Notes: generated by a model from the letters alone, not told the origin. 64,000 bases of DNA from an uncultured Verrucomicrobiae bacterium (GCA_963707025.1 CAVPOM010000005.1:448001-512000); one strand, 5' to 3'. Counted from the first letter of the stretch, positions 1 to 64,000 are shown. Program-made: numbers and translations.

Positions 1-30
1 TGTTGCGCAACAAAAACGGGAGCGTGACCC

Positions 31-1668
31 ATGAAGAATCCCCGTCGCATTGTCATTGTGGGAGGCGTGGCCGGAGGCGCTTCCGCCGCCGCCAAAGCGC
101 GCCGGGTTGATGAAAATGCCCAAATCCAGATCTTCGAGCGCGGCCCCTTCATCTCCTTTGCCAACTGCGGCCTGCCCTATTTCATCGCCGGCGAAATTGA
201 CGACCGCGCCAAACTCATCGTCATGACCCCGGAAAAATTCTGGGAGCGCTCCCGTGTGCAGGCCCATGTCAACCACGAAGTTCTTGCCATCAACCGCGCC
301 GCGAAAACCATCTCGGTCAAACAACCCGATGGCCGGCAGCAGGAGGTGCCTTACGACAAGCTCATCCTGAGCCAGGGGGCCAAGCCGGTCGTGCCGCCCG
401 TTCCCGGCGCAAACCTGCCCCACGTCTTCACCCTGCGCGACATCCCGGATATGGACCGGATCGCCGCCCTCCTCAACCAAGGCCAGCCGCGCCACGCCGT
501 CGTCATCGGCGGCGGGTTTATCGGGCTGGAAATGGCCGAGGCCTTTCACCGGCGCGGTCTGCATGTCACCGTGGTGGAGCGCAACCCGCACATTCTGCCG
601 TTGTTGGACCGCGACATGGCGGCCCACCTGCAGCAGCAAATCCGCCGCGACGATTTTGCCTTCAAAACCAGCGCCGAAGCCGCCCGCTTCACCCACGACG
701 GCGTGGAGTTCGCCGACGGCAGCCGCTTGCCGGCGGATTTGATTCTGATGAGCGTGGGTGTCAAAGCGGAAGTGGAACTGGCCAGGGCGGCGGGCCTGGA
801 GATCGGCCAAACCGGCGGCGTGAAAACCAACGGCCGCCTGGAGTCCTCCGACCCGAACATTTACGCCGTGGGCGACGCGGCCGAGACCATGCACGCCCTG
901 ACGGGAGCGCGGGCGCGCATCGCTCTGGCCGGCCCGGCCAACCGGCAGGGACGCATTGCCGGCGCCAACGCGGCCGGCGCGCGCCTGATCTATCCCGGAG
1001 CGTTGGGCACCTCCATTGTCCGGGTTCTGAACATGACCGCCGGGTTCACCGGCCTGAACAGCGCCCAAGCGGCCAAGGCCGGCTTCACTTTCTTCACCAG
1101 CCTCACCCGCGACCACAGTCACGCCCATTATTATCCCGGCGCCAAACCGGTGCTGATCAAAATCGTCGCCGAGGAAGGCACCGGCCGCCTGCTCGGAGCG
1201 CAGGTCCTGGGCGAAGGCGGCGTTGACAAACGGGTGGATGTTTTGGCGACCGCCATTACCGGAAAAATGAGTGTGTTCGACCTGGAAAATCTTGACCTGG
1301 CCTATTCTCCTCCGTTCGGCTCGGCCAACGATCCGGTGAACACGGCGGGATTTGTCGCCGGCCATATCGCGCGCGGCGACCTGGCGACCGTCGCGCCGGA
1401 AACCTGGGAACCCGACGGGCAATACCTCCTGGACGTTCGCGATCCCGAAGAACTGGAGGAATTCGGCAAACTCAACCACGCGGTGAACATCCCTCTGGCC
1501 CAACTGCGGGACCGCCTGGCCGAATTGCCGCGCGACCGCCCCATCGTGACCTATTGCCAGAAAGGCCAGCGCGGCTATCTGGCCGCCTGCGCCCTCCACG
1601 GGCGGGGATTTGAGCAGGTGGCCAATTTGCGCGGCGGCTACCTCCAGTTTAAACTGGTCCGGCCATGA
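31..1668 (+). CDS. FAD-dependent CoA-disulfide/persulfide reductase with C-terminal rhodanese domain
   Basis: GGVAGG FAD motif, single-Cys SFANCGLPY active site, GGGFIG NAD(P)H motif, YSPPF dimer motif, C-terminal rhodanese (LLDVR...YCQKGQRG). Confidence 0.9.
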   Translation: MKNPRRIVIVGGVAGGASAAAKARRVDENAQIQIFERGPFISFANCGLPYFIAGEIDDRAKLIVMTPEKFWERSRVQAHVNHEVLAINRAAKTISVKQPDGRQQEVPYDKLILSQGAKPVVPPVPGANLPHVFTLRDIPDMDRIAALLNQGQPRHAVVIGGGFIGLEMAEAFHRRGLHVTVVERNPHILPLLDRDMAAHLQQQIRRDDFAFKTSAEAARFTHDGVEFADGSRLPADLILMSVGVKAEVELARAAGLEIGQTGGVKTNGRLESSDPNIYAVGDAAETMHALTGARARIALAGPANRQGRIAGANAAGARLIYPGALGTSIVRVLNMTAGFTGLNSAQAAKAGFTFFTSLTRDHSHAHYYPGAKPVLIKIVAEEGTGRLLGAQVLGEGGVDKRVDVLATAITGKMSVFDLENLDLAYSPPFGSANDPVNTAGFVAGHIARGDLATVAPETWEPDGQYLLDVRDPEELEEFGKLNHAVNIPLAQLRDRLAELPRDRPIVTYCQKGQRGYLAACALHGRGFEQVANLRGGYLQFKLVRP

Positions 1669-1824
1669 TGCTGCCGCCCGTGGCAATTCTCTGGAGGAAG
1701 TGCCTTTCCATGAACCACTTGGGAATTGCAGTGAGCCGGGCCATTCCAGCTCAATCAGGCTGATCAAGGCGTTTTTATGTTCTGGCAATTTGTCTTTCGT
1801 CCCGCTTCTGCTAGTTTTCAGGGC

Positions 1825-3024
1825 ATGAGTTTTGTTGGCGAGTTTGACGGCCTGCCGCTGGACGCCTTGCTGGCCGAGGCCCGGCGGGCTTCGGCGGCGG
1901 AAGCGGGCGAAAGTCTGGCCAAATCAATGGTGTCGCTGCGGGATTTCGCCCGCCTGCTGTCCCCGGCGGCGGGCGGCTTTTTGGAGGCGCTGGGCCGGCG
2001 CTCCCAGGCGCTGACCCGGCAGCGCTTCGGCAAGGTCATCCGCTTTTTCGCCCCGCTCTACCTCTCCAACGAATGTGTCAACAATTGCCAGTATTGCGGT
2101 TTCTCCCGCGACAATCCCATTCTGCGCGTCACCTTGAGCGTGCCGGAGGTGCTGGAGGAGGCGCGCGCCCTGCGCCGGCAGGGCTTTCGCAACTTGCTGC
2201 TCGTCGCGGGCGAACATCCCAAATTTATTCCCGGCTCCTATCTGGTGGAATGCGTGCGGGCCTTGCACGCCGAAATGCCCGGCCTTTCCCTGGAACTGGG
2301 CCCGATGGACACCGCCCAATACCGCGCCCTGGTCCAGGCCGGCGCGGATGGCCTGGTCGTTTACCAGGAATCTTATGATCGGGCCATTTACGCCAGCATG
2401 CACACGGCGGGGCCGAAGCGCGATTTCAATTGGCGCCTGGCCACGCCGGAACGGGCTTACGCCGCGGGCTTTCGCCGGCTGGGCATCGGCGCCTTGTTTG
2501 GTTTGGGCGATTGGCGGCGCGAAGCGTTGAGTGTGGCCGCTCATGCCTTGTTTCTGTTGCGCCATTGCTGGAAGGCGCAATTGACCATCTCGCTGCCGCG
2601 CCTGCGCCCCTGCGCGGGCGAATTCCAGCCGCCGACCCGTTTGGAGGACCGCGAGCTGGCGCAGTTGATTTGCGCCTTTCGCCTCTTGTTTCCAGACGCC
2701 GGGCTGGTGCTCTCCACGCGCGAACCGGCCGGGCTGCGCGACGGCCTGATTCCCCTGGGCATTACCATGATCAGCGCGGGGAGCCACACCGAGCCGGGCG
2801 GATACACCGGGGCCGGCCGCGAGAAAACTCATCTGACGCAGCGCGGACGCATGACGGCCCCGGCCACGGGCGCCAGCGAGTGGGCCTGCCTGCCGGGCGC
2901 CACCAACGCCACGGGCCAGTTTGAAATTGCCGACCATCGTTCGCCGGGCGAAGTCGCCGCCCGGGTGCGCCAACTCGGCTACGAGCCGGTCTGGAAAGAC
3001 TGGGACACAGCGTTGACGGCATGA
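1825..3024 (+). CDS. thiH: 2-iminoacetate synthase ThiH (radical SAM)
   Basis: FAPLYLSNECVNNCQYCGF (CxxxCxxC), YQESY, ISLPRLRP, SAGSHTEPGGY, QFEIADHRS, GYEPVWKDWD; thiS downstream. ATG 1825 chosen over 1777 because a -10-like TGcTAGTTT precedes it. Confidence 0.9.
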   Translation: MSFVGEFDGLPLDALLAEARRASAAEAGESLAKSMVSLRDFARLLSPAAGGFLEALGRRSQALTRQRFGKVIRFFAPLYLSNECVNNCQYCGFSRDNPILRVTLSVPEVLEEARALRRQGFRNLLLVAGEHPKFIPGSYLVECVRALHAEMPGLSLELGPMDTAQYRALVQAGADGLVVYQESYDRAIYASMHTAGPKRDFNWRLATPERAYAAGFRRLGIGALFGLGDWRREALSVAAHALFLLRHCWKAQLTISLPRLRPCAGEFQPPTRLEDRELAQLICAFRLLFPDAGLVLSTREPAGLRDGLIPLGITMISAGSHTEPGGYTGAGREKTHLTQRGRMTAPATGASEWACLPGATNATGQFEIADHRSPGEVAARVRQLGYEPVWKDWDTALTA

Positions 3025-3872
3025 CAACTCCCCGCCTCTCCAGACGAAGATTCCTGGCCTGCCTCGGGGCGGGCGGCCTGGGCCTGGCCGGCGACGGGGG
3101 CCTGGTCGAGCCGTTTCGCCTGCGCGTGGGACGCCACGAATGCAAAATCCGCGCGCCCGCGCCGGATCGTCCCTTGAAACTGTTGCATTTGTCCGACCTC
3201 CACGCCTCCTGGGCCGTCAGCCTTGGCTTCATTGAGGAGGCCGTCGAACTGGGGCTGCAATTGAAACCGGACCTGATTTGCATCACCGGCGATTTTATCA
3301 CCCGCCAATATGCCGCCTTTGATGCCTACGCGCGCGTGCTGGCCAGATTGTCGGCGGCGGCTCCCGTTTTCGCCTGCCTGGGCAACCACGACGGAGGCCG
3401 CTGGGCCAGGGTCAACGGCGGCTATGAATCCACCGAGCACGTCCGCCAATTGCTCCAGCAGAGCCGCATCGAATTGTTGCACGATCGTTGCGCCACTCTC
3501 CGGCTCAACGGCCGCGAGGTCATCCTGACCGGCGTGGCCGATGCCTGGTCGGAGGACTTGAATCTGGCCGCGGCTTTTCCGCCGGCCGCGGCGGGCGGCG
3601 ACGCGACCCGCATTTTGCTGTCCCACAATCCAGACACCAAGGAGTTTCTGAAGTTCCATCCCTGGGACTTGCTCTTGTGCGGCCATACCCACGGCGGCCA
3701 GGTGGTCCTGCCGTGGCTGGGCGCGCCCTGGACGCCCGTGCGCGACCAGCGATTTATCGCCGGACTGTATTCCTGGGACCATCGCTGGATTCACATCACC
3801 CGCGGCGTCGGCAATGTGCATGGCCTGCGCTTTAATTGCCCGCCGGAAGTCAGCCTCCTGGCCCTCCTTTGA
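3021..3872 (+). CDS. Calcineurin-like metallophosphoesterase (YkuE/YaeI-like) with Tat-like signal
   Basis: DLH, GD, GNHD, SHNPD, GHTHGGQ motifs; N-terminal SRRRFL; ATGA overlap with thiH. Confidence 0.88.
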   Translation: MTTPRLSRRRFLACLGAGGLGLAGDGGLVEPFRLRVGRHECKIRAPAPDRPLKLLHLSDLHASWAVSLGFIEEAVELGLQLKPDLICITGDFITRQYAAFDAYARVLARLSAAAPVFACLGNHDGGRWARVNGGYESTEHVRQLLQQSRIELLHDRCATLRLNGREVILTGVADAWSEDLNLAAAFPPAAAGGDATRILLSHNPDTKEFLKFHPWDLLLCGHTHGGQVVLPWLGAPWTPVRDQRFIAGLYSWDHRWIHITRGVGNVHGLRFNCPPEVSLLALL

Positions 3873-4082
3873 ATGAAGCCCGGCTTTGTCATCGCCAACG
3901 GACGGAAAACGGCCGCCGCCGTGCCTTGTTCCCTGGAAGACTTTCTTATTGACAACAAGCTGCCCCCCCGCAGCGTCGTGGTGGAACACAACGGGGAAGC
4001 CGTCGCCCCTTCCCAATTCAGCCAGCGCCGCCTGGCCCAGGGCGACCGCCTGGAAATCGTGAAAATCGTGGCCGGAGGCTAG
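3873..4082 (+). CDS. thiS: Sulfur carrier protein ThiS
   Basis: 69 aa, VVVEHNG...GDRLEIVKIVAGG with C-terminal Gly-Gly; near thiH. Confidence 0.9.
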   Translation: MKPGFVIANGRKTAAAVPCSLEDFLIDNKLPPRSVVVEHNGEAVAPSQFSQRRLAQGDRLEIVKIVAGG

Positions 4083-4087
4083 GGAAC

Positions 4088-4786
4088 ATGCCCTCGGAAA
4101 CGCTGAACCCGGACATCGCGGCGCTGGCGGCGGCCCTCCCATCCGAACTGCTTTTCGGCCAGGTTCTGATCCGGCGCGCCGGCTCCGGATTTGAATTGCG
4201 CCACCTGGCCGATCGCCAGAGCGAACCCGGCGGCCTGCGCCTGCTGTCGGACGGCCAGATCCGCTCCCTGGCCCAGTTCAATTCCCGCGGCCAATTTCGT
4301 CCCCTCAAGTCCGCGCCCGATTTGCCCGCCGGCTGGCGGATCAACGCGCCCGATGCGCGGGCTTTGGCAACCGCTCTCAGCCGCCTTTATCCCGGCGCGG
4401 TGGCCGATTGGTTCGCGGCGCAGTCGGTCCCGCCCCCCGTCACCTCCTGGCGCCAATTCACCGCCCGCCAGACCGGCATGTATCGCATCACCACCCGCCT
4501 GGACGACGCGGCCGCCGGGGTGATGGCGCGCGCCTGCTGTCATAAAGATTTTTGTCTGAAACGCCGGCTCTGGACGGTGGGCGGCGGGAAGGGCGGTGAT
4601 CCGGCCGAAAAAAGCGTGATCCCGTGCCTGGAGCCGTGCGCCATCCTGCTGGAATACGCCCGCAAAATCGCCCGCCTGCAACAGCGGCCCACCCCGCCTC
4701 CCGCCAAGGCTCCTCCCCAAACCACCGCCGGCCCCGCCGCCGCCGAAGGCGATTCCAGCGCGCCCAACCATCCGCGGCTCGTGTGA
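4088..4786 (+). CDS. DR2241-like protein with putative 4Fe-4S site
   Basis: GQFRPLKSAPDLPAGW, LYPGA, RQTGMY, CC...CLKRRLW...IPCLEPC pattern recalled for the DR2241 C-terminal region. Confidence 0.7.
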   Translation: MPSETLNPDIAALAAALPSELLFGQVLIRRAGSGFELRHLADRQSEPGGLRLLSDGQIRSLAQFNSRGQFRPLKSAPDLPAGWRINAPDARALATALSRLYPGAVADWFAAQSVPPPVTSWRQFTARQTGMYRITTRLDDAAAGVMARACCHKDFCLKRRLWTVGGGKGGDPAEKSVIPCLEPCAILLEYARKIARLQQRPTPPPAKAPPQTTAGPAAAEGDSSAPNHPRLV

Positions 4787-4881
4787 TTCTGTCTGGAAAG
4801 GCGAACAGCGGCGGCGGAGACAGGATGCCACCAGACCGTCTCATTCTATTTGACAGATGGCGCGACGCCAGCCCGCGGCGG

Positions 4882-6321
4882 CTAACGGGGCAAGTCCACC
4901 GGGGCGTCGGCCACCTGCCAGGCCATGACGGCAAAGGCGGCGGCGCACAGGCCCAGTTGCTGCGGATTGAGTTTGTCCATCGTGTCCGCCGCGCTGTGGT
5001 GATACCAAAAATAATTGGTGCTGTCGCAGTGCAGCGACATGACCGGCACGCCATCCTGGATCAGCTCATTGACATCGGCGTCGCCTCCGCCCTTGGTCAC
5101 ATTGCGCATGCCCAATTGCGCCAGCGCGCCGGTCCATTCCTTGAGATTGGCCAGCGCCTTGTCGCTCCCGGCAAAGGAAAAGCTGCGGGGCTGGAAGGCG
5201 CCGCTGTCCGATTCGATGGCCAGAATGTGTTTGGCCAATTCGGCTTTGTGGCGCTTTTCATAACCTTTGGCTCCCGATCCGCCATTTTCCTCGTCCGTCC
5301 AGAGCACCACGCGCACGGTGCGGCGCGCACGCAAGCCCAGTTGCTTCATCAGGCGGACGGCTTCCCAGGCGGTAATCGCGCCGCCGCCGTCGTCCTCCGC
5401 CCCCTGGCCCACGTCCCAGGAATCAATGTGGCCGCTGACAATGACCACCTCCTCCGGCAGGTCCCGGCCCGTGATTTCGCCGATGACATTGCGCGAGGGC
5501 GCGTCCGGCAAGGTGGCCGCGCTCATTTGCAGATGGACCACGATTTTTTCGCCGCGTTCCTGCATCCGCTGCATCATGTCCGCATCTTCCACCGTGATGG
5601 CGGCGTGCGGAATTTTTGGGACGGTGTTGCTGTACAACATCGCTCCGGTGTGCGGCGTTTTCAGCGAAACGGGCGTGACGGACCGGATCAAGCTGGCCAC
5701 CGCCCCGGCCTTGGCCGCTTCCACCGCGCCATCGCGGCGGATGCGCACCGTTCTGCCGTAGGTCTCAAAAGGCTGGTTGATCAGGACAATTTTCCCGGAC
5801 GCTTCCCTGGCGCGCCGCTGCAACTCGGCGAAATTGGTGACCACCAACACCTCGGCGGTGAGGCCGGCCGGCCGTGGGCCGATGCTGTTGCCGGAAGTCC
5901 TGGGCGTCTGCAAGGCGTGCTTGGGGATGCCGGCCGGCGGTGTGCCGATGCTGTTGCCCAGGCCGAGCATCGGCAGCGCCACCCGGCGCGGCCGCAGCAT
6001 CTCGGCCGATTCCGCCCCGCGCACCCAATGGGGAACCATGACCTCCTCGCCATGCACATTATCCAGGCCGTCCTTCTTCATTTCTTGCAGAATCCAATCC
6101 AGCGCCGCTTCCAAATTGGTGGAGCCGGCCTGGCGCGGCCCGAAGGTGTCGCACAATCTGGCCAGCCGCCGATAGGCGAAATCCGTGTTGGTGGCGGCGA
6201 TGAGCCGGTCGGCGGGAGCACCTCCGGCGGGCAAATCCTGTTGCGCCCTGGGCGCGATGGCGGAGGCGGCCAAAACCGAACCGCAAGCCACCAGCCGCCA
6301 GGGCGTGAGCGTCATTTTCAT
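4882..6321 (-). CDS. M28-family Zn peptidase (carboxypeptidase Q-like), secreted
   Basis: Signal peptide, DTFGPR, PA-like insert, GHIDSWD, GAEDDGGG, WTDEENG, IESDSG, YFWYHHS; start set at MKMTLTP. Confidence 0.88.
   Translation of the reverse strand: MKMTLTPWRLVACGSVLAASAIAPRAQQDLPAGGAPADRLIAATNTDFAYRRLARLCDTFGPRQAGSTNLEAALDWILQEMKKDGLDNVHGEEVMVPHWVRGAESAEMLRPRRVALPMLGLGNSIGTPPAGIPKHALQTPRTSGNSIGPRPAGLTAEVLVVTNFAELQRRAREASGKIVLINQPFETYGRTVRIRRDGAVEAAKAGAVASLIRSVTPVSLKTPHTGAMLYSNTVPKIPHAAITVEDADMMQRMQERGEKIVVHLQMSAATLPDAPSRNVIGEITGRDLPEEVVIVSGHIDSWDVGQGAEDDGGGAITAWEAVRLMKQLGLRARRTVRVVLWTDEENGGSGAKGYEKRHKAELAKHILAIESDSGAFQPRSFSFAGSDKALANLKEWTGALAQLGMRNVTKGGGDADVNELIQDGVPVMSLHCDSTNYFWYHHSAADTMDKLNPQQLGLCAAAFAVMAWQVADAPVDLPR
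5863..5958. repeat. 30-bp direct repeat (28/30) flanking 36 unique nt, in frame inside the M28 gene
   Basis: gccggccggcSgtgKgccgatgctgttgcc at 5863-5892 and 5929-5958. Confidence 0.85.
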
Positions 6322-6530
6322 ATAGATTACGGACGACCGTTGCGGCCTTGGATTATGCGATGCGCGGCCCGGACGGCAAGCGCATACTGGCCGGGGCATT
6401 TCCCACGCAGAATCCAGGCGGAGGAATCCGCAAATTTCGCGAAGAGCCGCCAATTTCAAATCCGTCCTGCGCGCCATTCGCCGATGAAGGCATTTCTTCC
6501 GGGCGCGAAACGAAAAACCTGAAAAAGTTG

Positions 6531-6559
6531 TTGATATCCCGCCTGAGACGTTTTAGGGT
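6531..6559 (+). promoter_or_regulatory. Putative sigma70 promoter of tRNA-Pro
   Basis: TTGATA-N17-TAGGGT about 20 nt upstream of the tRNA. Confidence 0.5.
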
Positions 6560-6578
6560 CTTATTTCACGGTAGTGGC

Positions 6579-6655
6579 CGGGGCGTAGCGTAGCTTGGTA
6601 GCGCGTCTGAATGGGGTTCAGAAGGTCGTGAGTTCAAATCTCACCGCCCCGACCA
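6579..6655 (+). tRNA. tRNA-Pro(GGG)
   Basis: Acceptor stem CGGGGCG/CGCCCCG, D-loop TGGTA, anticodon arm TCTGA-ATGGGGT-TCAGA, T-loop GTTCAAATC, encoded CCA; 77 nt. Confidence 0.96.
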
Positions 6656-6814
6656 TTTTTCTACCCGGCAAAAGCAAGGTGTTCAAGGTCTTGCGTTTCA
6701 ACACTAGGAAAAGGCAACGGAGCGAGTTGTTGGTTCGCTTTTATGATTGCATGATCTAACAACGATCCTATTGTGGACAGGGTTAACCATGTTGGATCAG
6801 AAACTGTTCAGACA

Positions 6815-9637
6815 ATGAACGTTCACAGTCGCAGGAAGGAGAAGCTCGTTTGTTCTTTGGTGTTCCTGACTTCCTTGCTTTTCGTTTTCACAGGGCGTGG
6901 CTCGTCTGCGCCGGTGGAACTGCGTTGCGAGTATCTGGTCAATCCGCAGGGCATTGATGCGACGCAGCCGCAATTATTCTGGCAGTTGGAGCCGGCCAGT
7001 CGCGCCGTTCGCGGCCGCCGGCAAACGGCCTATCAAGTGCTGGTTGCGACTAATGAGACGGATATTCGTCAGGACAAAGGTGATCTATGGGATTCCGGGA
7101 AGGTGATAGCCGACGAGTCGGTGCAGATCACATACTCGGGCAAACCGTTAACCTCGCAGGAGTCTTGCTGGTGGAAGGTGCGCGTCTGGGACGAAAACGA
7201 CCGCGTGTCCGCCTGGAGTCAGCCCGCGCATTGGACGACAGGGTTGCTCCAGCCTGACGATTGGAAAGGCCGGTGGATTGGGTTGGATGAGCCGACAGGC
7301 GGCCAGCCCGGCAACCTTCCGGTTGCGGTTGCCGGTGAAAGCAAAGCCCGCCGGCTGGCTGCGCGCTGGCTGCGAAAAGAGTTCCCCGTGTCCCGCACAG
7401 TGAAACGCGCCACTGTGTATTTTTCCGGTTTGGGACTCTCCGAACTCTACCTGAATGGGCAGAAGGTGGGTGAAGACGTGCTCTCGCCGGGGTTGACGGA
7501 CTATGACAAGCGTGTGCTTTATGTCACGCACGATGTTACTGGATTAGTCCGGGTGGGGCGCAATGCGGTCGGAGTCATCCTTGGCAACGGTCGCTTCTAT
7601 GCGCCCCGCGTCAGAATTCCCACCCGGACCAGAAGCTTCGGCTATCCGAAACTGCTGTTGCAACTAGAAGTGGAATACGCCGACGGCACCCGCGACGTGA
7701 TCGTCAGCGATTCTTCCTGGAAGCTCACCACCGCCGGCCCGATCCAGGCCAACAACGAATACGACGGCGAGGAATACGACGCCGGCCGCGAAATGCCGGG
7801 TTGGGCGAATGCCGGTTTCGATGACTCCGCGTGGTCGTCCGCGCAAATGGTTTCCGCACCGGGCGGCAAACTCGCGGCGCAGATGATCGAGCCGATTCGC
7901 GTGACCGGAACTCTCCAGCCTGTCGCCCTTGCCGAACCCAGTCCGGGCGTGTTCATTTTCGACTTGGGGCAAAACATGGTGGGTTGGTGCCGCCTCAAAG
8001 TGCGCGGTCCCGCGGGCACGAAGGTACTGCTGCGGCACGCCGAAACGCTCAAGCCGGACGGCACGCTGTATCTCGACAACATTCGCGGCGCCAAGGTGAC
8101 CGATAGTTACACACTCAAAGGCAAGGGACTGGAAGTTTACGAGCCGCGTTTCACCTATCACGGATTTCGCTACGTTGAGGTCACTGGATTTCCCGGCCAG
8201 CCGGCTCCTGCCGCGTTGGAAGGCCGCGTCGTGAATGACGACCTGGCGGGCGCGGGCGAATTCTCCTGCTCACAGCCGATGATCAACCACATCTACCGGA
8301 ACATTGTCTGGGGTGTGCGCGGCAATTACCGCAGCATAGTCACGGATTGCCCGCAGCGCGATGAGCGCCAAGGCTGGCTGGGAGATCGCTCGGCGGAGTC
8401 CAAGGGTGAGGCTTGCCTGTTCGACATCGCGGCACTTTATGCCAAATGGACGCAGGACATGGCCGACTCGCAGAGGCAAAGCGGCAGCATCTGCGATGTG
8501 TGTCCGAGTTATTGGCCAATGTACAATGACGACGTGACCTGGCCCAGCAGCGCGGTGATCATTCCCGGCGCGCTGCTCGATCAATATGCCGACGCCAGTG
8601 TCGTTGCGCGAATGTATCCGAGCTTGGTCAAGTGGGTGGATCACATGAGCGGCTTCATCACGAATGGCATCATTGCCAAAGACAACTACGGCGATTGGTG
8701 CGTGCCGCCAAAGGATGCCAGACAAATTCACTCCACAGACCCGGCGCTCAAAACCGCGCCCGAGATTCTTGCGACGACCTATTTCTTCCATTGCCTGAGG
8801 CTGATGACGCACTATGCGACGGTGCTGGCTAAAAACGCCGACGCGCAACGATTCGATCACCTCGCGGAACAACTCAAGACCGCGCTCAACGAGAAGTTCT
8901 ACAACCAGCAGGAAGGTTACTACGGTAACGGCTCGCAAACGGCCTGTGTGTTGCCGCTCGCCTTTGGCATGGTTCCCGACGCCGAGCGCGGTCGGGTGTT
9001 CAACCATCTGGTGGAGAAGATCACGCAGGAAAGCAAAGGCCACATCGGCACCGGTTTGGTCGGCGGGCAATGGCTCAATCGCGTGCTCACCGAGGGTGGA
9101 CGGGTTGACCTTGTCTATGGCTTCGCCACGAATGCGACGTATCCGAGCTGGGGCTACATGGTGGAGAAGGGCGCGACAACGGTGTGGGAACTTTGGAACG
9201 GCGACACGGCTGATCCGGCCATGAACTCCGGCAATCACGTCATGCTCGTGGGCGATTTCGTCATTTGGCTCTACGAAGATCTCGCAGGCATCCAGTCCGA
9301 CCCCACGCAGCCCGGCTTCAAACACATCCTGCTCCGCCCGCAGCCGGTCGGAGACCTCAAGTGGGTAAAGACATCCTTGCGCTCGCTTCATGGAATTATC
9401 CGGAGTGACTGGAAGATGGAAGGTGAAACCTTTCAATGGAAAGTAACCGTGCCGCCCAATACCACGGCGACCGTGTATGTTCCCACCAGTGACCCAGCCT
9501 TGGTCAAGGAAGGCGGGCGGCAGGCTGCGACAGCGGCAGGCGTCAAATTCTTACGCCGAAATGAAGCTATGGCGGTGTATGAAGTTGAATCCGGCAGCTA
9601 TGACTTTCGCTCACCTGTAAAATCTCTTGAACGGTAA
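6815..9637 (+). CDS. GH78 alpha-L-rhamnosidase, secreted
   Basis: LRCEYLVNPQGID N-terminal domain, FDLGQNMVG, TYHGFRY, TDCPQRDERQGWLGD, GATTVWELWN, SGNHVM; signal peptide. Confidence 0.9.
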   Translation: MNVHSRRKEKLVCSLVFLTSLLFVFTGRGSSAPVELRCEYLVNPQGIDATQPQLFWQLEPASRAVRGRRQTAYQVLVATNETDIRQDKGDLWDSGKVIADESVQITYSGKPLTSQESCWWKVRVWDENDRVSAWSQPAHWTTGLLQPDDWKGRWIGLDEPTGGQPGNLPVAVAGESKARRLAARWLRKEFPVSRTVKRATVYFSGLGLSELYLNGQKVGEDVLSPGLTDYDKRVLYVTHDVTGLVRVGRNAVGVILGNGRFYAPRVRIPTRTRSFGYPKLLLQLEVEYADGTRDVIVSDSSWKLTTAGPIQANNEYDGEEYDAGREMPGWANAGFDDSAWSSAQMVSAPGGKLAAQMIEPIRVTGTLQPVALAEPSPGVFIFDLGQNMVGWCRLKVRGPAGTKVLLRHAETLKPDGTLYLDNIRGAKVTDSYTLKGKGLEVYEPRFTYHGFRYVEVTGFPGQPAPAALEGRVVNDDLAGAGEFSCSQPMINHIYRNIVWGVRGNYRSIVTDCPQRDERQGWLGDRSAESKGEACLFDIAALYAKWTQDMADSQRQSGSICDVCPSYWPMYNDDVTWPSSAVIIPGALLDQYADASVVARMYPSLVKWVDHMSGFITNGIIAKDNYGDWCVPPKDARQIHSTDPALKTAPEILATTYFFHCLRLMTHYATVLAKNADAQRFDHLAEQLKTALNEKFYNQQEGYYGNGSQTACVLPLAFGMVPDAERGRVFNHLVEKITQESKGHIGTGLVGGQWLNRVLTEGGRVDLVYGFATNATYPSWGYMVEKGATTVWELWNGDTADPAMNSGNHVMLVGDFVIWLYEDLAGIQSDPTQPGFKHILLRPQPVGDLKWVKTSLRSLHGIIRSDWKMEGETFQWKVTVPPNTTATVYVPTSDPALVKEGGRQAATAAGVKFLRRNEAMAVYEVESGSYDFRSPVKSLER

Positions 9638-10094
9638 ATCCTGGCATCGCCGGAGAATTTCCCATGCAAAACGACGGAACGAAGAGAATAAAACCAGTTC
9701 GGCCCATTCAGGCAGCCGGTTGCCAAAGACCTGCGCAGCTTCAACGGCGTGGTCCTGTGCCCGGCGCCCACAGGCATCGCCTCTTCACCCGACTATTACC
9801 CTCTTGCCACCCCTGTCCTCGACAGCGGCCTCAGTCCGGCATGACCCGCCCTGGACTGAAGCCAGGGCAGAGGGAATCGTTGGACGAAAAGGAAACAGGG
9901 ACTCGCTTGACCCGGTAAAGGGAGCGCCGGAAAACCGTGGACGGCGCGTCGCGTGGCCGTTCCTTGTTCTGTTCAGATTACGACACCGCCTGGAGCTTGA
10001 AAGCCGCGCCCGGCGCATTTAGGATGACAACTTAGCCGGAGCAATCGCGGGCAAGAGTTTCTGCGCGCGAGTTCAGCATTGGCAGGATCAGATT

Positions 10095-13000
10095 ATGAAT
10101 CGAACCAGCAAGGCACTCGTCAAGGCGGCGATCACCGTCGGATTGTCGGTCCTGTCCGGCTGCGCCCATAAATCCCCGGCGCCCATACCAGACCAGCCAA
10201 AGCCCGCCCAAAGCCCAGGCAGCCCCCTCGAATCAGGTTTCAAAGACCCGCCGGACTCGGCCAAGCCGCGCGTCTGGTGGCACTGGACCGGAGGCAATGT
10301 GACCAAGGCCGGCATCACCAATGACCTGGAATGGATGAAACGCGTCGGCATCGGCGGCGCGCAAATGGCCGACATCGGCCAGAGCGGCGGGCAGACCATC
10401 ACCAATCCCATCACGTTTTTCACCCCAGAGTGGTTTGACGCCGTCAGACACGCCGCCGCCGAGTGCGACCGGCTGGGATTGGAGATGGCGATTTTTAGCT
10501 GCTCCGGCTGGAGCGAAACGGGCGGGCCGTGGGTGAAACCCGAACAGGCCATGAAGAAACTGGTCTGGAGCGAAATGGACGTGCAAGGGCCGATGAAATT
10601 CAACGACAAGCTCCCGCAACCGCCCACCAACACCGGAACTTTCGGCGGGCTGCGCGGACTGAATACCGGTCGCGGCGGTCGGGGAGGCGGGGCCGGTTTT
10701 GCCGGGCGCGGCGGCGCTGGCGACACGAACGCGCCGGGAGCGGCGGCGGCGCGTGGACGCCCCGGCGGAGCGGGCGGTCGCGGCGGTCGCGGCGCGCCGC
10801 CACCTACCTTCTACGGCGACAGCGCCGTCCTTGCTTTTCGCACACCGCCGGATGAAACGCTCATGGAGGACCTCAAGCCCAAGGTCACCAGCAACGGCGC
10901 GGAAATCGAAGGCGCGGCGCTCATGGACGACAACCTGAGCACGAGCGTCACCATCCCGGCCGGGCAGGATGGCGTTGGTTGGGTGCAGTACGAGTTTGCC
11001 CAGCCAATCCAGGCCCGCGCGGTCACGTTGATTGCGCAGGGGCGCGGCGTGCCGTTCGGTCAGATTCAAGTGAGCGACGACGGGACCAACTTCCGCACGG
11101 TCGTTGAAACGCCCGGGGCGGTGCAGTATCGCGCCGGTTCCTTGAAGACTTATGCGTTTCCCGAGACGACGACGCGATTTGTCCGGCTGCGAATGACCGG
11201 GGCAGGACCGGGGCCGGATGCCTCGATTTTTCAGTCGGAGCCGCAGCCGGCGGCCTCGTACGGGATCAGCGAATTCATTGTGCATACGGGCGCGAGGGTG
11301 GATCGCTGGGAGGAAAAGGCCGGCTTCAATTTCTTTTATCAATACGAGGTCGCGCCCACGCCGGCGGTCCCCGCCAGTTCGCTCATTCAACCGCGCGAGG
11401 TGATGGATCTGACCTCGAAGATGAACCCGGACGGGACCTTGAACTGGGAGGTGCCAGCGGGGAAGTGGACGATCCTGCGGATGGGCTATTCGCTGGTGGG
11501 GTCCATGAACCGGGCCGGCATGGCCGGCGGCCTGGGCTTGGAGGTGGACAAGCTCAACGCCAAGGACGTCGCCGCCTATTTTCATGGGTACATGGACCCG
11601 ATCCAGGAGGCAATGGGTCCGCTGCTGGGCAAGAGTCTGCGCTACATGGTGATGGATAGCTGGGAAGCGGGCATGCAGAACTGGACGGATGACATGATCG
11701 CCCAGTTCACCCGGCGGCGCGGATATGACCCGCGGCCGTACTTGCCGGTGCTGGCGGGGCGGGTCGTCGGCAGCGCGGATGTGAGCGATCGCTTCCTCTG
11801 GGATTTTCGCCGCACCATCGTGGATCTGCTCGCCGAAGCCCATTACGGCACGATGGACCGGTTGCTCAAGGAGAAGGGCATGGGCCTCTATTCGGAAGCG
11901 CCCGGCGTCTCGATGGAGATCCTCGAAGACACGCTGCTCACCAAGAGCAAAGTGGATGTGCCCATGGGCGAATTCTGGCTCGGCCGGATGCATCCGGCGC
12001 CGGAGTATTATGTGGACAACCGCATGGCCGCTTCGGCGGCGCATGTGTATGGCAAGCAGTTCGTGGGGGCCGAGTCCTTTACCGGCGGCGGTTATGAGGC
12101 GCCGGCCACTTACAAGAACCTGGCCGACTACTGGTTTGCGCAAGGCATCAACCGCATCTGCTTCCACTCCTCCGCGCAGCAGCCTCTCGACACCAAGCCC
12201 GGCAACACCATGGTCGGAACCCACTTTAATCGCAACATCACCTGGGCGGAGCAGGCCAAGCCGTTTGTCTCCTACCTGTCGCGCGTCCAGTTCCTGCTGT
12301 CGCAGGGGCTGTTCGTGGCTGATTTCGCCTACCTGCTCAATGAAGGGGCGCCTTCGAGTCAGCCGTTCTGGGGCGCGGGGCTGCAACCCTCGCCGCCGGA
12401 AGGATACGACTATGACACGATCAATGCCGACGCGCTCCTCAACCTGGCTTCGGTGAGTAGTGACGGACGCATGGTGCTGCCGGACGGGATGAGCTACCGG
12501 GTGCTCGTGCTGCCGCAGATTGACCGCATTCGTCCCGAATTGTTGCGGAAGATTCGGGACCTGGTGGCCGGTGGCGTGACGTTCATCGGGCCCAGGCCCA
12601 CGCAGTCCCCCAGCCTGCAAGGAGGGTATGCAGAGGCGGACGCCGAAGTTCAAGCACTGGCCAATGAGATTTGGGGCGACCTGGACGGCGCGCAACGCAA
12701 CCGCCATTTCTATGGCAAGGGGCTGGTAACCTGGGGATTAACACCCGAACAAGTCGTGGCCGAGGCGGACCCGCAGCTTATCAATCCCTTGACCGGCGCG
12801 TTGCCGCCCGAAACCGTCACTGCCTCGCTCAACCTTCCCAAGGACGCGGAGTTTGCCGGGCCGCTGGATGCGAGCGTGGTCTGGATTCACCGGCGCACAA
12901 GCGAGGCCGACATCTATTTCGTCGCCAATCGCCGCGATCGCGCGCAGGAGATCGGGGCTCGGTTCCGCGTGGCCGGCAAGGAAGCCGAACTTTGGCATCC

Positions 13001-13676
13001 GGACACGGGGGGCATCGAGCCGGCGTCCTACACGATTGAAAACGGCCGGACCACCGTGCCGCTGCGCCTTGAAGCGCGTGAGTCGGTGTTCGTAGTGTTC
13101 CGGCATTCGGCCGCCAATCCGTCGCGCTTCCTTGCGGCAGTCAAGTCGAAGACCATTGCGACCGTGGCCGGGGCCTGGGATGTTTCCTTCCCGGCGAATT
13201 GGGGCGCGCCGGACAAGATTCAACTCGACCCGCTCGAGTCCTGGACCGCCAATGCCGACGAAGGCGTGAAGTATTTCTCCGGCACCGCCACTTACCTTAA
13301 GACGGTGCAGGCCGCGCCATCGTGGTTCGGCCAGGGGGCAAGGCTCTGGCTGGATCTGGGAGCGGTCGGTGATATGGCCGAAGTGTCGGTCAACGGCAAG
13401 ACCCTCGGCATCCTATGGAAGCCGCCCTACCGGGTGGATGTGACTGACTCGCTGAAACCGGGCGCGAACCAGCTCGAAATCAAAGTCACCAATGAGTGGA
13501 ACAATCGAATTGTCGGCGACCGCGGCGCCACGCCGGCCAAGCGCGTGCTGGCGCAAGCCGGCGGCAGAGGCGGTTTCGGCGGTTTCGGCGGCCGCGGCGG
13601 CGGCGGCCTGGCTAATTCCGGCCTGCTCGGCCCGGTCACCGTCATTGCCACGACCACCGCATCAACCCCCAACTGA
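10095..13676 (+). CDS. GH106-type alpha-L-rhamnosidase/glycoside hydrolase, lipoprotein
   Basis: Lipobox LSGC, KPRVWWHWTGGNVT, SGWSETGGPWV, GLEVDKL, DSWEAG, PMGEFW, C-terminal SGLLGPV; two RGG-rich inserts. Confidence 0.85.
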   Translation: MNRTSKALVKAAITVGLSVLSGCAHKSPAPIPDQPKPAQSPGSPLESGFKDPPDSAKPRVWWHWTGGNVTKAGITNDLEWMKRVGIGGAQMADIGQSGGQTITNPITFFTPEWFDAVRHAAAECDRLGLEMAIFSCSGWSETGGPWVKPEQAMKKLVWSEMDVQGPMKFNDKLPQPPTNTGTFGGLRGLNTGRGGRGGGAGFAGRGGAGDTNAPGAAAARGRPGGAGGRGGRGAPPPTFYGDSAVLAFRTPPDETLMEDLKPKVTSNGAEIEGAALMDDNLSTSVTIPAGQDGVGWVQYEFAQPIQARAVTLIAQGRGVPFGQIQVSDDGTNFRTVVETPGAVQYRAGSLKTYAFPETTTRFVRLRMTGAGPGPDASIFQSEPQPAASYGISEFIVHTGARVDRWEEKAGFNFFYQYEVAPTPAVPASSLIQPREVMDLTSKMNPDGTLNWEVPAGKWTILRMGYSLVGSMNRAGMAGGLGLEVDKLNAKDVAAYFHGYMDPIQEAMGPLLGKSLRYMVMDSWEAGMQNWTDDMIAQFTRRRGYDPRPYLPVLAGRVVGSADVSDRFLWDFRRTIVDLLAEAHYGTMDRLLKEKGMGLYSEAPGVSMEILEDTLLTKSKVDVPMGEFWLGRMHPAPEYYVDNRMAASAAHVYGKQFVGAESFTGGGYEAPATYKNLADYWFAQGINRICFHSSAQQPLDTKPGNTMVGTHFNRNITWAEQAKPFVSYLSRVQFLLSQGLFVADFAYLLNEGAPSSQPFWGAGLQPSPPEGYDYDTINADALLNLASVSSDGRMVLPDGMSYRVLVLPQIDRIRPELLRKIRDLVAGGVTFIGPRPTQSPSLQGGYAEADAEVQALANEIWGDLDGAQRNRHFYGKGLVTWGLTPEQVVAEADPQLINPLTGALPPETVTASLNLPKDAEFAGPLDASVVWIHRRTSEADIYFVANRRDRAQEIGARFRVAGKEAELWHPDTGGIEPASYTIENGRTTVPLRLEARESVFVVFRHSAANPSRFLAAVKSKTIATVAGAWDVSFPANWGAPDKIQLDPLESWTANADEGVKYFSGTATYLKTVQAAPSWFGQGARLWLDLGAVGDMAEVSVNGKTLGILWKPPYRVDVTDSLKPGANQLEIKVTNEWNNRIVGDRGATPAKRVLAQAGGRGGFGGFGGRGGGGLANSGLLGPVTVIATTTASTPN

Positions 13677-13761
13677 AGAGTGGGAGGCAGGCGTGCCCGG
13701 GCCTTTGCCAAGGGTTGCGGCTGCTTGGGGCCGCCACTCCTGGCAAAGGGAGGGTGAGGTG

Positions 13762-13848
13762 CGGTACACCCGTTACACCGTTACACCTGTTGATTATGAG
13801 CCACTTGCGAATTTCGGCCCCGTTACACCCCGTTACATCCCGATACAA
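13762..13848. repeat. Cluster of six CGTTACAC-like direct repeats (iteron-like)
   Basis: cggtacac 13762, cgttacac 13771, 13779 and 13821, cgttacat 13831, cgatacaa 13841. Confidence 0.8.
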
Positions 13849-14029
13849 TTGGGGCCTGTTTTGGCGCTGAACCCTGCTCAGCGGCCTTTCTGGCCACTGC
13901 CCGCCGGCATTTCCCGACGATCTCCCCGGCATAGGAGATGATAGATCGCGCCGGGATACTCAATGCTTATTTGGCGTGGCATCAGTCAAGCCTGCCGCTA
14001 AAAATGCACCGTCCCAAGTGCAAAACCGG

Positions 14030-14052
14030 GCAAATATATGGTTTGACCCCTT
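14030..14052 (+). repeat. Left copy of 23-bp inverted repeat bracketing the RHS array
   Basis: gcaaatatatggtttgacccctt; 22/23 identical to the reverse complement of 20671-20693. Confidence 0.9.
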
Positions 14053-14055
14053 GCA

Positions 14056-14328
14056 CGACGTTAGATTCCCGTTGCTGTCCAGCTTGGTCGTGGTTGTGTA
14101 AGCCCCGTTGCCGTCCACCCCGTAATCATACTCCACCCCCGCAACCGCCGTCCCCGTCACCCGGTAGGCCAACCCGTCCCCGTATTGCGTGTCCGTCTCC
14201 ATGCTGCCGTCCGGATAATAAATCGTGTGGGTCGGATCTCCGTTGGCGTCGAAACCGTAGGAGTTGGTCGTGATATTGCCCAGGGCATCGGCGGAATGGA
14301 GCAGCCGGCCGGCCGTGTCATAGCTGTT
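14056..14328 (-). pseudogene. Internal RHS/YD-repeat fragment
   Basis: NSYDTAGRLLHSADALGNITTNSY...YPDGS...VTGTAV...YDYGVD...LDSNGNLTS; no credible start or native C-terminus. Confidence 0.8.
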
Positions 14329-14392
14329 GGGCGAAGCACCCTTGCGTCGCAGCGATAATTGACAATGAAAATTGCAAAATGTCATTTTTCTA

Positions 14393-14404
14393 GGACTGAC
14401 CCCT
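14393..14404 (+). repeat. Third TGACCCCT-type end at an internal cassette junction
   Basis: ggactgacccct between the RHS fragment and the immunity gene, preceded by an imperfect palindrome tgaca...tgtca (14360-14384). Confidence 0.55.
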
Positions 14405-14507
14405 CGGCCTTTACCGATCAACCGAATATCTGATTACCATGCTCTACTTTGTGCCAGGCAAACTGAGGATTCCATGCTATTGAACCCACAAAAAACGTCG
14501 AAGAACC

Positions 14508-14906
14508 TCATTTGTCTTCTAGTTGACCCGGACCAAAGACTGTTGTTGTGCCAGCCAATCCGCCAGATCGAATAACCCAGTACCTGCCCTTGGCTTTATC
14601 AAAGAGCACTCGATAAAAAAACATGTCCCTTGCGTTGGGATTCCGAGGCACATCAAAGACCTCAACTCCCGTGCTGGAATCAAGCGGCATATCTTTGCCA
14701 TTCGATATAGGCAGACCCTCAACAGTGAATTCCGCGTGGCCAGCATAACGCTTTGATAGTATTGTTGCCATGTCGTGCGAAGGCGGCGCCTCCATTGGTG
14801 ATTGCAATTTACATCCTGCGAGTATGCTGATGAAGAACAAAATCAGTAGCCCAGGGACGCGGTCATATTTGGTGTTATGGAACAGTATATGGTGGTGCGA
14901 CATCAT
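14508..14906 (-). CDS. Putative immunity lipoprotein for the metallopeptidase-like RHS toxin tip
   Basis: Directly downstream of and overlapping the toxin C-terminus, low GC, hydrophobic stretch ending in lipobox LAGC; start uncertain. Confidence 0.6.
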
Positions 14907-15587
14907 AATATTGCGGTCTGCGATTATTAAGTCCAAGCTTTGCTCTGGCCTGGTCTTCAATGACGATTGTTGGATCGGTTGTCCCCCAGCCGATAGGTAG
15001 TGGGACGTTATTTCTATTAGCATAAATGTTCCAGCAAACAGTCGGATGCAGCTTTTGCTCAATCCCATGACCTACAAGTTCATGCCAAAGAACTACTGAA
15101 AAGGGAGCGCGCTCGTCACGGTATTGTGGTTGTCCAGTGCTGTCCAAGCCGTTATAAACCGGCAAAGGCACGCTGACGTTCTCGTTGATTCGAATCTCTC
15201 GACTCCACCAATGAATGTTCTGTTCGTAGGCGTTGTCTGTGAATGGGGCACGTATCATCTTGTAATTATGAAATGTATCGTTCAGACCCCAACTTAATTC
15301 TGACCACATGCTCCCGTTGCCTGCTTTGTGTATACGAATTTGCTCGTAGTTCCCTTGTAATCCCCAGTATACCCATTTAAGGTCAGCGCCCGTTAGATCA
15401 TCCAAAGCTTTAACTATAGCATTCTTAAATGCTAACGAGCTTTCGCGAGTCGTGATAAGTTCACCCAACACATCAATTTGGTTACAGAGATCGTTCATTG
15501 TAAAGGCGTATAGATTCTGTCCCCCATTTTCTTCGATCGGGTCTCTGGATGGCCACCTTCCCGTGCTCGGGTTGTAATATCTGCAGC
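14875..15587 (-). pseudogene. RHS core end plus C-terminal toxin, putative Zn metallopeptidase (M91/Tox-MPTase-like); cut off from its core by IS4
   Basis: [15 protein letters not shown]...NLYAF...DVLG cleavage region, then VLWHELVGH and [18 protein letters not shown]. Confidence 0.75.
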
Positions 15588-17038
15588 CACAGCCATCCCA
15601 CAGGAAATTGGAAAAAAGTGTTGGCTTGACCATTTGAACCTGCCACAAGGCAGGCATGAAAAACAAAAAAATCAAACCAACACGGTCCCGGTTTAACGTT
15701 TTGCGCCAGATTTGCAATCTCATTCCTGCGCATGAAGTCTCCAAAATAGCGCGGGAGACCGGGGCTCTGGATAAGTCGCGCACCTTCAGTCCGTGGAGTC
15801 ACACGGTCAGTTTGCTGGACGCGCAACTCACCCATTGCATCGGACTCAACGATCTGTGCGACTCGCTGCAATTGCATTCCGGGCCGCTGTCCACTTTGCG
15901 CGGCGCCAGCGCCCCCAGCCGCAACGGCCTCTCCCACGCCAACCGGGAGCGTCCGGCCCAGATGGCCGAACAACTCTTCTGGCGGGTCCTGGAGCATTTG
16001 AAAGCACAGACGCCCGGCTTTGCCGCGGGCCAGCGCCGTGGCCCCGCCTTCCGTTTCAAGATGCCCATCCATGTGATTGATAGCACGACCATGGAACTGG
16101 TGGCCAACTGCCTGGACTGGGCCAAGCACCGCCGGCGCAAGGCCGCCGCCAAAACCCATATGCGGTTGAATCTGCAGAATCTTTTGCCCGGTTTTGTCAT
16201 TGTGGACACTGCCGCCGAGCACGACAACCGACGGGCGCGGGAACTGTGCGCCGACTTGAAGAGCGGCGAAATCGCCTTGTTCGACAAGGGTTATGTGGAC
16301 TTCGGCCACTTGCGGGATTTGGACGGGCGCGGGGTCTTTTGGGTGACGCGGGCCAAGGAGAACATGGGCTATGAGGTGGTGCGGAAAATGCCCGCCTCCA
16401 GAGACCCGAAGATTTTGCGCGACGAAGTGATCGTCCTGAGCAACGAGAACAAACCCGCGCCGGAGTTGATGCGCCGGGTGGTGGCGCTGGTCGAGATTGA
16501 TGGAGAGGAACGGGAAATGACCTTCCTGACCAACAACCTGGAGTGGAGTCCGCGCAGCGTGGCCGACCTTTACCGCTGCCGCTGGCAGATCGAAGTCTTC
16601 TTCAAACAAATCAAGCAGACCTTGCAGTTGGCGGATTTTCTGGGCCACAACGCCAACGCCGTGCGCTGGCAGGTGTGGACGGCGCTGTTGACCTACGTGC
16701 TGTTGCGCTACCTCAGTCACCTCTCCAACTGGGCGCACAGCTTCACCCGGCTGTTCACGATTTTGCGGGCGGCGCTCTGGGAGAAATATGATCTGCTCAA
16801 TTTGCTGGCGTGCTATGGGACAGCAGGCGGCAGCTTTCGCCACTTGGCGCGGCCCGAGCAGGCGTATTTCCCCGGCTTCCAATAAAGCTATGGGACAGCA
16901 CACGCGCCCAAACAGGCGCATACCAAACCCAAAAGCCAAACTCGGAAAAATCAAAATCTCATTTTACCCCGAAGACCAATTAAACCCTTGCAAATGAACA
17001 GGTCAGCACCAGACTTTTCCCCTTATGAGACGGGTGTG
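15588..17038 (+). mobile_element. IS4-family insertion sequence (about 1451 bp)
   Basis: Imperfect terminal IRs cacagccatcccacagg / reverse complement cacacccgtctcataag; RHS homology stops and resumes exactly at these ends; no target duplication seen. Confidence 0.85.
15656..16885 (+). CDS. IS4-family DDE transposase (DUF4372-like N-terminus)
   Basis: IDST, FDKGY, and [12 protein letters not shown] (YREK signature). Confidence 0.93.
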
Positions 17039-18255
17039 TATTTGGTCGAGAAGAAGAATGGATTGATAAGCGCCAATGGGCCGGTGGCGCGGATGAGTTC
17101 GCCAAAGGCCCCGTATTCGCATTGTTCCGCGATACTCCCGTTCGCAGCATTCACCAACGCCGTGACATTGCCATTCCCGTCATAACAGTAGAAATACGTC
17201 CCCGCATTCGCGCCGCTATAAACCCTCATCGAAATTAGCCCGCCCACGCCGCCTGCCCCTTGAGGCGAACCGCTCAGGTCCAGCCCCCATACGAACGAAT
17301 AGACCAGGTTGTCCCCGCCGTCCAATATCGCAACCACGTTCCAGCCGTCATAAACAAACCTGTTTGTAGAGGAATAAACCCAGCCGCTTCCGTTGTTGGT
17401 CGAAACAATCTTCTGGATGCGGCGGCCTATGTAATCATACGTGAAAGCAAGGTTCAACAATGACCCGCTTGGGCTGCCGCTCAGACTTGTCATGTTGGTC
17501 AGGCGGTTCTCGGCGTCCCAAGCATAGCTCCAACGACCATCACTGGTCTGATTTCCATCCAGATCGAAGCCGTAGGTCTCTGGCGTCTGGGGCAGGAAAA
17601 CGTGGCCGATGTTGGTCGTGCCAAACTCGGCGTTGGTCCCGTTGGTCAATGCGGCCAAAGTCGTCACCGTTTGATAGACCGGGCCGGCGGTGTTGGTAAT
17701 CGGCAGTTGCCGCCAGAAATAATTCGTCTTGCGATAGGCCAGGGTTTGGTCCACCCACACGGTCGCCGTGTTGGTCGCGCTGCCGATAATGTCCACCGCG
17801 CCCGGAACCGTCCGACTCGCGTATTCGTTCAAACTGTTGGCGCTGTAACTGGCCTGGCGCTGGTTGGCCCCGTTTTGATCCCCCCCAGCCAACGTCATCC
17901 GGCGGTTGCCGATGTTGTCGAAACCGTAACCGAACTGCTGCCCCGCCACCACCGAATTGTCCGGCCATTTCTTCACCGCATTAGTCACCTGGCCGAGGGC
18001 ATCATACCCATACACCCAATAGGTATTGTCCACAACCGTCACCGCCGTCTTCTGGTTGGCCGCATTGTACTGGTACAGGTAATTAACCACAGATGACCCG
18101 GATGACACTGATGAGATCGCTGTCAGGCGGTTCAAAAAATCGTAACTGTTGCTCGTCGTCATTACCGTCGTTGCATTGCTCGCAAAGGTAATATGATCCA
18201 CCAAAGGCGAATTGGCAAGATACGAATACGTGGCCGAATTGGTGCCGTCGGAGAC
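17039..18255 (-). pseudogene. Orphan RHS core 3-prime segment (module 2), interrupted by IS4
   Basis: YD repeats from VSDGTNSATYSY to INPFFFSTKY; collinear paralog of 18761-20671. Confidence 0.88.
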
Positions 18256-18291
18256 CTCTGCCGCTGCAACATCCATTTCGTAGGCGCGATA

Positions 18292-18756
18292 CTAATGGTT
18301 GCCCTCCAGTTTCTGCATCGGAATGAGAAAACAGCCATTGGTCAAAACTCCTCCTGTGAGCTTCCCTTCGAGTATGAACTGACCTTTGTATTCGTCGTCA
18401 AAATCGGTAATCCGCCCTGACAAGCCTAAACCATACATACCACTGTAATCTCCGTAGACGTTAGAGTATCCCGTGCATTTCAAAGTGAACCTGGTCGACC
18501 AATTCTTGTGAAGCCCGGCGATTTTAATGACGCCGTCATCACCCGATGGTGGAAGGTTCGAGGGGCCGGAGGACAATGACTTGGCGAACATCGCGTCTCG
18601 GTCCTGCCTCCACTCCGTCGTCACCCCTGCCAACGGCTCTTTGGTAGCGGCGTCAACGGCCCTAAAGCAAAGCGTGTGAGTGCAACCCATCGCCAACAAT
18701 GACAGGGTTCCCAACACGATTACCATCCGGACAGGAGAAGGAAGATTTCGATTCAT
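18292..18756 (-). CDS. Putative immunity lipoprotein for the hydrolase-like RHS toxin tip
   Basis: Starts 5 nt after the toxin stop; lipobox AMGC; VDAATKEPLAGV beta-sandwich-like start; low GC. Confidence 0.7.
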   Translation of the reverse strand: MNRNLPSPVRMVIVLGTLSLLAMGCTHTLCFRAVDAATKEPLAGVTTEWRQDRDAMFAKSLSSGPSNLPPSGDDGVIKIAGLHKNWSTRFTLKCTGYSNVYGDYSGMYGLGLSGRITDFDDEYKGQFILEGKLTGGVLTNGCFLIPMQKLEGNH

Positions 18757-18760
18757 AGGG

Positions 18761-20671
18761 CTAGTCCTTCAACACCTTGATCAGCCCCGCTTTGTAGATG
18801 CGTACAATATTGACGTGATTAATGCCGTTATCCTTCGGCCCTGGATTTACGTCCACTTGATCGGGTAGAAGCTTCGGGTTGCCCTTAAGAGGAATCCCGT
18901 GGATATGTATCCCGTGATAGACAGTGTTTCCATGGGTTTCATACCGGCTACTGAATTTTGTGACGCAGCTTGGTACGCTGGTGGGCGGCAATCGAAGCTT
19001 GGCTACCGGATCAATCACGTAGACATCTATTTCATGATTCCGCAGTGAAGAACGGCCAAGCCACCGTGACAGTTTGACAGCGGAAATACCACCCCAACTA
19101 TAGCCAAAAATCTTGATCGGCTCGGTGGGATTGAGGTTGCAATCGCCTGTGCCGGGTTCGGCGAGGAAATACTTGAGGAGATATTGATACGGATCCATTA
19201 TGTCGAGGGAACGGTATATGTGATCTCCGGCCCCAACGGCATCCGCAATTTCCTTCATTTGCTTATTGGCCGCGTTTGGAAAATTCCACCATGTGTCAGC
19301 CCCGTAAAATCCAACGATGACAAGTCCCAAATCATCAATCTGGTCAACAGGGTCATTCCCCACAAAGCCATACAGATTCGGCCCTCCTTCATCTTCCTCT
19401 GCCGGGTCCCGTCCAATCCAGCGTCCTGTTGAGGGGTTGTAATATCTGGCACCGTAGTAATAAAGGCCGGACTCCCAATCGTAAAACTTGGTGGAGAACA
19501 TGAAGGGGTTGAGCTTCGCCATGGGGCCTGTTGCTCTGATGACTTCACCGAAGGGGCCATATTCGTAATTGGCGGAAACGGCTCCTGTCGCGGCATTGAC
19601 AAGCGCAGTCACGTTTCCATTTCCATCATACGCGACAAAATGTACTGCGTTGCTCACGATGTTCTCAGTCAGCAAACCGCCTACACCTCCGGCGCCCTGC
19701 ATGTTCCCGCTCAGATCCGTTCCCCAGACGAATGAAGCCAGGAGAGCGGATGCAGGATTGAGAATCGCCACCGGATTCCATCCGTCATACACAAAACGGT
19801 TGGTGGATTGGGCGGCATAGCTCGTCCCGCTGTTCGTGGTCGTCGAAACAATCTTTTGAACCCTCCGCCCCATGTAATCGTACGTGAAATCCAATTTGTA
19901 CTGCGACGCGGCCGGGGTGTTGGTCAGGCTGGTCATGTTGACCAAGCGATTCTCCCCGTCCCAAGCGTAGGTCCAACGCCCGTCATTGGTCATGTTCCCA
20001 TCCGCATCATACCCGAATGTCTCCGGGTTCTTCGCCACAAACACGCTCCCCGCCACCGTCGTCTGCCCCGGCGCCGTCACCGTCACATTCGTCCACAACG
20101 CCGCCGAGGTGTTGTTGACCGCCAACTGCTCCCGGAAATACTCCCACTTCTGATACGCCGCCTGCCCGTTCACGCTCACTGTGTTGGTCGCCAGGCCCAG
20201 CCCCATCACGTCCGCATATCCCGGCACCCCGCGGCTGGCGATCTGGTTGAGCAGGTTGTTCGTGTAACCGGCCGCGCGCAGATTCGCCCCGGTCTGGTCG
20301 CCCCCGGTCTGCATCCCCGTGCGGTTGCCGATGGTGTCGAAGGCGTAAGCAAACTGTTGCCCCGCGTAAGGGGTACCGTCCCAGAAGTATTTCTTGGCGC
20401 TGGTCAATTGCCCCAGCGCGTCATACCCATAGAGCCAATAACTCCCGTCAATCAGCGTGACCCGCGTGCGCTGGCTCGCGGCGTTGTATTGGTAATTGAA
20501 ATTCAGTGCCGAGGTATTCCCCGTCAGGCGGTTGACATAATCGTATGTGTTCTGATTGGTCATCACGGCGGCGCCGTTGTGCGCAAAGACAATATGGTCC
20601 ACCAGCGCCGAATTGGCAAGGTACGAATACGTCGCGGAATTCGTTCCGTCCGAGACCACGCGAAGGCGCGA
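18761..20671 (-). pseudogene. Orphan RHS module 1: core 3-prime segment plus alpha/beta-hydrolase (lipase-like) toxin tip
   Basis: YD repeats, FSTKFYDWESGLYYYGARYYNP...DP...NLYGFVGNDPVDQIDDLG core; tip has GYSWGG (GxSxG), IDPV and NHVNI; N-terminal RHS part absent. The frame stays open through the flanking repeat to GTG 20695. Confidence 0.85.
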
Positions 20672-20693
20672 AGGGGTCAAACCATGTATTTGC
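20671..20693 (-). repeat. Right copy of 23-bp inverted repeat bracketing the RHS array
   Basis: aaggggtcaaaccatgtatttgc. Confidence 0.9.
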
Positions 20694-21129
20694 ACAATGC
20701 AAACCGCATCCGATTGCGCATCAATGGCTTACAAGCCTCAGACGATGCGAATTCTCGCTGGCAAAACGCGGAATGGCACATTTGCATTTGTTCAAGGCTT
20801 AGGATTCTGCCCCGCCATGATTCTGCCGCCTCTCCATCGGCTATTACATGCACGCCGGCGGGCACGGGACCATTGCGTCGGACTGGGATGTTTTCCTCAA
20901 GTTCATGAAAACGCACTTGCAACCGGGAACCTGACCTCTCATCTCATTTCTAACTCCCCTTGCCCGGCGGCGGCGCCGCTTCATCCAGGTCGAGGCGGAG
21001 GTCATCGTAGATGACGCCGGCATTTCCCCGGCCCATCGCATAGCGTATCTCGATGTCCAAAATAAAATTCGTTTTCGGCCGCGCTCGTCAAGTCTCTTGC
21101 TCCGTCTTGGGCGCTTGCGCTGCAACGCG

Positions 21130-21231
21130 GGTCTCTCCACCAGCACCGTTAGTCTCGACGCCAAAATACTGCGCACGGCGTTGAACAGGGCGCGCCGGCA
21201 AGGGCTGATCCCCACCAACCCCGCCGAGGCC
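21130..21231 (+). pseudogene. Tyrosine recombinase (integrase) core-binding-domain remnant
   Basis: GLSTSTVSLDAKILRTALNRARRQGLIPTNPAEA matches the S.ST.....LR.AL..A...GLI..NP pattern of phage integrases. Confidence 0.65.
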
Positions 21232-21354
21232 GGCGCGTCTGTGGTTCCGACTGAGCTATCGCCGGTCGCATGCAAACCATTTTCTCCCTTTTGATTTGCA
21301 AATCGCGAATCAACAGGCCCGGTCATCTCAAGTTGTCTCAAACCGCTCATCTGT

Positions 21355-22041
21355 TTACAACCGCCTCGCATGTATCTGCGAATACATTTCAATCTTGTCG
21401 GCCAGGCTGGAGGCGCCCGCGCTGCGCGGAACTTTATGGCCGAACAAGATGTCATCCATGCTCAGGCGTTGCCCGTAATAGACGCGGTTGGCCTCGTCCG
21501 CCGGCGAAACGACCCCTCCTTTGATAGCTGCGCCTGCGTAAAGTCCTTGCCGATCGTCATAGACCAGGACCGATGGCGACGCCTGCGGCCCTGCTTCGAC
21601 GCCGCCGCTTTTATTGCCAGCCGTGCCGCGCGCTTCACCGCCGAACTCAAACTTCTGATCCAGCAACATCCGGGGGGCATTGGTGGTCATCAGGAGCACA
21701 ATGCAGAAGTGCTGTTCTGCACCAACCTGGAATCCCAAGCTGGCCTCATTGGCGTCCAGAAACGCGACCGGGCTCCATTTATCCAGCTTCGCATCCTTGA
21801 CCAGGGCCACCCCGCCACCGCCTTGATAGGCGAAGAGGAAGCCGGCTTTGGTGCGATCGAGGAGGATGATGCCTTGCGCCTGGCGCAGGGTTTCCGCCGG
21901 GATGCATTTGTCCGGCTGGTGTTGAAATGCGTCAAACTTATCCGTGAGTGCGCGGAGGCGGTTGTCCAACTCCTGCGGCTCAATGGCCAGCGCCGCAGTG
22001 GCCAAGCCCAGTAATACCAAACCAATGATTTTAGTTTTCAT
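21355..22041 (-). CDS. SYLF/Ysc84 lipid-binding domain protein, secreted
   Basis: Signal peptide; IPAETL..AQGIIL, KAGF...GGG, WSPVAF, ASLGFQVG, GLYAG, ANRVYYG; coupled to the upstream regulator. Confidence 0.88.
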   Translation of the reverse strand: MKTKIIGLVLLGLATAALAIEPQELDNRLRALTDKFDAFQHQPDKCIPAETLRQAQGIILLDRTKAGFLFAYQGGGGVALVKDAKLDKWSPVAFLDANEASLGFQVGAEQHFCIVLLMTTNAPRMLLDQKFEFGGEARGTAGNKSGGVEAGPQASPSVLVYDDRQGLYAGAAIKGGVVSPADEANRVYYGQRLSMDDILFGHKVPRSAGASSLADKIEMYSQIHARRL

Positions 22042-23408
22042 AGAATCTCAATCGGCTCCAAGTCCATCTTCTTGCGCTTGCGATAGACGGTGGCTTGATC
22101 TATCCCCAACACCCGGGCTGCTTCGGTGATGCTGCCCGTCCGTTCGAGCACTTTGCGGATGTGCGCTTCCTCCAACTTCTCCAGCGATACCATGTCCCCA
22201 GGCTGCGGTGATGTGGGCGTGGCCGCCAAGGCACTCTGTTCCTCCAACGGCAAATTTTCCGCTCCGATGTTTTCGTCGTTGCGCGCCAAGATCACTGCCC
22301 GCTCAATGGCGTTGCGCAATTCCCGCAAGTTGCCGGGCCAAGCATGCCGCCGGATCCGCCGCAGCGCTTCCGCGGAGAATCCACGCGCTTTCCGGCCGCA
22401 CTGAGCCGTAAAATGCTTCAGAAAATGCTCCGCAAACCGCTCCAGATCTCCGGGCCGGTTCCGCAACGGCGGCACCTCGACCGCAATGACGTTTAACCGG
22501 GAGTACAGATCTTCCCGAAACTGCCCCTGGCCGATGAGCTTCTTCAGGTCCCGGTTGCTCGCCGCGATCACCCGCAACTCCGCCTGCCGCGTCACATTCT
22601 CCCCCAACCTCTCATACTCCCGCTCCAGCAACAACCGCAACAGCTTGGGCTGTATCTCCATCGGCAAAGCGCCGATCTCGTCCAAAAACAACGTTCCGCC
22701 ATGCGCCTCCTTCACCTTCCCCCAGTGATCCCGCACCGCCCCGGTAAACGCGCCTTTGACGTGCCCAAACAAATCGCTTTCCAGCAATTCGCGGGAAAGA
22801 CCGGGACAACTGACCGTCACGAGAGGCTTGTCAGCCAAATGGCTTTTTTGATGGATGACGCGCGCGAGAAGGCTTTTGCCCGTGCCGCTTTCCCCAAGCA
22901 GCAACACCGAGGCCGAAGTCCGCGCCGCCGTCTCCACCATCTCCATGACCTCCCGCATCGGCCCGGTGGCAAAATCCAGCAGCAACTCCGGATTCTCCAT
23001 CCTGCTCTCCTTCACTTCCCTTTCCAGCCGCTCAATGCGCCGGCTCATCTGGCTGAACCGCTGCAGGCGGGCCAGCACCCGGTGGAACTGCTCGCGCGCA
23101 AAGGGTTTCTCCATGAAATCCACCGCCCCGCGCCGCATCGCCTCCACCGCCAAGTCCAGGCTCCCCTGAGCCGTCAACATCACGACCGCCAGGCTCGCCT
23201 GGCTGCGCAACATTTGTGCCGGCAAATCCAACCCGCTCTCCTCACCCAGGTTCGCATCCAGCAACACCGCGTCAAAATTCTCCTCCTTCAATTTATCCAG
23301 GGCCGCCGGACCAGACCCCGCAGGCTGGGCATAGTGCCCCTCCTCCTCGATCAGCAGACTCGCCGCATCCCGAAACGTCTTGTCGTCATCTACTACCAGA
23401 AAGTCCAT
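22038..23408 (-). CDS. Sigma54-dependent response regulator (NtrC/AlgB-like)
   Basis: Receiver domain (VVDDD, LLD), GESGTGKS, GAFTGA, FLDEIG, WPGNLREL, Fis-type HTH. Confidence 0.92.
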   Translation of the reverse strand: MDFLVVDDDKTFRDAASLLIEEEGHYAQPAGSGPAALDKLKEENFDAVLLDANLGEESGLDLPAQMLRSQASLAVVMLTAQGSLDLAVEAMRRGAVDFMEKPFAREQFHRVLARLQRFSQMSRRIERLEREVKESRMENPELLLDFATGPMREVMEMVETAARTSASVLLLGESGTGKSLLARVIHQKSHLADKPLVTVSCPGLSRELLESDLFGHVKGAFTGAVRDHWGKVKEAHGGTLFLDEIGALPMEIQPKLLRLLLEREYERLGENVTRQAELRVIAASNRDLKKLIGQGQFREDLYSRLNVIAVEVPPLRNRPGDLERFAEHFLKHFTAQCGRKARGFSAEALRRIRRHAWPGNLRELRNAIERAVILARNDENIGAENLPLEEQSALAATPTSPQPGDMVSLEKLEEAHIRKVLERTGSITEAARVLGIDQATVYRKRKKMDLEPIEIL

Positions 23409-23465
23409 AGAAACAGGGGGCGCATACGCGGTTGCTGCGCTCCATTTGCGCCTTTGGTTGATGCC

Positions 23466-23481
23466 AGCGAAATCCATGCCA
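23466..23481 (-). promoter_or_regulatory. Putative sigma54 promoter for the regulator-SYLF operon
   Basis: Minus strand TGGCATGGATTTCGCT, GG-N10-GC. Confidence 0.7.
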
Positions 23482-23526
23482 TGCAGAAGAGCAGCAGCCT
23501 GCAAGGAGGATTCAACCGGCCGCCGT

Positions 23527-23764
23527 TGCATTTTGCGAAAACGATCTCGCTATTCGCCGCATTCTGCAACGATCCATCAGCGCGGAGTGAAATTCGGATC
23601 GAGCCAGTACTTCAGAATAATCGCTTTCCAGTTCGATCCTGCCAAAAATGGATGCCCCGAATCATGACCAACTTTTCCTGAGCGCGCATCACATCGCTCC
23701 TGATTCGGGGAACGCGAGAATTGCAGAATGCAGGCTTGGCGCAAGCCGAACATGGCAAAATGCA
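23527..23764. promoter_or_regulatory. Two mirror-image pairs of putative enhancer (bEBP) sites
   Basis: tgcattttgcg 23527, cgcattctgca 23558, tgcagaatgca 23722, ggcaaaatgca 23754; spacing within pairs is 31-32 bp. Confidence 0.6.
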
Positions 23765-23842
23765 GAGGTCGCGCAGTTCTCTGCCCGAGGCAAACTAACG
23801 CAGCGCCCCGTGCGGTGACGGTTTTTCGGACCTCGAACAGTT

Positions 23843-23858
23843 TGGCATAGTTCCCGCT
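23843..23858 (+). promoter_or_regulatory. Putative sigma54 promoter for the coiled-coil gene
   Basis: TGGCATAGTTCCCGCT, GG-N10-GC. Confidence 0.6.
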
Positions 23859-23919
23859 TTAGCGTTGTTGGGCACGGCTGCAAGGCAAAGCCCGGAGCGA
23901 TAATCTAAATATCAATCAC

Positions 23920-24771
23920 ATGGACACAGAAATAAAAACGAAGGCGGGTTCTGCGGACTTGCCTCAACCAGGCTCTGGAGCGCCTGCTGCGCGGGCCAAA
24001 TCGAACGTTGTCCTCCTAGTTTTATGGGGGCTAAGCTGCCTAACCTTTGTCTGCATCTTGTGGGCGCAATACCAAAAGCGCGCCGAAGAGACGGAACAGT
24101 CGGTTCAAGCCATCGCCTCGTATTCCAATCATGTCGGCACCCTCGAGGACAAACTGGCCCAGCAAGTCAGCGTCAATAGCACCCTCGAAAGCAACCTCGC
24201 AGCCACCAAACTCAAGGCCTCCAATGATTTGGCCGCCATTGAAACCACCCTTTCCGCCACGACCTCCAGCCTTGAAAAAGCGCATGGCGAGGTCAAGAGC
24301 GCCGAGGCCGCCATGGCCGAGAAAGACAAAAAGATCGCCGATTTGGCGGACCAGAATACCGAGTTGGACAAGGAATCCTACGACTTGCGTGGTTCCATCA
24401 GCATCCTCGAAGGACAAATCGCGGCCACCCAAAAGAAACTGGATTCCTCTGAGGGCGACAAGAAGCTTCTGCTGGCAGAGTTGGCACGCCTCCAGACGCA
24501 AAAGGATGAGTTGGAAAAGAGGCTCAGCGATCTGGCTTTTCTCAAAGCCACGGTCAGGAAGTTGCAGGAGGATCTGGCCATCGCCCGCCGCTTGGACTGG
24601 ATCCGGCGCGGCATCTATGACGCCGTCGCCGAAAAAGGCGGCGAGCGCCTGCTTCATCCGATGCTGGCAGGTTCAGCCGCTGCCAACAACGCCCTGGACG
24701 TGGGCCTCCAGCAGAATGGCGGCGTCATGATCAACCCGCCCCCCTCCACCAATTCCCCGGCCGCCAGATAA
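23920..24771 (+). CDS. Membrane-anchored coiled-coil hypothetical protein
   Basis: One N-terminal TM segment followed by about 170 aa of heptad-rich helix. Confidence 0.75.
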   Translation: MDTEIKTKAGSADLPQPGSGAPAARAKSNVVLLVLWGLSCLTFVCILWAQYQKRAEETEQSVQAIASYSNHVGTLEDKLAQQVSVNSTLESNLAATKLKASNDLAAIETTLSATTSSLEKAHGEVKSAEAAMAEKDKKIADLADQNTELDKESYDLRGSISILEGQIAATQKKLDSSEGDKKLLLAELARLQTQKDELEKRLSDLAFLKATVRKLQEDLAIARRLDWIRRGIYDAVAEKGGERLLHPMLAGSAAANNALDVGLQQNGGVMINPPPSTNSPAAR

Positions 24772-24783
24772 AGTCCCACACGG

Positions 24784-26604
24784 CTAGCCGCCGGTATTCA
24801 ATACCACAAAAAAAGTGCTGCCCTGGCCGGGGATGCTTTTCACACCGATGCGCCCACCGTGGGCCACCGTGATTTCGCGGGCGATGGGCAATCCCAGCCC
24901 GGCGCCGTTCTTGTCCTGGCCGGGCACGCGGAAAAAGCGGTCGAAGACGCGGGACTGGTATTGCTCCGGAATGCCGGCGCCGTGATCGGTGACGCTGAAT
25001 TCGACGCTCCCTTGCCTGGTCCGCACGGCGCGGAGGATAATCTCGCCGCCCTCGGGGGAGTATTTGACGGCGTTGGCAATGAGGTTGGTAAAAACGTGGT
25101 CCATGCGCTGGCGGTCCACCGAGACAGACGGCAACTGCGGATCAACCACGCAATTGATCTTGATTCCCCTGGCGGACGCGCGGTCGGCCATTTGATCCCT
25201 CATGCTTTGCAGGAGTTCGACCGGGGCGACCTTCTCGCGGCGCAATGCCTCGCTGCCCTCCTCCAGGCGGGCCAGATCCAGCAGATCGTTCAGGATGCGC
25301 AACAACTTCTCGCTGTCGTCGCGCGCCGCCACGAGCAACTCCTCCTGTTTGGGCGTCAGGCCACCCAAAGTTTTTTCGAGCAGCAGATGCAGCCCCATGC
25401 GCACGCTGGTCAGCGGGCTTTTTAATTCGTGGCTGACCGTGGCCACCAGGTTGGTCTTGGCCGAATCGAGCAGACGGAAGCGGGTCACATCCTGAAGCAC
25501 CACGGCCACGCCGAATAACGCGCCTTCGCGGTCCTGCATGGCCAGGACGCGCGGGAGGAAGAATCTATCCGCCCCCTCGAAACGGAAGGTGAGGCCTTCG
25601 GAAAAGTCGTGCGGGAGAAAATTGCGGCCGCTGCTCAAAGCGGATTGGGCGAGGGACTGGAGGCGGACGGGCAGTTCATTGCCGAGTTGGAGCGCGGCAG
25701 ACAGGATGGTGGCGGCGGGATTCTTGAGTTCGATGCCACCTTCTTTGTTCAGCACAAATACCGGGTCGGGGAATGACGCCAGGGTGGCTTCCATGGTCCG
25801 ATGCAGGCGGACAATTTCCGACGTGGTGCTGCGGCGGTATTCCTGGAGCAAGCCGGCCATTTTGTTAAACGCCACGGCCAAAGCGCCCAGTTCATCATTG
25901 GCCAGCACAGGGACGGGTGCGCGCAGATTGCCGTCTCCCAATTCGCGGGTGGCGGCGGTGAGGTTGCGGATGGGCTGCAAAATGGAACGGCCAATCCGGT
26001 AACAGAAAAAAATGGAAAATGCCAGGACCACCGCCAGTCCAAAGGCCATCCAGCGGGTCATCTGGCGCACGGCATTTTGGACGTCATGGTCGGCGGCCAA
26101 AATGGCCTCATAATTCAGGCCGCGAATCTTGCCCAGTTCACTCCGCAAGCCGGCGACCAGGAGCAGAAAGGCCGAGCCCCGCAATTCACCTGTTGCGCCG
26201 GACGCCCGCGGGCGGATCGGGGCCGTGGCCGCGTCGTACAAATCGTGGTAGTCGGACGTCAATTGGCGCACCAAGGCTTGCTCCCCGGGCAGTGGCCGTG
26301 ATTTGGCGAGCAAGGCGAGGTTTTGCTCGAATTGACGGTTGTATTCGGCGAGGGCGTTTGTGGCGCTGTTCGGGCTGCCAGGCCCTGATGGAATAAATCC
26401 CTGCACCCATTCATCCAGGAGGGAGTTGATCGTTTGAATTGCCATGATACTCCGGTAATTTTCCTTCACCTTGGCGTCCACCCGGCCGGCGAGGCGCGAA
26501 AACGAGGCGATAGCGCAGATGCCCATCAGCAAAAACATGGCCACCAACGGCAGCAGGGTTAGAAGCAACCGGGTGCGCAAGGATGAATGCAAGGGCTGGG
26601 TCAT
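24784..26604 (-). CDS. Sensor histidine kinase (KinB-like; HAMP, PAS-like, HisKA, HATPase)
   Basis: Two TMs, HAMP (DELGALAVAFN), SHELKSPL, NAVKY, DHGAGI, GAGLGL. Confidence 0.92.
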   Translation of the reverse strand: MTQPLHSSLRTRLLLTLLPLVAMFLLMGICAIASFSRLAGRVDAKVKENYRSIMAIQTINSLLDEWVQGFIPSGPGSPNSATNALAEYNRQFEQNLALLAKSRPLPGEQALVRQLTSDYHDLYDAATAPIRPRASGATGELRGSAFLLLVAGLRSELGKIRGLNYEAILAADHDVQNAVRQMTRWMAFGLAVVLAFSIFFCYRIGRSILQPIRNLTAATRELGDGNLRAPVPVLANDELGALAVAFNKMAGLLQEYRRSTTSEIVRLHRTMEATLASFPDPVFVLNKEGGIELKNPAATILSAALQLGNELPVRLQSLAQSALSSGRNFLPHDFSEGLTFRFEGADRFFLPRVLAMQDREGALFGVAVVLQDVTRFRLLDSAKTNLVATVSHELKSPLTSVRMGLHLLLEKTLGGLTPKQEELLVAARDDSEKLLRILNDLLDLARLEEGSEALRREKVAPVELLQSMRDQMADRASARGIKINCVVDPQLPSVSVDRQRMDHVFTNLIANAVKYSPEGGEIILRAVRTRQGSVEFSVTDHGAGIPEQYQSRVFDRFFRVPGQDKNGAGLGLPIAREITVAHGGRIGVKSIPGQGSTFFVVLNTGG

Positions 26605-26647
26605 GGCGGCTCGATGGCGCGGCGGCGGGCGGCCTGGCTACGCCGGA

Positions 26648-28015
26648 TTACTGTTCAATCCTCTTTCGTTTTCTGTAGAGGGTGGCGGGATTGATGCCGA
26701 GGATGGTGGCGGCTTCCTCCAGGCTGGCAGCCTGGTCAATCACGCGGGCGATGTGTTCGGCTTCCAGTTCCTCCAGCGACACTTTGGCGCCAAGCTGGAC
26801 GCCGCTTTCCACCCCGGCCGCGGGATTTTGGGCAAATTGCTCGGGCAGATCATGAACTTCAATTCTCTCTCCGCACGCCAGGATGACGGCGCGTTCCACC
26901 ACATTCCGCAACTCGCGCAAATTGCCCGGCCAAGCATAATTCCGCAGCGCGGCCTGGGCCTCGGGTGAAAAACACTGGATCGGTTTGGCGCATTGCCGCG
27001 CGAAAAACTCCAGGCAGTTTTGGGCGATTCTCAACGTGTCGCCCGGTCGCGCCCGCAGCGGTGGCAGCGACAGGGAGATGACGTTCAGGCGGTAATAGAG
27101 GTCTTCCCGGAAGCGGCCTTGCTGGACGGCTTCCGGGAGGTTGCGGTTGGTGGCGGCGATGACGCGCACACTGGCTTTGCGGGTTTTCGTTTCTCCGACG
27201 CGCTCGAATTCTTTTTCCTGGAGCAAGCGGAGGAGTTTGGGCTGGATTTCGAGCGGCATTTCGCCGATTTCATCAAGGAAAAGGGTGCCGCCATCCGCCA
27301 CCGTCACCTTGCCCACTTTGTCTCCCACCGCGCCGGTGAAAGCGCCGCGCACATGCCCAAACAACTCGCTTTCCAGCAATTCGCGGGAAAGGCTGGGGCA
27401 GTTGACAGTGACAAACGCATTTTCCTTTTGCAGGCTGCCGGCGTGGAGGGCGCGGGCCAGCACCGATTTGCCGGTGCCGCTCTCACCAAAGAGCAGGATG
27501 GTGGCGGGGGTGGCGGCCGCTTTGAAGGCCAAGTCCAGGACTTTCTGCATGACTGGTTCGCAGGTGGCGAGGTCCGCCGCCGGGGCATCGGAACCGAGCC
27601 GCGATTCCAATTCGGCCAGACGAACCTGCAATTTGCGGCTCTCGACGGCCCGTTCCACCACCTGGCGAAGCTGGCTGGGGGTAAATGGTTTGGCGAGGTA
27701 ATCAACCGCGCCGCGGCGCATTGCTTCCACCGCTGTTTCAATCGTCGCGTAGGCGGTGAAGACAATCACCTGCAAACGCTGGTCGAATTTGAGAAGTTCG
27801 GGAAGGACCTCCAGTCCGTCTTCGTCGCCAAGTTTCAAATCCAGGAACGCGATGTCAAATTGGGCTTCTTCCATTTGTTTCAGCGCGGCCTCACGGCTGC
27901 TGACGCTGGTAATGTGATAACCGATTTCTTCAAAGGCCAGCGAGGTGGTGCGGCGGATATTCTCCTCGTCGTCAATGATCAACAGGCGCATGGCGCCATT
28001 GCCTGCCTTATTCAT
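26648..28015 (-). CDS. Sigma54-dependent response regulator (AlgB-like), likely cognate of the kinase
   Basis: Receiver, GESGTGKS, GAFTGA, FLDEIG, HTH; start could be 27991. Confidence 0.92.
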   Translation of the reverse strand: MNKAGNGAMRLLIIDDEENIRRTTSLAFEEIGYHITSVSSREAALKQMEEAQFDIAFLDLKLGDEDGLEVLPELLKFDQRLQVIVFTAYATIETAVEAMRRGAVDYLAKPFTPSQLRQVVERAVESRKLQVRLAELESRLGSDAPAADLATCEPVMQKVLDLAFKAAATPATILLFGESGTGKSVLARALHAGSLQKENAFVTVNCPSLSRELLESELFGHVRGAFTGAVGDKVGKVTVADGGTLFLDEIGEMPLEIQPKLLRLLQEKEFERVGETKTRKASVRVIAATNRNLPEAVQQGRFREDLYYRLNVISLSLPPLRARPGDTLRIAQNCLEFFARQCAKPIQCFSPEAQAALRNYAWPGNLRELRNVVERAVILACGERIEVHDLPEQFAQNPAAGVESGVQLGAKVSLEELEAEHIARVIDQAASLEEAATILGINPATLYRKRKRIEQ

Positions 28016-28283
28016 CCGCATACCGGTTGATTCTAACCCACTTTGCGTCAATCGGCAATCTTTCCATGCCACGGGCCGTGTCTTCATTTGAAAGTCCGGC
28101 AGATTTTTCCATGCAAATCCCTAATTCTCAAGGACTTTTAGGAATGTTTAAGTTGTTCCAAAGTCAATCTGGATGTTCACACTCCCGCCCACCCCTCTCA
28201 ACCATGGGATTTCGGTTGCGACGCTGACACGGCCATCCGCGTATTCGCCGTGGCCGGCCCGCGCCGGCAGCGCGAAGATCTGA

Positions 28284-30623
28284 CTATGGATAAATGGTGC
28301 GGTAGAAGCCCATTCCTCCGCTGGGAGTGTCGGTGTATTGGAAGGCACCGGTGCTGCCAGCGGTCACGCTTGCGCCAGGGATGTCCTGCCAGTTGGCCGG
28401 ATTGATCGTGGGCGAATGCTGCACGCGATAGGTGTAGCCCGGGATGCCAGCCCCATTGATGAGGTAGGAGCCATTGCCAAGACTCGTGATCGTCAGATTT
28501 TGCCCTGCGGAGGCGTCCACTGCAATGGCCACGGTAATCGTTCCCACGGCGCTGCCACCATAGCCGTCGGTAACCGTGTAGGTGAAAGAATCGGCGTTGG
28601 TGAAGCCCTCGGCTGGAGCGTAGAATACCCAGCCATCGGCGACGGTGATGGCGCCGCCGTTGGCGCTCGTCGAACTGGGGGTGATATTGAGCGCATCGCC
28701 GTCGGCGTCGCTGCAGCTCGCCAGTATTGTCGCCAGGCTGACTTTCACGCCCAGGGTCGGGTATCGCTGGATGGTGAGGTTGCCCGCCATGGGCGGCGTA
28801 TTGATGACCTCCGCCGGCGCCAGGGAATTGGTGATGCCGGCGAAGTTCTGATCGCCGGCGTATTCGGCGACCACCGTGTTCGAACCGTGCGGCAGACTGT
28901 TGGTGGCAAACGCAGCCACGCCACCGGACAACGTGCCCGCACCACCGATACTGCCGTTAACACGAAAGTTCACTGTGCCGCTGGGCGCGCCGACGCCAGG
29001 AGGGACAGGGCTGACCGTCACGGTGAACGTCACGTTCGCTCCCGGCAGCGCCGGATTAGACGAAGACACTATCACACCGGTCGTGTTCGCCTGGGCCACG
29101 TTGATCGTCACGGTGGGCGTGGCCGTCGTGTAGTCGGTTGTGTCCGTGGGCGTGAACGTGGCCGAAAGGGTCTGACCGCTGCCCGCGTGCAGGACTGTCC
29201 CGGCCACCGGACTATAAACAAATGCGCCGGGAATATTGGCCGTCGCATCCAGTTGCGTCCCGCTCAAGGCCGTGCCATAGACAATGCCAGCCGGATTGCC
29301 CCACGTAATCACCGGCGCCGCCTGCGCCACGTTAATCGTCACGGTGGGCGTGGCCGTCGTGTAGTCGGTTGTGTCCGTGGGTGTGAACGTGGCCGAAAGG
29401 GTCTGACCGCTGCCCGCGTGCAGGACCGTCCCGGCCACCGGACTATAAACAAATGCGCCGGGAACATTGGCCGTCGCATCCAGTTGCGTCCCGCTCAAGG
29501 CCGTGCCATAGACAATGCCAGCCGGATTGGCCCACGTAATCACTGGCGCCGCCTGGGCCACGTTGATCGTCACGGTGGGCGTGGCCGTCGTGTAGTCGGT
29601 CGTATCCGTGGGTGTGAACGTGGCCGAAAGGGTCTGACCGCTGCCCGCGTGCAGGACTGTCCCGGCCACCGGACTATAAACAAATGCGCCGGGAACGTTG
29701 GCCGTCGCATCCAGTTGTGTCCCGCTCAAGGCCGTGCCATAGACAATCCCCGCCGGATTCGCCCACGTAATCACTGGCGCCGCCTGCGCCACGTTGATCG
29801 TCACGTTGGTTGTGACCGGTAGAAAAGTTGTGGTGTCTGTTGGGGTAAAGGTGACAGAGAGCGTCTGACCGGAACCGGCATTCAAGATTGTGCCGGCAGC
29901 GGGGGTGTAAGTGAAGGTGCCGGGCACATTGGTCGAGTCGTAAGTCGCGGTGGCGTTCAATTGCGAGGCTCCAAGCGCCGTGCCATAAACGATGCCCGCC
30001 GGATTCGCCCAGGCCAGCGTTGGATAAACCTGACCGACAATGGTCAGCGACCATTCCGTAAGCTCGTTGGTGCCGCCCGACTGGAGGTCGGCCAGGAAAA
30101 GTGTCCATTGGCCGGCGGCGTTAAGGCCGTTGAAATTTGCCAGCGCGGTGGTGCGCGGCGAGGTGTCCAGGACGGTGGCCGGGTCCACATTCCGGTCGTC
30201 CGGTTGCCAGGTGCCGGTGAGCGGCGAGCCAGCCGCGGGCGTCGTCTTGTTCTGATAGAGATGAATGTCCCCGTTGGCCGCGCTGTCCTGAAAAGTCACG
30301 TCGAAGCCGCTGTCGGCATATCCTGCAGGATTGGCGGCAGTCTCGCCCGGACGATTGAGGAGCACAGTAAAGCCACTGGCGTGGGTCACGTAACCGTAGA
30401 GGTCGCCGTTGAATTCGCCGGTGGTCTTGAGATGCACCGTCATGGAGGTGATGTTGCCGATGGCTGAATTGAGGGTGCGCACCTCGCTCAGACCGGAAGG
30501 GTTGCCGTCCGGCACCAGGCGGTTGGTGGTGAAGGTGTAGGTTTCGGTGGTTTGCGCTTGAAGGAGCGGCGGTGTGGCCGCTCCAAGGAGCATTAACAGG
30601 AATAGGATTGTCAGTTTCTTCAT
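28284..30623 (-). CDS. Secreted protein: P-domain-like head, four ~77-aa repeats, Ig-like and cadherin-like domains, C-terminal FYR motif
   Basis: Signal peptide MKKLTILF; head with FNGDLYGY...FNGLNAAGQWTLFLAD; repeats ITWANPAGIVYGTALSGTQL; AEYAGDQNF; DSFTYTVTD; ends FYRTIYP. Confidence 0.8.
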   Translation of the reverse strand: MKKLTILFLLMLLGAATPPLLQAQTTETYTFTTNRLVPDGNPSGLSEVRTLNSAIGNITSMTVHLKTTGEFNGDLYGYVTHASGFTVLLNRPGETAANPAGYADSGFDVTFQDSAANGDIHLYQNKTTPAAGSPLTGTWQPDDRNVDPATVLDTSPRTTALANFNGLNAAGQWTLFLADLQSGGTNELTEWSLTIVGQVYPTLAWANPAGIVYGTALGASQLNATATYDSTNVPGTFTYTPAAGTILNAGSGQTLSVTFTPTDTTTFLPVTTNVTINVAQAAPVITWANPAGIVYGTALSGTQLDATANVPGAFVYSPVAGTVLHAGSGQTLSATFTPTDTTDYTTATPTVTINVAQAAPVITWANPAGIVYGTALSGTQLDATANVPGAFVYSPVAGTVLHAGSGQTLSATFTPTDTTDYTTATPTVTINVAQAAPVITWGNPAGIVYGTALSGTQLDATANIPGAFVYSPVAGTVLHAGSGQTLSATFTPTDTTDYTTATPTVTINVAQANTTGVIVSSSNPALPGANVTFTVTVSPVPPGVGAPSGTVNFRVNGSIGGAGTLSGGVAAFATNSLPHGSNTVVAEYAGDQNFAGITNSLAPAEVINTPPMAGNLTIQRYPTLGVKVSLATILASCSDADGDALNITPSSTSANGGAITVADGWVFYAPAEGFTNADSFTYTVTDGYGGSAVGTITVAIAVDASAGQNLTITSLGNGSYLINGAGIPGYTYRVQHSPTINPANWQDIPGASVTAGSTGAFQYTDTPSGGMGFYRTIYP
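29089..29781. repeat. Three near-identical 231-bp coding tandem repeats (a diverged fourth extends to about 30030)
   Basis: Unit starts at 29089, 29320, 29551 and 29782. Confidence 0.92.
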
Positions 30624-30728
30624 AAGCGGGGTGATTTGAGGTTCGTGGCGCGGGGCGGTTGTTGCCGCGCGCAACCGGGCGTCAATAAGGTCGAAAGCAA
30701 AATGGTTGGTGATGGTCGTTTTCATAAC

Positions 30729-33712
30729 TCAAGGATAGGTCGAGCGATAAAACCCCGCGGGCAAGCCGCTGCCTGGGGAATTGGTGAACCCAAACGCGCC
30801 GGTGGCGTTGGCCGTGCTTGTCCCCAGCGTCTGCCAGACAGGGGCCTGGAGACTTTCGGCGTATTGAACGGTATAAGTGCGTCCCGGTATGGCCTGAAAT
30901 TGGATGAGAGCAGCGCCATTGCCGAGATCTGCGACGGCCACAATGTTTTGCGACTGGCCAAGATCAACTGGCACGGTGACCCAGACTGGTCCAGCGGCTT
31001 GGGCTCCTTCACTGTCCGCGATCACATAGGAGAAAGCGTCGGAGTTGGTGAATCCCGCCAGCGGCGTGTAGAAAATCCAGTTGCCGCTGACGACGACAGT
31101 CCCTCCATTGGTGCTCTCCGGCCCGGCGGAAAGGAGCGTCAAAACGCCGCTGTCGGGACCGGTGTTGTCCGCCAGCAAAGTGGCGACGCTGACTTTCGCT
31201 CCGCTCTCCGGGTAGCGCTGCAACACGACGTTCATGGCGGCCGGCGGCGAGTTAATGGTTTGATTTGGGCTTAGGCTGGCGGTGCTGCCAAGGAAATTGC
31301 CGTCGCCCGGGTATTGGGCGCTGATGGCGTGCGTGCCGGGCGAAAGCGAAGCGGTGCTGATGCCGGCCACGCCGCCGGCCAGGGCAACGGGAGGACCGAG
31401 GGGCGCGCTGTCGGCGTAGAATTGCACCGTGCCCGTGGGCGTTTCGCTGCCGGGAGCAACCGCCGTCAAGGTGGCGGTAAAGGTGACATTCGAGCCTGTC
31501 AACGATGGATTGGCCGAGGACGAAACAGCGCCGGCCAGCTGGCAGGCGTAATCGCCAGTTGGCCGTTGTTGAAATTGAAAGTATAATTGCTCGCGCTCAG
31601 TGTGCCGTTGGCCGCCACAATCGAATAGGGACTGCCCGCCACGCTGCTGGTTGCGGTCGCGCTCGTGCTCAGGCCCGGACTGCCGGCCAGGACACCGGGG
31701 CCGTCTCCATTGACAAAGCCGCTGTAGCTGGCGGTGAAGGCCGGATTGCCCTGGCCATAGACCCGGGTGGCGTTGTTGGCCGTGACACTCAGAGGCGCCT
31801 GGGACACCGTCAAGCTGACAGAGTCGGTCACGCTGTTGTAATCGAAGGTGTCGTTCGGAGTGAAGACCACCGACAGGACGTGGCTACCCGCGTTCAATAC
31901 CGCGCCGGCCGCCGGGTTATAGGCGAAAGTCCCGGGCACACTCGCCGTCGCGTTCAATTGGCTGGCGCTCAGGGCCGTGCCATAGACGACGCCGGTTGGA
32001 TTGGTCCAAGTCAGGGTCGGCGTGATCGGCGACAGGCCGGCCAGCAGAGCGTTGATCATGTTAGACCCGTTCGGGGTGCCCCACCCGGTGCAAAGGTCGT
32101 AGCCGGCAACGGCAAAGTACTTGGTGCGACTGTTGTGGTTGGTGTTGTTCCCGGTCGTTATGTCGTGGAAGTCGGAGGCATAGTCCGTCCCTTTGCCGAT
32201 GGCATAGACCGCCGGGTTGATGAAGCCGACCGTTCCCTGGCCGTGGGCCGCGCCGCGTTGGTTGACCAGCGCGGTGAAGGCCGCCCAAAGCGGGGCCGCG
32301 CAACTGGTGCCGCCAAAGTCTCCCAATGAACCATTATTGTAAACCACGAAAATGTTATCCGCCGTCAGGGCCACATCCGGAATGTTCCGCATGTTGGTGG
32401 AACCCTGGTTGGCGGTCATGCTGATGCCTTGTTGCCAGCTCGGAATCGTGAAAAGGGTGCTGACGCCGCCGCTGCTGGCGTCCGCCTGGCCGGGAAACCA
32501 GCTCCACACTGTTTCCGACACCCACGATCCGCCCGGCCCGCTCGTCGCCAGAGTTGTCCCGCCCACCACCGTAATGTAAGGGTCATCCGATGGCTCGCTA
32601 ATCGGATTCCTGCTGGAATACGCTCCGCTGTCGCCGGAAGCTTCAAAGAACGACTGCCCCTGCGCGGCGAATTGCAGGAAAATTTGATCCCCAGTCGCGT
32701 TGGTGCCGCCGCCCCAACTCCAGGAAGAGCTGAGTTGTTTGGCCAGATTGTCGGTGGCCATGCGGTTCAAAACATCGTTGACATCGGCAATGGTCAGACC
32801 GGTGTTGGCCGCTTCATACACCATCACGTTGGACAAGCCGGGCGCCATGGCGATCGCCATTTCGATATCCAGAGACACCTCCGCCACATAATTCGCATTG
32901 CCATCCGGGACGCCGCTGAACCCATTGATCAATACATTCGTCAGCGGGACGGCCGCCAGTCCGCCCTGGTGTTGGTAGTTGGTGATGTCATTGGCATAGT
33001 AGCCATCCAGCTCAAACAGCCCCACGCTTTGCCCGGTGCCGTCCAGGGTGAGATTCGGGACATAGGCCGCCCTGAAATCGTTTCCCAGATAAGTGCCGCT
33101 TGGCCCCGAACCGGCGCCTGGCGTTGGGCGCAGCGCCCGATCAATGGCACGGGCCTTAAGACTCATCGGATGCGGCGTCGCGTAGTTGTTCAAGCCGCTG
33201 ATTTCCAGCACCGGCACACCCGCCTCAACCGAAGGCTCCGCATCCGGCGCAAAAAACGTGCGCGCTTCCGCCGGGTGCTGGTAAACCCGCAGCCTGACCT
33301 GGAATGCCCTCTCCACGTTCGCGGCCGACCCGCTGACATCCAGCAGCAGACGATTGGGATGCCGGCCCGTTACCTTCAAACCCTGCCTCTCCACAAAATC
33401 CACGACCTTCTGATAATCCTGTTCCTTCGGACCAAACATTTCTGTGAATTGCCCGCTCGTCAGATAATGATGATAATTGGGACTGGCGGGGTCGTAGAGT
33501 TGTTGGAGCAAGCTGGTGAGACCCTCCCTGTTGCGCAAGGGCAGCCCGATGGCCAGGTCCAGGCGCGTCAACGCCGGCACGTTGCCCACCGCTTGGAGGT
33601 GCGCCACCACCGCCGGCCTGTGCCCAGCCAACACCTGTCTTTCCTCAGCCTGTCCAGCAAACGCCAACAGAAGAGCGGCGGGACAAATGACAGTTCTCAA
33701 GCAAGACAGCAT
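30729..33712 (-). CDS. S53 (sedolisin/kumamolisin) peptidase with prodomain and Ig/MBG/cadherin-like stalk; 1-nt frameshift near 31540
   Basis: Prodomain LYDPASPNYHHYLT, EVSLDIE, ASGDSG, GGTSCAAP, GYDLCTGWGTP; the frame continues in ORF 30729-31502 (AGAVSSSANPSLTGSNVTF) if one base is added; ends FYRSTYP. Confidence 0.85.
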
Positions 33713-33873
33713 ATGAAGCGACACGCAACCGGCCGGCACGAATTCAAAAGCGCTGGAACATTTGGCTCAACCCTGTTGCGCAGCAATGGTCAACAAGGCA
33801 AACGGTCACCCTAGTAACATTAAACCACCACCGAACATTTGCAACGTCAATCCCCGGCAGTGTCCTCATTTGT

Positions 33874-33923
33874 TGGAGCGTCGAGCCTGTGGCTCGACAT
33901 CGGCGCATAGCGCCGACACTACA
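33874..33923. repeat. REP-like doublet (GGAG/GTAG-headed hairpins, inverted)
   Basis: Hairpin ggagcgtcgagcctgtggctcgac, plus 33900-33923 whose reverse complement matches 48318-48341 at 22/24. Confidence 0.65.
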
Positions 33924-34173
33924 ACAATCAAATCAGGACACCGCCCAATCCCCGCTCAATCCTGCGCCAAAAGGCGGTCCCGCAAGGTTTTCCGTGAATT
34001 GCCGCGGGGATTGAAAGGACTGGGGAGCGCGTGCGTCTCTCGCGCGCGCTCGCCTAAATCGCCGTTGCCCGATCAGATCCGCTGAAAACGCCGAACACGC
34101 TTTCTGGGCTGTCACTGGCGGGAGTGGACGGGGCGGACGAGGAGGACCTTACATACGGACGTGCTTCGCCGCG

Positions 34174-34741
34174 TCAAGCCGGCAGGAAGATCTTGCGCAG
34201 TTTGCACTTGAAACCCGGCAGCACGACGCCGCCGGCCAGAACGTCGTCCAGGTCCGTCAAGGACTCGATGCTGTCGGCGGTGTAGATACGGACTTGCTGC
34301 TTTGGCAAGTTGACCAGCCAGGCCAGCTTGGCGCCATGCTCAAAATAGTGTTCCAGTTTGCGGCTGAGCTGCGCCATGCGGTCGGAGGGGGAGAGAACTT
34401 CCACCACCAGATCGGGCGCGCCGGCGAGGAATCTGTCCGGTCTGAGCTCGATTTTTTTCAAGCGTGCTTTGCTCACGAAGGAAACATCCGGGGAGAGCAG
34501 CAAATCTTCGGCAAGACGAAAACCGGTGCTGGAGTCGTAAACCTCGCCCAGTTTCCGGGATTCGGCAAGATTTAAAAGCATCGTGCCGATGCGCATACAA
34601 GTTTTCCCGTGGTTGGCATAAACCGGGCTCGATAATCAAATCTCCATCCAGCAATTCGTATTTATGACCGTCCCTTGGAAGCGTTTCCAATTCCTGGTCC
34701 GTCCAGGTCTTTCGTGTCGTTGTCGGCGCGGCTGTCTGCAT
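34174..34741 (-). pseudogene. Uma2/DUF820 family endonuclease-like protein, frameshifted near 34630
   Basis: KYELLDGDLI in one frame; SPVYANHG...SPDVSF...APDLVVEVLSPSD...LPGF in the next; one extra C in atCg. Confidence 0.85.
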
Positions 34742-34772
34742 AGAGGGAATCCTACACGAAATGGCGGCGCGG

Positions 34773-36305
34773 TCAAAGGCCGCGATTGACAAAGCGGCGG
34801 TGGCGGGCAAAGACGGGGCGCAAGGCCAGCGAGGTCTGGTCCTGCATCTCCTGCAGTTCGCGGTAAATTTTTGAGTTGGCGGCGATGGGTGCGACGGTTT
34901 CGGCGCGGTTCAATTGCACAAACTCGTCGGTGATCTGGTGGATGGAAACCCGTTCGCCCCGTCGCAAGCGCCAGCACCAGAGGGCTTGCAAGGCCGCCCC
35001 GTAAGCCGCCCCTTCGCTCTCTTTGAGCGTCACCACTTCCGCCTCGAAAATGTCGGCCATGATCTGCCGCCAGAATTTGGATTTGGCCCCGCCGCCGGTG
35101 GCGCGGATTTGGCGGGGCTTGACCCCCAGCTCCCGCAGGCGTCGCAAGCCGTAATTCATGCCCAGCGTCGCTCCCTCCATGGCCGCGCGGGCAAAATGGG
35201 CGGCTGTAAAAGTGGCCTGGCTGGCCCCGAACCAGACGCCGGTGCCGTCCGGAACATTGGGCGTGCGTTCCCCTTCCAAGTAAGGCAGCAGCAACAAGCC
35301 GCCGCAACCGGGCCGGGCCCGGGCCGCCTGGGCGGCGAATTGCGCGTGTGTCAAACCGAAATCCTCGCGCACCATTTCCGTGGCCACCGTCACGTTCATG
35401 GTGCAGAGCAAGGGCAGCCAGCGGTTGGTGGAATCGCAGAACGCCGCGATTTCCCCCCGCGGATCAATCACCGGCTTTTCCGAGCAGGCGTAGATGGTGC
35501 CGCTGGTGCCGAAGCTGGCGGTGACCACTCCGGCGCGGGTGTTGCCCGTGCCAATGGCGCCCATCATGTTGTCCCCGCCGCCGGCGCTGACCAGCACGCC
35601 GGGCTGGAGTCCCAATTGCCGGGCCGTCGCGGCCTGCAAAAGGCCCGCCGGTTGGTCGCTGCGCAGCAAAGGCGGCAACGCGCCCGCCAGCCGGGGGTCA
35701 ATCGCGCGCACCGCTTTTTGCGACCAAACCCGGGATCGGACATTGAGCAGGGCCGTGCCGCTGGCGTCGCCGAATTCCATCACCCGGTTGCCAGTCAACC
35801 AGAAATTCAGATAATCGTGCGGCAGCAGCACGCTGGCCAGCCGGGCAAAATTCTTCGGCTCCTTCCGTTTCAGCCACAGAATTTTCGGAGCGGTAAATCC
35901 AGGCAAAACCGCATTGCCCAATTCCGCAATGGCTCCATCCAGCCCGCCGAGCGCGCGCGTGAGGATGTCACACTCCGCCGCGGTGGTGGTATCGCACCAA
36001 AGTTTGGCCGGGCGGATGACCTCCCCGGCCGCATCCAACGGCACAAAGCCGTGCTGCTGCCCGCTCACCCCGATGGCCGCGACTTCCCCCGCGGCGGCGC
36101 CGGCATTTTTCAGGGCGGCTCGGACCGCGTGGGCGGCGGCCTGGCGCCAAGTCAGGGGATGTTGCTCCTTGGCCCCCGGCGGCAATCCGGCAATGAGATC
36201 ATAAGCCCGGCCCGCCCGGCCGAGCACCCTGCCGTGGCGCGCATCCACCACCAGAACTTTGGTGGACTGCGTGCCGCTATCAATGCCAACAAGGAGAGTA
36301 CGCAT
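34773..36305 (-). CDS. xylB: Xylulokinase
   Basis: GIDSGTQSTK, GVSGQQHG, KLWCD, LLPHDY, GDASGT, GGDN, SFGTSG, GERTP, TGGGAKS. Confidence 0.9.
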   Translation of the reverse strand: MRTLLVGIDSGTQSTKVLVVDARHGRVLGRAGRAYDLIAGLPPGAKEQHPLTWRQAAAHAVRAALKNAGAAAGEVAAIGVSGQQHGFVPLDAAGEVIRPAKLWCDTTTAAECDILTRALGGLDGAIAELGNAVLPGFTAPKILWLKRKEPKNFARLASVLLPHDYLNFWLTGNRVMEFGDASGTALLNVRSRVWSQKAVRAIDPRLAGALPPLLRSDQPAGLLQAATARQLGLQPGVLVSAGGGDNMMGAIGTGNTRAGVVTASFGTSGTIYACSEKPVIDPRGEIAAFCDSTNRWLPLLCTMNVTVATEMVREDFGLTHAQFAAQAARARPGCGGLLLLPYLEGERTPNVPDGTGVWFGASQATFTAAHFARAAMEGATLGMNYGLRRLRELGVKPRQIRATGGGAKSKFWRQIMADIFEAEVVTLKESEGAAYGAALQALWCWRLRRGERVSIHQITDEFVQLNRAETVAPIAANSKIYRELQEMQDQTSLALRPVFARHRRFVNRGL

Positions 36306-36424
36306 AAAAACACTTTCGAGCGGACGCTTTGCAGCCGGAGCACGCCAGGGGCCCGGGCGCCGCGCGCCGAGTCATGGCGGCCGGCGCTGCAAAAAGCGGA
36401 GCGCCGGCTGGGAGATAATTTAAA

Positions 36425-36586
36425 CTACGATTCATTGCGCAAGGCGAAGGCGGCCAAGGCGCCCAGGGTGATGACGAGCGAGGCGGCTTCGAGCCATTTG
36501 CTCACCAGAATGACCGCCCAGATGGACACCCAAATTCCAAAAATGACGGCCGCAAACAGGACTATTTCTCCGCGAGTTCGTTCCAT
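36425..36586 (-). CDS. 53-aa small membrane protein (absent from the ORF track)
   Basis: MERTRGEIVLFAAVIFGIWVSIWAVILVSKWLEAASLVITLGALAAFALRNES; two hydrophobic helices, GC-rich third positions. Confidence 0.6.
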   Translation of the reverse strand: MERTRGEIVLFAAVIFGIWVSIWAVILVSKWLEAASLVITLGALAAFALRNES

Positions 36587-36704
36587 AAATTGCGGGAGAG
36601 CATAAGGAATGGCGACATGGATTTCAAGCGTGTTGTTGAGCTAATGAAAATTAAATTTCCCTGCTTGTCTTCCGGCCGCGCCCACCGCACACTCCGGCCC
36701 GGTA

Positions 36705-39644
36705 ATGAACCGCATCCCCAATGTCCTGGGCGCCGTGCTGCTCCTGGCGGCGGCGCCTCTGCCGGCGGCTGATATTCTGCCGCCTGGCAATCGCGCCGTC
36801 CCCCTCGGCATCCATGCCCTGACCGGCGGCAAAGTGGTCGTCAAGCCGGGCGAAGTGCTCGCATCGGGCACGATTTTGATCCGGGACGGTTTGATTGAAA
36901 AAGTGGGAACCAACGTGGCCATTCCACCGGACGCGCGGGTTTGGGATTTGAAGGGCCAAGTCATTTACGCGGGATTCATTGACCCGTATCTCACCTTGGG
37001 CAGCAATGCTGCACCCGCCGCGACGGGCCGGCGGGGAGCGCCTCCGGTGCCGGAGCGGGATCTGGCGTTGCGGGCGGGCGGACGTTTTTTTGGCGTGACC
37101 GGCGATGAGCCGGATCCCGGCAATCCCGGCCCCGGCGCCGATCTGGCCAGTGTGGTCGCCGAACACCGGGTGGTGGAAGGTTTCTCCCCTGCCACAAACG
37201 CGCTGCAGAGAATGCGGGAAATCGGCTTTACCTCCGGCAATGTCGTCCCTGAAACGGGCATTATCCGGGGCACCAGCGCGTTTGTGGCGCTGTGCGACGG
37301 CAATCCCAACAACATGGTGATCCGCTCCGACGTTTTTCAGCACGTCGCCTTTGAGACTGGAGGAGGAGGAGGAGGAGGAGGAGGTTTTCCCGGTTCGCTG
37401 ATGGGGATCATCTCGGTGGTGCGGCAGAGTTTTTTTTCCGCGCAGCATGACGCGCTGGACCGCCAGAATTACGCCAGCGCCCCGCAGGCCCGGCCGCGCC
37501 CGGCCTTCAATCCGGCCTGGCAGGCGCTCGGCCCGGCGCTGCGCAAGGAGATGACGGTCGTCTTCGATCCCAGGAGCGCGTTGATGGTGGATCGGGCGGC
37601 ACGGGTGGCGCAGGAGTTGGGCTTGAACTTCTATCTGGTTTCCAGCGGACAGGAATGGCGCCGGCCGGACCTGGCCAAAGCGACGGGCGTTCCGTTTATT
37701 GTGCCGCTCAATTTTCCCGAGGCCCCAAGGATGCCGACGGACGACGACTGGAACTCCGTTTCCCTGGACCAACTGCGCGCGTGGGATTGGGCGCCGCAAA
37801 ATGCCGCGCTGCTGCGCCAGCAGGGTCTGGAAATCGCCCTCACCACTTTCGGTCTGGACACCAAGGCCAATTTCCGGAGAAACCTGCGCGCCGCCCTGGA
37901 CCGCGGCCTTTCCGAGGATGACGCCCTGGCTGCGCTGACGACGGTTCCGGCCAAACTTTGCGGAGTGGACCGCCAACTCGGCACGGTGGAGGCGGGCAAA
38001 ATGGCCGATTTGACGGTGGTTTCCGACAAGGGGTATTTCGACTTGGACGCGAAGATAAAATCGGTCTGGATTGACGGCAAATTCTATCGGATTGACACCG
38101 ATGAAACCAACGCGCCCGCGGGGGAAGGGACCACCAATGCGGCGGCTGCCACCGCCAACCCACCCGGACGCGGCCGAGGCAACAGGGGCGGCCGCGGCGC
38201 CGCCGCCGCCCGGGAACTGGCCAAAAAACTGGTGGCCCGTTCTCCCATGGCGGACCACGGACCCGTCCCGGGCACGCCGCAGGTTTTTTTGCTCACCAAC
38301 GCCACCGTTTGGACCTGCGGACCCCAAGGCCGGCTGGAAGGCGCTTATGTGCTGGTGCAAAACGGGAAAATTGCCAAGGTGGGAAAAGGCCTTCCCGGCA
38401 GCACCGTCCAGGTTGAGACCAACATTGACCTCCACGGCCAGAACGTCACCCCGGGCATTATTGATTGCCACAGCCACAGCATGATTCTGGGCGGAGTCAA
38501 CGAATCCGGTTATCCCTCCTCGGCCATGGTGCGCATTGGCGATGTGGTCAATTCGGAATCACCCAACATTTACGATCAACTGGCCGGCGGGGTGACGGCG
38601 GCCCACCTGTTGCACGGGTCGGCCAACCCCATCGGCGGGCAGAATTGCCTGATTAAATTGCGCGACGGGGCCAGCCCGGAGGGATTGAAATTCGAGGGCG
38701 CCATCGCCAGCATCAAGTTCGCCCTGGGGGAAAACGTCAAACAATCCGGCGGCGGCGGCGGCCGGGGCGGCGGCGGGCGCTTTCCCCAATCGCGCATGGG
38801 TGTGGAAACCTTTTTCGCCAACCGCTTCGTCGCCGCGCAGCAATACTTGAAGAAATGGGACGACTACACCAACGCCGCCAAGGCCGGACCCGCCGTGCCG
38901 CCCGAACGCGACCTGGAACTGGAAGCGCTGGGGGAAGTCCTCCAAGGCAAGCGCCTCATTCACTGCCACTCCTATCGTCAAGATGAAATTTTAATGCTGC
39001 TCCGCCTCATGCAGGGTTTCCATGTGCAGATCGGCTCTTTTCAACACGTCCTGGAGGGTTACAAAGTGGCCGATGAACTGGCCCAGGCCGGCGTGGGCGG
39101 CTCCACTTTCTCCGACTGGTGGGATTACAAGTTCGAGGTCTATGACGCCATTCCCTACAACGGCACCCTCATGCATGATCGCGGCGTCCTGGTCTCCTTC
39201 AATTCCGACAACGACGATCTGGCGCGGCGCCTCTATGCCGAGGCCGCCAAAGCCGTCAAATACGGCGGCGCTGCGGAAGAGGAAGCCTTGAAATTCGTCA
39301 CCCTCAACCCGGCCAAACAATTACGCGTGGACAACCGCGTCGGGTCCCTGGAGCCGGGCAAGGACGCCGACTTCGCCATCTGGTCGAAATCGCCGCTGGA
39401 TTCCGCCACCGTCTGCCTGGAAACGTGGATTGAAGGCAAAAAATATTTCGACCGCTCGCTCGCGCCCGCGCGCGACGAGGCCATCGCGAAGGAACGCCAG
39501 GCCTTGCTGGCCAAAGCCAAAGGAACCTCCGCCAGCGCCGGCCCATCCGGAGGCGATGCCGCCGCCCAGCAGCAGTTTTTTGAAACCGCCCTCGAACAAC
39601 AGAGCCAATCCGACGACGAAAATGCGGAGGCCGCCATCCAATGA
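36705..39644 (+). CDS. Secreted two-domain amidohydrolase-family protein
   Basis: Two amidohydrolase units; second has IDCHSH, HCHSYRQDE and QHVLE, first has IDPY instead of HxH. Confidence 0.85.
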   Translation: MNRIPNVLGAVLLLAAAPLPAADILPPGNRAVPLGIHALTGGKVVVKPGEVLASGTILIRDGLIEKVGTNVAIPPDARVWDLKGQVIYAGFIDPYLTLGSNAAPAATGRRGAPPVPERDLALRAGGRFFGVTGDEPDPGNPGPGADLASVVAEHRVVEGFSPATNALQRMREIGFTSGNVVPETGIIRGTSAFVALCDGNPNNMVIRSDVFQHVAFETGGGGGGGGGFPGSLMGIISVVRQSFFSAQHDALDRQNYASAPQARPRPAFNPAWQALGPALRKEMTVVFDPRSALMVDRAARVAQELGLNFYLVSSGQEWRRPDLAKATGVPFIVPLNFPEAPRMPTDDDWNSVSLDQLRAWDWAPQNAALLRQQGLEIALTTFGLDTKANFRRNLRAALDRGLSEDDALAALTTVPAKLCGVDRQLGTVEAGKMADLTVVSDKGYFDLDAKIKSVWIDGKFYRIDTDETNAPAGEGTTNAAAATANPPGRGRGNRGGRGAAAARELAKKLVARSPMADHGPVPGTPQVFLLTNATVWTCGPQGRLEGAYVLVQNGKIAKVGKGLPGSTVQVETNIDLHGQNVTPGIIDCHSHSMILGGVNESGYPSSAMVRIGDVVNSESPNIYDQLAGGVTAAHLLHGSANPIGGQNCLIKLRDGASPEGLKFEGAIASIKFALGENVKQSGGGGGRGGGGRFPQSRMGVETFFANRFVAAQQYLKKWDDYTNAAKAGPAVPPERDLELEALGEVLQGKRLIHCHSYRQDEILMLLRLMQGFHVQIGSFQHVLEGYKVADELAQAGVGGSTFSDWWDYKFEVYDAIPYNGTLMHDRGVLVSFNSDNDDLARRLYAEAAKAVKYGGAAEEEALKFVTLNPAKQLRVDNRVGSLEPGKDADFAIWSKSPLDSATVCLETWIEGKKYFDRSLAPARDEAIAKERQALLAKAKGTSASAGPSGGDAAAQQQFFETALEQQSQSDDENAEAAIQ
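37359..37382 (+). repeat. (GGA)8 trinucleotide repeat encoding poly-Gly
   Basis: Eight perfect GGA codons in a gene that otherwise favours GGC. Confidence 0.9.
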
Positions 39645-39645
39645 T

Positions 39646-41013
39646 ATGAAATTGCGGACTTCCCATCTGCTTTTCCTGTGGACACCCCTGCTCGTGGCGT
39701 CTCTGTTCCTGGCCCGCCCGGCTTTGGGGGAAACGATCCTGCTCAAGAACGCCACGGTCCACACCGTCTCGGGCCAGGTTTTATCACCGGGCGACGTGCT
39801 GATTGAAAACGGCAAGATTCTCGCCGTCGGCCAGGCCGCCCAAAAGGCGGACCACGTTGTGGATCTGAAAGGCCAGCATCTTTATCCGGGGTTGATCGCC
39901 CTGAACACCGCGTTGGGCCTGGTTGAAATCGCCGCGGTGCGCGCCAGCAGCGATGAGGCCGATGTCGGCCAATTCATTCCCGATGTCCGCTCATGGATCG
40001 CCGTCAATCCGGATTCGGAATTGATTCCCGTGGCCCGCGCCAACGGCGTCACTATTGTGGAACCCACCCCGGAGGGCGGCGGCCTGGTGGCCGGCCAGTC
40101 TGGATTGATTGCCCTCGATGGCTGGACGAGTGAAAAAATGGCGTTCAAGACACCGGACGCCCTCCATGTTTATTGGCCGGACATGAACATTAGCGCCACG
40201 GGGCGGCGCGGCGGCGGCGGCGGTGTCGGCGGTCGCGGCCGCGGCGGCAGAGGCGGCGGCGGCAACCTGGATGAACAGGACCGGGAGCGCCTCCTCAGAA
40301 TCAAGGAATTGGACGATTACTTCACAGACGCCCGCGCCTACGATCAGGCCCGCCAAGCCGCCAAGGACAAGGGCGCGCCCGATCCGGGCCTCAACCCCTC
40401 CTGGGAGGCCATGCTTCCCTATGTGCGCGGCCAGCTCCCCATCATGGTCCACGCGGAGGACGCCCGCCAAATCAAGGCGGCGCTGAAATGGGCCGCGGCC
40501 AACCAGTGCAAAATCATCATCGCCGGCGGACGCGACGCCTGGATGGCGGCCGATCTGCTGGCCAAGGCCGGCGTCCCCGTTATATACGACAACGTTTATA
40601 CGATGCCGGCCCGCGATTTCAAACCCTACGACATCCAGTACAAGGCGCCGGAAATCCTGCGCCAAGCCGGCGTGAAGGTGGCCATCAGCATCGGCGCGGG
40701 AGGGAGGGAACCCTCCGAAGATCCATCCGCGGTGAGAAACCTCCCTTATGCCGCGGCCATGGCTGTGGCCTTTGGCTTGCCGGCGGAAGAAGCGCTCAAA
40801 GGCATCACCCTTTATCCGGCCCAAATCATGGGTGTGGCCGACCGCCTCGGTTCCATCGAGGCGGGCAAGGACGCCACCCTGTTTGCCTGCGATGGCGACA
40901 TTCTGGACCTTCGCGCCAACGTCAAGCACGTCTGGATCGCCGGCCATGAAGTTTCCCTGGAAACCCGCCACACCCGCCTCTACGACAAATATAAAAACCG
41001 CCCCAAGCCGTAA
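39646..41013 (+). CDS. Secreted amidohydrolase-family partner protein (metal ligands degenerate)
   Basis: Signal peptide, YPGLIALNT in place of DxHxH, RLGSIEAGKDA; starts 1 nt after the previous stop. Confidence 0.85.
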   Translation: MKLRTSHLLFLWTPLLVASLFLARPALGETILLKNATVHTVSGQVLSPGDVLIENGKILAVGQAAQKADHVVDLKGQHLYPGLIALNTALGLVEIAAVRASSDEADVGQFIPDVRSWIAVNPDSELIPVARANGVTIVEPTPEGGGLVAGQSGLIALDGWTSEKMAFKTPDALHVYWPDMNISATGRRGGGGGVGGRGRGGRGGGGNLDEQDRERLLRIKELDDYFTDARAYDQARQAAKDKGAPDPGLNPSWEAMLPYVRGQLPIMVHAEDARQIKAALKWAAANQCKIIIAGGRDAWMAADLLAKAGVPVIYDNVYTMPARDFKPYDIQYKAPEILRQAGVKVAISIGAGGREPSEDPSAVRNLPYAAAMAVAFGLPAEEALKGITLYPAQIMGVADRLGSIEAGKDATLFACDGDILDLRANVKHVWIAGHEVSLETRHTRLYDKYKNRPKP

Positions 41014-41060
41014 GCGAAGCATCCGTCCTATCTGTCCCATTGGTCCTATCCCTTGCCGAT

Positions 41061-41089
41061 TTGACACCGCGCCAGCCTCTCCGTACCTT
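41061..41089 (+). promoter_or_regulatory. Sigma70 promoter of uvrB, probably leaderless
   Basis: TTGACA-N17-TACCTT, then 6 nt to ATG 41096. Confidence 0.7.
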
Positions 41090-41095
41090 GCCTCC

Positions 41096-43141
<2,046 letters not shown>

Positions 43142-43203
43142 ACGCCGGTCTGTGCCGGCCGTATTAAGGCTGTTTAAGAAATTGTGCAGCCGTGAATGAG
43201 GAT

Positions 43204-43263
43204 GGTAGGGCGCGCACTCCGTGCGCGCCGCGGCGGGCAATCCCGGCCTGCCGGGACCCTACC
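43204..43263. repeat. GTAG-type REP doublet
   Basis: ggtagggcgcgcactccgtgcgcgccg...ccctacc; first 36 nt match the reverse complement of 49355-49390 at 35/36. Confidence 0.8.
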
Positions 43264-43509
43264 GCGTGATGCGGCTACAGCATTTGTGAAACCGCTCTCG
43301 TCCGATGCCATGGCCCTGGCAAAATCGCCGACCCGCCGGCAGCCAAACCCGCGTTTCCCCCAAACTATTTTCGCTTTTGCAAATCCACTTGTTTGGGGGC
43401 AAAACCAGTTCAAAAACCATCTGACCCGCGCCGTCCCAATCAACGTAAAAAACAAAATGATGACCCGAAATCCAAAAAGCCGGCCAATTTGCAAGGTGCG
43501 CGTGCCCGC

Positions 43510-43542
43510 CATTTTGCATTTTGCATTCTGCATTTTGCCTTT
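43510..43542. repeat. Heptamer tandem repeat (CATTTTG)
   Basis: cattttg cattttg cattctg cattttg ccttt. Confidence 0.8.
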
Positions 43543-43576
43543 ATCATTGGCCCCGCCAACGATGAATCCCTGAATT

Positions 43577-45409
43577 ATGGCCGAGAGCAAAAAACATGTT
43601 TACGACGAGAGCAAAATCAAAACGCTCTCCTCCCTGGAACACATCCGCCTGCGCACCGGCATGTACATCGGCCGCATCGGCGACGGCTCCCATTGCGACG
43701 ACGGCTGCTACATCCTGATCAAGGAGATCATTGATAACGCGGTGGACGAATTCATCATGGGCTACGGCAAGGAAGTGCAGCTTAACATCGAGGGTCACAC
43801 CGTCGCCATCCGTGATTTCGGCCGCGGCATCCCCCTGGGCAAGGTGGTGGATTGCGTCTCCAAAATCAACACCGGCGCCAAATACAACGACGACGTCTTC
43901 CAGTTCAGCGTCGGCCTCAACGGCGTCGGCACCAAGGCCGTCAACGCCTTGTCCCGGGAATTCCTGGTGCGCAGCCATCGCGGCGGCGAATTTGTGGAGG
44001 CCTCCTTCAAAACCGGCCGGCTGAAAAGCGAAAAGAACGGCAAGGCGCCGGGCGAACCGGACGGAACCTTCATCCGCTTCGTGCCCGACCCGGAGATTTT
44101 CAAAGAGTGGCAGTTCCGCCCGGAATGGGTGGAACGGCGCCTGCGCCATTACAGCTACCTCAACAGCGGCCTCAAGCTCATTTACAACGGCCAGACCTTC
44201 GTCTCGCGCAACGGCCTGTTGGATCTGGTGCTGGAGGATTTGCGCGCCGACAACGCCGAGCCGATTTATCCGCCGCTCCATTATGCCGGCAAAACGCTCG
44301 AGTTTTGTTTCACCCACAGCAACAGCCGTTACGGCGAGACTTTTTTCTCCTTCGTCAACGGCCAGTACACCAGCGACGGCGGCACCCACCTCAGCGCCTT
44401 TCGCGAGGGCCTGCTCAAGGCCGTCAATGAATTTGCCAGGGGGAAATTCGAGGGCGACGACGTGCGCGAGTGCATGATCGGCGCCGTTTCCATCCGCCTG
44501 AAGGACCCGGTCTTTGAATCGCAAACCAAAAACAAGCTCGGCAACACCGAAATCCGCTCCGATCTGGTCAACACCGTGCGCGAGGAATTGCTCCATTTTT
44601 TCAACCGCAACAAGGAGGTCGCGGAAAAAATCATGGCCAAGGCCGAGGACACCCGGCAGTTGCGCAAGGAATTGCAGGAAGTCAAAAAACTGGCCCGCGA
44701 GCGCGCCAAGGCCATCACCCTGCGCATCCCCCAGCTCAAGGACTGCAAACTTCATTTTGACAAGGCGAAGGGCAAGGGCCGCGGCTCCATGATTTTCCTC
44801 ACCGAAGGCCAGTCCGCCGCCGGCTCCATCGTCAGTTGCCGCGACGTCGCCACCCAGGCCATTTTCGTCCTCAAAGGCAAGCCGCTCAACGTCTGGGACC
44901 TCAAGCGCGACATTGTCTATCGCAACGACGAGCTGTACAACCTCATGCGCAGCCTGGACATCGAAGACAACCTGGAGGGCCTGCGCTACGAGAAAGTCAT
45001 CCTGGCCACCGATGCCGACGTGGACGGCCTGCACATCCGCAACTTGCTCATCACCTATTTCTTCCGTTTTTTCGAGCATCTGGTCCACGACGGCCATCTC
45101 TTCGTGCTGGAAACACCCCTCTTCCGCGTGCGCAACCGCGAGCAAACCATTTACTGCTACAGCGAGGCCGAGCGCGACGCCGCCGTGGCCAGGCTGGGCC
45201 AGAGCGCCGAGATCACCCGTTTCAAGGGCCTGGGCGAAATCACTCCGTCCGAATTCAAACAATTCATCGGCGACCGGATGAGATTGAGCCAGGTGGAATA
45301 CGCCGCCAAGCCCGAGGCCGCGGGAATCCTGGGATTTTACATGGGCAAAAACACCCCCGAGCGCAAAGACTACATCATGGAGAACCTCGTCGTGCCTGTG
45401 GAGGATTGA
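43577..45409 (+). CDS. parE: Type IIA topoisomerase B subunit (topoisomerase IV type)
   Basis: EIIDNAVDE, GRGIP, GLNGVG, FESQTK, TEGQSA, LKGK, TDADVDG, RFKGLGE, MGKNTPERK. Confidence 0.9.
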   Translation: MAESKKHVYDESKIKTLSSLEHIRLRTGMYIGRIGDGSHCDDGCYILIKEIIDNAVDEFIMGYGKEVQLNIEGHTVAIRDFGRGIPLGKVVDCVSKINTGAKYNDDVFQFSVGLNGVGTKAVNALSREFLVRSHRGGEFVEASFKTGRLKSEKNGKAPGEPDGTFIRFVPDPEIFKEWQFRPEWVERRLRHYSYLNSGLKLIYNGQTFVSRNGLLDLVLEDLRADNAEPIYPPLHYAGKTLEFCFTHSNSRYGETFFSFVNGQYTSDGGTHLSAFREGLLKAVNEFARGKFEGDDVRECMIGAVSIRLKDPVFESQTKNKLGNTEIRSDLVNTVREELLHFFNRNKEVAEKIMAKAEDTRQLRKELQEVKKLARERAKAITLRIPQLKDCKLHFDKAKGKGRGSMIFLTEGQSAAGSIVSCRDVATQAIFVLKGKPLNVWDLKRDIVYRNDELYNLMRSLDIEDNLEGLRYEKVILATDADVDGLHIRNLLITYFFRFFEHLVHDGHLFVLETPLFRVRNREQTIYCYSEAERDAAVARLGQSAEITRFKGLGEITPSEFKQFIGDRMRLSQVEYAAKPEAAGILGFYMGKNTPERKDYIMENLVVPVED

Positions 45410-45465
45410 CCGCCGAATTGCTCAATGTCACTTGCACCCATGCGGTGCCCTGATAAACTTACATT

Positions 45466-45864
45466 ATGAGCAGCAAAGAAATCGCCGTGGCCTTGATCGG
45501 CAAATTGCCGGAGGAAGCAACATTGAAGGACATCGCCCAGCAAATTGAGATGATCGCTGGCTCTGAGATCGGCCATATTCATCGCGATGCTCAGGGGCGA
45601 GCATGGATTGACGATACCAACGTCAAGGTCATCGAAGTGGTTCTTGACCATTTGGCGACGGGCTCGTCCTCCGAAGAAATTCACGTTCAGTATCCGCACC
45701 TTTCGCTGGCGCAAATTCATGCGGCGCTGGCCTTTTATCACGACAATCGGGATGAGTTCGACGATGAAATCAATCGCGGGGTGAATCAAGCCGATTCGGC
45801 TTGGGCCGCCAATCAGAACTCCCCACTCCGGCAGCGTTTGCGGGCTTTGGGCAAACTTCGGTGA
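45466..45864 (+). CDS. DUF433 antitoxin with an extra N-terminal antitoxin-like segment
   Basis: GRAWIDDTNVKV...EEIHVQYPHLSLAQIHAALAFYHDN is DUF433-like; GTGA overlap with the PIN gene. Confidence 0.8.
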   Translation: MSSKEIAVALIGKLPEEATLKDIAQQIEMIAGSEIGHIHRDAQGRAWIDDTNVKVIEVVLDHLATGSSSEEIHVQYPHLSLAQIHAALAFYHDNRDEFDDEINRGVNQADSAWAANQNSPLRQRLRALGKLR

Positions 45865-46211
45865 GTGTGGCCCTTTACATGGATGTGCATGTGCCCCGCG
45901 CCATCACGGTCGCTCTTCGCGCTCGTGGTATGGATGTCCTTACCGCGCAGGAGGATGAGGCGGCCCTTTTCTCGGATTCCGAATTGCTTGACAGAACCCG
46001 TGAGCTTCTTCGTGTGCTTTTCAGCCGCGACGAGGACTTGCTGGCTGAAACAGCCGCACGCCAGAGATCTGGCCGAACTTTTTCAGGTTTGGTTTATGCC
46101 CATCAATTGCGCGTCACGATTGGCCAATGTATCAACGATCTTGAATTGATTGGAAAACTTTGTGAGCCAGACGACTTGGTAAATCGCGTCGAGCATCTGC
46201 CGTTAAGGTAG
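45861..46211 (+). CDS. DUF5615 PIN-like toxin (VapC45-like)
   Basis: LYMDVHVP...LRARGMDV...SDSELL...RVLFSRDEDL. Confidence 0.85.
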   Translation: MSVALYMDVHVPRAITVALRARGMDVLTAQEDEAALFSDSELLDRTRELLRVLFSRDEDLLAETAARQRSGRTFSGLVYAHQLRVTIGQCINDLELIGKLCEPDDLVNRVEHLPLR

Positions 46212-46222
46212 CCAACGAAAAT

Positions 46223-48307
46223 ATGGCATCCAAACGCAAACCAGAAGATCCGCCGCCAACACTGCCGCCGGCGGCGCAACCATCCGCCGACTCGCCCGCT
46301 GCTGAAAGGCACGTCCAGGCGGAGCAAGTAGAACTGGCGCCGCACCGGCCGTTCGTGCCGGGAAAAATTGATCTCGCGCTGCACAAACGCGTGGACCGCA
46401 GTTTCCTGGACTACGCCTCCTACGTCATCCGCGACCGCGCCATTCCCAAGTTGTCCGACGGCCTCAAACCGGTGCAGCGCCGCATCCTGTGGGCCATGCA
46501 CGAAAGCGATGACGGACGCTTCACCAAGGTGGCCAATGTGCGGGGCGACGCCACCAAATACCATCCGCACGGGGATGCTTCCATTGACGCCGCCCTGGTC
46601 GTGCTGGCCAACAAACGCTACCTCATCGAAGGCCAGGGAAATTTTGGCAACCTCCACACCGGCGATCCGGCCGCCGCGCCCCGCTACATCGAATGCCGCC
46701 TGACCGAACTGGCCCGCACCGAGCTGTTCAACGATGCGCTCACCGAATTTGTCCCCAGCTACGACGGCCGAAAAATGGAGCCGGTCGCGCTGCCCAGCAA
46801 ACTTCCCCTGCTGCTCATGCTGGGGACCGAGGGCATCGCCGTCGGCATGTCGTGCTGCATCCTGCCGCACAATTTCCCCGAATTGCTCCAGGCGCAAATC
46901 GCCATTCTGAAGAAACAGCCGTTCAAAGTGCTGCCCGATTTCCAAACCGGCGGCCTGATGGACGCCCGCCAATACCGCGACGGCGCCGGCAGCGTCAAGA
47001 TGCGCGCCAAAATCAAAGTCAAGGACGCCTCCACCGTCGTCATCCAGGAAATCCCCCCCAACACCACCACCGAAACGCTCCTCGCCTCCATCGAGGACGC
47101 CTCGCGCAAGGGCAAGATCAAGGTGAGGAGCATCAACGATTTCACGGCGGAAGAGGTGGAAATCGAAGTCAAGGCCCCAAGCGGCGTCACGGCGGAACAA
47201 TTGGTGGACGCCCTTTACGCCTTCACGGATTGCGAAACCACCCTCTCCAGCCGCCTGGCGGTCATCCGGGACAACCGGCCGGTGGAGATGACGGTATCGG
47301 AGGTGTTGCGGGAAAACACCGCGCAGCTGGTGGCCACGCTGAAGCGCGAGCTGGAATTGCGCGAGAGCCAGCTCCAGCAGGAACTCCATTCCAAAACGCT
47401 CGTGCGTATTTTCATCGAAAATCGTATTTACAAGACCATCGAACCCTGCCGCACCAACGAAGCCGTGCTCCGGGCCGTGCAGGACGGTTTCAAGCCGTTC
47501 CGCCGCCAGATGTACCGCGAGCTGGCCGCCGGGGACCTGGAGATGCTCCTGGGCGTGCGCATCCGGCGCATTTCGCTCTTTGACATCAACAAACATCGCG
47601 AGGAGATGGACCAGATCAAGGCCGATTTGGAGCAAACCCGCGGGCATCTGAAGAATGTCAACCGCTACGCCATCGCCCATCTGGAGGCGCTTCTGGCCAA
47701 ATACGGCCCCCTCTATCCGCGCCTGACCAAGTCCAGCCGCTACGACGAGGTGGACGCGCGCGAGGCCGCCTTCAAGGCCTTCAAAGTGGCCTACGACCGC
47801 CCGTCCGGCTACCTGGGCCACAAAGTTTCCGGGGAGGAATTCAAACTGGACTGCACCAAGTTTGACAAGCTGCTGATGGTGTTCAAGGACGGCCACTACA
47901 AAGTGGTGGAGCTGCCCGAAAAAATGTTCGTCGGGCCGGACCTGGTTTTTTGCGCGCTGCCCGAACGCGAACGGGTCATGACCCTGGCCTACACCAATCG
48001 CGACGCCAGCTATGTGAAACGGTTCACCTTTGGCGGGACGATTTTGAACAAGGAGTATTTCTGCATTCCACCAAAGTCAAGAATACTTTTCTTTGAACCG
48101 GACACTCCGGCGGAGCTGTTCATCCGCTACAAGGCCGCGCCCTATCAAAAGATCAACCAGCAAACCTGCCAGCCGGCGCAGGTGGAAGTCAAAGGCCCCA
48201 AAACCCGCGGGCGGCAGATTTCCATCAAGGAAGTCGCCGCCATCAACAGCAAGCCGCCGCGCGGCTGGGACCCGGCGGCGGCGACGACAAAATTGGAATT
48301 CGTATGA
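46223..48307 (+). CDS. parC: Type IIA topoisomerase A subunit (topoisomerase IV type)
   Basis: FLDYASYVI, DGLKPVQRR, YHPHGD, QGNFG, AAPRY catalytic Tyr; short CTD, no GyrA-box seen. Confidence 0.9.
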   Translation: MASKRKPEDPPPTLPPAAQPSADSPAAERHVQAEQVELAPHRPFVPGKIDLALHKRVDRSFLDYASYVIRDRAIPKLSDGLKPVQRRILWAMHESDDGRFTKVANVRGDATKYHPHGDASIDAALVVLANKRYLIEGQGNFGNLHTGDPAAAPRYIECRLTELARTELFNDALTEFVPSYDGRKMEPVALPSKLPLLLMLGTEGIAVGMSCCILPHNFPELLQAQIAILKKQPFKVLPDFQTGGLMDARQYRDGAGSVKMRAKIKVKDASTVVIQEIPPNTTTETLLASIEDASRKGKIKVRSINDFTAEEVEIEVKAPSGVTAEQLVDALYAFTDCETTLSSRLAVIRDNRPVEMTVSEVLRENTAQLVATLKRELELRESQLQQELHSKTLVRIFIENRIYKTIEPCRTNEAVLRAVQDGFKPFRRQMYRELAAGDLEMLLGVRIRRISLFDINKHREEMDQIKADLEQTRGHLKNVNRYAIAHLEALLAKYGPLYPRLTKSSRYDEVDAREAAFKAFKVAYDRPSGYLGHKVSGEEFKLDCTKFDKLLMVFKDGHYKVVELPEKMFVGPDLVFCALPERERVMTLAYTNRDASYVKRFTFGGTILNKEYFCIPPKSRILFFEPDTPAELFIRYKAAPYQKINQQTCQPAQVEVKGPKTRGRQISIKEVAAINSKPPRGWDPAAATTKLEFV

Positions 48308-48317
48308 GAACCGGCCC

Positions 48318-48389
48318 TGTAGCGTCGGCGCTGTGCGCCGATTCCATTTCCTCTCCCCACGCAGTGGAGAAAGATGGCCAGGGAGAGGG
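48318..48389. repeat. GTAG REP hairpin followed by a CCTCTCCC...GGGAGAGGG palindrome
   Basis: tgtagcgtcggcgctgtgcgccga (48318-48341); cctctcccc...gggagaggg (48350-48389), related to 59348-59381. Confidence 0.65.
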
Positions 48390-48418
48390 ATTCATTCCAT
48401 CCAATGGCGGGCGTCGGC

Positions 48419-48628
48419 TTAACCGCCGAAGTGCAGAACAGAACCACCCAAACGGCGGCCTTTTGTGATCCTTAGCCGTACTTCGAGGCTGATTTCCTTT
48501 TCGATGCGGGCGCGGTCCTTCTCCGAAGCCTTGGCCAGTTCGCCGGCGCGGGCCTGGCGCAGTTCGCCGGCCAGGCGCTCGATCTCTTGCTTCGGTACGG
48601 CATAACCTGGCGGCACGATTGGTCTCAT
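48419..48628 (-). CDS. Small hypothetical protein
   Basis: 69-aa charged helical ORF filling the gap; divergent from the ECF sigma gene. Confidence 0.5.
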   Translation of the reverse strand: MRPIVPPGYAVPKQEIERLAGELRQARAGELAKASEKDRARIEKEISLEVRLRITKGRRLGGSVLHFGG

Positions 48629-48685
48629 AAATTTGCCAATCATTTTAGACAGGATTTGGGGCGAGTAACGTCTTAAATTAAAGAG

Positions 48686-49199
48686 ATGGCATCATCGCCC
48701 GACATCGCACGGCTCTACGACGCCCACGCCCCCGCCCTGTTCGCCTTCCTCCTGAACCTGTTGCGCAACGAAGCGGACACTTTCGATGTCATGCAGGATT
48801 TGTTCATCAAGCTGGGCCGGCGTTCCGGGCTTGTTGCAGGGCGTGCGCGAGGAACGCGGCTTCCTTTTGCGGATGGCCCACAACGCCGCCATTGACTTGA
48901 TTCGCCGGCACGACGCGCGCGAAAGGAATTACGCCCAGCTCGCCCGCGAACAGATTTGGCTCTTCGCCAAAAGTCCCGATCCTGACGAACAACTCTTCCG
49001 CGAAAAACTGGCCGCAGCCCTCGGCGAACTTCCTCCCGACCAGCGCGCCGTCGTCCATTTAAAGCTTTGGGAAAAGCTCACCTTCGAGGCCATTGCCGAA
49101 ACCCTGGAAATCCCCCTGAACACCGCCGCCAGCCGGTACCGCTACGGATTAGACAAATTGCGCGACCGGCTGCGTCCCCTCTATGACGAAATCAAATGA
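48686..49199 (+). CDS. ECF sigma70 factor, frameshifted near 48823
   Basis: Region 2 LYDAHAPALFAF...DVMQDLF in frame 1; HNAAID...LPPDQRAVVHLK...FEAIAETLEIPLNTAASRYRYG in frame 2; one extra T in cgTtccg. Confidence 0.85.
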
Positions 49200-49669
49200 A
49201 CGCCGATTTTGAAAAACACCTGCAAGGCCAGCCCCTGCGCGAACTCCCCCGCGACTGGCGCGCTGAAATCCTGGCCGCCGCCTCTGGCCTTCGAGACCGT
49301 GGCGACGGTGCGACGTTATTGACGGATGAGGACAAGGCAGGGCGGGCAGTCCTCTGCCCGCCGCGGCGCGCACGGAGTGCGCGCCCTGCCTCCTTAGACG
49401 GAATCTCCACCTGGCCCTCGTTACGAGGCTGGGCGGCCCTGGCCGCAGTGTGGGTTGTGATTTTCCTGCTCCACCTGACCGCAGCGGACAAACCGCGCCT
49501 GGCCGGGAATTCACCTGGAATGACGATGCGATCCTTTGCCATGTTGCACGAACAAACGCTGATGATGGCCGAGACCCTCGGCCAATCCAATCCTCACCAA
49601 CCGGCCGCCGCCGACCCGGCTCCGCCGAGACCCCGGAGCGAAATAGCGCACAGACAACTCATCGGCTGA
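49196..49669 (+). CDS. Putative anti-sigma small membrane protein with an in-frame REP insertion
   Basis: ATGA overlap with the sigma gene; FEKHLQGQPLRELPRDWRAEIL, one TM (WAALAAVWVVIFLLH). Confidence 0.7.
   Translation: MNADFEKHLQGQPLRELPRDWRAEILAAASGLRDRGDGATLLTDEDKAGRAVLCPPRRARSARPASLDGISTWPSLRGWAALAAVWVVIFLLHLTAADKPRLAGNSPGMTMRSFAMLHEQTLMMAETLGQSNPHQPAAADPAPPRPRSEIAHRQLIG
49336..49390. repeat. REP doublet inside coding sequence
   Basis: ggcagggcgggcagtcctctgcccgccgcggcgcgcacggagtgcgcgccctgcc; same family as 43204-43263. Confidence 0.8.
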
Positions 49670-49681
49670 CTTAACGATTAT

Positions 49682-51241
49682 ATGGAAACTTCCCCCACCC
49701 TCACACCGCCCGCCCGCAAAATGTCCGGCAAGCGTTTTTTTACCTGGCGCGTCATGCGCAAGGTGGTTTTTGTTTTGGCGGCATTGATCACCCTGGCCGC
49801 GCTGGTTGTTGCCGAAGAAGATTGGCGCGGTTCCCGGGCTTGGGCGAACTACAAGCGTGACATGGAAGCTAAAGGTGATCATTTCGACGTCGCCCGCTTG
49901 ATTCCGCCCAAAGTCCCCGATGACGAGAATTTTGCCATGACTCCGATTCTCGCGGCGGTTTTTACTTCGCCGCCTGGAGATGCGAGCCTGCCGCTCAAGG
50001 TCGCGACGAACAAGGTCGGTGACGGATATTTTGCCGCAGTCAACAGAGGCACAAACATTGCCCCCCCTTGGTTTGATCGTCCTGTAAAGCGCCAGCCTCG
50101 CCCTTTGGGCTGGAACTATGCGACGGCCGTGGATTTGAACGGCTGGGCGGCCGCGATCCGGGAGGCAAATCCGGCCTTGCCCGCTGCCGAAATCACCAAC
50201 CCGGTCCAGGCCGCAACTACTGTGCTGGACAACATGAAAAGCGGCGACTTCACCCTGGCGGAACTGCAATCCGCCGCCGCGCGCCGCTATTCCCGCTTTA
50301 ACATTCCTTATGAGGAATGGGACAAGCCGGAGGTAGTTGAAGCGACGATGCAACATTTTGCCATGACAAAGTGGCTGTTTAGGTATCTCACCTTGCACGC
50401 CGAAGCTGAAATGGTTTCGGGCCGCTCCGACGAGGCCCTCAAGGACCTCCATGTGATGTTCCGCCTTGACGACGGGTTGAAAGACGAACCGCTGCTCATC
50501 TCGCAGTTGGTGCGGATGGCCGCCACCACAATTATGTTGCAATCCGTCGGCGAGGGGCTGGCGGAACATCGCTGGTCTGAGGAGCAACTGCAAATCTTGC
50601 AGGACCGGCTGCAAAAGACCGATCTGCTCGCCTCAACCGTCCTGGCGTTGCGCGGGGAGCGCGACATTTGCGTCAACTTGAAGTTCGACCAAAGCTACAT
50701 GGCGCCGCGCGGCTGGAATCGTCTCGAACAATTCAACCTCAATCGTGCCTGCAATGAAACGGTTTTGCCCCGGTTAGATCTGGCGGCGAGAGAAATCAAT
50801 CCAAGCGTCAATCATTCGATGGATCTGGCTTTTCAAAAATCCTACGGCGCAAAAGGTTTCAGCGCCTTCCTTCATCATACCATCATGGCGAACTTGACGC
50901 TGCCCGCCTTCGCGCGGGTCGCAGAAAAGGCCGCACTGGCGCAAAGCGAGGTGGACATGGCCATGGTGGCGTGCGCCTTGGAACGATGCCGGCTGGCGCA
51001 AGGCCAATATCCCAAAGAACTTAATGCCCTGGTTCCCCGTTTCGCCGCCACCCTGCCCCACGACATCATCAACGGCCAGCCTCTAAAATACCGGCGGACG
51101 GAAAACGGCCGGTTCATCCTCTACTCGGTTGGCTGGAACGAAAAAGACGACGGCGGTGTGGTCGCCGCCACCAAAGACAATCCAGTTCGGCAGGACCAGT
51201 TGCAAGGCGACTGGGTGTGGCGGTACCCGGAAAAACCCTAA
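49682..51241 (+). CDS. Membrane-anchored hypothetical protein of the ECF cassette
   Basis: N-terminal TM; PPKVPDDENFA; C-terminal PHDIINGQPLKYRR...LYSVGWNEKDDGG resembling a pseudopilin-G-like tail. Confidence 0.75.
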   Translation: METSPTLTPPARKMSGKRFFTWRVMRKVVFVLAALITLAALVVAEEDWRGSRAWANYKRDMEAKGDHFDVARLIPPKVPDDENFAMTPILAAVFTSPPGDASLPLKVATNKVGDGYFAAVNRGTNIAPPWFDRPVKRQPRPLGWNYATAVDLNGWAAAIREANPALPAAEITNPVQAATTVLDNMKSGDFTLAELQSAAARRYSRFNIPYEEWDKPEVVEATMQHFAMTKWLFRYLTLHAEAEMVSGRSDEALKDLHVMFRLDDGLKDEPLLISQLVRMAATTIMLQSVGEGLAEHRWSEEQLQILQDRLQKTDLLASTVLALRGERDICVNLKFDQSYMAPRGWNRLEQFNLNRACNETVLPRLDLAAREINPSVNHSMDLAFQKSYGAKGFSAFLHHTIMANLTLPAFARVAEKAALAQSEVDMAMVACALERCRLAQGQYPKELNALVPRFAATLPHDIINGQPLKYRRTENGRFILYSVGWNEKDDGGVVAATKDNPVRQDQLQGDWVWRYPEKP

Positions 51242-51732
51242 GCCGGCTCCGGCCCGTCATAAGCTCCGAGCAGGACCATTTGGAAAAAGCCGCTCAGTTC
51301 CAGGGCCGACATGGCGCGCGTCTGCTCCACGGTCAGTTTCCCCAGGGGCACCGGTTCCAGTTCGGGCAGGCCCAGCTTCACCCAACAGCCCACGCGCACG
51401 TCGTTCAACACCTGCAGCAGCCACTCCATCTGCTCGGCCGTGAGGGTGAAGCGAAATTGGCCCGGCGCTTCCAGCCGGAAACGGCCGGGGGTGGCAAAGA
51501 ACTTTTCGAGTTTGCCGATATGTTCGCAGCGGCGCTGCGCCATCGCTTCTTCCAGCAATTGTTGTTCGGCTTTGATTTCTTCGGCGGCGCCCTGGGTGAT
51601 CTGGTGATAGCCCGAATCCAGTTGCGGATAGAACTTCAGGATGCCCAGCAGCCATTCCAACTCCTGCTTGCTGATCTGGAAAACAAAGGCGGCGGGACCA
51701 TTGCCGCTTTTTTGGGAACGAATGAATTTCAT
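51238..51732 (-). CDS. DUF2017-like protein
   Basis: WLLQVLNDVRV motif; ATGA-coupled downstream of clpS. Confidence 0.6.
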   Translation of the reverse strand: MKFIRSQKSGNGPAAFVFQISKQELEWLLGILKFYPQLDSGYHQITQGAAEEIKAEQQLLEEAMAQRRCEHIGKLEKFFATPGRFRLEAPGQFRFTLTAEQMEWLLQVLNDVRVGCWVKLGLPELEPVPLGKLTVEQTRAMSALELSGFFQMVLLGAYDGPEPA

Positions 51733-52037
51733 TCCTCGCGTTCCATGGTGGCCTGCAGGCCGTAGCCTTGCAATTGATGAACGTAATGCTCGGCCTTTTC
51801 AAAAGTCTCGCGCGCCAGCAAACTTTTGCCCGCCTGATGGACCTGCATCATGTGCCGCTCCGCCCGCGCCTTGGGCCAGCCGAAGACAATTTGAAAAACG
51901 TGTGTCACATAGACCATTAAGTTGACAGGATCATTCCAGCAAATCACCACGTAACCCCGGTCCCGCAGTTCGCGAGGCTCGGTTTTCTCTTTCTTCCCCG
52001 TTTTGGGCGGAGCGATGGGCGCAGCCGACTGAGACAT
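51729..52037 (-). CDS. clpS: ATP-dependent Clp protease adaptor ClpS
   Basis: VICWNDPVNLMVYVTHVF...MMQVHQAGKS...GLQATME. Confidence 0.92.
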   Translation of the reverse strand: MSQSAAPIAPPKTGKKEKTEPRELRDRGYVVICWNDPVNLMVYVTHVFQIVFGWPKARAERHMMQVHQAGKSLLARETFEKAEHYVHQLQGYGLQATMEREE

Positions 52038-52159
52038 GCCCGCAATATACCAACGATCCGGCTCTTGCGCCAGCCGGGAAAAACGGGGCGAATGGAAATG
52101 GAGAAATAACTTGAATTTAACGGCCGGCGGGGCGTCCATAAGAATATACGGAACACATT

Positions 52160-52612
52160 ATGAAAAAACTATTTCTCGCCTTGCTTGGAATCGCCGGAGC
52201 CAGCCTCGCGGCTCAAGCCCAGTCGGAGGGCATTTCCTTCTACCTGCAACCGGACAACAGCCCCATCATTGTGGGAGGCGCTGCGCCAGTCTATGCTCAA
52301 CCTGTTTATACCCAGCAAATTGCATACGAAACACCAGTCCAGTACAACGCACCGGTGCAATACGTTGCGCCAGTCCAGTACAATGCGCCGGTCCAGTACA
52401 ATGCGCCGGCGCAATACAACGCGCCGGTCCAATACAATGCTCCGGTCATACAGAACGCGCCGGTGTATTACACCACTGACCCCTGCCAGGCAGAACCGGT
52501 CTATTCCGCTCCGACGGATTGCGTTGATTACTCATATTCGACCGTCCAAGTCATTCGCTTTGGCGGAGCCCAGGCGCGCCAGCAGGGCTACAGCTTCGGT
52601 GCGGGGCGTTGA
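52160..52612 (+). CDS. Secreted protein with PVQYNA hexapeptide repeats
   Basis: Signal peptide; about 7-8 copies of an 18-bp unit at 52334-52470. Confidence 0.8.
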   Translation: MKKLFLALLGIAGASLAAQAQSEGISFYLQPDNSPIIVGGAAPVYAQPVYTQQIAYETPVQYNAPVQYVAPVQYNAPVQYNAPAQYNAPVQYNAPVIQNAPVYYTTDPCQAEPVYSAPTDCVDYSYSTVQVIRFGGAQARQQGYSFGAGR

Positions 52613-52635
52613 GCCATTTGGCGAGTTCTCAGGGC

Positions 52636-55600
52636 TTAAATCGAATTCAGCCATTTCCAAACCCGCAATGCTTCCAGCACGCTCCACGCCTGGGCGTCGC
52701 AACCGCGCGGTTGATGAGGAGCGTCGCCATCCAGGATTTCCGGCAACTGGCCCAGGCAACCACCCATCATAAGACTGTCCATGCCGGCGAGATAGGCTTT
52801 GGCGGCGGCGACAGCGGCCGGCGATAAATCCCAGGCCCGCGCCAGCGCTTCACAGGCCCCAGGAAGCGTCCAGACCCAGGCGGTGCCATTGTGATAGGCC
52901 GGTTTGCGCCGGGTGTCCTCGTCTCCTTCGTAACGGCCCTGATACGGTTCGCGCGGCTCGCCCAGAAGCTGGCCGTCGGGCAGGCGAATCTCCAGCGGCG
53001 GCCAGACGGGCAGCGGTGCCAGCGTGCGAAGCGCCCCCGGCACAAACAAAAAGCGCAAAGCCGCCGCCACCGCCCGGCGCGCCGGCGCCCCCGTGACAAA
53101 ACCAAAGGCAATGGCCGGCAAATAATTGCTGCGCAGGGCGTTGTCCGGAACCGCGGCGGCGGCGGATTGCCCGAGTTTGGCGATCAGCAGGTCGGCCAGG
53201 TAGCCAGGCTCCTCCAGCCAGAAGAACTTCTTCAAGGATTCCTCCGCGCGATCCGCCAAAACGCGCCAGGCTTCACCGGCAGGCTTGGCGCCGAGGCGTT
53301 CGAGTTGGCGCAAAAGGCGGATCCACAGGACCTGGATTTCCACCGGATAACCTTCGCGCGGCGTGCAGGCGGGGAAATTGGTGTCCATCCAGGTGAAATG
53401 GGGCGGACTCCAGATCAGGGCCGAGGCGGGGTCCATGCGGATGCCGTTGGCGGTCCCGCGCGCGTAATCGCCGCCGATTTCCGCGAGCACGTCCGCAATG
53501 GCGCGGCCGTTCGGGCCAGGCGCGCCTGTCATATATAGTCTTATCCAGTTGCGCCGTCTCCTCGCACACCACTCCATACCACAACGGCGCATCGGAAGTG
53601 TCGCGATCGGAGGCGTCTTCACCGTGGATGGTATTGGGCAGCAGGCCGCCGGAGCAGAAACGGCCGAAGGTCATGAGCAAATCCTCGACTTCGGAGACCA
53701 TGCCCGCCGCCAGCAAGCCGCGCGCGCTGATCAACGAATCGCGGCCCCAATCCAGAAACCACGGGTAGCCGGCGATGATGGTGCGTCCCGCGCCGCGGCG
53801 AACCACGTAAGCGCGCGAGGCCAGGGTCAGTTGCCGTCCGAAGGCGTCGTCCTCCGGCCATCGCGCCTGGCGCAAGGCCAGTGAGTCGGCGGCCTGGCGG
53901 GTGGCGGCAGAGGCCGCCACCAGTTCCAACGCGGGCGGCGGAATGTCCGCGGAGAGAACCACGGACACGCTTTTGCCCTGGGTCAAAGGCAGGTCGAACC
54001 AGCCGGGGCTGTAGGCGTCGCCATCGGGGACTTGCGCGCGGCTTTGTTCCACCGGGTGCGGGATGCCCTGGCACCATTCGGGCTGGGGATGGTAAAGGCC
54101 GGTGTTGCTGAAGACGCGTAATTGCCGGTCCGGCGCGGGCGTGAAAGCGAAGCCAGGGCGGTCAGGCAGTTCGCGGCAATTTTGGGTGAAATGAAATTCG
54201 GCGCCGCCGTTGCGGTGGGTTTCGCCGTGAAAACCGCGGTCTTCAATATCCGCCCGCACCGTCAGGCGCACATCAAATTGCGGCGGCAAATCGGCCGGCC
54301 TGGTGCCGGGCCTCCGGGCGAAGGTGAACAGGGTGGTGTTCCAGTTTTCCAGCATGCCGGCCGTGAGCTGGATTTCCACCGTCCTCCCGTCGCCCGCCTC
54401 CGCCACAAAATCCCACACCGCCGGCTGGCCGGTCTGGAACGAGGCCAGATTTTGCAGATTCAGCGCGGTAATAAATCCGTCGGCGGAAACCCAGACACGA
54501 ATGCGCTTGACCAGAACGTGACGATCCACGGGGAATTCCGGGTGGAGATTGGCTCCGAGGGCGCAGTCATATTTTGAATTGATGCTGCCCAGATCAACGC
54601 AAAGGCGCGCCATGCCGCCCCGGCCATTGGTCAGCAACACCAGCGACGAGGGCGGCGGCTTGGCCAGCACGGTGGCGATGGCGGGCGTGGCCGCCAAAAA
54701 GCGGACGGCGGCCTTCACCCGTTCCGTGGTCAGGCCGTGCCGCTCCAGGTCCAGCTCCGCGTCCGCGGCGGCGCCGGCCGGTTGCGGGGCAAAACAGGCC
54801 GCGAAGCCGTCCCGCACTTCGATCGCTTCGACGTGTCGTTGCCATCCGCCGCATTCCAACGTGGCGCGGAAGCGGCGCGGATCGTGCAGCAGCAGCCAAT
54901 GGCCGGGCGGCACCGGGGTGACGCGGCGGACGTCAATCAAACTCCAGTCCACCACCTGCGGGAATTTCCCTTTGGCCTCGTCCAGCGCGCCGCACAAATC
55001 AGCGCGCGCTTGGACGCGGTTGATATGAGGAAGCGCCGCCAGAAAATCGCGCGGGCCGGCATGGACGCGGGCGGCCAGGGCGCGCCAATCGCACGGCCCG
55101 ATTTCTTCGGGCAACAGCACCTTGCTCAACGCGGCAATGGCCCACGCGGATTGGGCGCGGGCGCGCCGGTATTCCTCCCCGGCCAGGCCCTGGGGTTTGG
55201 GAGTCGAAGCCAGGCAAAAAGCCGCGCCCGGTTCCAAGTCAAAAATGATATTCGCGCCGGCCGTTTTGCCTTGCGGCGCCTTCTGGCCGAGCAAATCATA
55301 TTGCGGCGGGCCAAGGCCGGCGCATTGGTCGCCATCCAGGGCCAGTGTCCGGCTCTGGCGCTCGTCCATGTTCACCAGCGTCAGCACATGATCCAGTCCC
55401 TCGGCGGAATCGCGCCGCAGGGCATAGACCGGCGAATCGTCCTGGCTCAAGCGGGTGAGAACGGCGCCATCGAAGAAGCAGGGATGCCCGGCCAGCAGGT
55501 GATTGAGTTGCGCCAGTTCGGCCAGCAAATTGTCCGGGTTGCCCCAGGACAGGCCGCGGCTGGAGTGAACATTGATTCTTTCCGTCGCCAGCCACTCCAC

Positions 55601-56950
55601 GCCGCTGGTGAAGCCAAACCCGCCGCTCACGCTGGTCAGCGCGCACAAGCGGTTGCGCATGAGCGACCAGACGCGCCCGCTGCCGGCCAGACGGTCGTTG
55701 TCGTGGGTCTCGCTGTAGTTGATGTAGAGGCCGAGCCGGGCGCTTTGGCGATGGGAGTAATCCAGGTAGCGGGCCACGCTGGGGCCGCCGAAATTCTGGA
55801 AAAGTTCCGAGTAGGCCCATTGCATCCCCCCTTCGGTGAGGAGCGATTCGGTGGCCGCCCACGGGCCGCCCAGACCTTCGAGCAGAAAAACCGTTTGCGG
55901 GAATTCCTGGCGCACCCGGGCCTCGATGTATTGCCAGATGCGCACCGGCACCTTGTAGCCGGCGTCGCAGCGAAAACCATCCGCGCCCCGGCGGCACCAG
56001 GTCAAAAAGGCGCGGGCCACTTCCTCCCACAAGGCGACGTAATTGGGGTCCAACTCCACCAAGTCTTCCCACGTCACCCCCCAGGCGCCCGGGCTGGCGA
56101 AACGGCCATCCGCCCGATGGACAAACCACTCCGGATGATTCTCAAATAACGCCGAGCCCCAGCCGGTATGGTTGATCACCATGTCAAGAAGTATCCGCCC
56201 GCCCCGGCGATGCACCGCGTCGGTCAGCTCGCAGAATTGGCCAATCCCGGTCGTCCGCTGATCGAATTCCACCAGCGCCGGATCAATGGCGGTCAGGTCC
56301 AGGCAGGCGTAGGGACTGCCAAAGCGCCCGAAGCGTGCGAAGGTGGTGGGCACGGGATTGACCGGGAGCAATTGCAAAATCCGGCAGCCCAAAGTGTCGA
56401 AGATGTGCGGCAATTCGCCGATCAAGCCCCGCAATTTTCCGGAAGGCGGAATGACCGTGTAACCGCGTCCGTCCAATTTCTGCAACTGCTTATCCCAGGC
56501 CGGGTCCTGGGTGGCGCGGGCGCGCTTGGATTCGCCAAACAGGCGCGGGAAGGCGCAATAAATCGTGTTGGCCGTGCGATAATCGCTGGGATGGACGGAA
56601 ACTCCGGCGTCGGCCCCGTCGGGCCAGACTTGCCGCCCTTCCGCCGTGACCATGTAAGCTTTGGCGCGATAAAAGCCGACATCGGTCAGCGGCATTTCCA
56701 CGGCCCATTCGCCGCTGGGCAGGGGCTGAAGGGGAACATCGCGCCAGAAGGCGATGGAGAACGGATTTTTGCCGGCGTGGGTGGCGATGACTTCCTGGCG
56801 CAGGCGGCCGGCCTTGCCGAGGTTGGTGCGGAGGAGGGCGCGCGCCCCTGTGGCCAGCGCCGGGGGCAGGCGCAGGCTGAAGCGCACGCGGTCTCCGACA
56901 AAGCGGAGCAGGCGTTCGCCCGGCGCGGGACTCATGATCAGGCCGTCCAT
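52636..56950 (-). CDS. Glycogen debranching enzyme (GH13 domain plus amylo-alpha-1,6-glucosidase); frameshift near 53519
   Basis: GSPYA, DMVINHT, DGFRCDAG, THDN; LTNGRGG; AGYPWFLDWGRD; second frame TWMD, PVEIQ, YHNGTAW, GCDAQAWS. Confidence 0.88.
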
Positions 56951-56952
56951 GG

Positions 56953-56995
56953 AAATGCAAAAGGCAAAGTGAAGAATGAAGAATGAAGAATAAAA
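56953..56995. repeat. Heptamer tandem repeat (GAAGAAT-like)
   Basis: aaatgcaaaaggcaaagtgaagaatgaagaatgaagaataaaat. Confidence 0.7.
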
Positions 56996-57124
56996 TGACA
57001 AGCGATAGATTGGCCTGGAATGGCGTGATTTTGATTTCGCCATTTCGGGCTTGCAATTGGCCTGGGGTTGGATACTTTTCCCTGCTCCGCTCCCTGAAAG
57101 AGCGGGATGGACAAAAAAAGAATT

Positions 57125-57682
57125 ATGGCCTCAGCAAACGATTTACGCAAGGGCATGGCCCTCAATTATAACGGCGACATCTCGGTGGTGCTGGACACGC
57201 AGCACCGCACGCCGGGGAATTTGCGCGCCTTCGTCCAGGCCTCCCTGCGCAGCATCCGCACGGGCAAAACCTCCGACGTGCGCTTCAGTTCCACGGAAAA
57301 AATCGAGGTGGTGCCGATGATGACGCGGAAGATGGATTTCAGTTACAAGGACGGCGAGGATTTTGTTTTCTCCGATCCGGAAACTTACGAGACGACCACG
57401 CTGGTGGCCGAGTTGATCGGCGAAGCGAAGAATTATCTGGTGGAGAACGGCAGCGTGACGGTGACGTTTGTGGAGGACAAGGCCGTCGCCGTCGAACTGC
57501 CCTCCAGCGTGGTTCTGAAGGTGGCGGATGCGCCGGAAGGGATTCGGGGCGATTCGTCCAACAACGTGCAAAAGGCCATTGTCCTGGAAACCGGCATCAC
57601 GGTGAATGCGCCGCTGTTCATCAAGACCGGGGAGAGAATCAAGGTGGATACGCGCACGGGGAAGTACATGGAACGAGCGTGA
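57125..57682 (+). CDS. efp: Translation elongation factor P
   Basis: ASANDLRKG, HRTPGNLRAFVQ, LETG...PLFI..GE.IKVDTRTGKY..RA. Confidence 0.95.
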   Translation: MASANDLRKGMALNYNGDISVVLDTQHRTPGNLRAFVQASLRSIRTGKTSDVRFSSTEKIEVVPMMTRKMDFSYKDGEDFVFSDPETYETTTLVAELIGEAKNYLVENGSVTVTFVEDKAVAVELPSSVVLKVADAPEGIRGDSSNNVQKAIVLETGITVNAPLFIKTGERIKVDTRTGKYMERA

Positions 57683-57750
57683 ATTTAGAATGGTGAATGC
57701 TGAATAGTGAATTCAGAAATTCGCCATTCTCAATTCACAATTCACTATTC
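57680..57750. repeat. Inverted heptamer repeat arrays (GTGAAT../..ATTCAC) between convergent efp and PfkB genes; possible bidirectional terminator
   Basis: gtgaatttagaatggtgaatgctgaatagtgaatt...cattctcaattcacaattcactattc. Confidence 0.6.
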
Positions 57751-58781
57751 TCGGCTCGGTGGCCGAATTTGCGCGAGAGCTTGAGGGCGGCGGGGAGTGA
57801 CTTCACCCCAGCGGAGCCAACCGGCTCCATCCGGGCCGCGCCCGCGGCGCAGACGGCTGTCAACAAACATCGCGGCAAATCCCAGCCTTCGTGCAAACCC
57901 AGCAGCACCGCCGCCGCAAAAGCATCCCCGGCACCGCCCGCGCCGGTGATTCGTGGCGAGGGCAGGTTGAGGGAGGGCTGCCAGACATCTCCGCCTTTGC
58001 GCGGGCGCATGAAACCCCCTTCGGGAAAGTGCAGAATCACCAGTTCGCGCACGCCCGCCTGCAACAGCGCCCCGGCGGCGTGACGCAAGGAAACGGGATT
58101 GATCCGCCCATTGGCCTCGCGAATCTGGAAGCCGGCGGCGCGGCCCGCCTCGATCTCATCGAGAATGCAATAGTCGGCGAATTTGAGGGCGGGCAGGATG
58201 GACCGTGCCCCGGCGCCGCCGGGTTCGCTGACGGCGGCGACGCTGGTTTTGAGGCCGGCCTGCCGGGCAGCGTGCAGGAGGACGGCGGACTTGGCGCCAA
58301 ACCTGGCGTCGGGCGCATCCAGGGCGTCGAGGCGCAAGAGGCTGCCCAGATGAAAGAGGCGCGCCTTGCTGCGGGTGAAATTCAGCCCCGCGCCGTGCCA
58401 CAAGGCATTGGCACCGCGCTGATGAAAGGAGGTGCGCACTCCGGTTCCCTGCTCCAGCATGACGACGGTGGAAGCGGTTGGCGACAGCGCGGTGGATCCA
58501 AGCCAGCGAGCGTCAATGTGGAGGCGCCTGCAATCGTCGAGGATGAGGCGGCCCGCGGCGTCCCGGCCGAGCAGGCCCGCGCCCGCCAATGGAAAGGGGG
58601 CCTTCCAGCGCGCCAGATTGGCCAGGACGTTGAAAGAGGACCCGGCGGCGGCCGTGTCTTGGCGCTGGATGTCCGCGCCCTGGCCGCGTGGCGGATAAGA
58701 GAGGATCAGGCTGGCGTGCTCGACGATCCAATCACCCGCCGCGAGAATCCCACAACGGGAGGAAAGCTGGCTCTTCTTCAT
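57735..58781 (-). CDS. PfkB-family carbohydrate kinase
   Basis: GLLGRD, RTSFHQRGANA, C-terminal GAGDAFAA signature. Confidence 0.8.
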   Translation of the reverse strand: MKKSQLSSRCGILAAGDWIVEHASLILSYPPRGQGADIQRQDTAAAGSSFNVLANLARWKAPFPLAGAGLLGRDAAGRLILDDCRRLHIDARWLGSTALSPTASTVVMLEQGTGVRTSFHQRGANALWHGAGLNFTRSKARLFHLGSLLRLDALDAPDARFGAKSAVLLHAARQAGLKTSVAAVSEPGGAGARSILPALKFADYCILDEIEAGRAAGFQIREANGRINPVSLRHAAGALLQAGVRELVILHFPEGGFMRPRKGGDVWQPSLNLPSPRITGAGGAGDAFAAAVLLGLHEGWDLPRCLLTAVCAAGAARMEPVGSAGVKSLPAALKLSRKFGHRAENSEL

Positions 58782-58857
58782 AGTGGCGGCTGGCGCGAGT
58801 GTAAGGCGTGAGGGTGGGAATAGAAAGTCTAAAATTGCGACCGGATCGGGGCGAATC

Positions 58858-58886
58858 TTGACAGAGCGAAATGGCCGGGATAGATT
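58858..58886 (+). promoter_or_regulatory. Sigma70 promoter
   Basis: TTGACA-N17-TAGATT upstream of ATG 58907. Confidence 0.6.
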
Positions 58887-58906
58887 TGAGTCAGCCATTC
58901 GCAAAT

Positions 58907-59263
58907 ATGCCGTCTGCCAATAACAACGATCACTATCAGTGGGTGAAGTTCCTGGAGCATTGGGGATTGTTTCTGACGATGCTGGCTGTCGTTCTTTTCG
59001 CTTCGCTCTCCCTGTCCATTTTGAGTTTCTTTAAGACGTTGCATGCACCGGCTTGGTTACTTCTCCTCGGCGTGAGTTTCGCGTTCATTCTTTCGGGCGC
59101 GGCGCTCATCACATGGGCCAAACTCCCGGCTTATCGAAGCGGGCGTTTCTTCACTTTTGGGGTCAAGTCAGTCCCCGGCGATCTTGCAAGGCATTACAAA
59201 TGGGGCTGGCGTTTGTTTCTGTTCGGTGTCGCCCTGTCCCTTGGTCTGCTGCTCTCGACGTAG
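58907..59263 (+). CDS. Small three-TM hypothetical protein
   Basis: Three hydrophobic segments; lower GC than neighbours. Confidence 0.65.
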   Translation: MPSANNNDHYQWVKFLEHWGLFLTMLAVVLFASLSLSILSFFKTLHAPAWLLLLGVSFAFILSGAALITWAKLPAYRSGRFFTFGVKSVPGDLARHYKWGWRLFLFGVALSLGLLLST

Positions 59264-59347
59264 GAACCACTCGGGGGCATCTTGATACTACCACCATTCA
59301 TGGCATGAACGCCGGCCCATGAAACAGATGGAAACCTCCTCACCCCG

Positions 59348-59381
59348 TCCCTCTCCTCCACAAGTGTGTGGAGGAGAGGGA
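59348..59381. repeat. Palindrome with a 14-bp stem
   Basis: tccctctcctccac-aagtgt-gtggaggagaggga. Confidence 0.75.
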
Positions 59382-59482
59382 GAAGAAGCGCGCGGCGCTG
59401 GTGCCAAGATGCGCCCGAACCACTCTGAGTGCCGCGTTTTGGATTTACGGCTGCAAGGAAGAAGAGGAAGCTGGAATAATTT

Positions 59483-61321
59483 ATGAACACGCCCATGCCA
59501 CGACGGGAATTTCTCAAGGCCGCCCCCCTCGCCGCCTACGGGCTGGCCCGGGTGGCGCAAGGCTCGCCCGCGCCGCCGCCCGGCGGCGAGATGGGCGCCA
59601 AGCTCAAAATTGAGCCGTTCAATTATCAAGGCGTCCGCCTCCACCCCAGCCGATGGCAGCAACAATTCCAGGCCATGCGCGATTTCTATCTCGGCATCCC
59701 GGATGACGACATCTTGCACGGCTATCGCGCCGCCGCCGGGCTGCCCGCGCCGGGCAAGGCGCTGGGCGGCTGGTGCCGGATCAACAGCAACACCGTCTTC
59801 GGCCAGTGGCTCAGCGGGATGGCGCGGATTTATCGGGCCACCAACGACACGGCCATGCGCAACAAGGCCATCGGCCTGTTCACGGAATGGGCCAAAACGG
59901 TCAAGCCGGACGGGGATTGCGGCATGAGACATTATCCGTACGAGAAGCTGGTGTGCGGGCTGGTGGATTTGAAGGTTTTTGCTGATTTCGACGAGGCGCT
60001 GCCCATGCTCGAACGGGTGGCCGCTTTTGCCTCCAAGAATCTGAGCCGCGAAAATGTCCCGGCCGGGGAGAAGTTGGGCGGTTTCTCCGGCCTGCCCGGC
60101 GAGTGGTACACGCTGGCGGAGAATCATTACCGCGCCTGGCAATTGACGGGCAACCCGCTCTACAAGGACTTGGCCGGCGCGTGGCACTACAACAGCTATT
60201 GGGGGAAATTTGAGCAGAGCGCCGCTCCGCCCGACGCGCAAGGGGTCCACGCCTACAGTCACATCAACAGCTTCAGCAGCGCGGCCATGGCCTACGCGGT
60301 GACGGGGGAGGAGCAATACCTGCGCATCATCAGGAACGCCTACGACTGGCTGCAAAACCTGCAGTGCTACGCGACCGGCGGGTTCGGACCCTCGGAAGTG
60401 ATCGCCGCGCCCGACGGCGGCCTGGGCCGCGCGCTGGAGGGCCGGCAGGACACTTTTGAAACCGGGTGCGGCTCCTGGGCGGCCTTCAAGTTGTCGCGCT
60501 ATTTGATGCAATTCACCGGGGAGGCGCGCTACGGGGACTGGACGGAACGGATTTTTTACAACGGCATCGGCTCGGCCCTGCCCGTCACGCCGGAAGGAAA
60601 GAACTTTTACTATTCGGACTACCGCGTGGCCGGGGGGATGAAGGTCCATTACCTGGCGGCGTGGGCCTGCTGCGCCGGCACCTACATCCAGGCGGTGGCG
60701 GATTACCACAATATTATATACTACAAAGACGCGGACAGCCTCTGCGTCAACTTGTATGTTCCCTCCGAAGTGACCTGGAGCCGTCCGGGCGGCGCGGTCA
60801 AACTGGCGCAGGAAACCAGCTATCCCGAGGCGGAAACCTCCACGTTCACGCTGGAACTGGCGCAGAGCCAGAAATTCGCCCTCAAGTTCAGAGTGCCCGG
60901 CTGGGCGCGCGACGTTTCGGTGCGCCTCAACGGCGCGGAGGCGAACATCCCCTGCCCGCCCGGCTCGTGGGCCAGCCTGGAACGCGCCCGGAATTCCGGC
61001 GACCGCGTGGAAATCCGCATCCCGCTGGCTTTCCGCATGCAGGCGGTGGACAGGCAGCACCCGGAGCGCGTCGCCATCGTGCGCGGCCCGGCGGTGATGG
61101 TGTTGGAAGGCGATTATCACGAGCCCAAGTTCCGCCTCCCTGACACCGATGCCGAGTTGAACCATTGGCTGGTGGCGGGCAGCAATCCCGGCTGGTTCAA
61201 CGTCCAACTCCCCGACCAGAGCCGGGTGCGTTCGAGCGTCCGTCCCTTCTACGGCATCGGGCAGGAGTACCCCTACAAACTGTACTTTGACAAGAAGGCG
61301 CTGCCGCTGGCGTTCTGGTAA
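59483..61321 (+). CDS. GH127/GH146-like beta-L-arabinofuranosidase, Tat-exported
   Basis: RREFLK Tat motif; GVHAYSH, YATGG, FETGC, ERIFYNG, WACCAGT, VNLY, FRVPGW, RGP. Confidence 0.85.
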   Translation: MNTPMPRREFLKAAPLAAYGLARVAQGSPAPPPGGEMGAKLKIEPFNYQGVRLHPSRWQQQFQAMRDFYLGIPDDDILHGYRAAAGLPAPGKALGGWCRINSNTVFGQWLSGMARIYRATNDTAMRNKAIGLFTEWAKTVKPDGDCGMRHYPYEKLVCGLVDLKVFADFDEALPMLERVAAFASKNLSRENVPAGEKLGGFSGLPGEWYTLAENHYRAWQLTGNPLYKDLAGAWHYNSYWGKFEQSAAPPDAQGVHAYSHINSFSSAAMAYAVTGEEQYLRIIRNAYDWLQNLQCYATGGFGPSEVIAAPDGGLGRALEGRQDTFETGCGSWAAFKLSRYLMQFTGEARYGDWTERIFYNGIGSALPVTPEGKNFYYSDYRVAGGMKVHYLAAWACCAGTYIQAVADYHNIIYYKDADSLCVNLYVPSEVTWSRPGGAVKLAQETSYPEAETSTFTLELAQSQKFALKFRVPGWARDVSVRLNGAEANIPCPPGSWASLERARNSGDRVEIRIPLAFRMQAVDRQHPERVAIVRGPAVMVLEGDYHEPKFRLPDTDAELNHWLVAGSNPGWFNVQLPDQSRVRSSVRPFYGIGQEYPYKLYFDKKALPLAFW

Positions 61322-61341
61322 ATTGCGCCGCAGCTTTCCTC

Positions 61342-62550
61342 ATGCCTGAAGAACAAAAAGGGCCGCCGGCGCGCTGGCTGAACCGCACTGTGCTGGGCAT
61401 CGGGCTGGCCTCGCTCTGTAGCGATTGGGCGCACGAAACGGCCACCACCCTCCTGCCCGCCTTTCTGGCCACCTTGAATGTGGCGGCGGCCTGGCTCGGC
61501 CTGATCGAAGGCGTCTCCGACGGTCTGTCCAGCGTGGCGAAAATGGCCTCCGGCTTCGCCACCGACCGCCTGGCGCGCCGCAAACCGGTGGCGGTCGTGG
61601 GTTACCTGGTGACGGCCCTGGGCACGGCCTGCTTCGGCCTGGCCACCAGCGCGTGGCATGTCCTCCTGGCCCGCGCCGGCGCCTGGCTGGGACGCGGCGT
61701 GCGCACGCCGGTGCGCAAAGCCATACTGGCCGGTTCCGTCACGCCCGCAACTTACGGGCGCGCCTTCGGCTTCGAGCGGATGATGGACACGGTGGGTGCG
61801 ATTGCCGGCCCGGCGACCGCCCTGGCGCTGCTCCCGCTGGCGCGCGGGAATTACCGGGCCGTCTTCGCGCTCACGCTGGTTCCGGGGGTGACGGCGGCAT
61901 TATTGATAGCCTTTGTTGTCAAGGAAAAGGAGCGCGCGCCGGTGCCGCACATTTCCCTGGGCGCCAGCGTGCGGGCCATGCCGGCGCGCTACCGGAAACT
62001 CCTGGCGGCGGCCGGCTTGTTCGGCGCGGGAGATTTCGCCCACACCCTGCTGCTGCTGCTGGCCGCGCAGAAATTGGCGCCGGCCCTGGGCCTGGCGCGC
62101 GCCAGCACGGCCGCGGCCGCCTTCTACATTCTGCACAATGTCCTTTCCGCCGGCGCCTCGATGGCGGCCGGGCGGCTGGCGGATCGTTTCAACAAAGGCC
62201 GCCTCCTGGCCGCCGGCTATGGCCTGGCCGTGCTCATGGCGCTGGGGCTGGTTTTCCTGCCGATGAACCTCGGGACGCTGGCCGGAGTTTTCTCCCTCGG
62301 CGGCCTCTACACGGGGATGGTGGAAACGCTGGAAGATTCGTTTTGCGCGGAACTGGCCGGCGAGAAGCAGCCCGGGGTCGCTTTCGGGCTGCTGGCCACG
62401 GTGAACGGCCTGGGCGATTTCGCTTCCAGTCTGATCGTGGGGTTGCTTTGGACAGCGGCCGGCACGCCCGTCGCCTTCGCTTACAGCGGAGTCCTTTTTC
62501 TGGCCGGGGCAGTGTTGGTTCTGCGTTCGGCGCAAAACACTTCCAGCTAA
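61342..62550 (+). CDS. MFS transporter
   Basis: About 12 TMs, SG..TDRLARRK and GRLADRFNK loop motifs. Confidence 0.9.
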   Translation: MPEEQKGPPARWLNRTVLGIGLASLCSDWAHETATTLLPAFLATLNVAAAWLGLIEGVSDGLSSVAKMASGFATDRLARRKPVAVVGYLVTALGTACFGLATSAWHVLLARAGAWLGRGVRTPVRKAILAGSVTPATYGRAFGFERMMDTVGAIAGPATALALLPLARGNYRAVFALTLVPGVTAALLIAFVVKEKERAPVPHISLGASVRAMPARYRKLLAAAGLFGAGDFAHTLLLLLAAQKLAPALGLARASTAAAAFYILHNVLSAGASMAAGRLADRFNKGRLLAAGYGLAVLMALGLVFLPMNLGTLAGVFSLGGLYTGMVETLEDSFCAELAGEKQPGVAFGLLATVNGLGDFASSLIVGLLWTAAGTPVAFAYSGVLFLAGAVLVLRSAQNTSS

Positions 62551-62588
62551 AAAAACAACTCCGCGCCCTTCGCAGGAAGAGCGCGGAG
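62549..62588 (-). terminator. Rho-independent terminator
   Basis: Stem ctccgcgcccttc/gaagagcgcggag with an A-run on the + strand (U-tract for the - strand gene). Confidence 0.75.
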
Positions 62589-62607
62589 CTGGTGAATAAT
62601 CAGCCGC

Positions 62608-64000
62608 TTACGGGAGGCGCAAACGGTAGTAAACGTTGGTTTTCGCCGTGTTCACATTGAAGTTGATGGTGGTGACGGAACTGGAGCCGGGGATGTCGAA
62701 CCAGTCGCCCGGGACGGCCACGTTGAGCGAGTTGCTTTGCAGGATCCAGCCGCTATTGGTCGGCCAGCTCAAGGTGAGCAGGTTGCCGCTGAGACCGAAG
62801 CCAAAGACGGGTGGATTGAGGTTTAAGCTGCTAACAGTCAGGAGCACCTGGGTGCCGCTGACGGTGATGGTCCCCTGGGAGGTCGGGCCGATGGCGGTGC
62901 CGCCAACCGTGTAAGGGCCGACACTGGTGATGGGGGTGCTGGCCGTGGCCACGACGTAAGGAGTGCCGCTATTAGGCAGAGGCGCGGCGGCGTTGACGGT
63001 GAAGGCATTGCCATGGAGCGACAAGGTGCCTCCCGTGACGGTGAGCGCAGGATGCGTCCCGTCGTAATTCAGGATAATCGGACTGGTTGCGCCGATGGCA
63101 AGGACGCCGGCGCCGTTCAGGGTGGCGGGGCTGGCCGTGCCGCTGCCGGTGATGGCTGTGGTTGCGCCCGCGTTCCAAGAGGACCTGAGCGACACATCAA
63201 AGAACGCTCCGGCGGCGATGGCGATGCCGGACGAATTGGAAACGGACCCGTTGGCCCCCAAGGCCAGGGTGCCATTGCTGACCGTGGTGGCGCCGGTATA
63301 AGTGTTGGTGCCCAGAACAGTCAGGGTGCCGGCGCCGAGCTTGGCCAGGCTGGTGCCGCTGCCGGCCAAGGCGTTGGAGAAGGTGACGCTCTGGCCGCCG
63401 GTGTCAATACTAATTAGTTGGCCGCCCGAGGTGCTGAAACGACCGGAGTAGTCGAATTGGTTGTTGGCGGTGTATTGCAGAGTGCCGCCGCCAAAGGTGA
63501 TGTTGCCCGCATTAACCACCGCCGACGTGCCCAACGGCCCGTTGACGCCCGCGTTTTCGGCATAATTGGCCTGGAGGGTGCCGCCGTTGAGCTGGACGCC
63601 GCCGGTGAAGTTGTTGCTGTCGTTCATCTGCAGCGTGCCTGTTCCACTCATGGTGATGTAACTGCCGCCGTTGATGTTGCTGTTGCAGGCCATGTCTATC
63701 CCGCTGGGCACCGTGCCCTTGGCGATGTTGAAGGTCAGGCCCGTGCCGCGTATCACGATGGGCGAGTTGAACATCGTCGTCACGTTGCTGGGGTAGGTGG
63801 TGATCCCGAAACCGGTGTTAAAGTTGATGCCGTTCCCTTGCGGAACCGTGATGGTATTTACCGTGGCGCCTTGCAGGAACCAGGGCGTGGCATAGGATTG
63901 ATTGTTGGCGAAATTATTGTTGAAGGTCCCACCGTAGATGGTGAGATTGCTGACACAAACGCCCGTAGTATAGCCGATGGAATCCTGAACGAAGGTATTG
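62608..64000 (-). CDS. C-terminal part of a large surface protein with autotransporter-associated beta-strand (PATR) repeats; 5-prime end outside the window
   Basis: LAKLGAGTLTVLGTNTYTGATTVSNGTL repeats; ends LTLSWP...LQ...W...VYYRLRLP with no beta-barrel. Confidence 0.85.
   Translation of the reverse strand, partial: NTFVQDSIGYTTGVCVSNLTIYGGTFNNNFANNQSYATPWFLQGATVNTITVPQGNGINFNTGFGITTYPSNVTTMFNSPIVIRGTGLTFNIAKGTVPSGIDMACNSNINGGSYITMSGTGTLQMNDSNNFTGGVQLNGGTLQANYAENAGVNGPLGTSAVVNAGNITFGGGTLQYTANNQFDYSGRFSTSGGQLISIDTGGQSVTFSNALAGSGTSLAKLGAGTLTVLGTNTYTGATTVSNGTLALGANGSVSNSSGIAIAAGAFFDVSLRSSWNAGATTAITGSGTASPATLNGAGVLAIGATSPIILNYDGTHPALTVTGGTLSLHGNAFTVNAAAPLPNSGTPYVVATASTPITSVGPYTVGGTAIGPTSQGTITVSGTQVLLTVSSLNLNPPVFGFGLSGNLLTLSWPTNSGWILQSNSLNVAVPGDWFDIPGSSSVTTINFNVNTAKTNVYYRLRLP

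Follow-up and report, generated by a model that had tools for sequence, protein, structure and literature searches.

Orphan arrays of Rhs and CdiA tips are built of modules that combine a truncated core, a low-GC tip and an immunity gene (PMC2935791, PMC3150448). In the C-terminal displacement model, as far as the body texts describe it, circles form by homologous recombination and no enzyme is named (Jackson et al. 2009, PMC2935791; Poole et al. 2011, PMC3150448), and the question addressed here is how orphan toxin–immunity modules leave one place and come to be stacked in another (PMC2935791). In recombinase-associated polyimmunity loci, a XerC/D gene adjoins the locus, according to the text of PMC3482391. 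TIRtrons place a Y1/HUH transposase gene, encoding TIRYT, between terminal inverted repeats (TIRs) with a GGGGWSAS-type motif (Di Nocera et al. 2013, PMC3733652), and their transposase is the TnpA-Y1 subclass 2.1 of Quentin et al. 2018 (PMC6006769). The published C-terminal extension of this subclass is helix-turn-helix, Bac_DnaA_C, HTH_23 or HTH_28-like (PMC3733652, PMC6006769). The main texts of these two papers contain no TIRYT biochemistry and make no mention of cargo, a junction rule, target duplication or an rhs/toxin link ('rhs' has no match in either). A literature search of main texts returned TIRYT in these two papers only and no paper linking it to rhs or CDI. The link between TIRYT and toxin arrays appears to be new.

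The window analysed here is a 64,000-nucleotide stretch from an uncultured Verrucomicrobiae bacterium, whose assembly is 88% complete, repeat-rich and divided into 18 contigs. Its RHS array lies between two copies of a 23-mer in inverted orientation (Table 1). As the original prediction had it, the copies agree at 22 of 23 positions, and complementarity stops there. Minus-strand RHS coding also meets both of them, the frame SRLRVVSDG beginning at the right repeat and DSNGNLTS stopping 3 nt before the left one. The fragment beside the left repeat is indeed out of order, since its match in full-length relatives lies ~450–550 aa further upstream than the start point of modules A and B. A third repeat end, predicted near 14393, is also present; a model trained on the TIRtron ends of other genomes gives it a score of 15.7, and the genome has two similar stretches of 33–35 bp elsewhere. 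Two orphan modules had been described and both are there, but the second is split by an overlooked IS4 element of 1,451 bp, which is unrelated to the TIRs and has 47 near-full copies in the genome.

Table 1 Features of the RHS array and its borders (positions counted from the first letter of the window).
Feature	Position	Strand	Basis or remark
Dispersed ~100-bp GTTACAC-rich repeat	13747..13850		53 BLAST matches in genome, 14 at most 800 bp from a TIR site
TIRYT Y1/HUH transposase 5′ remnant, 24 codons	13911..13982	-	79% identity to residues 1–24 of intact C16 enzyme
Left TIR, upstream end of truncated TIRtron	14030..14052	+	outer end fused to RHS fragment
Mid-core RHS fragment, out of order, both ends truncated	14053..14337	-	PF05593
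Third TIR (other TIRtron subtype) and short interior remnant	14340..14404, core 14393-14404	+	outer end faces immunity gene B
Predicted immunity gene B	14508..14874, start uncertain, longest ORF 14508-15068	-	inferred from position after toxin tip, 49% GC
Orphan RHS module B, 3′ part: core end and unknown toxin tip	14875..15587	-	TIGR03696 positions 32–75; 46% GC
IS4-family insertion sequence	15588..17038, transposase 15656-16885	+	PF01609, PF14294; NF033592 above cut-off
Orphan RHS module B, 5′ part (core)	17039..18256	-	DNA identity 96% to C13 module, 84% to C12 module
Predicted immunity gene A, lipoprotein-like signal	18292..18756	-	inferred from position and sequence
Orphan RHS module A, 5′-truncated core fused to right TIR	18761..20670	-	TIGR03696 above cut-off
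Module A tip, alpha/beta-hydrolase-like	~18761-19294	-	GxSxG motif; Atlas matches 0.90–0.92 to alpha/beta hydrolase clusters
Right TIR (solo end)	20671..20693	-	outer end fused to RHS module A
Tyrosine-integrase N-terminal (SAM-like) domain remnant, 47 aa	21100..21240	+	PF13102 E=5e-4, below cut-off

The array shares with known orphan Rhs arrays the 5′-truncated core, the variable low-GC tip and the small gene downstream; tip B and the immunity genes have 46–52% GC, compared with 60–62% in the flanks. Judged by position, the tips would be toxic and the genes behind them would neutralise them. The module A tip is also carried by three other RHS proteins, a Pfam search with the module B tip gave no match, and neither predicted immunity gene matched Pfam or NCBIfam, the product of gene B showing a hydrophobic stretch with a terminal Cys. 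Unlike those of the described arrays, the modules here stop at transposon repeats, are not always in order and stand apart from full-length parents: no parent of the same clade was found in the 88%-complete assembly, where the sole full-length RHS (C9) is 26% identical.

The repeats are TIRs of TIRtrons, elements that code for a TIRYT transposase, in keeping with the Y1/HUH type first proposed for them. The stretch 13911–14056 aligns with the 5′ end of TIRtrons on C6 and C16, and an intact element at C16:111532-112476 is bounded by the repeat type of the window. An intact trans-acting enzyme with this very repeat type therefore exists as had been supposed, cassette capture or shuffling being its candidate activity. 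The window itself holds no intact gene for it, as had been noted, but does hold a broken copy of the cognate transposase. The locus is not an intact element, as its ends face the cargo and just 24 transposase codons remain. Nor is it a Tn3-family or DDE composite transposon, because the GGGG ends point outward and the only DDE gene belongs to the IS4 element, which has its own ends. The two copies are the outer ends of element relics, which explains the outward orientation and makes the array cargo between them. The dispersed repeat at the left is likely the end of another mobile element and often adjoins TIR ends.

The repeat is not peculiar to this locus but belongs to a genome-wide family of 107 sites, and 23 sites lie within 3 mismatches of the window repeat. 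With a matrix built from the motif, 69 genome sites score at least 20, compared with one in the reversed genome. The sites occur singly, in pairs and in groups, as in published TIRtrons. Eighteen pairs face inward, 12 at the MITE size of 63–153 nt and five at ~1 kb, and 15 pairs face outward. Y1 genes of 309–315 aa are flanked by TIR pairs on C16, C12 (two) and C6 (broken), and a further 47 TIR ends were recovered from 29 relatives. The window repeat starts GGGGTCAA, the last position departing from the published GGGG[AT][CG]A[CG]-like consensus. A chance match or an assembly artefact might be suspected in an incomplete assembly of many contigs and many repeats. The 69 sites against a single control, an identical contig across the left junction (13864–14133, 0 differences, from run X1, which may be the source sample) and the same architecture in unrelated genomes make this reading barely credible.

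TIRYT matches PF01797 above the cut-off, and H60, H62 and Y121 are shared by all 51 sequences in the alignment. The structure model (pLDDT 90.5) finds its best PDB match in TnpA-REP (4ER8) and also matches the IS608/ISDra2 TnpA fold, while its C-terminal part forms a confident helical bundle (232–311) with no HTH Pfam match at E<=0.01; a C-terminal helical extension is likewise part of the published family. The enzyme shares its catalytic fold and HuH/Tyr motifs with REPtrons (RAYT/TnpA-REP) and IS200/IS605 TnpA, and single-strand cut-and-rejoin chemistry is expected of it. In contrast to those systems, TIRYT has TIRs and not GTAG or subterminal hairpins, is about twice as long and falls below the NCBIfam cut-offs of both (for REPtrons, NF047646 at 55 bits against a cut-off of 80). 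Across 153 ends, conservation stops ~11 nt past the G of GAC. AC stands at offsets 8–10 in 41% of them compared with 16% of controls, and reiterated tails occur at 41 of 153 ends versus 25 of 320 controls; the right junction of the window lacks the AC.

We then compared the distribution of these elements with that of RHS genes. In this genome, four of six RHS loci lie within 2.5 kb of a TIR, as against 3.7% of random points. Order-wide, TIRs were found at 12 of 60 RHS loci versus 2 of 40 mobile-integrase loci and none of 30 top-scoring (XerC/D-like) integrase loci, with Fisher p values of 0.04 against the mobile integrases and 0.003 pooled that are overstated by the relatedness of the genomes. 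TIRYT itself matched at 8 of 60 RHS loci and at none of 70 integrase loci. Of the 32 TIRYT genes found in 15 Verrucomicrobiota genomes, 13 are no more than 5 kb away from an RHS core where 0.26 would be expected, compared with 5 of 116 integrases. The enrichment at RHS loci that a scan of the genome and its relatives was proposed to reveal is thus strong. TIRYT copies are co-oriented with the nearest RHS in 36 of 37 cases and lie downstream of it in 26 of 37, and tandem TIRtrons enclose small cargo.

These patterns bear on a passive alternative, in which homologous recombination alone makes orphan arrays and selfish TIRtrons and MITEs persist in dispensable low-GC DNA, trimming their neighbours by adjacent deletion without any useful movement of modules. 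The IS4 element speaks for it, as nine of its 47 copies are no more than 2.5 kb from a TIR, suggesting hot spots open to mobile elements in general, and it interrupts two RHS loci. So does the mixed cargo between outward-facing pairs, which includes AbiGi, UDG-like, sigma/YCII and Kelch genes; RHS is found in three of the 15 such pairs in this genome, and the repeats also enclose cargo other than toxin genes. Most RHS truncations also lack a TIR (at 44 of 51 truncated RHS 5′ ends none was called in either orientation), and classical TIR-free orphan arrays occur in G302, G142 and G362, genomes where no TIRYT was found. Against passive accumulation, integrases are ~10 times rarer near RHS than TIRYT genes, and co-orientation is nearly complete, whereas lone TIRYT genes lie on the G-rich strand at only 4 of 11 loci, a weak control. 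Replication bias may add to the co-orientation, since the nine TIRYT genes of G333 and its RHS cores all seem to be on the leading strand, provided that dnaA marks the origin. Flanking ORFs lie on the same strand in 37 of 69 cases, a control that is weak in GC-rich DNA; the GC skew of this genome is too noisy for strand assignment, and a strand-bias scan with what we take to be the relevant 8-mer motif was informative for G339 alone. Moreover, C12, L129 and L342 each carry TIR-bounded RHS modules at a single, conserved housekeeping site that has no full-length parent close by, and inspection of the locus maps by eye revealed no case of a TIRtron merely splitting an RHS gene. On balance we consider the passive account rather unlikely.

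The junctions themselves suggest active movement. RHS homology ends where the repeats stand, in this genome and in others, as anticipated. An outward TIR stands at 4 of 51 internal RHS 5′ ends (one, L249, is doubtful) and at 3 of 13 RHS 3′ truncations, compared with 0.76% of random windows, and the bracketed architecture recurs in L129, L200 and L342 and on C6 and C12. Several junctions fall in YD-repeat codons (L129, L304, L342). L304 and L311 share the order full RHS, immunity gene, TIRtron, and orphan fused to the downstream end. On C12, a block of 7,882 bp with RHS cargo carries TIRs at both outer borders, and its site is empty in five of five congeners. The block is flanked by a ~30-bp duplication of the larC 3′ end, revealed by the empty site, and an earlier conclusion of no target duplication was revised accordingly. 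These elements stand apart from published TIRtrons in that their ends are joined to toxin genes, enclose cargo and make up a composite insertion. Comparable behaviour is familiar from IS91/ISCR elements, with Y2/Y1 rolling-circle enzymes and oriIS/terIS ends, and from composite transposons: an HUH element acting from one end, or a pair of ends, carries adjacent DNA to new sites.

Congener RHS modules L337 and L339, whose sites are empty in this genome, have no TIR at the 5′ junction. For the window locus no empty site was found, both flanks occurring together in none of five congeners, and G064 has no relatives in the collection. The shared start of modules A, B and C12 was considered as a TIRYT target and rejected, because the orphans of G302, which lack TIRs, begin at nearly the same place in the core and because the ATG-bearing linker common to the C12 and G123 modules is inherited. 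Assembled contigs of four read runs (small-share runs excluded) showed no inversion, excision or circle joint at 14052/20671; their sole RHS joint runs from 19480 to 17037, as would be expected of an IS-free paralogue like C13.

We propose that TIRYT probably produced these junctions, cutting single-stranded DNA just outside the repeat and joining the end to other DNA, and in this way would move and reorder RHS toxin–immunity modules. The cut would fall 3′ of C, mostly of AC, in the short tail past a GAC[AC]C core. A single end acting alone could produce adjacent deletions, or a circle holding core, tip and immunity gene together with the element. Recombination of such a circle into a resident RHS core would give the order of L304 and L311, and opening of the circle inside the element would give end, cargo, and end with the transposase 5′ part, as in this window. 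Two ends acting together might insert a composite block such as that on C12. Nothing points to 'guiding' by the repeat, which the original prediction invoked, and tip swaps through the core are likely still the work of homologous recombination.

TIRYT occurs in 69 of 121 genomes with 1–18 matches each, and is not confined to Verrucomicrobiota. Most cassettes of a CdiA orphan array in P. aeruginosa are set apart by TIRtrons and their MITEs, elements and cassettes alternating regularly in one orientation, and five of the seven right ends listed lead straight into a start-less frame of 33–131 codons, two of these frames being named toxin domains. In Pseudoalteromonas, TIRtrons and MITEs likewise stand between most cassettes of an immunity array behind a large toxin gene, with nine same-strand TIRs between immunity-type genes. 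On plasmids, six of eight TIRYT loci examined lie outside toxin arrays; three loci were found on viral contigs, and 50,697 phage records gave no match.

Such regularity could be taken to mean that TIRYT is a domesticated HUH recombinase working in the manner of an integron, with the repeats as cassette borders, kept for gaining immunity genes and toxin tips and for supplying C-terminal displacement circles. The ordered P. aeruginosa array with its start-less frames, the Pseudoalteromonas repeats, the downstream position of most TIRYT copies and the small cargo of tandem TIRtrons are consistent with this, and integrons and polyimmunity loci likewise have same-orientation cassettes, short repeated sites between them and a recombinase gene alongside. 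They differ in that the enzyme here is an HUH transposase and not a tyrosine recombinase (the integrase content of the window is the N-terminal remnant only), the sites are element ends and probably not attC hairpins, and the cassettes are often gene fragments with variable breakpoints. TIRYT is also multicopy and often broken, like a selfish element, 19 of its 32 copies lie away from RHS, and RHS junction positions vary. We therefore regard a dedicated cassette system as improbable. The module movement by TIRYT proposed above may nevertheless extend further. It is conceivable, although we hold this only tentatively, that TIRYT is an HUH recombinase of wide occurrence, which assembles and shuffles arrays of polymorphic toxins and immunity genes in an integron-like manner by single-strand cutting and joining and makes C-terminal displacement circles, acting on Rhs in Verrucomicrobiota and Gammaproteobacteria and on CdiA in Pseudomonas.

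The proposal names an enzyme, defines its DNA ends and predicts where it cuts; it thereby brings together the question of how toxin arrays arise and that of the role of the TIRYT family, and makes both testable. If the proposal is true, it would add a compact enzyme that joins a 20–30-nt end to short-homology targets.

The original prediction placed the RHS toxin-immunity array of the window between inverted repeats, and this bracket is real: the left 23-mer equals its inverted right copy in 22/23 positions, and the flanks beyond are unmatched. Along the minus strand, the right repeat is followed by RHS module A, its predicted immunity gene, module B, a second predicted immunity gene, a third repeat, an out-of-order mid-core fragment, the left repeat and the first 24 codons of a transposase gene. 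Module A joins a truncated core to an alpha/beta-hydrolase-like tip, and module B is interrupted by an IS4 element that has 47 near-full copies in the genome and no relation to the repeats. We infer from their position that the two small proteins, which have no match in Pfam or NCBIfam, are immunity proteins. The left junction is spanned with zero differences by one contig of a public run, possibly of the source sample. The repeats are the outer ends of element relics with the array as cargo between them, and for this reason the copies face outward.

A genome-wide scan for such ends, as originally proposed, gave 69 motif sites where the reversed genome gave 1, and 107 once subtypes were added. 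The suspected link to Y1/HUH transposases also held, as repeat pairs enclose Y1 genes of 309–315 residues; pairs in this genome also form 12 MITE-sized units. Together, repeats and enzyme fit the TIRtrons described in the available part of Di Nocera 2013 (PMC3733652), in which terminal inverted repeats (TIRs) surround the gene for a transposase, TIRYT. The available part of Quentin 2018 (PMC6006769) equates these with Y1 subclass 2.1, and that of Bertels 2017 holds nothing further on these ends. TIRYT homologues occur in 69/121 genomes of the order, HuH and Tyr are kept in 51/51 aligned homologues, and a structure model (pLDDT 90.5) matches TnpA-REP 4ER8 and the TnpA of IS608/ISDra2.

Features and their coordinates (C, contig of this genome; G, other genome compared, with its own contigs; L, individual locus from a genome, metagenome or plasmid)
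Feature	Location	Remarks
Left and right repeats	window 14030-14052; 20671-20693	
Third repeat	window 14393-14404	
IS4 element in module B	window 15588-17038	
TIRYT genes cut off after 18-24 codons	window 13911-13982; C16:109463; L032; L076	next to cargo or an RHS module; a second TIR end is attached in L032 where the gene breaks off
Y1 gene within repeat pair	C16:111532-112476	exactly the window repeat type
Further Y1 genes within repeat pairs	C12:50108; C12:98536; C6	C6 copy broken
Ends with nested, shrinking copies of own tail	C6:59640-59667; C11:22110-22138; L201:3648-3700	
Inward TIR pair ~1 kb apart around isochorismatase gene	C13:107301-108361	no transposase; cargo-only element
~100-bp GTTACAC-rich repeat	window 13747-13850	53 matches; with TIRs forms ~500-650-bp composite elements on C2, C9, C12, C18, C3, C13
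PemK pair after TIR	C18:669031	
~400-bp non-coding repeat, long hairpin	C13:132057-132457; C9:29883-30046; L337; L340	recurs in this genus downstream of RHS immunity genes
CdiA orphan array (L365)	NZ_CP116719.1:5239-23736	P. aeruginosa
TIR array (L364)	NZ_CP045419.1:657598-670242	Pseudoalteromonas
Tyrosine integrases among short RHS-core fragments	G193:C1:18050-27091; G198:C4:63802-83050; G196:C1:2353127-2358153	may be integrons whose cassettes are RHS toxin tips
36-nt GTAG-tagged inverted repeat pair	window 43204-43239 / 49355-49390	97%, 6.1 kb apart, REP-like
Three 231-bp coding tandem units	window 29088-29818	Ig-domain surface protein
Six 18-bp coding tandem units	window 52325-52468	
Y1 transposase domain in frame inside 1,170-aa ORF	C3:324218-324505	

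In this genome, 4/6 RHS loci have a repeat no more than 2.5 kb away, compared with 3.7% of random points; the same is true of 9/47 IS4 copies. The enrichment expected at RHS loci was borne out across the order, where we chose 60 RHS-core regions among the matches listed (150 of 261) from 62 TIRYT-bearing genomes. A repeat was present in 12/60, against 2/40 mobile-integrase regions (p 0.04) and 0/30 regions, of shorter length, around top-scoring integrases (p 0.003 pooled), all p-values being inflated by kinship of the genomes; TIRYT sequence was present in 8/60 against 0/70 controls. Across the phylum we surveyed 15 genomes with complete match lists, picked for carrying both TIRYT and RHS genes, a choice that leaves the distance between the two free. 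Here, 13/32 TIRYT genes, in 6/12 genomes, had an RHS core no more than 5 kb away (0.26 expected), as did 5/116 integrases (1.28 expected) and, counted apart, 1/12 weak Y1 matches. TIRYT is co-oriented with the nearest RHS gene in 36/37 copies at 28 loci, 26 downstream of RHS, a count that includes one duplicate row (L264/L317) and a filter below which a weak opposite fragment (L114) fell. Lone TIRYT genes occupy the G-rich strand in 4/11 loci. The co-orientation may partly reflect replication bias, because one genome, G333, suggests a leading-strand bias.

Junctions were surveyed at 61 metagenome and genome loci of the window's RHS clade, after removal of three duplicates. An outward repeat stands at 4/51 internal RHS 5′ ends, one doubtful, and at 3/13 RHS 3′ truncations, each compared with 0.76% of random windows; two loci (L035, L221) are near misses at the 5′ end, and the remaining 5′ ends have an inward repeat (3/51) or none (44/51). 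Passive accumulation of elements with adjacent deletion is an alternative reading of such loci, one that we regard as unlikely. The bracketing seen in the window is found again at L129, L200 and L342 as well as on C6 and C12, and in L304 a complete TIRtron separates a full RHS-immunity pair from an orphan that begins at the TIRtron end, at a YD codon. Among 153 ends, conservation stops ~11 nt past the G of GAC, and AC marks that boundary in 41% versus 16%; in the GACAC subtype, AC sits at one offset in 18/28. Reiterated tails occur at 41/153 ends versus 25/320, and the nested tails look as if a free 3′ end had been rejoined or re-primed several times. Several junctions with a readable target allele share AC or C (a MITE in the C12 TIRYT gene, larC and L032); the window's right junction shares neither.

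Y1/HUH enzymes cut single-stranded DNA, keep the 5′ end on the tyrosine and join the free 3′-OH. Given this established chemistry, TIRYT would free the 3′ end of the repeat tail and connect it to DNA that has been cut behind an AC or a C. A join to downstream DNA would produce a deletion, while one made upstream, in an RHS core, would release a circle containing core, tip, immunity gene and element. Recombination of this circle into an RHS core would create the L304 layout, its opening inside the element would create that of the window, and paired ends acting together would yield an insertion like that on C12. We consider this mechanism reasonably probable. Contigs of four runs contained no joint of the proposed kind and none of the inversion, excision or circle joints at the window repeats that the original prediction had envisaged.

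The C12 insertion, next to larC, spans 7,882 bp. A repeat stands at each of its outer borders, and it contains an intact TIRYT gene and an RHS-immunity module enclosed by outward-facing ends. It is missing from 5/5 congeners, in which larC directly adjoins the next gene, and there is a duplication of ~30 bp from the larC 3′ end (27/30 identical). Elsewhere, at sites empty in this genome, congeners have RHS modules, with a repeat at the RHS 5′ junction in L340 and L342 and none in L337 and L339. RHS cargo fills 3/15 outward pairs of this genome; the others enclose AbiGi, a UDG-like gene, sigma/YCII, Kelch or unknown genes. That a dedicated integron-like system assembled the arrays seems to us quite improbable.

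Beyond Verrucomicrobiota, two of eight TIRYT-like loci from a plasmid collection are polymorphic-toxin arrays, three have type II toxin-antitoxin genes as neighbours, and the remaining three are in other contexts. The Pseudomonas aeruginosa CdiA orphan array, on a 24-kb linear record labelled plasmid that may be chromosomal, holds three TIRtrons and several 170–190-bp MITEs, all in one orientation and at most of the cassette joints; 5/7 listed right ends run into start-less frames, EndoU and nuclease domains among them. In Pseudoalteromonas, nine same-strand TIRs with reiterated tails stand between immunity-type genes (one Imm26), in an array downstream of a large toxin gene and followed by a broken TIRYT gene. 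On Skermanella, Rhodospirillum and Iodobacter plasmids (L366, L369, L370), TIRYT-like genes adjoin MazEF, Doc and HipA type II toxin-antitoxin genes.

The available parts of Poole 2011, Zhang 2012, Mercy 2016, a paper on bee-gut Rhs and a Stenotrophomonas preprint of 2026 refer to disruption by IS elements or to recombinases of the XerC/D type, and to no Y1 transposase at such loci. A literature search, with subscription papers and supplements outside its scope, found no TIRYT-rhs or TIRYT-CDI link. Classical repeat-free orphan arrays occur in genomes where no TIRYT was found, and TIRYT is therefore one way, at best, of forming orphan arrays. The observation is real and extends beyond what was first noticed. 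The TIRtron family and orphan arrays are each already known; what appears undescribed is that this transposon family is associated, in a polar manner and in two phyla or more, with arrays of polymorphic toxins.
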